From positions 1-27,409 of the forward strand of contig JBHLRQ010000034.1 in assembly GCA_048882385.1 (NCBI GenBank): DNA of 27,409 nucleotides, written 5' to 3'. Within the stretch, counting starts at the first letter, position 1; the number at the start of each line of letters is the position of its first letter. The notes under the pieces were generated by a model. That model worked only from the letters and a program-made list of their open reading frames with translations. It did no database searches and had not been told where the DNA came from. Below are positions 1 to 27,409 of this stretch, one piece after another. The translations under genes were made by a program, and so were the position numbers. The stretch comes from Candidatus Thorarchaeota archaeon (GTDB lineage Archaea; Asgardarchaeota; Thorarchaeia; Thorarchaeales; Thorarchaeaceae).

Positions 1-564
1 ATCTCAGCATTCATCACAGCTGTCACAAGTTTCAGAGGTGAATTCGATATTGAATCAACAACAGAGGAGTGGGGATTGATTCCCATCTCCGATATTGTTC
101 GAGTAGTTTCAACCAACAAACTTGTCTGTGCATTCATCACAACAGGCAATCCATCAGCTGAACAACGTGAGCGTATGATCAAATTTGCAAAAGCTGTTGG
201 ATTCATCTTCGATGATTCTCTTGGTGATGCTCCAATCGTTGTACTCGACCATCATACTACACTCCAGTTTGACTCTCTGTTCGATGATATTCTCGATGGT
301 GCACTTCTTAGAACATACACATTAGATGAGGAAAAGAAGTTCCCAACATCGACATGTGCTGATGAACGAATTGCGAAAAAGCATGGAGAAGAGTTCAAAC
401 TAGAAGAGCTAGCTACAGAGATTGCTTCCTGTGGTCTTGAAGAAGGAAGAGTCTATCAAGCAATCATGAAAGCTCTGGATAATAAACTCCTAGTTTCAAC
501 AGAGGATTCACCCTTCAAAACTAAACTAGTCAGAGCACCTGACATTGTTGAAGAAGAGAGCTAG
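1..564 (+). CDS. C-terminal part of a larger protein, 5'-truncated by the window; possible longin/roadblock-like domain
   Basis: Frame 1 is open from base 1 (ISAFITAVTSFRGEFDIESTTEEWGLIPISDIVRVVST...), so the ORF-track start at 76 is not the real start. The SAFITAVxSFxxE helix resembles longin-like domains of Asgard proteins (inference). Confidence 0.6.
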   Translation: MSAFITAVTSFRGEFDIESTTEEWGLIPISDIVRVVSTNKLVCAFITTGNPSAEQRERMIKFAKAVGFIFDDSLGDAPIVVLDHHTTLQFDSLFDDILDGALLRTYTLDEEKKFPTSTCADERIAKKHGEEFKLEELATEIASCGLEEGRVYQAIMKALDNKLLVSTEDSPFKTKLVRAPDIVEEES

Positions 565-575
565 AAAGAAAACTG

Positions 576-602
576 ATGGTGAGAGGTTGTTCCTCTCACC
601 AT
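576..602. terminator. Hairpin between convergent genes, likely a bidirectional terminator
   Basis: ATGGTGAGAGG-ttgtt-CCTCTCACCAT, a perfect 11-bp stem between the stops at 564 and 610. Confidence 0.7.
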
Positions 603-609
603 GGACTCT

Positions 610-1416
610 CTACTCAAGATTTCGAACAAGGTAGTAATCTAGCCAGTTCTTTTTCCGGATAAAGGGCACTATCAGGATGAGTAGTGCAACAACAATTGCT
701 ACGATAATAGCAGTATTGTAGATTAGAGGAATTGACATCCATTTTGATGCGATGCCTGTTGAAGCCCATATTACAACAAGTCCATAGGCGATATCCCTTC
801 TCAATACAATCATTAGAGTAGTAATGAGAAGTGCGACAACAAGGACTAAAGCGGTCCAGATGTATTCAACTTCCGGATCAAATGCTATGTTTGCATTTAG
901 GACTGCCGCGGTGTTTGCTATTGTAGCCAATGAAATCCATCCTAGATAGACGCTTGTTGGAAGATGGATAGCTAGTTTCTGTCCGAGTGAAACCTCTTTG
1001 ATTCCTATCTCAAGACGGACATAAGTCAACAGTAGGATTACTAGGAATCCAACGATGAGAAACTCACTCCATACTAGTAGTGGAGTATTGCCATAGGAAT
1101 AATGGAATAGAATCAGCCAAGCCACATTCAATATTGCACCAATAAGATACAGGTACCCAATCTTACTCAAATACTCTGCATTTACTTGATCCTTCTTTGC
1201 CTGAAAGACCATGAAGACAAAGAGAAGGACATAGATGACCCCCCATATCGCAAATACATAGCCCGGAGGTGTAAAGTAATTGGGGAACGAGTCAGCAACC
1301 GTTCCAGTGTTCACCCCGTTAAAAGGTAGAATATTTGCTAGTGCGTTCATCACAATTGTGAATAGTACTGCGATGATGTTTATAATTTGGAATTTCTTGT
1401 AATTATTATTTGACAT
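610..1416 (-). CDS. TspO/MBR-related tryptophan-rich multi-pass membrane protein
   Basis: Motif TPPGYVFAIWGVIY, later LNVAWLILF and YLGWISLATIAN; about 8 TM segments. ATG at 1416 follows a GGGAG RBS (ORF track starts at 1428). Confidence 0.8.
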   Translation of the reverse strand: MSNNNYKKFQIINIIAVLFTIVMNALANILPFNGVNTGTVADSFPNYFTPPGYVFAIWGVIYVLLFVFMVFQAKKDQVNAEYLSKIGYLYLIGAILNVAWLILFHYSYGNTPLLVWSEFLIVGFLVILLLTYVRLEIGIKEVSLGQKLAIHLPTSVYLGWISLATIANTAAVLNANIAFDPEVEYIWTALVLVVALLITTLMIVLRRDIAYGLVVIWASTGIASKWMSIPLIYNTAIIVAIVVALLILIVPFIRKKNWLDYYLVRNLE

Positions 1417-1433
1417 ATAAACTCCCAAAATCT

Positions 1434-1496
1434 GTTAACTATAGTTAGCTTTTAAATGTTGGTGTAGGGTTTTCCAGAATGAATTATTAACTAGTT
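1434..1496. promoter_or_regulatory. Divergent promoter region with palindromes (candidate operators)
   Basis: TAACTATAGTTA perfect palindrome (1436-1447), AACTAGTT (1489-1496) and a TTTAAA box at about 1451. Confidence 0.45.
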
Positions 1497-1512
1497 CTAT
1501 ATTCTAGACAGC

Positions 1513-2286
1513 ATGGAAGAACTCTCAAAGCTCTTTTTTGAGCTATCAAATGAAGATCGACTCAGAATTCTGAAGGTCTTGAGAGAAGGTCCTACAAAAT
1601 TGACTCCCCTTTCGACAACACTTGATTTGACTGTTCAGGAAACCTCTAGACATCTTGCAAGAATGACTAAAGCTGAACTGATTCAGAAAGAGCCAAGTGG
1701 TGCTTATTCTATTACAGCATACGGTTCGCAGCTTCAAGAGGTTCTACCTTCCTTCTCTTTTCTCATTAAGAACAAAGACTATTTCATGAGTCATACTCTA
1801 TCCAATTTACCAAAGAAGTTCATCAGTAGGATTGGAGATTTGGTGAATGCCGAATTGACAGACAATGCAATTGTCCTGTTTCAGCATGTAGATGCTCTGA
1901 TTTCCAGAGCAAATGAGTATGTTTGGATTTTGTCTGATCAGGCATTATCGAGTACATTCCCACTTCTTATGGAGAGTATGGAGAGAGGAGTCGAATTTAG
2001 AGTTGTCTTACCTGCTGACATTGGAGTACCACAAATCCCTGAGGAGAAATTACCGGACTTTGGGAAATTCAGAGAAGAGTTGATGCAACCAAGACACCTT
2101 GAGAGTGTGACCCATGTTGTTATATTGTCCGAATCTGAAGCGATCCTCGCCCTTCCGGACCTGGATGGGCGACTTGATTACATAGGTTTCAGATTCGACA
2201 ATAAAGCAGGACATGCCTATTGCTACGACCTCTTTCTTCATTTTTGGGACCAAGGAAACCCAGTCGTGTTTGACACGAGAGGTTAA
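1513..2286 (+). CDS. Archaeal winged-HTH (ArsR-like) transcriptional regulator with a C-terminal effector domain (COG4742-like)
   Basis: N-terminal LFFELSNEDRLRIL...QETSRHLARM...YSITAYG, followed by the YFMSHTLSNLP motif and a C-terminal alpha/beta domain. Confidence 0.8.
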   Translation: MEELSKLFFELSNEDRLRILKVLREGPTKLTPLSTTLDLTVQETSRHLARMTKAELIQKEPSGAYSITAYGSQLQEVLPSFSFLIKNKDYFMSHTLSNLPKKFISRIGDLVNAELTDNAIVLFQHVDALISRANEYVWILSDQALSSTFPLLMESMERGVEFRVVLPADIGVPQIPEEKLPDFGKFREELMQPRHLESVTHVVILSESEAILALPDLDGRLDYIGFRFDNKAGHAYCYDLFLHFWDQGNPVVFDTRG

Positions 2287-2317
2287 GAAAACAGAGAATC
2301 ACTGAAATCCTAGATCT

Positions 2318-2818
2318 CTATTCATTCTGCTTTTGTTTCTCCCAGTCTCGTCGAATGGCAGTCAAATGCCCGGTATGATAGTTCAGATGGGTGAATCCAT
2401 TTGCTAACACTTCTCTACAAGACATACCCACAAAAAAAGAGGGAGCAGTTCCTTGCTCGATGACTCGATCAAAGTCACTAGGTGTGGCTTTCTTCGCCCA
2501 TTCTAGCATGTTGGCTTCAGTTGCGTCGTAGTACTCTTGAATCTCGGACAGCGGTGTCCCCATCCAATCACCAGTGGTCCCTGGTTGATAAAGTTTGAAC
2601 ATCTTGGGATTCATGGGAGGTCCTTGTTCAATCAACATATTTACAGAGAAGTCATAGATTGCAGCTTGATGTGCTAGAATCCAACCAAATGCAGACATTC
2701 CGTTACGAGGACGATAGGAAAGGTCATCGCATCCCGCTTTTGAGAGGAGTTGAATTTCCATATCACGCCACTTTCTCACACTCTTCGCTGCAAGCTGGAT
2801 GTCTTGAATATCACTCAT
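2318..2818 (-). CDS. DinB/YfiT-like protein
   Basis: GWILAHQA and HLNYHTGHL His triad typical of the DinB superfamily. Start may be 2818 or 2827. Confidence 0.8.
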   Translation of the reverse strand: MSDIQDIQLAAKSVRKWRDMEIQLLSKAGCDDLSYRPRNGMSAFGWILAHQAAIYDFSVNMLIEQGPPMNPKMFKLYQPGTTGDWMGTPLSEIQEYYDATEANMLEWAKKATPSDFDRVIEQGTAPSFFVGMSCREVLANGFTHLNYHTGHLTAIRRDWEKQKQNE

Positions 2819-2879
2819 TCTGATCACGCGAATATTCCATTCACTATCTTTTTAGAATTGGCATTTAAGAACGGCACGG

Positions 2880-2911
2880 AAAAAAAAGGGTGGGAGCGGA
2901 TTCCGCTCCCA
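2880..2911 (-). terminator. Terminator of the 609-aa gene
   Basis: TGGGAGCGG-att-CCGCTCCCA stem followed on the minus strand by a T8 run, just after the stop at 2919. Confidence 0.8.
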
Positions 2912-2918
2912 GTTTCAA

Positions 2919-4748
2919 TTACTTCAACTCTTTCCTCTCATTATTTATTCTCACACATACCACAGAGATTGCTACTACACCAAGGACACCAACAACAACT
3001 GAAGAACCAATTAGACCGGAAATGAAGGCGCTTGCAGCAAATGGTGCAGTTAGCGGGAATACTGAGAAGATAGGGTCGTGAGTTATTGAGTAGCCATCCC
3101 AGTTTGCATAACACGAAGCGTAGTAGGAGATCGGCCAGAAACCATAGTCACTGACTGCAGATGTTCGTTCATTTGCAGTTGTACGTACTCCCCCATAGTA
3201 ATCATAGAAGTACATAGGCATGAAGATAGTTCCAACATCGTATGTACCTCCATCCTTACCCCAGACATAAGTTCCTCCGAACTCTACAGTTGAACGAAGT
3301 GTCTGCTGCTCAGAGAACCGGATGAATCCATCAACGACCTCGGTTGTTTCAAGGGGATCAGTGGGGGCAGCAGTGAATTCCTCGGGTTCTGTTGAGTCAG
3401 TGGTGGGCGGCATTTCTTCGTATCCTGTTCCATTGATACCAATTGGGTCGGTCGGGTCTCCGGGCACAGGTTCAACAGGCACCTCAGGAACAATCGTGAA
3501 AATGGAGAATGAGCTCCAATAGTTCAGAGTAAGTCCAAGACCCTCCAACTCTTCAGGGATGAGGTCAGTAACAGGGTCAACAAAGTCTCCAACATACTGA
3601 TCAATCTTGATGACCGCAGCAGTATCTGTAGTTTCAAACCTGAATGTGAATTCGACTGCTTCAATGTTCACGGGAACAGAGTCTTGGTCAACAGGATCAA
3701 TGGGTGGCCAGATGTCGCAGAAGCAGATATTGACTGGATAGTATTCTACAAGATTCCCATTGATGTCAACTACTTCAACACTCCACTCAATCTGGTTATT
3801 CTCATTGATATGGGGTGTGACAACATCTCCGACTCTTGCATTATCAGCATAGAAGTCATAGACGAGTTCAGATGCTGTCCGATTCAGTTCTGTATTGACC
3901 CAATCGATAGCACCGTCCCCGTTCCAGTCATATTCGACCTCATCGTAGACCAGATCCATTATTCCATTGTCATTCTTGTCATTGAACACGCTGAGACCAG
4001 AGAAGTAGTGTTGCATCCACTCTTCAGTGTCGTCAGTTCGGAGCATTTCGTTTACATCATATCCAAAGCCACTATAGTTCCAATCATAGTCATACTCGTA
4101 GGTTTCGTTCATGAATGAAGCCCACTGGTACTCCTCAGTCAGATAGGGGATGACTGTATTTGGATCGACTGCATGACCGGTTTCATTAGTCCAGTGATAG
4201 TCAGCGTAATAGTAAGAACTGTCATTGTACTCGTTATAGTAGAAGGAGGAGTAGATGAATACCTCATCACCAGTGAGTGCTCCTCCTTCCGGCATCCAAT
4301 ATATGCCCCATAGATCAGTGACATTACCCTGACTAGCCATCCATGCCATGTATGAAGCATCAGGATCGAGAAGGATAACAACGAGGAGATAAGAGAAGGC
4401 CCAGGAAGAGGACCAGTTGTAATAACTATTCTCAGATATGGTATAATTATTTCCAAAGATGTCTTCAACATAGTATTCAGTGAGGAATTCGGTTCCTCTC
4501 TCAGTGATATTCGTGTCAGTATAATATCCTGGATCAATTGGAACTGAATAATCACTTCCTGACTGATTCCACCATTCCCATGCAACATACACTCCAGGTT
4601 GCATTTCGGTAAAAGGAGTTACAATCTGGTTCGGTGTGAATGAGTTTCCTTGAACAAGAGGGAGTTGCATCCCGATTCCTGTTATTGCCAGACTTGTAAG
4701 CAACATGAGAGTCGAGAATTGGATTATTTTTGCCAGCTTAGCTTTCAT
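2919..4748 (-). CDS. Secreted, C-terminally anchored acidic cell-surface protein
   Basis: N-terminal signal peptide; Tyr/Trp/Asp-rich body; DxNDNG and DWNGDG Ca-binding-like motifs; Pro/Thr/Glu linker; many NxS/T sequons; C-terminal TM helix with a basic tail. Confidence 0.75.
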   Translation of the reverse strand: MKAKLAKIIQFSTLMLLTSLAITGIGMQLPLVQGNSFTPNQIVTPFTEMQPGVYVAWEWWNQSGSDYSVPIDPGYYTDTNITERGTEFLTEYYVEDIFGNNYTISENSYYNWSSSWAFSYLLVVILLDPDASYMAWMASQGNVTDLWGIYWMPEGGALTGDEVFIYSSFYYNEYNDSSYYYADYHWTNETGHAVDPNTVIPYLTEEYQWASFMNETYEYDYDWNYSGFGYDVNEMLRTDDTEEWMQHYFSGLSVFNDKNDNGIMDLVYDEVEYDWNGDGAIDWVNTELNRTASELVYDFYADNARVGDVVTPHINENNQIEWSVEVVDINGNLVEYYPVNICFCDIWPPIDPVDQDSVPVNIEAVEFTFRFETTDTAAVIKIDQYVGDFVDPVTDLIPEELEGLGLTLNYWSSFSIFTIVPEVPVEPVPGDPTDPIGINGTGYEEMPPTTDSTEPEEFTAAPTDPLETTEVVDGFIRFSEQQTLRSTVEFGGTYVWGKDGGTYDVGTIFMPMYFYDYYGGVRTTANERTSAVSDYGFWPISYYASCYANWDGYSITHDPIFSVFPLTAPFAASAFISGLIGSSVVVGVLGVVAISVVCVRINNERKELK

Positions 4749-4911
4749 CGTAAGATCATTCCAAGTTTCTAATCTACGAAAAGATTCAGGGTCAGATAGT
4801 ATAATAGCAGTTTTCTGTGAACTGTTCAGTCTATGATTGAAAAAAGAGTTATGGGATGCGTTTCAATGATTTAGGGCTTTATATTGGTTTATGATTGTTC
4901 GAAAAGACTAA

Positions 4912-5400
4912 TCAGCGAGTCACTTTCTGTTCTAAGACAACGATTTTGGTCCTTCCGCTTTCTACTCGGCTGACAAGGGATTTTCGCTCAAGTGTAGAGA
5001 GAGTTACACTAAGCGTGGACTTGCTCAACCCAGTGGCTCGTCTGAGTTCATCTTGGGTCATCTGACCTCCATTCTCTTCAAGACGATTGATGATTCGTCG
5101 CTCTGTGTTTGTGAGTGTGACAACAAGCACTTTCTCAGGAACAGGCTCCTTGATTTCGTTACTTGTCACTATGTCCTCAAGTAGAGAGACCCTTCTCTGT
5201 AGTCGAATTACCACTAGTATAGCAACATTGAGTATTAGAACTAGTGAGATCACGAGAGCAATCGTCGTGGCGAGGAATACTATTTCTTTAGCAACAGGTA
5301 GAGCGGTAATCCAGGTCCAGAGGGCTATTGACAGAGTGGCCAGAGAAATGATGACTAGAACAATGTCGAGTCGTTTGCTCCGGTCTCTGGCGCGGGTCAT
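4912..5400 (-). CDS. Membrane-anchored winged-HTH regulator (COG2512-like)
   Basis: Two N-terminal TM helices, then LTNTERRII...MTQDELRRATGLSKSTLSVTLSTLERKSLV wHTH. Confidence 0.8.
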   Translation of the reverse strand: MTRARDRSKRLDIVLVIISLATLSIALWTWITALPVAKEIVFLATTIALVISLVLILNVAILVVIRLQRRVSLLEDIVTSNEIKEPVPEKVLVVTLTNTERRIINRLEENGGQMTQDELRRATGLSKSTLSVTLSTLERKSLVSRVESGRTKIVVLEQKVTR

Positions 5401-5520
5401 AGGACAACACAGGATGCACTGAGAAGCTTAGACTTATGAATTCAACTAAGTTTGTAGTGCAATTCATGTTGTTACAAAAAGGCCATAACGGAGTAACTTG
5501 GATGAAAATATGGTGACGAC

Positions 5521-5913
5521 ATGTCGGAAACCGCTACTGGGCAGCTCACGCTAAAGGAGTTGAGAGAGCTTCGTAGACTAAAGGTTGTCAGAGAAGCTCT
5601 TGATAGATTGAAACGAAAGGGAATAACTGCGGACCTTCCAATCTGTCCTGTTTGCAAGAGTCCAAGACTTGTTGACTTGACATCAGCTCATGACCTTGGA
5701 ATCTTTCCAGGCTCACTCCAACCAGCTTTCTATTGTATTGACTGTGGATGGTACGGGCGAATTGCTCCTGTCATGTCAAACCGTCCTCAGAAAGATGCTG
5801 TGCTTGAAGACCTTCAAGGTGCTTTTGCACCACTGATGGACCCTGATCAAGACCCAGTCCAAGAGGATGTCGCTGAAGAAGATGTCGATCTATTCACTGG
5901 GGATGCGTCGTAA
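5521..5913 (+). CDS. Zn-ribbon protein with an acidic tail
   Basis: CPVC...CIDCGW; GGTGA RBS upstream; 3' end overlaps the next convergent gene by 24 nt. Confidence 0.7.
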   Translation: MSETATGQLTLKELRELRRLKVVREALDRLKRKGITADLPICPVCKSPRLVDLTSAHDLGIFPGSLQPAFYCIDCGWYGRIAPVMSNRPQKDAVLEDLQGAFAPLMDPDQDPVQEDVAEEDVDLFTGDAS

Positions 5914-6183
5914 CTCATACATCAGAGGATTGAATCCATCAGGACAAGCATGAGTAGAAACACACTGATCTTTAAGCCAAGGAAATCTTGCATTATACAT
6001 CATAGCATAGACCTTCGGCATCATTGAATACAATGCACTGATACAGATTTTCCCCTTGACCTCATCACCTGTGAATAATACCTCATCTCCAATTTTGTGT
6101 CCTGCGCCGCACGTACCTTCTTGTTTTACAACACGACACAGTATCTGCCAGGGCTCATCGCGAATGCAGTTTTCATCTGTCAT
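5890..6183 (-). CDS. TIGR04076-family Cys-rich small protein
   Basis: GTCGAGHKIGD, KICISALYSM and ACPD motifs. Confidence 0.8.
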   Translation of the reverse strand: MTDENCIRDEPWQILCRVVKQEGTCGAGHKIGDEVLFTGDEVKGKICISALYSMMPKVYAMMYNARFPWLKDQCVSTHACPDGFNPLMYELRRIPSE

Positions 6184-6225
6184 AAATCTGATAATGAAAC
6201 AATGAGGTTCTAAAGATATTGGAAC

Positions 6226-7602
6226 TCACAATTTCGAATCGTCCTCAACATCTGTGTCAAGATCATCATCGTCAATGAAAACGGGACTATTCTTACCATC
6301 TGCCAGATCTGAGAGTGTAATTTCATGTGGCTCGAAAGCATCATGATCTACTGGCAACTCCCCTGCTGCCCTCAGACTCATTTTTACTGCCAATGGACCT
6401 ACCATCTCTAAAATCATTGTAGAAACAGCAACAACTCCGAGAATCAGGATACCCATTGTCTGAGCATCACCACCCAATGCAACAAAGGTTTCTTCAATGA
6501 TAAAAGAAAGACCGAGTGCCACTCCTGCTTGACACAGTAGACATCCACCCAGATACTTTTGAATCTCAGGAACCTCATTGACAATGCGGCCTCCAATAGA
6601 AGCTCCAAAATATTTTGCAATTGTTCTTCCTCCAAGATAGAGCGCTGCGGTTATAGCTATCAGAAGGAGAGTTTCAGAGGTAGTGAGAAGTTGAGCCATT
6701 CTCCCGCCCACCATAACAAAGAATATCATAACGACAGGTGACATGACGCGTTCAAGCATTTCAGGCACCTGTTCCTTGTCATGCCCGATTCGAGAACGTA
6801 CTAGATACCCAAAGACCATTGCTGCAAAGATGTCACTGATTTTTATCAGAAATCCCATGGATTCGAGATACATGTTGATTGCTTCAATTAGCCCAATCAA
6901 AAGAATGACCATTCCAATCTCAAGTTCAAGCAATTTCCCCCTATCCCTTTCTCTGTTCACGGGATAGATGAAAATAAGTCCAAAGAGGGCTCCGAACATA
7001 ACAGATCCAAAGATTCCTATCACTGGTTCAAAAATTACTGAACTGAAAGCTATTGAATCAGGAACAAACACCCACAGAGCAAAGGCAATGGCCGAATTCG
7101 TTAGAATCACTGCTGCTATATCATCAGCGGCAAGTACAAACATGAGGGAGGAGGTAACAGGACCTTCGCATTCACATTCCCAAACCACATCTGCTGTGGC
7201 AGCCGGTGCAGTTGCGCTTGCAACTGCTCCAAAAAGAATAGCAGTAGGAAGGGCATTAGGAAACCCAACCGATGAAAGAATCGATAATGTCAAGAAAGTG
7301 ACCACTAAGAAAGCTGCTGTCGCTTCTATGAGCACGATGATTAGGAGTCTTCGCATCCTCGGTCCTGTGAGATTTGGACTACTCAGTTCGTGACCTATAT
7401 TGTAACCAATCAAGCCAAGAGCCAGAGCGACAAAGAAACGTAAGTCATGGATTGCCTGCTCTGTAAGAATTGTTGTCAAACCCAAAACGACACCTGCAAG
7501 CATGAATCCAAGTGTCTGTGGAATACCCAACCTTTTGAGTATGTATGCACCAATGTATGCGAGTACAAGTGCTGCACCAACAGTCAACAGGAAGAATTCC
7601 AA
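6226..7602 (-). CDS. Cation:proton antiporter (Na+/H+ exchanger family)
   Basis: About 12-13 TM segments; ASATAPAAT, AADD, FFVMVG, GRTIAKYFG and QAGVALGL motifs; TTG start; acidic tail. Confidence 0.9.
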   Translation of the reverse strand: MEFFLLTVGAALVLAYIGAYILKRLGIPQTLGFMLAGVVLGLTTILTEQAIHDLRFFVALALGLIGYNIGHELSSPNLTGPRMRRLLIIVLIEATAAFLVVTFLTLSILSSVGFPNALPTAILFGAVASATAPAATADVVWECECEGPVTSSLMFVLAADDIAAVILTNSAIAFALWVFVPDSIAFSSVIFEPVIGIFGSVMFGALFGLIFIYPVNRERDRGKLLELEIGMVILLIGLIEAINMYLESMGFLIKISDIFAAMVFGYLVRSRIGHDKEQVPEMLERVMSPVVMIFFVMVGGRMAQLLTTSETLLLIAITAALYLGGRTIAKYFGASIGGRIVNEVPEIQKYLGGCLLCQAGVALGLSFIIEETFVALGGDAQTMGILILGVVAVSTMILEMVGPLAVKMSLRAAGELPVDHDAFEPHEITLSDLADGKNSPVFIDDDDLDTDVEDDSKL

Positions 7603-7712
7603 CAGAGTAGACTCCAGATATTTGTATAGATGACTGTCGATTTAAAACTGCGGTCCTTTTTAGGCTATTGTTAGCGGACTGTCTTGAAACGTGAATCTAA
7701 ACGCTTCGAGTA

Positions 7713-8396
7713 TCATTTGAGTGTTGTATAATAGACACAGAGATGGCTTAGAAAGCACTCGTCACATTTTGGATTCTGAGCTCTGCAGATCTCTCTACCA
7801 TGACGAACCAAGTTCTTGTTCAGAGAAGGAATACAGCTAGCGGGCATATAGCGTTCCAGAAGAACATGAGCTTTTTCTCTAGAAACGTTGTCTTCAATTA
7901 TACCAAGGCGTTTTGTCACTCGCCAGACATGTGTGTCCACCGGAAGGACTGGTCGACCAAATGAAAATAGTAAGACAATTGCGGCTGTTTTCGGACCAAC
8001 GCCATGGAGGGAGGTTAACCATTTCTTCGCTTCATCGATCTCCATTGTTTCAAGTAGTGAGAGATCCAATTTACCTACTCTGTCCTTAATCTCTCTTAAT
8101 GTAGCTTGAATTCTCTGAGCCTTCAGATTATACATTCCTGATGCTTTAATGAACAAGGCAACTTCATCCTGCGGTGCATCAAGTACTTCCTCCCAAGTTT
8201 GGTATCGTTCCTTGAGAGCTTCATAAGCACGGAACATGTTGGTGTCGTTTGTATGTTGACTCAATATTGTCATAACAAGCTCATCCAGAGGAGGTAGCTT
8301 TCTAGAGCTTACCTCCTTTCCATAGTAATGGATAAGAATGTTACAGATTTTTTTCGCTTTCAAACGTATTTGCACAGGAAGTTCAGAACCGGTCAT
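7713..8396 (-). CDS. nth: Endonuclease III (HhH-GPD DNA glycosylase with a 4Fe-4S cluster)
   Basis: ILSQHTND, HhH LHGVGPKTA, PVDTHV, and C-x6-C-x2-C-x5-C (CRAQNPKCDECFLSHLC). Confidence 0.9.
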   Translation of the reverse strand: MTGSELPVQIRLKAKKICNILIHYYGKEVSSRKLPPLDELVMTILSQHTNDTNMFRAYEALKERYQTWEEVLDAPQDEVALFIKASGMYNLKAQRIQATLREIKDRVGKLDLSLLETMEIDEAKKWLTSLHGVGPKTAAIVLLFSFGRPVLPVDTHVWRVTKRLGIIEDNVSREKAHVLLERYMPASCIPSLNKNLVRHGREICRAQNPKCDECFLSHLCVYYTTLK

Positions 8397-8498
8397 GCAT
8401 CCTACAGATTGTGCATTCTGACTTATCTACAAAGCGGTAACAACATCCCATTTCGATACTCTTTTGTTAAATCCAACTCATCACCAGCAAGAAACGCA

Positions 8499-8918
8499 AT
8501 GAAAGTAATGATTGTCTGGGAAAGCACAAGAGGTCGTACAAAGGCAATGGCTGATGCGATCTGTGAGGGTGTCACCTCAGCTGGTGCCGAAGGAGTTCTC
8601 ATTGAAGCCAAGGAATTCACGGGACTTGATGATGCCTGCGCATTAGTTCTTGGAAGTTCCACTCGCATGAAGAGAGTTCTTCCCATGGTAAAGAGGGTGA
8701 TGTCAGAACTTCCTCCACTAAATGGACTTCCTGCTGGAGCCTTCGGTTCTTATGGATGGAGCGGTGAAGCACCTGATGAGATTGCTGCTAAATTGACTGA
8801 ACTGGGAGCTGTTCTAGTTGACCAAAACCCTATCAAAGCTAAAGATTACCCGAGTGATTCTATCCTTGATGAATGTAGAGCTCTGGGTGCAAAGTTAGCA
8901 GACTATTGCAAAAAATGA
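8499..8918 (+). CDS. Flavodoxin
   Basis: MKVMIVWESTRGRTKAMA phosphate loop and AFGSYGWSG. Real start is ATG 8499; the ORF-track extension to 8328 overlaps nth. Confidence 0.88.
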   Translation: MKVMIVWESTRGRTKAMADAICEGVTSAGAEGVLIEAKEFTGLDDACALVLGSSTRMKRVLPMVKRVMSELPPLNGLPAGAFGSYGWSGEAPDEIAAKLTELGAVLVDQNPIKAKDYPSDSILDECRALGAKLADYCKK

Positions 8919-8987
8919 TAAGATGCAGATGTGTTTGACACAACTCTTATCATCTTCGAAATTTTCCGACTGAACGGAGTTGAATAA

Positions 8988-10916
8988 ATGGGCTATATCG
9001 GCAGGCTGATTGGCTACTCGCTACGACACAAGAAGATAGTGTTTGGTTTCCTCCTCTGTACTGGTATTGGTACTTTTTTCAACCTCCTGGCTCCTCTCGT
9101 ATTGATACACATAATTGACAATGTAATATTGTCCAATAATCTAGACCAACTTCTACCATTCACTCTGATTTATGTGTCATTGGGCCTTCTTTATGCATTT
9201 TTTGACACTGTAGGTAGATATGGAGCGGCCATTTCGTCTCAGAGTGTGATATATGACCTCAGGAAAGAGATCTATGATAGTCTCATGGAGAAGGATTTAG
9301 GATTCTATGATGAGAATGAAACAGGTCAGCTTCTTGCACGCGCAACAACAGATGTCACCACAATGAGAGAGTTTCTATATTGGGGACTTCGGGTTGTGTT
9401 CATTGGTTTGGCAATGCTCATAGGAACCTTCATTGTGATGTACACAGTAAGTCCCGAACTAACAGTCTATATGTTCATCCTCATTCCAGTGATCATTGGA
9501 TTCATCTACGTCTTCGCGAAGAAGATTCGACCTGTCTTCTTTGAAGCCAGAGAACAATATGGTGTACTTAGCTCGGTATTGGCGGAGAATGTCTATGGTC
9601 ACAAAGTAGTCAGATCCTATGCACAGGAAGACAGAGAAGGAGAGAGAGTCGAGAGAGAGAATCGTGGGTTTCTGGAGCTACGAGTAGAAGCAAGCAGACT
9701 TCTTTCGTTCTATCATCCTATGCTCCCCTCATTGTTTGGTGCAGTCATTGGAGTTTTGATCTATATTGGTGGAGATCTCGTAAATAGAGTGCCAGCACCC
9801 TTAACATTGGGAGAATTTGTAGGTTTTGTATCTCTTGTGGGAATGTTGATGATGCCAGCAAGATTCCTAAGCTGGGGGGTTGGAATGTATCAGCGTGCAT
9901 CTGCGGCAGGAGAAAGAACATTCTATATCTTGGATGCCGCTGAACTTGTTAAAAATCCACCAAATCCAATCGAGGTCAAAGATTTCGCAGGTGCTGTTGA
10001 TTTTGATAGTGTCTTCTTTAGTTACTCTGGGGATAACTTCATACTTCGTGATATTTCGATGAGTGTGAAACCTGGGCAAATTGTAGCACTACTTGGAGGA
10101 ACGGGTTCAGGAAAAACCAGTCTAGTCAATCTGATTCCAAGGTTCTATGATGTGGATACCGGAAGTACAGTCACCTACCAAGGAAAAACATTCTGTGTTA
10201 GTGATAATGGTAAAGTAAAGATTAGGGAAAAGAAATACACAGTCAAGGGAAACTACGTCGAAATCGATGGGAATCGTATCGAAGTCAAGCCCCCAGGAAC
10301 AATCCGGGTCAATAACATTGATGTAAGGGAATATGCTATAGAGGATCTTAGAAAGCGGATTGGCATGGTCCATCAAGATCCATTTCTGTTCTCAGCTACA
10401 ATTCGCGAAAACATCTCCTTTGGGAAACCTGATGCAACTTTAGAAGAGGTCGAAGCTGCTGCAAAAGCAGCAATGATTCATGATTTCATTGTTACACTTG
10501 AGAACACATATGATACAGAGATAGGAGAGCGAGGAGTGACGCTGAGCGGTGGACAGAAACAACGAGTAGCAATTGCTCGTGCACTCTTGGCGGATCCTGC
10601 TATTCTGATTCTCGATGATTCGACGAGCTCAGTTGATGCAAAGACGGAGATGCTCATCCAAAAAGCATTGGAAAATCTGATGAAAAACCGGACCACTTTC
10701 ATCATCACCCATCGCCTAAGTACAGTTAGGAATGCCAATCTAATTGTCATGCTTGAACGTGGAAAGATCGTTGAGATAGGTTCTCATCAAGAATTAGTAC
10801 AGACAGATGGTCTATACTCAGCAATATATCAGACACTTACAGAGATGGAGCTTGCAGCCATTGTCACAGATGAATCCGGTGCGGAAGTAAGTGTTAGGGG
10901 AGGTGGAAGCACTTGA
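8988..10916 (+). CDS. ABC exporter half-transporter (TMD+NBD), subunit with a degenerate Walker B
   Basis: 6-TM domain, Walker A GGTGSGKT, signature LSGGQ, Walker B ILILDD (D replaces the catalytic E); ~45-aa insertion in the NBD. Confidence 0.92.
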   Translation: MGYIGRLIGYSLRHKKIVFGFLLCTGIGTFFNLLAPLVLIHIIDNVILSNNLDQLLPFTLIYVSLGLLYAFFDTVGRYGAAISSQSVIYDLRKEIYDSLMEKDLGFYDENETGQLLARATTDVTTMREFLYWGLRVVFIGLAMLIGTFIVMYTVSPELTVYMFILIPVIIGFIYVFAKKIRPVFFEAREQYGVLSSVLAENVYGHKVVRSYAQEDREGERVERENRGFLELRVEASRLLSFYHPMLPSLFGAVIGVLIYIGGDLVNRVPAPLTLGEFVGFVSLVGMLMMPARFLSWGVGMYQRASAAGERTFYILDAAELVKNPPNPIEVKDFAGAVDFDSVFFSYSGDNFILRDISMSVKPGQIVALLGGTGSGKTSLVNLIPRFYDVDTGSTVTYQGKTFCVSDNGKVKIREKKYTVKGNYVEIDGNRIEVKPPGTIRVNNIDVREYAIEDLRKRIGMVHQDPFLFSATIRENISFGKPDATLEEVEAAAKAAMIHDFIVTLENTYDTEIGERGVTLSGGQKQRVAIARALLADPAILILDDSTSSVDAKTEMLIQKALENLMKNRTTFIITHRLSTVRNANLIVMLERGKIVEIGSHQELVQTDGLYSAIYQTLTEMELAAIVTDESGAEVSVRGGGST

Positions 10917-12715
10917 GTTTGGACCGAGAGGATGATCCAGATGCAAGGACCTACAAATACGCAGATCGGACCCTTCTCTGGAGAATGGTGCAATACCTTC
11001 TTGCGTATAGGCTGCTGTTTGCCTCCGTGGTCATACTGACTGTGTTAGGCATCATAATTAGCGTTTGGACTCCGTTTATCATGATGCAAGCAATTGATGT
11101 TGACTTTCCAAGTGGCAACCTACAGGCTATATTATTCACTGCTTTGTTCTACATTATCTTGCAGTTCTTTGCTTGGTTTGCAGCATATGGACAAGAGTAT
11201 CTTATGGCATTAATGGGTCAACGTGCAGTCTATGACATAAGGCAAGATCTCTATACTCATGTACAGGAGATGTCTGAAGAGTTTCATGACCACTCGTCAG
11301 CTGGCAGAGTGATTTCAAGACTGACAAATGATGTTGACAGAATGAGTGAGCTTCTCAGTGGGGGACTCATAAGCACCTTTGCGCAAATCTTTGTCGTATT
11401 TGCGATAGGTTTTGTCATCTTCACTGTTGACACTAGACTAGCTCTTGCATCTTTGTCAGTTGTACCAGTACTTCTCATAACAACCCTCTACTTCAGAAAG
11501 AAATTGAGAGAGGCATATAGGAACACAAGGAAGACAATTTCAGGGGTCACTGCAAACTATGCAGAAAGCATCTCTGGTGCAAAGGTAACTAAGAGCTTTG
11601 CCCGAGAAAGAATCAGCGCTGAAATATTCGATGAAGTGAATAAAAAAGACTATCAAGCAAATATTGATGCGGGAAAAGCGCAGGCTACCTTCTTCCCAGT
11701 TATACGGTTCATCAGCGGCCTAGGCATCGCCATCGTATTTCTTGTTGGAGGATTTCTCTACATTCAGGACCCACTGACAATCACCCTAGGAACAATAGTA
11801 CTCTTCCTTCAGTTCAATGACCGATTCTTCAGACCTATCCTTATCATAGCCAACTTCTACACATCGGTACAGAGCGCCTTTGCTGGTGGTGAGAGAGTGT
11901 TCACAGTGATTGATACAAGTCCTGCTGTTGTGGACCGTCCCGATGCGAGTCCTATGCCTGAAATTGAGGGTTTGATTCAATTCAATATTGATGAGTTTAG
12001 GTATGGCGACGGACCAATAGTTCTAGACGATTTCCATCTTGAGATCAAACCAGGCGAAACAGTAGCTCTGGTAGGAGATACGGGGGCTGGGAAGACAACA
12101 GTAGTGAGTCTACTCAATAGGTTCTATGAGATAATCAATGGATCAATTAAGATTGATGGGATTGACATCCGTTCTGTCACTCAAAAATCACTCAATGCAA
12201 AAATCGGACTTGTCCTCCAGGACCCATTCCTGTTTATGGGCACTATTAGAGAGAACATCAGATATGGCAGGCCAGAAGCAACTGATGATGAGATTATTGC
12301 AGCTACTGAAGCAATCGGAGCACGTAGGATATTTGAGAGTCTGGAAAATGGTTTTGATACAGAGGTTGGAGAACGAGGTGGTAGACTATCAGAAGGAGAA
12401 CGTCAATTAGTCAGTTTTGCGCGTGCTCTTCTTGCAAATCCAAAGATCCTTGTGCTTGACGAAGCCACAAGTTCTGTTGACATCTATACAGAATATGCTA
12501 TCCAAAAAGGAATGAAAGCACTCCTTACAGGAAGAACATCAATCGTGATTGCACATAGACTTTCAACCATTGTGAATGCGGACAGAATCATTGTCATTGA
12601 GAAGGGCAAGATTGTAGAAATTGGTAGACATGCAGAACTAATGCAAAGCAAAGGTAAGTACTACTCACTCTACGAACTGCAGATTCGACCTCGAGCTATC
12701 AGAGCGTCATCATAG
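10913..12715 (+). CDS. ABC exporter half-transporter, partner subunit
   Basis: Walker A GDTGAGKT, degenerate signature LSEGE, Walker B VLDE, H-loop AHR; TTG start overlaps the upstream TGA. Confidence 0.92.
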   Translation: MSLDREDDPDARTYKYADRTLLWRMVQYLLAYRLLFASVVILTVLGIIISVWTPFIMMQAIDVDFPSGNLQAILFTALFYIILQFFAWFAAYGQEYLMALMGQRAVYDIRQDLYTHVQEMSEEFHDHSSAGRVISRLTNDVDRMSELLSGGLISTFAQIFVVFAIGFVIFTVDTRLALASLSVVPVLLITTLYFRKKLREAYRNTRKTISGVTANYAESISGAKVTKSFARERISAEIFDEVNKKDYQANIDAGKAQATFFPVIRFISGLGIAIVFLVGGFLYIQDPLTITLGTIVLFLQFNDRFFRPILIIANFYTSVQSAFAGGERVFTVIDTSPAVVDRPDASPMPEIEGLIQFNIDEFRYGDGPIVLDDFHLEIKPGETVALVGDTGAGKTTVVSLLNRFYEIINGSIKIDGIDIRSVTQKSLNAKIGLVLQDPFLFMGTIRENIRYGRPEATDDEIIAATEAIGARRIFESLENGFDTEVGERGGRLSEGERQLVSFARALLANPKILVLDEATSSVDIYTEYAIQKGMKALLTGRTSIVIAHRLSTIVNADRIIVIEKGKIVEIGRHAELMQSKGKYYSLYELQIRPRAIRASS

Positions 12716-12758
12716 CTAAAAAGGAAAGGGGGGTCCCCGAAGAAGAGGAGGGGGACCC
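12715..12758 (-). terminator. GC hairpin plus minus-strand pyrimidine tract between convergent operons
   Basis: GGGTCCCC(12731-38)...GGGGACCC(12751-58), then CCCTTTCCTTTTT on the minus strand. Confidence 0.6.
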
Positions 12759-12906
12759 GAAACATGCTTTCTGCTTAGTTTGTGAATTAGTCATTAAGAC
12801 TAATGTCACCATGATTTCTTGGCGTGCTTTCATACCAGATGGGGAGAATGAAATGGACAGCCTCAGATTCGGTTCTGGGAAGTTCTTTGTGTCTAATCAT
12901 GCCTGT

Positions 12907-13683
12907 TCAGTCCTTCCAGTCAAAATCATCAACATTGTCCCATGCATAAGGAAAGCCTTTCATTGAGTGTTTCATGGATTTCATCGATTTGAGACCCTTC
13001 AGTCCTTTCATCGCTCCAGCCACTGATCTCGAAACTATTGGACCAATGTCTAGAAAATTATCAAGCCCAACAATTCCATCCTTACCTACAATGATCTGCT
13101 TGCCATCTGAGTTGGACACAACAACTCCGGACCTGCTCACTGACACGAGGTTGTCATCACCAACCACATGGATCATCTTGCCATAGATGAACACAAGTCC
13201 TTTTTTCTCGCTCAGAACAAGTAGGATTTTCGTCCCAGTATTGTCCCGACCAAAGAAGACCCATGTATCTCTCTTCTGGTCGATCTTTGAATGAGTATCC
13301 TCACCATTCACAAATTCTTCGATCGTGGATCTCACTGATGTGATGAAGGCATCAACATTGGTGTATTCCTGACTTCTCAAATCGGAAATGTCAGCGATCT
13401 TGGATATATTCTCCAGTGAAGTCGCACCAATGAACAACTGAACTCCAACTAAAGTTCCAGTAACTGACTCGCCCATGGCGCCCATTCTGGTTTCTGCAAT
13501 TGCATCTACTGCAAATCTGGACGGTCCGGAAAATGCAACTCCAATCCTCACGCCATCTTCAAGGAGGTATGCCCAAACGCATCCCGCCTCGAGTTTGACA
13601 TAGGCCTTCTCATGTGAAATGATTTCAACCTCTTGTGTTATGACCATTACATTGCTATCTGGTGTTATCTTATTCAACATCAA
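12907..13683 (-). CDS. Hypothetical beta-rich protein, co-transcribed with the ArsR regulator
   Basis: GGAGG RBS in the 7-nt gap after the upstream stop; C-terminal MKG/LKG/MKS repeats and a DDFDWKD end. Confidence 0.7.
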   Translation of the reverse strand: MMLNKITPDSNVMVITQEVEIISHEKAYVKLEAGCVWAYLLEDGVRIGVAFSGPSRFAVDAIAETRMGAMGESVTGTLVGVQLFIGATSLENISKIADISDLRSQEYTNVDAFITSVRSTIEEFVNGEDTHSKIDQKRDTWVFFGRDNTGTKILLVLSEKKGLVFIYGKMIHVVGDDNLVSVSRSGVVVSNSDGKQIIVGKDGIVGLDNFLDIGPIVSRSVAGAMKGLKGLKSMKSMKHSMKGFPYAWDNVDDFDWKD

Positions 13684-13690
13684 ATCCTCC

Positions 13691-14617
13691 TCAGTCTTCC
13701 CAGTCTAAATCGTCTAAATCATCAGTATCATCATCATCCTCTTCTGAAACATCGAGGTCTTCCATTTGCTCCTCAAGCTCTTCTCGCTGTTCTTCAAGCT
13801 CTCCCCTCTGTTCCTCAAGCTCTTCAGCAAGTTCTTCAAGATGAGCTCTTGCAGACTCTGTAGCATCCTCATCCTCTACGATGACAACACTTTCATCATC
13901 ATCAAACTCGACACTCACTTCTCCATTGTTGCCAGTTTGTTTTCTTTGATTCTCGATTCTGTATGTCAGCCACTGAGCAAGTCGATAGGCCAGCCGTCCT
14001 TCCACTGTGACATAGTAGGTTCCTCGGACTTCGCCTTTTACAACATAGCCAGCATCAATCAATGGATTGAGATGATGTGTCAATGAGCTCCCTGTTTTGC
14101 CTGTGAATTCCTCAATTTCATTGAAGCCCTTTCCGCCAGACTTGAGGTAGTCGAGAATTTTCAACCTCTCTTCATTTCCAAGAGGCGCAACTATTTGGGC
14201 CACTCTCTCAGGTGCAATAGACTCAATCATAGCCAACTGTTCCTTTCTCTTCTTGGTTCTACGTCGACCCTTGTGAATACGAATGCCTGGTACTTTCAGA
14301 CCATCGATGCTACTCAGACTCATCTCAATTGAGCGGCCCAATCCATCCATCATGTTCTCAAGAGAGTCTGTAAGATCTTCAAGATCTAGGTCTACTCTAG
14401 CGACTCTTGGTACTCTCGGCACACGTCCAACTCTTGGTGGTCTAGGTGTTCTAGGAGTTTTAGGAGCTCTTTGCTCTCCATGTCGTTGTATTTCAGCTCT
14501 ACGTCGATACTCGTCCGCCTTCTCACGACGAACAGCTTCAACTTCTCGTCGTAGCTCTTCTTTGAGCCTACGAACCTCTTCAAGCTCCTTGCGAATATTG
14601 TCTATTTCGTCACTCAT
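13691..14617 (-). CDS. ArsR-family wHTH regulator with coiled-coil and low-complexity extensions
   Basis: PLGNEERLKILDYL...SSLTHHLNPLIDAGYV...YYVTVEG core. Start is ATG 14617 or TTG 14632. Confidence 0.8.
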   Translation of the reverse strand: MSDEIDNIRKELEEVRRLKEELRREVEAVRREKADEYRRRAEIQRHGEQRAPKTPRTPRPPRVGRVPRVPRVARVDLDLEDLTDSLENMMDGLGRSIEMSLSSIDGLKVPGIRIHKGRRRTKKRKEQLAMIESIAPERVAQIVAPLGNEERLKILDYLKSGGKGFNEIEEFTGKTGSSLTHHLNPLIDAGYVVKGEVRGTYYVTVEGRLAYRLAQWLTYRIENQRKQTGNNGEVSVEFDDDESVVIVEDEDATESARAHLEELAEELEEQRGELEEQREELEEQMEDLDVSEEDDDDTDDLDDLDWED

Positions 14618-14630
14618 TGTATTGTTCGCC

Positions 14631-14684
14631 AACTGTAATAATGTACAGTTTTAATATAAAGCTTGTGGATGTAGTAATATACAT
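14631..14684 (-). promoter_or_regulatory. TATA box flanked by two TGTA-N6-TACA operators
   Basis: AACTGTA-ataatg-TACAGTT (14631-50) and ATGTA-gtaata-TACAT (14669-84) flank minus-strand TTTATATTAA (14651-60). Confidence 0.65.
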
Positions 14685-14864
14685 TTTTAACTCAATGAGG
14701 ACCAAAAAATGTCAAAATGATGAATGAGGCTCTAGCTTTGATAGAATGCGTTTCTACGACATATCCTTATTAACTACTCAACTAACCAATTCTGCACCTG
14801 CCGCTAGGGGGAGGAGATACTTGCCTCTCTGTTTGGTGGTGGGAAATCATAGAGGTTCTAAATA

Positions 14865-15065
14865 ATGTCAAAGAAGAAAGCGAAAGCACCAAAATATACC
14901 TTCTTTGTGAAGAAAGCAATCCAAGACTTTGCGAAGGACAATGGCATGATGGTTGGCAGTGATGCATACGATGCTGTCAACGATGCAGTTAACGCCGCCT
15001 TAAGTCGTGCAGCCGAACGCTGCAAGAATAATGGTAGGAAGACACTGAAAGCCTACGATTTCTAG
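14865..15065 (+). CDS. Short histone-fold protein (alpha3/face-to-face-type prokaryotic histone) with a Lys-rich N-terminal tail
   Basis: FVKKAIQDFAK (alpha1), MVGSDAYDAVNDAVNAALSRAAERCKNN (short alpha2), GRKTLKAYDF (RxTxxxxD clamp, truncated alpha3); GAGG RBS. Confidence 0.85.
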   Translation: MSKKKAKAPKYTFFVKKAIQDFAKDNGMMVGSDAYDAVNDAVNAALSRAAERCKNNGRKTLKAYDF

Positions 15066-15080
15066 ATTGCTTAGTTTAAA

Positions 15081-15134
15081 GACCGGGAGGGTAGCTTTGA
15101 AGCTACCCCACCACCGGTTTCAACATCTCTTTTT
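15081..15134 (+). terminator. Hairpin plus T-tract after the histone gene
   Basis: GGGTAGCT-ttga-AGCTACCC inner stem, GACCGG/CCGGTT outer stem, then TCTCTTTTT. Confidence 0.7.
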
Positions 15135-15200
15135 GTGAAACAACTGCGTTGAAAAGCACGCTTATCTGAAAACTCAGTTAATGTGATTGAGGTGTCATCT

Positions 15201-15464
15201 ATGCCATCCAATGAGAAACCTCGCGGGTACTATCTAGTTCTCTTTATCATGCTACTACCCATTCTAGTAATCCTCCTCTTACCTTTACTCTCAATTGGAA
15301 TTGGTGGTCTACCAGCAGCCTTACTTATGATCGCGTTTGTAGTACTCCCTCTGGTAAGTTGTGGAACAGGATTCAAAGGCAGAGGACTTTTTCAATCTCA
15401 TTATCACGGTGAACCATTCAAGGACGAGGTAATGGACATCTCAGAAGACGATAGGATAGTATGA
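15201..15464 (+). CDS. Small 2-TM membrane protein
   Basis: GAGGTG RBS before ATG 15201; two hydrophobic helices and an acidic tail. Confidence 0.6.
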   Translation: MPSNEKPRGYYLVLFIMLLPILVILLLPLLSIGIGGLPAALLMIAFVVLPLVSCGTGFKGRGLFQSHYHGEPFKDEVMDISEDDRIV

Positions 15465-15515
15465 AATAGAGATAATGACATTGTAGGTTCAGGGTTTGTA
15501 ACAGGCGGGAATCAA

Positions 15516-16019
15516 TTGGGGATTGAGAGTGAATCAGTTCAGAATGACTCGCGTCTTACAGCGAGGGTTGTAGTAATTGACATTGTGAAATATACTGTTC
15601 ATGGATTCCTGATGACAGCAGCATTTGTAGGTCTGGATTATTATATGGAAGTCTTGCTAGTGAATTCATTTTTTGGAAACAGAATCTTTTTTCTCCCCCT
15701 TTTACTGATGTTGTGTGTTCCTTTGGTCTTCATCCTTCTGGGCGCTTTAAACAGAGCTTTGACAGAACAACTATGGAATTACAAGGCGAGTAACAATTGG
15801 GCGAGTCTTTTGGTACAGGGCGTCATAATCTCTTTCATCACTATGTATGCGATGGGAATTTTCGAAAACCTGCTCATGGCTTTCTTTCATGTATTTCCGT
15901 ATGGTTTCATTGGAGTTTTTTTCCTATTGCCATACACCTTAATCATAATACCCTTCTTTGGACTGATCTGCAAAGTTGTTCTTGTAACACTCATGGATAT
16001 CGCAAAAGCGATTGGATAG
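15516..16019 (+). CDS. Hypothetical 4-TM membrane protein
   Basis: Four hydrophobic segments; TTG start after GGCGGG. Confidence 0.65.
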   Translation: MGIESESVQNDSRLTARVVVIDIVKYTVHGFLMTAAFVGLDYYMEVLLVNSFFGNRIFFLPLLLMLCVPLVFILLGALNRALTEQLWNYKASNNWASLLVQGVIISFITMYAMGIFENLLMAFFHVFPYGFIGVFFLLPYTLIIIPFFGLICKVVLVTLMDIAKAIG

Positions 16020-16098
16020 TTTGTCGTTCTTTTGGACTATTTGGAGTAATTCTTACCCTGTTCAACATGCTATAATGCAACTATGATATGTGTAGGAT

Positions 16099-16584
16099 GT
16101 GGTGAAAATGGATAACAGTCCAATATTCACATCAAGGCTCAGAATAGCTATTATTGTCATAGCCATCATTATTGTCTTTGTTCTTCCATATGGATATCAT
16201 GTAGACTTAGGACCTGGACCAAATGGTTTCATGGCTATTCTTTGGGAGCTTCCTGAGTTTCAGGTCCTCCCTGAATATCCTGGTATTATGCCTCTGACAG
16301 CTCTGGAATACTTCATTTACTATCTCTATCGACTCGTTGTCTTGTACGCAATCTGGAAATTCTCACTTGGGATGATGAAACAAAAAAGACTCTTGACTCA
16401 TGGAATACTATCAGAGTTGATTCCAATACTCATTTCTATTCCAGGGATTCTTATCCTTGATCCATCAGGACACAATTACATTCCAATAATGATACCCATT
16501 CCTATTCTGGTATTCTACTGTGGATTACTTGTGGTGTACCAGCAATATCTTACAAAGAACAGAAGGCTAGAACAAAGTAGTTGA
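16099..16584 (+). CDS. Hypothetical 4-TM membrane protein (paralog family with 18314 and 20228)
   Basis: Hydrophobic helices; IWKFSLGMMKQK loop; C-terminal IPIPIL. Confidence 0.7.
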   Translation: MVKMDNSPIFTSRLRIAIIVIAIIIVFVLPYGYHVDLGPGPNGFMAILWELPEFQVLPEYPGIMPLTALEYFIYYLYRLVVLYAIWKFSLGMMKQKRLLTHGILSELIPILISIPGILILDPSGHNYIPIMIPIPILVFYCGLLVVYQQYLTKNRRLEQSS

Positions 16585-16776
16585 AACAGATTCTATAAAT
16601 GCCATTCATAGGGAGTCCTCTCAATTGGAGAGATGAGCGAGATCCCAATCGCATATCCTGAATCATTTTAGTACGAATCTTATTCCTTCTAAAGACAGAT
16701 TATATCATTGATTGATTGATCTTGGTGAGTATTTCCATCTTATTTCAATTTGAACTGCAAATGTGGGGGTTTATCG

Positions 16777-16893
16777 ATGCAACAGACTTTGAGTCCAGAG
16801 GAGGTAATCCTCTTCTTAATACTTACTGCAATGGGGCTGTTAGCACTGTGTATGATATTTGGCTACATGATCTATGGAGAAGAAGAAGAATAG
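16777..16893 (+). CDS. 38-aa single-TM microprotein (absent from the ORF track)
   Basis: MQQTLSPEEVILFLILTAMGLLALCMIFGYMIYGEEEE*, preceded by a GGGGGT RBS-like element. Confidence 0.55.
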   Translation: MQQTLSPEEVILFLILTAMGLLALCMIFGYMIYGEEEE

Positions 16894-16914
16894 TCTAGAT
16901 ATAAACAAAAGATC

Positions 16915-17601
16915 CTAGTCCAATGACCCATTAGCCACATGTTGCGGTTGTCTAGATTTGGGTAGGAACAGAAACAGCACATAAACTCCAAGTGCCATGA
17001 ATATGGCCCAGAAGCCGATGTCAAGAATAATTTGACTAAGCAAGAAAGAGCTAGGCAAGAAGGATAGAGTCATAGGAAAGGCCAGTTTTATGATTGATAT
17101 TGAGAGAATTGCAAGAGAGATGATGAAGCTGAGTAAGTAGTTCCCTGAGAGATAGCTTGTTTTGACTTGGTCTTTAATTCGTTTGAGCTGTTCAAAGAAA
17201 ACTAGTCCAGCTATTACCATCAAAGATCCTGTGACAATATACTCTCCGAGGAGTACTCCAATGTAGAGATGAGTGAGATTAATGAACTCGCTCTGGTCAT
17301 CCATTGCTAGGCTCTGGAAGATTGGCAAACCGTCTGGCCAACCTATCACAATTCGATAGTAGAATTGGTTTGTGTCATAATCCCGATATTGTTGCATAGT
17401 AAAAGGATAAGCTGATGGTGGCATCACTCTAAGTTCTTGATTAGAGCCAGCAGGGATCTCCACAATCGGGAAACTTCCGGAGGTGATCGCAACCAATCCT
17501 GTAACCAGTACTGCGATAATGGTTATACGCAGGGTTTTGTTGACGATTGTATTGTTCTGACGATTCCATGCAATAATACATGCGAGTACGACAAAGATCA
17601 T
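16915..17601 (-). CDS. Hypothetical membrane protein with an extracellular loop
   Basis: N-terminal TM, an ~65-aa polar loop and three further TM helices; start uncertain. Confidence 0.6.
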   Translation of the reverse strand: MIFVVLACIIAWNRQNNTIVNKTLRITIIAVLVTGLVAITSGSFPIVEIPAGSNQELRVMPPSAYPFTMQQYRDYDTNQFYYRIVIGWPDGLPIFQSLAMDDQSEFINLTHLYIGVLLGEYIVTGSLMVIAGLVFFEQLKRIKDQVKTSYLSGNYLLSFIISLAILSISIIKLAFPMTLSFLPSSFLLSQIILDIGFWAIFMALGVYVLFLFLPKSRQPQHVANGSLD

Positions 17602-17829
17602 CCTTTGGCCCCCAATTCTGATGTTGGTTAGATATTGGCCACAACGACAATATGTCTTCTTATTATGCTAAAATTGTATCAGTTCCGTGGAATTTTGAGA
17701 TAGAGCTATTGTCACACTCAAATCTACAATTCTATACTCAGTTCAATTAACCCAGAATAGAACCGTTAGGCTACTATGCGGAGTGTTCATTAGATTTCGA
17801 GTACTAACTTTAGGTGGTGTAGAGAGAAA

Positions 17830-18129
17830 ATGGGAGATTTCTTCCTGACATACGATGAGTCGGGCAAAGCGTATCTCAGAAGACTGTTCTATTTCAATGT
17901 ACTATTCTATCCAGTAATGATTCTTGTTGCAGTAGTCTACATGGTCGATATTCTGGTAGTAATCTTTGCAGCTTCCCTCTTGGCATGTGGTTCCCTTATC
18001 TACGCTGCCTATTTCATTATCAGAAATCCACCGATGGAGTATGGAGAAGATCTCTCTGCTTTAGCATCGTTGGAAATGGATGAAGAGGATGGAGGAAACT
18101 CCTCAACATCTCAGTCTGGATCTTTTTGA
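17830..18129 (+). CDS. Small 2-TM membrane protein
   Basis: GGTGG RBS-like element upstream, two TM helices; the last ~15 codons run antisense through repeat R5. Confidence 0.6.
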   Translation: MGDFFLTYDESGKAYLRRLFYFNVLFYPVMILVAVVYMVDILVVIFAASLLACGSLIYAAYFIIRNPPMEYGEDLSALASLEMDEEDGGNSSTSQSGSF

Positions 18130-18249
18130 CTACCACAATGACCTCTGGAAGAACGGTGAAGATGCCATAAACTATACAAAAGTCTAGAAAATTGAGAATT
18201 GGAGAGGCGGGGTTATTTTTGATGACCTCGATGATATCAGTTGACGACA
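18085..18249 (-). repeat. R5: diverged copy of the etfA 3' end plus hairpin
   Basis: 18104-18238 is colinear and gap-free with etfA 23293-23427 (hand count 90/135 nt, ~67%). Translates DIIEVIKNNPASPILNFLDFCIVYGIFTVLPEVIVVVKKIQTE. Confidence 0.9.
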
Positions 18250-18313
18250 AGTTCAGGTTGGTATAGAACAATAAGGATATGAGCAAATTATTCCGCGTGC
18301 TACGGAAATCGAT

Positions 18314-18799
18314 TTGGTGTGTAAGTTGAATCAAGACACAACGCGTGTGGGGAGATTCATGCTGTTCATTTTTGTGGCAGCTTTGATTGCTCCACACACT
18401 TTCGAAATCTCAAGTCAAACAATTCCTGATTATTCTTATACACGTTATAGTTTGATTTTAGTAATATTGACTCTCTTTTATGAATCAGGTACAACTATTG
18501 CTGGACAATACAGTACTGGATTTATTCTGCCTCCTACCTCATCAGTTCTATTGAATGTGCTGACTTTGGTAATCAATGTTTCAATAGTATTGAGTCAGTG
18601 GGGGTACGCGAAAGGTAGAATTTCAAGGAAGAATGTCCTGTATATAATTGGGATAGCTCTGTGTGTACATGTACTTCTGCTGATCGGCTTTTTCTCATAC
18701 CAGTTGGATGCAACAGCAAGTGTACTGGCAATACCTCTCCCGATTTTCCCCGTAATTAGTGCTCTAGTGGTTCTTCGGGGTATGATTTCAAATTCATAA
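18314..18799 (+). CDS. Hypothetical 4-TM membrane protein (paralog family)
   Basis: QWGYAKGRISRK loop; C-terminal IPLPIF; start uncertain (18314, 18317 or 18359). Confidence 0.65.
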   Translation: MVCKLNQDTTRVGRFMLFIFVAALIAPHTFEISSQTIPDYSYTRYSLILVILTLFYESGTTIAGQYSTGFILPPTSSVLLNVLTLVINVSIVLSQWGYAKGRISRKNVLYIIGIALCVHVLLLIGFFSYQLDATASVLAIPLPIFPVISALVVLRGMISNS

Positions 18800-18810
18800 A
18801 CTGAGAGAGC

Positions 18811-18841
18811 GAAGATAGGGATGAAGTCTCTATCTTTCAGC
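18811..18841 (-). repeat. R4: short remnant of the etfA tail and hairpin
   Basis: GAAGATAGggatgaagtctCTATCTTTCAGC versus R1 GAAGATAGagaatgttcttCTATCTTTCAGC: same length, identical ends (encodes AER*). Confidence 0.75.
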
Positions 18842-18893
18842 TGTGCCCAAATCTTTGATGCTCTCTCCAGTGCATATTATGTCAAAGAAGAGT

Positions 18894-19682
18894 CTATTGC
18901 GAAGCTTCTACAAGCCATAATGACACCTTCAAGAGAAGATTCCACTCAGAATCTGGATCGTTGTGATAGTCAAAGTCGTCGGTGCCATCAAGCGCACCAT
19001 TCTCCTCATATTCAGGATGCGGAAATGAGAGAAATACAGTACCGCTTCCGTACCTACAGGCAATCATACCAGGTTCATTGTTTTGCGTATAAAGTACGAT
19101 TGGAATAACTGTTGACATATATGTCGTATTACTTGAATAAAAATAACCAGAGTTCCAGTATAGAATTTCATACGTTGCGGGCTCATTAGAAAGGTCTGGA
19201 CCTGTCGAATTTGTGTTCACAATCATTGGGATTACCTTCGTATCCGAACCATTCACAGCACCACTTGCATAACCGTCGAAAAGGCCAAGATAGGAGTTGG
19301 TCCCAAATACCGAACCTCCACAAATACCAAAGAATGATCCTCCTCCTGTAATGAAGTCTAGGACTGCGCTCCTACCTACAGTTCCAAGGTAGGAATGATA
19401 GTCAAATGAGGAGCCTCCGGGAAAAACGATTATGTCATATTCATCAAGCACACCCTGTTGAATCTCAGTTGAATTCACATAATTGGCTTCTGCATTCATC
19501 CAACGAAACATGTTTAGTAATGCGATGGAACTAGAAGGCATAGCACCTCTATCATTGTAGACACCTACGCGGACTCCTTCCATTCCTGTTGGAAATCTGT
19601 AAGTAAGTGCCAGAGAACCAACTACAAGAAGTGCCACAATAAACACTACAGCACCTATTTTCTTTGAAGATTCTATTGTCAT
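18894..19682 (-). CDS. Membrane-anchored BPL-N / class I glutamine amidotransferase-like protein
   Basis: N-terminal TM, VGVYNDRGA, FPGG, GGSFFGICGG nucleophile elbow and HPE. Confidence 0.8.
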   Translation of the reverse strand: MTIESSKKIGAVVFIVALLVVGSLALTYRFPTGMEGVRVGVYNDRGAMPSSSIALLNMFRWMNAEANYVNSTEIQQGVLDEYDIIVFPGGSSFDYHSYLGTVGRSAVLDFITGGGSFFGICGGSVFGTNSYLGLFDGYASGAVNGSDTKVIPMIVNTNSTGPDLSNEPATYEILYWNSGYFYSSNTTYMSTVIPIVLYTQNNEPGMIACRYGSGTVFLSFPHPEYEENGALDGTDDFDYHNDPDSEWNLLLKVSLWLVEASQ

Positions 19683-19849
19683 ATCAAATAGCCCCGTCTA
19701 ACCAGCTACACCCGTCATCGAAGATGATATACTAGGTACTCGCGATTTCATCTTCAATGAACTGTTATAATAGAACAATGTTCAACGCAATATTAGCAAG
19801 GTTTCTGATAGAATCATCTTGATTGATTGCATATTCAAAAAGATGATAG

Positions 19850-19995
19850 ACCTATCCGACTTACATCAGTGGATAGGTAGATTTCATTACCTTTCGGCCT
19901 GGATCTTCTTCACTGCCCTGATAGCTTCAGAAGGTATGTTATAGTACTCCCGAACTCATTCAAAACATGTATCCCAGTTTCAAAGATTAGGGATT
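19850..19995 (-). repeat. R3: diverged etfA 3' end plus terminator hairpin
   Basis: 19887-19931 translates [13 protein letters not shown] (34/45 nt to etfA, several synonymous changes); weaker ESLIFET match near 19975-19995; hairpin ACCTATCC/GGATAGGT at 19850-78. Confidence 0.85.
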
Positions 19996-20227
19996 CTCGT
20001 AAATGGGTAATATGCCTGAGAATGCAATATGTGTCTGTTTATTGGTTATGTCAGCACCGTTCTTGTGAGCGATTTCTTTCTCCAGTACGATTAAGAATTT
20101 AGTAACCTTTTGATTCCAGTAGCTTGCTTCCTCTTCGGAAAGGACACTGAATTTGTACGAAAGCAAAACTTTGGGAATACTGAAATACACCCACCTTGGT
20201 ATCAGTCAATTGGAGGGAAGAAAATCT

Positions 20228-20764
20228 ATGACAGAGAATAAAGTTTCACCTATACCTATCTCAGTTTTGATAGCGTGGATTTTGATAACACTACTTGTTC
20301 CAGTCTCAATCTATTTCTACATAATAGCTGGCAACATGGCTGTGATGGGATATGGTATTCCCTATGCACTCATTTGGACCTACATACCTTATGGCGCAAA
20401 CCTTGACCTTGTTGGTACGTCGATTTTAGGAATCTACTTGTCAATCGATCCTAACAGTATCTTCTCAGGACTCCACATCCTCCACCCCCTTGTGATGATG
20501 TGGGTTCCTGTATATGGAGGGTTCAACATTCTTTTTGCAGTGCAAGTAGTCCGTTATTCCAAGGGTAAGACATCGTTGCGGAATACGATAATAGCTGGTC
20601 TTCTGACTCTAGCAATCCCACTATACGAGGTTGCTATCTTCCTACCGTACATGCTAAGTGATGGTTATCTTCGTATTATTGGACCTATACCGATTCAGCT
20701 AATTGTGGGTCTGATATTGATTAAAAAATATGGTCCAAAACCGTTGGCCACACCATGGGAATAA
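20228..20764 (+). CDS. Hypothetical 4-TM membrane protein (paralog family)
   Basis: GGAGG RBS before ATG 20228; VVRYSKGKTSLR loop; C-terminal GPIPIQ. Confidence 0.72.
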   Translation: MTENKVSPIPISVLIAWILITLLVPVSIYFYIIAGNMAVMGYGIPYALIWTYIPYGANLDLVGTSILGIYLSIDPNSIFSGLHILHPLVMMWVPVYGGFNILFAVQVVRYSKGKTSLRNTIIAGLLTLAIPLYEVAIFLPYMLSDGYLRIIGPIPIQLIVGLILIKKYGPKPLATPWE

Positions 20765-20766
20765 AT

Positions 20767-20849
20767 GAAGGTAGAGGATTTTTCTCAATCTTTCAGCTTG
20801 ATTTGTCTTTGCAGTCTTGACGACCTCCAAACGGCATTAAGATAATCAG
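20767..20849 (-). repeat. R2: degenerate etfA tail plus hairpin
   Basis: GAAGGTAGAGG..CTCAATCTTTCAGC hairpin; 20786-20827 translates EVVKTAKTNQAER (28/42 nt to R1). Confidence 0.7.
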
Positions 20850-21500
20850 CTATTCTAGGGCTTGTCGAAGTGCATCCCAGTCTTCAGCAGAAAGTGCTTT
20901 CTGGACAATCTGGATTGCTCCCTGAAACACAGCCGCTGGCATGAAGGATTTCATTCCAGATATTATACCGATTCGTTCCATAGGATTGGTTGCTTGAACC
21001 AGATATGGTAGAAAATACTGGGAAACCTCTGGAGCTGGCTTCATTGACATTTTCCCTATTATCTCAATGATTTGATTATCCTTTAGAACCTCCCAGAGAA
21101 TTGGCATTGCAATCTTCTCTTCGACCTGCATGTGTTCAGAGTATTTGACGACAAAGTCATTGAAGGTTTGAGCAACTTCATTTCCCCTCATTGTCCGCTC
21201 CTCATCAGCAATCAGGTCTTTCACCTGTTGTTCAAGCGAGTCCATTATTGGAGTAAATGATTGGTGGTCACGATTCAATCGATCAAATAGGCCCGAATCC
21301 TTTTCTTCAATGTGCGGAAACACAAACTCTTCTTCTGCTGCAGCATGAACATGTAGCACCTCAAAAGACTGCCTGACATCATCGCTTTGAGATTTGACAT
21401 CTGCTACTATGCGAAGGTCTAGCTGGCCCAATTGCAGCACTCTGGTGTTCAATAAATATCGAAGCCCTTTATGAATCGGTCCGAATAAACGCATACGCAA
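20850..21500 (-). CDS. Hemerythrin/HHE cation-binding domain protein
   Basis: IHKGLR, HVHAAAEEEFVFP, DH and EHMQVEE motifs. Confidence 0.85.
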   Translation of the reverse strand: MRMRLFGPIHKGLRYLLNTRVLQLGQLDLRIVADVKSQSDDVRQSFEVLHVHAAAEEEFVFPHIEEKDSGLFDRLNRDHQSFTPIMDSLEQQVKDLIADEERTMRGNEVAQTFNDFVVKYSEHMQVEEKIAMPILWEVLKDNQIIEIIGKMSMKPAPEVSQYFLPYLVQATNPMERIGIISGMKSFMPAAVFQGAIQIVQKALSAEDWDALRQALE

Positions 21501-21647
21501 AACAGAACCTCAACCTAGACCAAAGGCCATCTATGAGATAAAGGTTTCATTATGGTCTGTCTTGATGCAATTGTAAGAACCAACAAGAGTATGATTCAAG
21601 GGACTATCGGTCTGGAAACAGTTTATTGAACAAAAAGGATCGAGATA

Positions 21648-21801
21648 GAAGATAGAGAATGTTCTTCTATCTTTCAGCCTGAATCTTCTTGACTACTTCG
21701 ATAACCTCGGGAACTACAGTGAAGATGATACCAACTATGCCAAAGTCCGCAATCTCGAAGATTGGGACCTCTGGGTTTTTGTTGATGGCCGCGATGATAT
21801 C
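21648..21801 (-). repeat. R1: best-conserved copy of the etfA 3' end plus hairpin
   Basis: 21667-21801 versus etfA 23293-23427: gap-free, 108/135 nt (80%). Translates [44 protein letters not shown]. Confidence 0.95.
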
Positions 21802-21909
21802 GATGCAACTCGCTCCTTCGAAAAAAGCTAGTCTTCACTTTGTTTCAGTTACAAAGGAGTTAAAAAGATAATAGGATATATGTTAACTAAAATTGGTTAG
21901 CTATTAAGG

Positions 21910-22395
21910 TTGTGCGTGCTCTCTGTGAAGTCTATCCATTTCAAGTTCCCAACCAAGCGGCAGGAATTCATATGGCAGAAAAGACGACAAAGAATTCCTC
22001 CATCGATAATAGCTAGAGAATTGAAGGTTTCGCGTGCGTTAGTGAGCAAAACGCAACGAATTGCCGAGGATCGAATCGAAAAAATCTTGTTGCACACGGC
22101 AGCCGCAAATCGGATTAATGTCCAGCACATCAGCTCGAGATACGGTTTTGCTGTAGGTCACTGTCCTGCAAACAAATCTGAAACATACATTGTATACTCG
22201 CCTATGCTGGGAACCCAAGTATGGTTCAGTCATGGAGGAAACTGTGGGAGTTGCATTGAGCAGCCTGTATGCGAGAAGACAATCCACACACTTGCGCATG
22301 AATGGAATCTTCCACTTCGGAAAGAATTACCAGCGACAGAAGCAGCTGAGGAGCTCTTCATAGGAATAATGAGGCGACTGAAATGGATCGAATAG
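21910..22395 (+). CDS. HTH DNA-binding protein with a C-terminal His/Cys metal-binding motif
   Basis: PSIIARELKVSRALVSKT HTH; QVWFSHGGNCGSCIEQPVC; exact start uncertain. Confidence 0.75.
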   Translation: MCVLSVKSIHFKFPTKRQEFIWQKRRQRIPPSIIARELKVSRALVSKTQRIAEDRIEKILLHTAAANRINVQHISSRYGFAVGHCPANKSETYIVYSPMLGTQVWFSHGGNCGSCIEQPVCEKTIHTLAHEWNLPLRKELPATEAAEELFIGIMRRLKWIE

Positions 22396-23156
22396 ATACA
22401 AGATCATTATATGAGATGGTCAAAGAGTGGACTGAACAAAGGTGGGAGGCAGTCCGTTACAATCGCATTTCCGATGCGTTGTGGAATTCTCTTGAGGCTT
22501 GTGGACTCATTGAGGGACCATTTGGCGATTCCGTAACTCTGCTTGAGTCCTGTATTGTTGATTCAAACGAGGCTTTAGAAGCAGGTCTATTGAGTGAGAA
22601 TCAAGCATTAGACAATCTGAAAGAACTTCTAGAGAATGACGACTTTGCTTTAGGCGCTCAGATCATAGAAGTGACTGTCGATACAAATCCAGTATGCCGA
22701 ATATCAAACATCGACAAGTTGTTACAGGAGAATCGACCTATTGGTCCTCAGAAACCTCAATGGTGGAAACGAAGCGTTCGTAGTTTCTGGTTTTCTGTGG
22801 GAGTCTTTTCCTTTGCTACAATGGCTATTATTTATGTAATAATGATTAACCTTGGAATACTACCATCCACACAGTTCCTCTATGCTATAGCAATTGGTAT
22901 TCCAATGTACGCAATGGGTTACTATTTCCGCACGGTGGCAACCAAGAGAATGTGGAGAGCTGTGTTTATTATGCTTGGAGCTGGTGGTATAGGATTCTGG
23001 TGCTTAGCGCTCCCGATTGTATTACTCTTAGGTCCATACATTCGATTGATTCCTTTCGGGTTAGGCATGCCACTCACGTTCATTCCGACTGTGGTTATGG
23101 GAGCGTTCATGGGTGATTGGATTGGAAATCGACGAGATTATAGACCCTATATGTGA
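22383..23156 (+). CDS. Membrane protein: acidic soluble N-domain plus 4 TM
   Basis: Overlaps the HTH gene by 13 nt (coupled); four C-terminal hydrophobic helices. Confidence 0.7.
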   Translation: MDRIDTRSLYEMVKEWTEQRWEAVRYNRISDALWNSLEACGLIEGPFGDSVTLLESCIVDSNEALEAGLLSENQALDNLKELLENDDFALGAQIIEVTVDTNPVCRISNIDKLLQENRPIGPQKPQWWKRSVRSFWFSVGVFSFATMAIIYVIMINLGILPSTQFLYAIAIGIPMYAMGYYFRTVATKRMWRAVFIMLGAGGIGFWCLALPIVLLLGPYIRLIPFGLGMPLTFIPTVVMGAFMGDWIGNRRDYRPYM

Positions 23157-23238
23157 TGTTCGAGAAATTATTTTGGATGCAATGACTTTCATCTGAAGAT
23201 GAGGATGAGAGCTAGAATTTCTAATAATCCCATATTTA

Positions 23239-23281
23239 GGAAAAGGGTGGAATCACCCAGCTGTTTCCAAAACTGGGTGAT
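23239..23281 (-). terminator. etfA terminator hairpin
   Basis: ATCACCCAG(23252-60)/CTGGGTGAT(23273-81), followed on the minus strand by CCCTTTTCC. Confidence 0.65.
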
Positions 23282-23292
23282 ATCTTTTTCAA

Positions 23293-24492
23293 TTATCTCT
23301 CAGCCTGAATCTTCTTCACAGCCTCGATTATTTCAGGTAGGACTACGAATATATCTCCAACTATGCCAAAGTCTGCAATCTCGAAGATTGGAGCCTCTGG
23401 GTCCTTGTTGATGGCCACGATGATATCACTACTCGACATTCCAGCTAAGTGTTGGATCGCTCCAGAAATCCCCAGAGCAATGTAGAGCTTTGGGCAGACT
23501 GTCCGACCCGATTGTCCAACCTGTTGTGATGGTGGAAGCCACCCGAGGTCGACAATGGGACGTGAGCCACCAATTGCAGCGTCAAGAAGTTCTGCGAGTT
23601 GTTTTGGAAGTTCAAGGTTTGATGGGTCCTTGATTCCACGACCACTACAGACGATAATATCTGCTTCTTCGACAGACTTCATTCCTTCTACAGTTTCATT
23701 GACTGTTTCTAATACCCTAGTACGGATTTGGACGGGGTTTATTGTCATCTCAACCTTCTCAATCTCACCACTACGTGAAATGTCAGGTTCCTCGGGTTTG
23801 AAAACATTAGGTCGCACTGTTGCCATCTGTGGTCGAGTATATGGCGAAATAATTTCAGCCATAATGTTTCCACCGAAAGCAGGTCTCGTTTGGACCAGCT
23901 GACGTTCGTCATCAATATCAAGACCAGTACAGTCTGCAGTGAGTCCAAGAGCCATTCTCGCAGCAACACGGGGTGCAAGGTCACGGCCATTACTTGTTGC
24001 ACCATATAGAACTATAGCTGGCTTGTTTGGAGCGATCAGAGTGTTTAGGGCTATAGTGTAAGCATCTGTCGTATAGTGATCGAAAATCTTCTCATCCACA
24101 ACATAGACCTTGTCTGCCCCATGATGAATCAGAGTTTCTGCCTGAGACTCAATCTCATAACCGATAAGGATTGCAACCAAGCGCTCGCCCAATTTGTTAG
24201 CAAGCTCACGACCTTTCGTCACAAGCTCAAGACCAACTCCTCTAAGGCGTCCGTCGTTGGTTTCACACCATACCCAGACATCCTTGTATTTGGCAATTGC
24301 TTCTTTGTCGATGGCTTTCCGTTCAATCTTGATAGCGTTGTCCCTACAGACTTCCTCGCATGATCCACAGAGGACACACTTGTCCAGGTCAAATTTGACC
24401 TTGTCACCATCCTTCTCGATAGCTCCAAAGTTGCAGACCTTAGGACATAACATGCACCCAGTACAGGCATCTCTGTCATAAATCAATGTCAT
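23293..24492 (-). CDS. etfA: Electron transfer flavoprotein alpha subunit with an N-terminal 2[4Fe-4S] ferredoxin domain
   Basis: [11 protein letters not shown] and [11 protein letters not shown]; [50 protein letters not shown]. Confidence 0.95.
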
Positions 24493-24493
24493 G

Positions 24494-25282
24494 TTAAATT
24501 GCCCCCTTCTTTGCTAGGAAGTCAACAAGCTCCTTCGCTGCGGCCTTCGGATCTTCAGCCTCTATTTTGATTCCGCCTTTCTTCTTCTCAGGTGGAAAGA
24601 CCTTTCTCACTTGAGTCGGTGACCCCTTGAGACCGAGTTTCTCTACGTCATAACCAAGGGTTTCCGCATTGACCTCCTCGAAAGGCTTCTTTTTGGCCTG
24701 CATTATTCCCATGATGTTTGGAAGTCTAGGCTCATTCAAGCCTTTAGTCGCAGTAAGTAGAACAGGTATTCTTGCTCTTACAACATCATATCCCTCATCA
24801 GTTTCTCTGTGCGCAATGACCGCTTTGCTGTCATCACTCAACTCAAGATGGCGAACATAACAAATCTGAGGGACACTTAGCAATTCTGCCATCTCGGGAC
24901 CTACTTGTGCAGTATCTCCATCAATCGCTTGTTTACCACAGATTACAATATCAAACTCCATCTTTTTGATCTGTTCAGCCAAGGTAAGTGCAGTAACCCA
25001 TGTGTCTGCACCAGCAAAAGCCCGATCAGTCATATGGATTGCCTTGTCAGCACCCATTGCAAGCGCTTTTAGCAATGCTTCTTTGGCTTGAGGTGGCCCC
25101 ATTGTGATGACCGTCACTTCACCACCATGGGCTTCCTTCAATTTCACAGCCTCTTCAACAGCATATTCATCGAATGGGTTCAATATACTAGGTACTCCAT
25201 CTCTGATGAGTGTGCCAGTGGTTTCATCCACCTTCACATCAGCGACTTCAGGGACCTGTTTCACTGGTACAATAATCTTCAA
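24494..25282 (-). CDS. etfB: Electron transfer flavoprotein beta subunit
   Basis: VKQVP, NPFDEYAVEEA, FAGADT, GKQAIDGDTAQVGP, NEPR; TTG start. Confidence 0.95.
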   Translation of the reverse strand: MKIIVPVKQVPEVADVKVDETTGTLIRDGVPSILNPFDEYAVEEAVKLKEAHGGEVTVITMGPPQAKEALLKALAMGADKAIHMTDRAFAGADTWVTALTLAEQIKKMEFDIVICGKQAIDGDTAQVGPEMAELLSVPQICYVRHLELSDDSKAVIAHRETDEGYDVVRARIPVLLTATKGLNEPRLPNIMGIMQAKKKPFEEVNAETLGYDVEKLGLKGSPTQVRKVFPPEKKKGGIKIEAEDPKAAAKELVDFLAKKGAI

Positions 25283-25497
25283 TGTCAGTGTGATTCACTT
25301 CCATAGTATTGTGAACAACTGCGATTCGAATAGGGACCACAATATAAGGAGTGCGAAATGATAGTCTGATATTCCGAGGTACTAGATATTTGCAAATCTT
25401 TGCAAAGAGTACGAGCTGATGCCCTACGTAATCCTTTTATGAGTGCACTAGCGCTAAGCGAGCTAGTTCCTTTAACAAATAGAGGAGAGTAATCACG

Positions 25498-25815
25498 ATC
25501 GGAAAAGAAAAGGCAATTGGTGCCCTTATCTTCATCTTCGCACTTTTAGTGCTTCTATACTACACTTGGGTGATAGTAATTCTACAGTGGTTCCCTGACT
25601 TGGGGGCATGGGTTGATGCTAACTTCGGAATATTCGCAGGGCTCTTCAATCCCGATCCTCTGATCCTCGTCTACCTACCAATCTGGTTAGGTGTGGTGTT
25701 GATCATGGTCATAGCAATGTGGATAGGCTGGACTATGCTCACTACTCCGGCTCCAGAGCCACTCGAGGACTTCGACTTTGATGAAGAAGAAGTGGCAGAA
25801 AAGACCGAAGAGTAG
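25498..25815 (+). CDS. DPM2-like 2-TM membrane protein, probably with a non-canonical start
   Basis: Reading frame is open upstream of the track start at 25549: GKEKAIGALIFIFALLVLLYYTWVIV..., similar to the DPM2 pattern DQxxGxxLxxxxxxxFxYYTxWVI; C-terminal WIGWTMLTTPAPEP. Confidence 0.65.
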   Translation: MGKEKAIGALIFIFALLVLLYYTWVIVILQWFPDLGAWVDANFGIFAGLFNPDPLILVYLPIWLGVVLIMVIAMWIGWTMLTTPAPEPLEDFDFDEEEVAEKTEE

Positions 25816-25838
25816 AAACTGCTCAGCCGGATACTAAA

Positions 25839-25858
25839 ATAGGGCCGCAAGGCCCTAT
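25839..25858. terminator. GNRA-tetraloop hairpin between convergent genes
   Basis: ATAGGGCC-gcaa-GGCCCTAT. Confidence 0.7.
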
Positions 25859-25897
25859 CATCTCATTTTGTTATTCACTATAGAAGTTGATAGAAAA

Positions 25898-27259
25898 TCA
25901 TTTAGCTTTCATGACAGCTTCATTGATCATGTCTACTCCAATCTTACAGAGTCTGTCAGCGGTTTCCTGAGTTTTTCCTTCTGCGAAACTTCGATAGAGG
26001 GATTCTGTGCCTGAAGGTCGGATAAGAATCCATCCTTCATCATAGATAATCTTGACTCCATCCATTGTTATTCGATTCAATTTCTCGGTTTGTTTGAGAA
26101 GGTCTTGTAGAATGGCCTTCTTCTTATCGGAGGGTACAGGAACTTTCACTTTCGTACTGAAGTACACGGGCAGTTCATCTACCAACTGAGAGAGAGTCTT
26201 TCCTTCAGTTGCTACAATCTCAACGATTTGAGCAGCAGTCATGGCACCATCTCGAACCGGTTGATGAGGCGGATAGAAAACTCCTCCATTCTCTTCCCCA
26301 CCCAGATCACCATTGATTTCAGCCAGTCTATGGGATACGACAACGCTTCCTACAACTGTCCAGTCTATTTTTGCAGCTGCTTGTACTGCTACATCCTCGA
26401 TGAGTCTTCCACTACTGACAGGAGTGACAAGAACAGATCCAGTTTTCCTAGACAGAATTCGGGATGCTATTAAAGCAAAGGACTGGTCACCCCAAAGCAC
26501 TCTTCCAGTTTCATCAACAAACGTAGCCCTGTCTGCATCTCCATCATGAGCTATACCAATGTCAGCTCCTGCAGCCTTCACCATTCGACCAAGTTCAACT
26601 ATATTCTCAGGCAAGGGTTCAGGATTTCGGCCAGGAAATTTACCATCAAGCTGGGAGTTGAGGGAGATTACTTTGCATCCAAGACCCCTAAGAAGCTGAG
26701 GGGTTACTTGTGCTCCAACACTATTTGCGCAGTCAACAACTACAGTGAGTTTGCTATTCCTGATTGATTCTACATCCAAATGAGATCTGATTCCTGTCAG
26801 ATAATGGTCGAGAGCACTCTCATCCTGATTGAAATGTCCGATACTATTCCAGTCAACCATAAGAGACTCGCCAGTATGATATTTCGTTTCAATATCAGAT
26901 TCAACTTCTGGTGCAACCTCAATGCCATCTGGACCAATTACCTTTATTCCGTTGAACTTGGGAGGGTTATGGGAGGCTGTTACCATGACTCCTGCAACGC
27001 AGTTCAAACGAGGAACCGTGAACTGCAATGTGGGAGTGGGTACAAGCCCTATGTCAGTGACGGAACACCCGGTGGACAAAAGACCCGCAGAAAGGGCGCG
27101 ACTATACATCTCACCGCCCATTCTTGAGTCTCTTGCAATAGCAATAAGACCAGGGCCGAGAACAGAGCCTATCGACTTTCCAAGATTGAGAACCATTTCC
27201 ACGGTGAGATCCTCATTGATTATGCCTCGAATACCGTTTGTTCCAAACATCTTGGTCAA
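25898..27259 (-). CDS. Phosphohexomutase (phosphoglucosamine mutase / PMM-PGM family)
   Basis: FGTNGIRG, TASHNP, DGDADR, GGEENGG, RPSGTE. TTG at 27259 follows a GGAG RBS (ATG 27250 is an alternative). Substrate specificity cannot be resolved. Confidence 0.92.
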   Translation of the reverse strand: MTKMFGTNGIRGIINEDLTVEMVLNLGKSIGSVLGPGLIAIARDSRMGGEMYSRALSAGLLSTGCSVTDIGLVPTPTLQFTVPRLNCVAGVMVTASHNPPKFNGIKVIGPDGIEVAPEVESDIETKYHTGESLMVDWNSIGHFNQDESALDHYLTGIRSHLDVESIRNSKLTVVVDCANSVGAQVTPQLLRGLGCKVISLNSQLDGKFPGRNPEPLPENIVELGRMVKAAGADIGIAHDGDADRATFVDETGRVLWGDQSFALIASRILSRKTGSVLVTPVSSGRLIEDVAVQAAAKIDWTVVGSVVVSHRLAEINGDLGGEENGGVFYPPHQPVRDGAMTAAQIVEIVATEGKTLSQLVDELPVYFSTKVKVPVPSDKKKAILQDLLKQTEKLNRITMDGVKIIYDEGWILIRPSGTESLYRSFAEGKTQETADRLCKIGVDMINEAVMKAK

Positions 27260-27337
27260 GATAGCTCCACTCGGAGTATAGTGCAAATAGGCCATGACTT
27301 AAGAGTTGTTGCGGATGTTTTGACTCAGTGTTTTCAC

Positions 27338-27409
27338 ATGCCTCTCTTCGGACGTTCAAAGGACAAGGAATACGAAGCTGCTGCAAGACTACTTGCCAGT
27401 GGAGATGCA
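27338..27409 (+). CDS. Start of a divergent gene, 3'-truncated by the window
   Basis: ATG-initiated MPLFGRSKDKEYEAAARLLASGDA, open to the window end. Confidence 0.45.
   Translation, partial: MPLFGRSKDKEYEAAARLLASGDA

Follow-up and report, generated by a model that had tools for sequence, protein, structure and literature searches.

The 3' end of etfA in this genus of Thorarchaeota would be a recurrent insertion site for small segments of DNA, which would enter at about codon 345-352 of the gene, with a second class of events at about codon 385-392. A segment would lead with its own in-frame rest of etfA and a terminator hairpin, followed by 1 or 2 cargo genes. The incoming tail would become the working EtfA C-terminus, and the former tail, now headless, would be displaced downstream and left to decay. 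Repeated events would build an array with the newest packet beside the gene. We favor this serial insertion model, in which each event imports a working tail and displaces the old one, with moderate confidence. An earlier note on the locus had proposed that the repeats downstream of etfA are former functional etfA alleles and that the resident tail may be the newcomer, and that interpretation is supported by the dN/dS values, by conflict between trees, and by a recombination breakpoint.

Layout of the etfA locus

The window, meaning the whole stretch of DNA analyzed, is 27,409 nt long and is one whole contig of a 3.7-Mb metagenome-assembled genome that is 95% complete. A search of the whole genome finds its sole etfA at 23293-24492. 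There are 5 co-oriented tails in the window, namely the resident one and 4 displaced 3' copies, and not just the 3 long ones. Four packets of 1 or 2 genes each, in either orientation, lie between the tails, and a fifth variable stretch lies beyond T4. The features are listed here in the direction of etfBA transcription, with the names R1, R3, and R5 of the earlier note given where they apply.

24494..25282, minus strand: etfB (electron transfer flavoprotein beta subunit), first gene of the etfBA pair; Pfam ETF, E = 1e-51
23293..24492, minus strand: resident etfA, 399 aa, with an N-terminal 2x[4Fe-4S] ferredoxin domain; Pfam ETF, ETF_alpha, and Fer4
23253..23457, minus strand: T1, the resident tail, codons ~346-399 with the stop and a terminator-like hairpin (about 23253-23280); nhmmer profile positions 1-205, hairpin from the DNA fold
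21851..23157, plus strand: packet 1, an HTH protein of 161 aa (21910-22395) and a membrane protein of 257 aa (22383-23156); no Pfam family
21646..21831, minus strand: T2 (R1, given there as 21667-21801), a displaced tail with 54 open codons, stop at 21667-21669, and a hairpin overlapping the stop
20850..21500, minus strand: packet 2, a hemerythrin-domain protein of 216 aa; Pfam Hemerythrin
20767..20830, minus strand: Ts, a short tail remnant with the last ~14 codons and a degenerate hairpin; from alignment of the repeat family
20153..20764, plus strand: packet 3, a membrane protein of 203 aa of no known family
19851..19931, minus strand: T3 (R3), a short remnant with the last ~14 codons, stop at 19887-19889, and a hairpin; nhmmer profile positions 139-219
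18314..19682, both strands: packet 4, a BPL_N/GATase-like protein (18894-19682, minus) and a membrane protein of 161 aa (18314-18799, plus); from Pfam
18082..18253, minus strand: T4 (R5), the most decayed long tail, 48 codons, stop lost
15183..18081, no single strand: distal variable stretch of small membrane-protein genes, up to the conserved small gene F5 (15183-15464); from a gene-family map of 21 loci
12907..14632, minus strand: conserved far flank, an ArsR-type HTH/coiled-coil protein and a 258-aa protein

T4 is the oldest of the long tails in the window. Each copy extends 20-38 nt beyond the stop and takes in a hairpin of 7-10 bp with a T-rich run behind it. A purine-rich hairpin of this kind was considered as an array-specific recombination site and rejected, since the same hairpin plus T-tract follows the stops of many unrelated genes, and we therefore read it as a terminator. 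Such bacterial-looking terminators, with a 7-10 bp and often purine-rich hairpin and a T-run, occur after many stops genome-wide (C52:8869, C62, and C139 have examples). The window hairpins at 23253-23280, 21649-21673, and 19851-19880 have stems that differ between tail classes with their complementarity kept.

A tRNA scan finds no tRNA genes in the window, which rules out a tRNA-targeted island, and a phage database searched with the tail returned no matches. The one Rfam match within 17500-24000, a C/D-box overlapping T3, is below threshold (17.8 bits against a gathering score of 45) and is taken as chance.

Divergence and past selection of the displaced tails

T2 aligns to the 3' end of etfA with 80.6% nucleotide identity over 134 nt (BLAST E = 8e-32; nhmmer E = 1e-34). 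In amino acids it is 70% identical to the resident tail, and T4 is 54% identical. Over the 46 codons of T2 including the stop, 11 differ by synonymous changes only and 9 by nonsynonymous ones; the corresponding counts for T4 are 11 and 22, and its stop-equivalent codon (18104-18106) has gone from TAA to TTG, removing the stop. Neither alignment contains an indel, as the earlier note had said of these 2 copies. T3 has 5 synonymous-only and 3 nonsynonymous differences among 15 codons. All of the synonymous pairs that had been read by eye are found by alignment, 6 in T2 (GAG/GAA, GTG/GTC, CCT/CCC, GGA/GGT, GCA/GCG, and AAG/AAA) and 4 in T3 (AGA/AGG, GCT/GCC, ATT/ATC, and GCT/GCA).

The proposal that the copies diverged under protein-level selection came with the suggestion of computing dN/dS for each copy. 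By the Nei-Gojobori method, T2 against the resident has sd 19, nd 18, S 33.2, and N 116.8, giving dN 0.172, dS 1.08, and an omega of 0.16, well under 1 (p = 9e-5 against neutrality). T4 has an omega of 0.29 (p = 0.01), and the displaced copies of other genomes score 0.03-0.23, where finite, against their own or closest resident tail. A local duplicate decaying neutrally beside a constrained gene would be expected to show an omega of (1+0.03)/2, or about 0.52. T2 is under this value (p = 0.033), and T4 is not (p = 0.41), which leaves T4 indistinguishable by omega from a decayed local duplicate. Protein-level selection thus accounts for T2 and for the copies elsewhere, T4 alone being compatible with a neutral duplicate. 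We conclude that the tails were formerly functional. As to whether all copies are closest to the resident tail, which the earlier note had set against its own reading, the nearest sampled tail to T2 is the window's own resident, at a dS of ~1 where synonymous sites are near saturation; the displaced copy in the genome G015 is instead orthologous to the resident tail of another genome, G024, as described below.

T2 and T4 have in common the states N364, T383, V388, and V391 (in a protein of 399 residues), and all 4 had been correctly picked out as shared by the copies and absent from the resident gene of the window. Across the genus the absence does not carry over, since T383 is present in 12 of 22 resident tails and V388 in 9 of 22, and V391 alone is confined to T2 and T4. 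Of 14 displaced copies, 5 (in 4 genomes) have N364, as against none of 22 residents (Fisher p = 0.005), which makes it a recurrent change after displacement and not a shared donor allele. Codon 364 lies at 21762-21764 in T2 and at 18212-18214 in T4, and Asn is also found there in displaced copies at 3 other loci (L051, L049, and L058). The invariant Asp of the EtfA motif NKDP becomes Asn by the same G-to-A change arising repeatedly after displacement. This recurrence could come from a mutational hotspot or from selection against a functional fragment.

Survey of the genus and boundaries of the copies

In all, 41 genomes including this one were searched and 20 loci were fetched, of which 18, the window among them, have full etfA and context. 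Displaced tails are present at 11 of these 18, each time on a single contig and from 11 separate assemblies; with those on other contigs counted, the genus has 23 displaced copies. The gene order is conserved as etfB, etfA, a variable region, the small gene F5, the HTH gene, the 258-aa gene, and 2 ABC transporter genes, and the variable region ranges from zero packets (genome G024, the empty site) to 4 or more. The ArsR-type HTH and 258-aa genes come after the variable region in 11 of the 18 full-context loci, and most of the others end before that flank. Upstream, etfA is accompanied by etfB, a small membrane protein, and phosphoglucomutase or Hdr-like genes.

Displaced tails are absent within 8 kb in another 4 public Thorarchaeota contigs. 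As a control, an internal tail-only copy of etfA was found in 0 of 154 non-Thorarchaeota loci (74 genome and 80 metagenome contigs), the 2 tail-only hits among them being cut by contig ends. The 80 metagenome control loci are ordinary EtfA genes at 57-80% identity that were brought in by an over-general 10-sequence tail alignment. Viral contigs scanned with the tail peptide gave 12 pattern matches, none of which was confirmed.

All 18 resident genes have 399 codons and are free of indels. The 3' ends are constant among the 23 displaced copies. The 5' ends start at profile positions 18-38 (etfA nt ~1035-1055) in 11 of the 23 and at 137-157 in 7; the remaining 5 start at 45 (cut by a contig end), 57, 57, 80, and 85. 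The 5' boundaries are thus zones about 20 nt wide and not a single nucleotide, and no exact common start point or conserved packet-side motif was found at the copy boundaries.

Two further observations concern tails away from the gene. Genome G033, of another family in the same phylum, has isolated etfA C-terminal fragments (residues ~314-396, 49-54% identity) at C5:20433-20675 and C249:9012-9221, on contigs separate from etfA, and tail displacement may extend outside this genus. In genome G010 (L046, C86), the 2 ABC transporter genes that normally follow the array are in opposite orientation, and a second contig (L059, C115) has 3 more etfA tails, 2 of which enclose a 17-kb run of accessory genes (DinB, aldo-keto reductases, HAD hydrolases, and others). 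This layout may reflect a rearrangement between tails.

The resident tail as the probable newcomer

A maximum-likelihood tree of the etfA body (nt 1-1029) has fully supported sister pairs, yet sisters differ in tail class. G010 has a class I resident and a class II displaced tail, and its sister G004 has the reverse. Separate trees for body and tail had been suggested in the earlier note along with a breakpoint test, and both bear out the exchange of tails. In the AU test, the 18 resident tails are incompatible with the body tree (p = 0.014, delta lnL 22.6), as is the body with the tail tree (p = 1e-64); the tail tree itself is weak, with 3 of its 29 inner branches well supported. A GARD-like single-breakpoint scan with separate trees per side peaks at nt 1020 (delta-AICc 141.8, against 118 at nt 1044), just upstream of the zone at nt ~1035-1055 where the long copies begin.

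The most direct view comes from G024, the empty site, and its sister G015. Their bodies are 91.5% identical with a dS of 0.33, and their resident tails match at 112 of 148 positions with a dS of 1.62, whereas the displaced copy of G015 matches the resident tail of G024 at 134 of 148 with a dS of 0.31. Since the displaced tail has the dS of the bodies and the resident does not, the resident tail of G015 came in later and took the place of the one now displaced. The G010/G004 pair is consistent with the same direction. Tails are therefore imported.

Profile positions put the start of foreign sequence at ~28 and that of the displaced copy at ~35 in G015, and at ~16-18 and ~24, respectively, in G004. 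These are the 2 lineages in which the edge can be read, and in both the foreign start is near the start of the displaced copy, which places the exchange at the 5' margin of the ~190 nt that are shared.

For the window, the best nucleotide match to the resident tail T1 is the displaced copy of G010, at 83.6% over 152 nt. We infer that T1 is the most recently imported tail of the window because decay grows with distance from etfA, packet 1 is at etfA in this genome only, and T2 and T4 keep majority states where the resident is odd.

Order of insertion and origin of the cargo

Decay rises with distance from etfA in the window and in genomes G004, G002, and G006. The second displaced copies (T3) of those 3 genomes have stops or frameshifts, and T4 of the window has lost its stop. 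The greater decay of distal copies fits insertion next to the gene, and we conclude that new packets enter there and that the newest adjoins etfA.

The cargo consists of ordinary accessory genes moving between lineages. The adjacent gene pair of packet 1 is also found in 10 of 27 other genomes of the genus, in places that have no etfA tails, and the cargo is therefore drawn from ordinary chromosomal genes. At such loci (e.g., L186 at G004:C69 and L179 at G024:C215) the pair is a conserved module that is sometimes tandemly duplicated, and the family of its 161-aa HTH protein has 5 matches in this genome. Packet 2 has 84% nucleotide identity to a packet between tails in G002. Between the window and G002, synonymous divergence (pS) is 0.38 for the hemerythrin gene and 0.45 for the gene of the 161-aa membrane protein, as against 0.65-0.85 for 6 core genes, and the BPL_N-like gene has a pS of 0.51-0.57 to G006 and G009, as against 0.70-0.83 for core genes. 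Both genes of packet 4 recur in the arrays of other genomes, elsewhere in the order, and packet order varies among genomes.

A second array at an acyl-CoA dehydrogenase gene

Comparison of the genome with itself revealed a second repeat family, built on the same plan and forming a larger array than that at etfA. Its unit of ~22 codons with a spacer and a hairpin is present 8 times on one contig (C121; L153: 43-7072) and 4 times on another (C146; L154), with further copies on C173 and C189. Relatives have this sequence at the end of a 413/414-aa acyl-CoA dehydrogenase, and the process is therefore not peculiar to etfA. The parent gene is found at the coordinates below and is not assembled in this genome.

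L172:8786-10030 (genome G004): acyl-CoA dehydrogenase parent gene
L174:9945-11186 (genome G013): acyl-CoA dehydrogenase parent gene

Copies of this tail are present in 24 of 28 genus genomes, with up to 21 per genome. The arrays have 8-10 or more units at a spacing of 0.5-2.4 kb, and the repeats of ~70 nt are 85-97% identical between genomes. The cargo includes rhodanese, NosD-like proteins, an acetyltransferase, glutamine synthetase, and hydrolases, with no recombinase among them. In G011 the tail profile has a weak match (E = 0.01) close to an integrase; it falls within an unrelated ORF and is put down to chance.

There are also direct-repeat pairs in this genome that end with a stop and a short downstream stretch, at C136:3642-3805/5355-5518 (164 nt, 90%), C21:37798-37905/38975-39085 (108 nt, 82%), and C100:1987-2168/6220-6401 (182 nt, 88%). 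The latter 2 include the 3' end of a long ORF. All 3 pairs are candidate further sites of tail duplication.

Search for a recombinase

Pfam identifies no recombinase in the 28 ORFs of the window, in the 21 ORFs of the 17-kb tail-bounded stretch of G010, or in 49 further packet proteins, many of the scanned packet proteins matching no Pfam family. This genome as a whole (95% complete) has no matches to Phage_integrase (PF00589), Resolvase (PF00239), Cas1, Y1_Tnp, IS110, or DDE_Tnp_1, and it has one TnpB-like gene. A XerA candidate was rejected, as the 240-aa protein at C8:41629-42351 matches only at the N-terminus (22.5 bits) and has no catalytic domain; the usual chromosome-dimer resolvase seems to be missing or very divergent. 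Among the genus genomes, Phage_integrase matches occur in 9 of 28 and are absent from 19, the 10 integrase loci fetched from those 9 genomes contain no etfA tails, and an integrase or a fragment of one is found at 0 of 22 etfA loci. Mobile elements often drop out of genome bins, so the absence of a recombinase is weak evidence.

How the packets may be joined to the gene

A duplicate of the recipient's tail downstream of the insert calls for a circular donor and one crossover, or for some insertion of equivalent outcome. Homology-facilitated illegitimate recombination of linear DNA was dropped as a candidate because linear replacement cannot put the tail of the recipient on the far side of the insert. 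The crossover at the edge, the 2 clusters of 5' ends, and the insertion proximal to the gene point to a conservative reaction of the site-specific type. We suggest that a circular tail-carrying packet would cross over with the gene at the 5' edge of the shared tail, probably by means of a recombinase acting in trans that the packets do not encode. More tentatively, and with some doubt on our part, the arrays may amount to a gene-capture system that is integron-like in outcome and different in parts, with packets carrying a portable host-gene end and a terminator, at least 2 partner redox genes (etfA and acyl-CoA dehydrogenase), a recombinase of no recognized family or host recombination alone, and an enzyme C-terminus that each capture rewrites.

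The main alternative dispenses with a dedicated recombinase. Homologous recombination between tails would release packets as circles that return through a single Campbell-type crossover within the etfA tail, or relatives would trade entire arrays by double crossover, with one exchange in etfA and the other in a tail or the far flank, the tails serving only as portable homology. It would account for the recombinase not found in packets or genome and for arrays that are clearly common to relatives. The acyl-CoA dehydrogenase repeats, at ~70 nt and 85-97% identity, are long enough for it, and there are mosaic tails, as where the displaced tail of G010 matches the resident of G020 at 23 of 26 positions in the flank after the stop and at 120 of 154 upstream. 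Against this, a single homologous crossover needs homology on both sides, and the exchange lies at most ~10 nt from the 5' edge in the 2 readable lineages; tails of different classes are just ~70-80% identical; and the first joining of a new gene to a foreign tail goes unexplained. We regard it as unlikely, though a contender to be taken seriously. A purely local origin, in which the tail was tandemly duplicated (e.g., by template switching during the copying-in of DNA) and decayed neutrally beside an original resident, would suit the window taken by itself, where the resident is the closest sampled tail to T2, T4 is within the expectation of ~0.52 (p = 0.41), and V391 is private to T2 and T4. 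This we consider very improbable given the T2 omega of 0.16 (p = 0.033 against 0.52), the values of 0.03-0.1 reached by copies of other genomes, the conflict between body and tail trees, and G015, where the foreign tail is the resident one and not the displaced one.

An array of small packets with repeats and no integrase also recalls a remnant of a classical integron, i.e., an attC cluster without its integron integrase, and Asgard integrons, mostly of just that kind, have been reported, with Thorarchaeia in the supplement, in the part of the source available to us (PMC9668308). The repeats here are copies of the coding tail of a host gene, however, and the packets have 1 or 2 genes in either orientation. 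Eight units folded as single-strand DNA give a terminal hairpin of 7-10 bp (z from -1.95 to +0.55) and not the long imperfect palindrome of an attC (55-140 nt), and Phage_integrase, the family of IntI, is absent from this genome; there is very little chance, in our estimate, that the array is such a remnant. There is also the question of assembly, as all of the loci come from metagenome-assembled genomes, which break at repeats, and many arrays stop at contig ends. That strain variants of the etfA end were stitched together by assembly or binning is nonetheless next to impossible, with the same architecture on single contigs of 11 separate assemblies and copies far too diverged for strain variants. 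Nineteen public runs from 6 studies contain all or part of the stretch, 11 of them at least half of the sampled words, and contigs of other runs bridge the junctions of tails and packets, e.g., X8 over 19871-21764 and X4 over 21740-23404. One joint of 19843 to 21668 in these contigs (X13, depth 3, 29 nt on the shorter side), which would link T2 with the sequence beyond T3, is too weak to be relied on. X8 has no cover at ~17305-19870 and X12 almost none at 20200-25100, gaps that are uninformative as no contig bridges them.

Comparison with known systems

The serial insertion that we favor has its closest relative in the prophage e14 (and phage 21) at icd of Escherichia coli. In the part of the source available to us (PMC6379469), e14 supplies replacement 3' codons and a headless pseudo-icd' of ~163 bp lies at the far end of the insert. 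Both systems insert in the 3' end of a coding gene and have flanking direct repeats of the target 3' fragment, and the e14 tail of ~53 codons, going by the same part, is nearly equal to ours. In both, the copy borne by the element restores the frame and the old end is displaced, as seen here in the 399 codons of 18 of 18 residents and in G015. They differ in that e14 is a single large prophage with its own integrase, whereas the packets here are 0.8-1.6 kb of ordinary genes with no recombinase found, stacked up to 4 or 5 deep and recurring across a genus of Asgard archaea. One fixed crossover core, and an excised circle with an empty site in the population, would be expected of an element of the e14/icd type. 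The 5' ends here fall in 2 zones of ~20 nt (18-38 and 137-157), and the empty site here is that of another species, G024.

The tycheposons and tRNA-flanked islands of Prochlorococcus, as far as the available part of bioRxiv 10.1101/2020.12.28.424599 describes them, have successive integrations that push older elements inward and leave partial target copies and degenerate elements. The likeness is in stacked insertions with partial target copies between cargo modules. The same part gives them a tRNA target without a protein tail swap, and tyrosine recombinases with replication modules, as against 0 of 22 loci with an integrase here. Integrons, mostly attC clusters without IntI, are given as enriched and present in about 8% of Asgard genomes in the available part of Ghaly et al. 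2022 (PMC9668308), and judged from that part they resemble our arrays in being small packets with the newest by a fixed attachment point, shuffled between genomes and in many cases without a nearby integrase. In contrast to integrons, the arrays here lack attC-type folded sites and IntI, and their packets are not single promoterless ORFs; the repeat is the coding end of the neighboring gene, and insertion alters that protein.

At the 3' end of fda in Streptococcus thermophilus there is tandem accretion of integrative elements and of cis-mobilizable, integrase-less remnants with att repeats of the gene 3' end. Those remnants can be mobilized in trans when a related element supplies the integrase. 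The likeness to the present arrays is in tandem integrase-less units bounded by repeats of a gene 3' end, and the difference is that no partner supplying an integrase was found here. Gene-tail arrays are not described in the available portions of the literature searched on Thorarchaeota mobile elements and archaeal integrons, including PMC8813620 and PMC11529989. What sets the present case apart from known systems is the combination of small packets without a recombinase, repeated swapping of a C-terminus, occurrence genus-wide at 2 genes, and an Asgard host.

Significance

How Asgard archaea acquire genes is a subject of study, yet to our knowledge few of the mechanisms have been assigned to particular loci in them. 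The etfA locus is a readable, ordered record of successive gene gains. It shows exchange of accessory genes among Thorarchaeota lineages outpacing divergence of the core genome, and repeated replacement of the C-terminus of a core flavoprotein gene. That a second gene has arrays of this design, with 10 or more units and in 24 of 28 genomes, suggests a lineage-wide process. With no recognized recombinase, the identity of the joining enzyme becomes a testable question. Displaced tails are also of practical use as markers for variable islands in fragmented Asgard assemblies, and they explain why assemblies break there.
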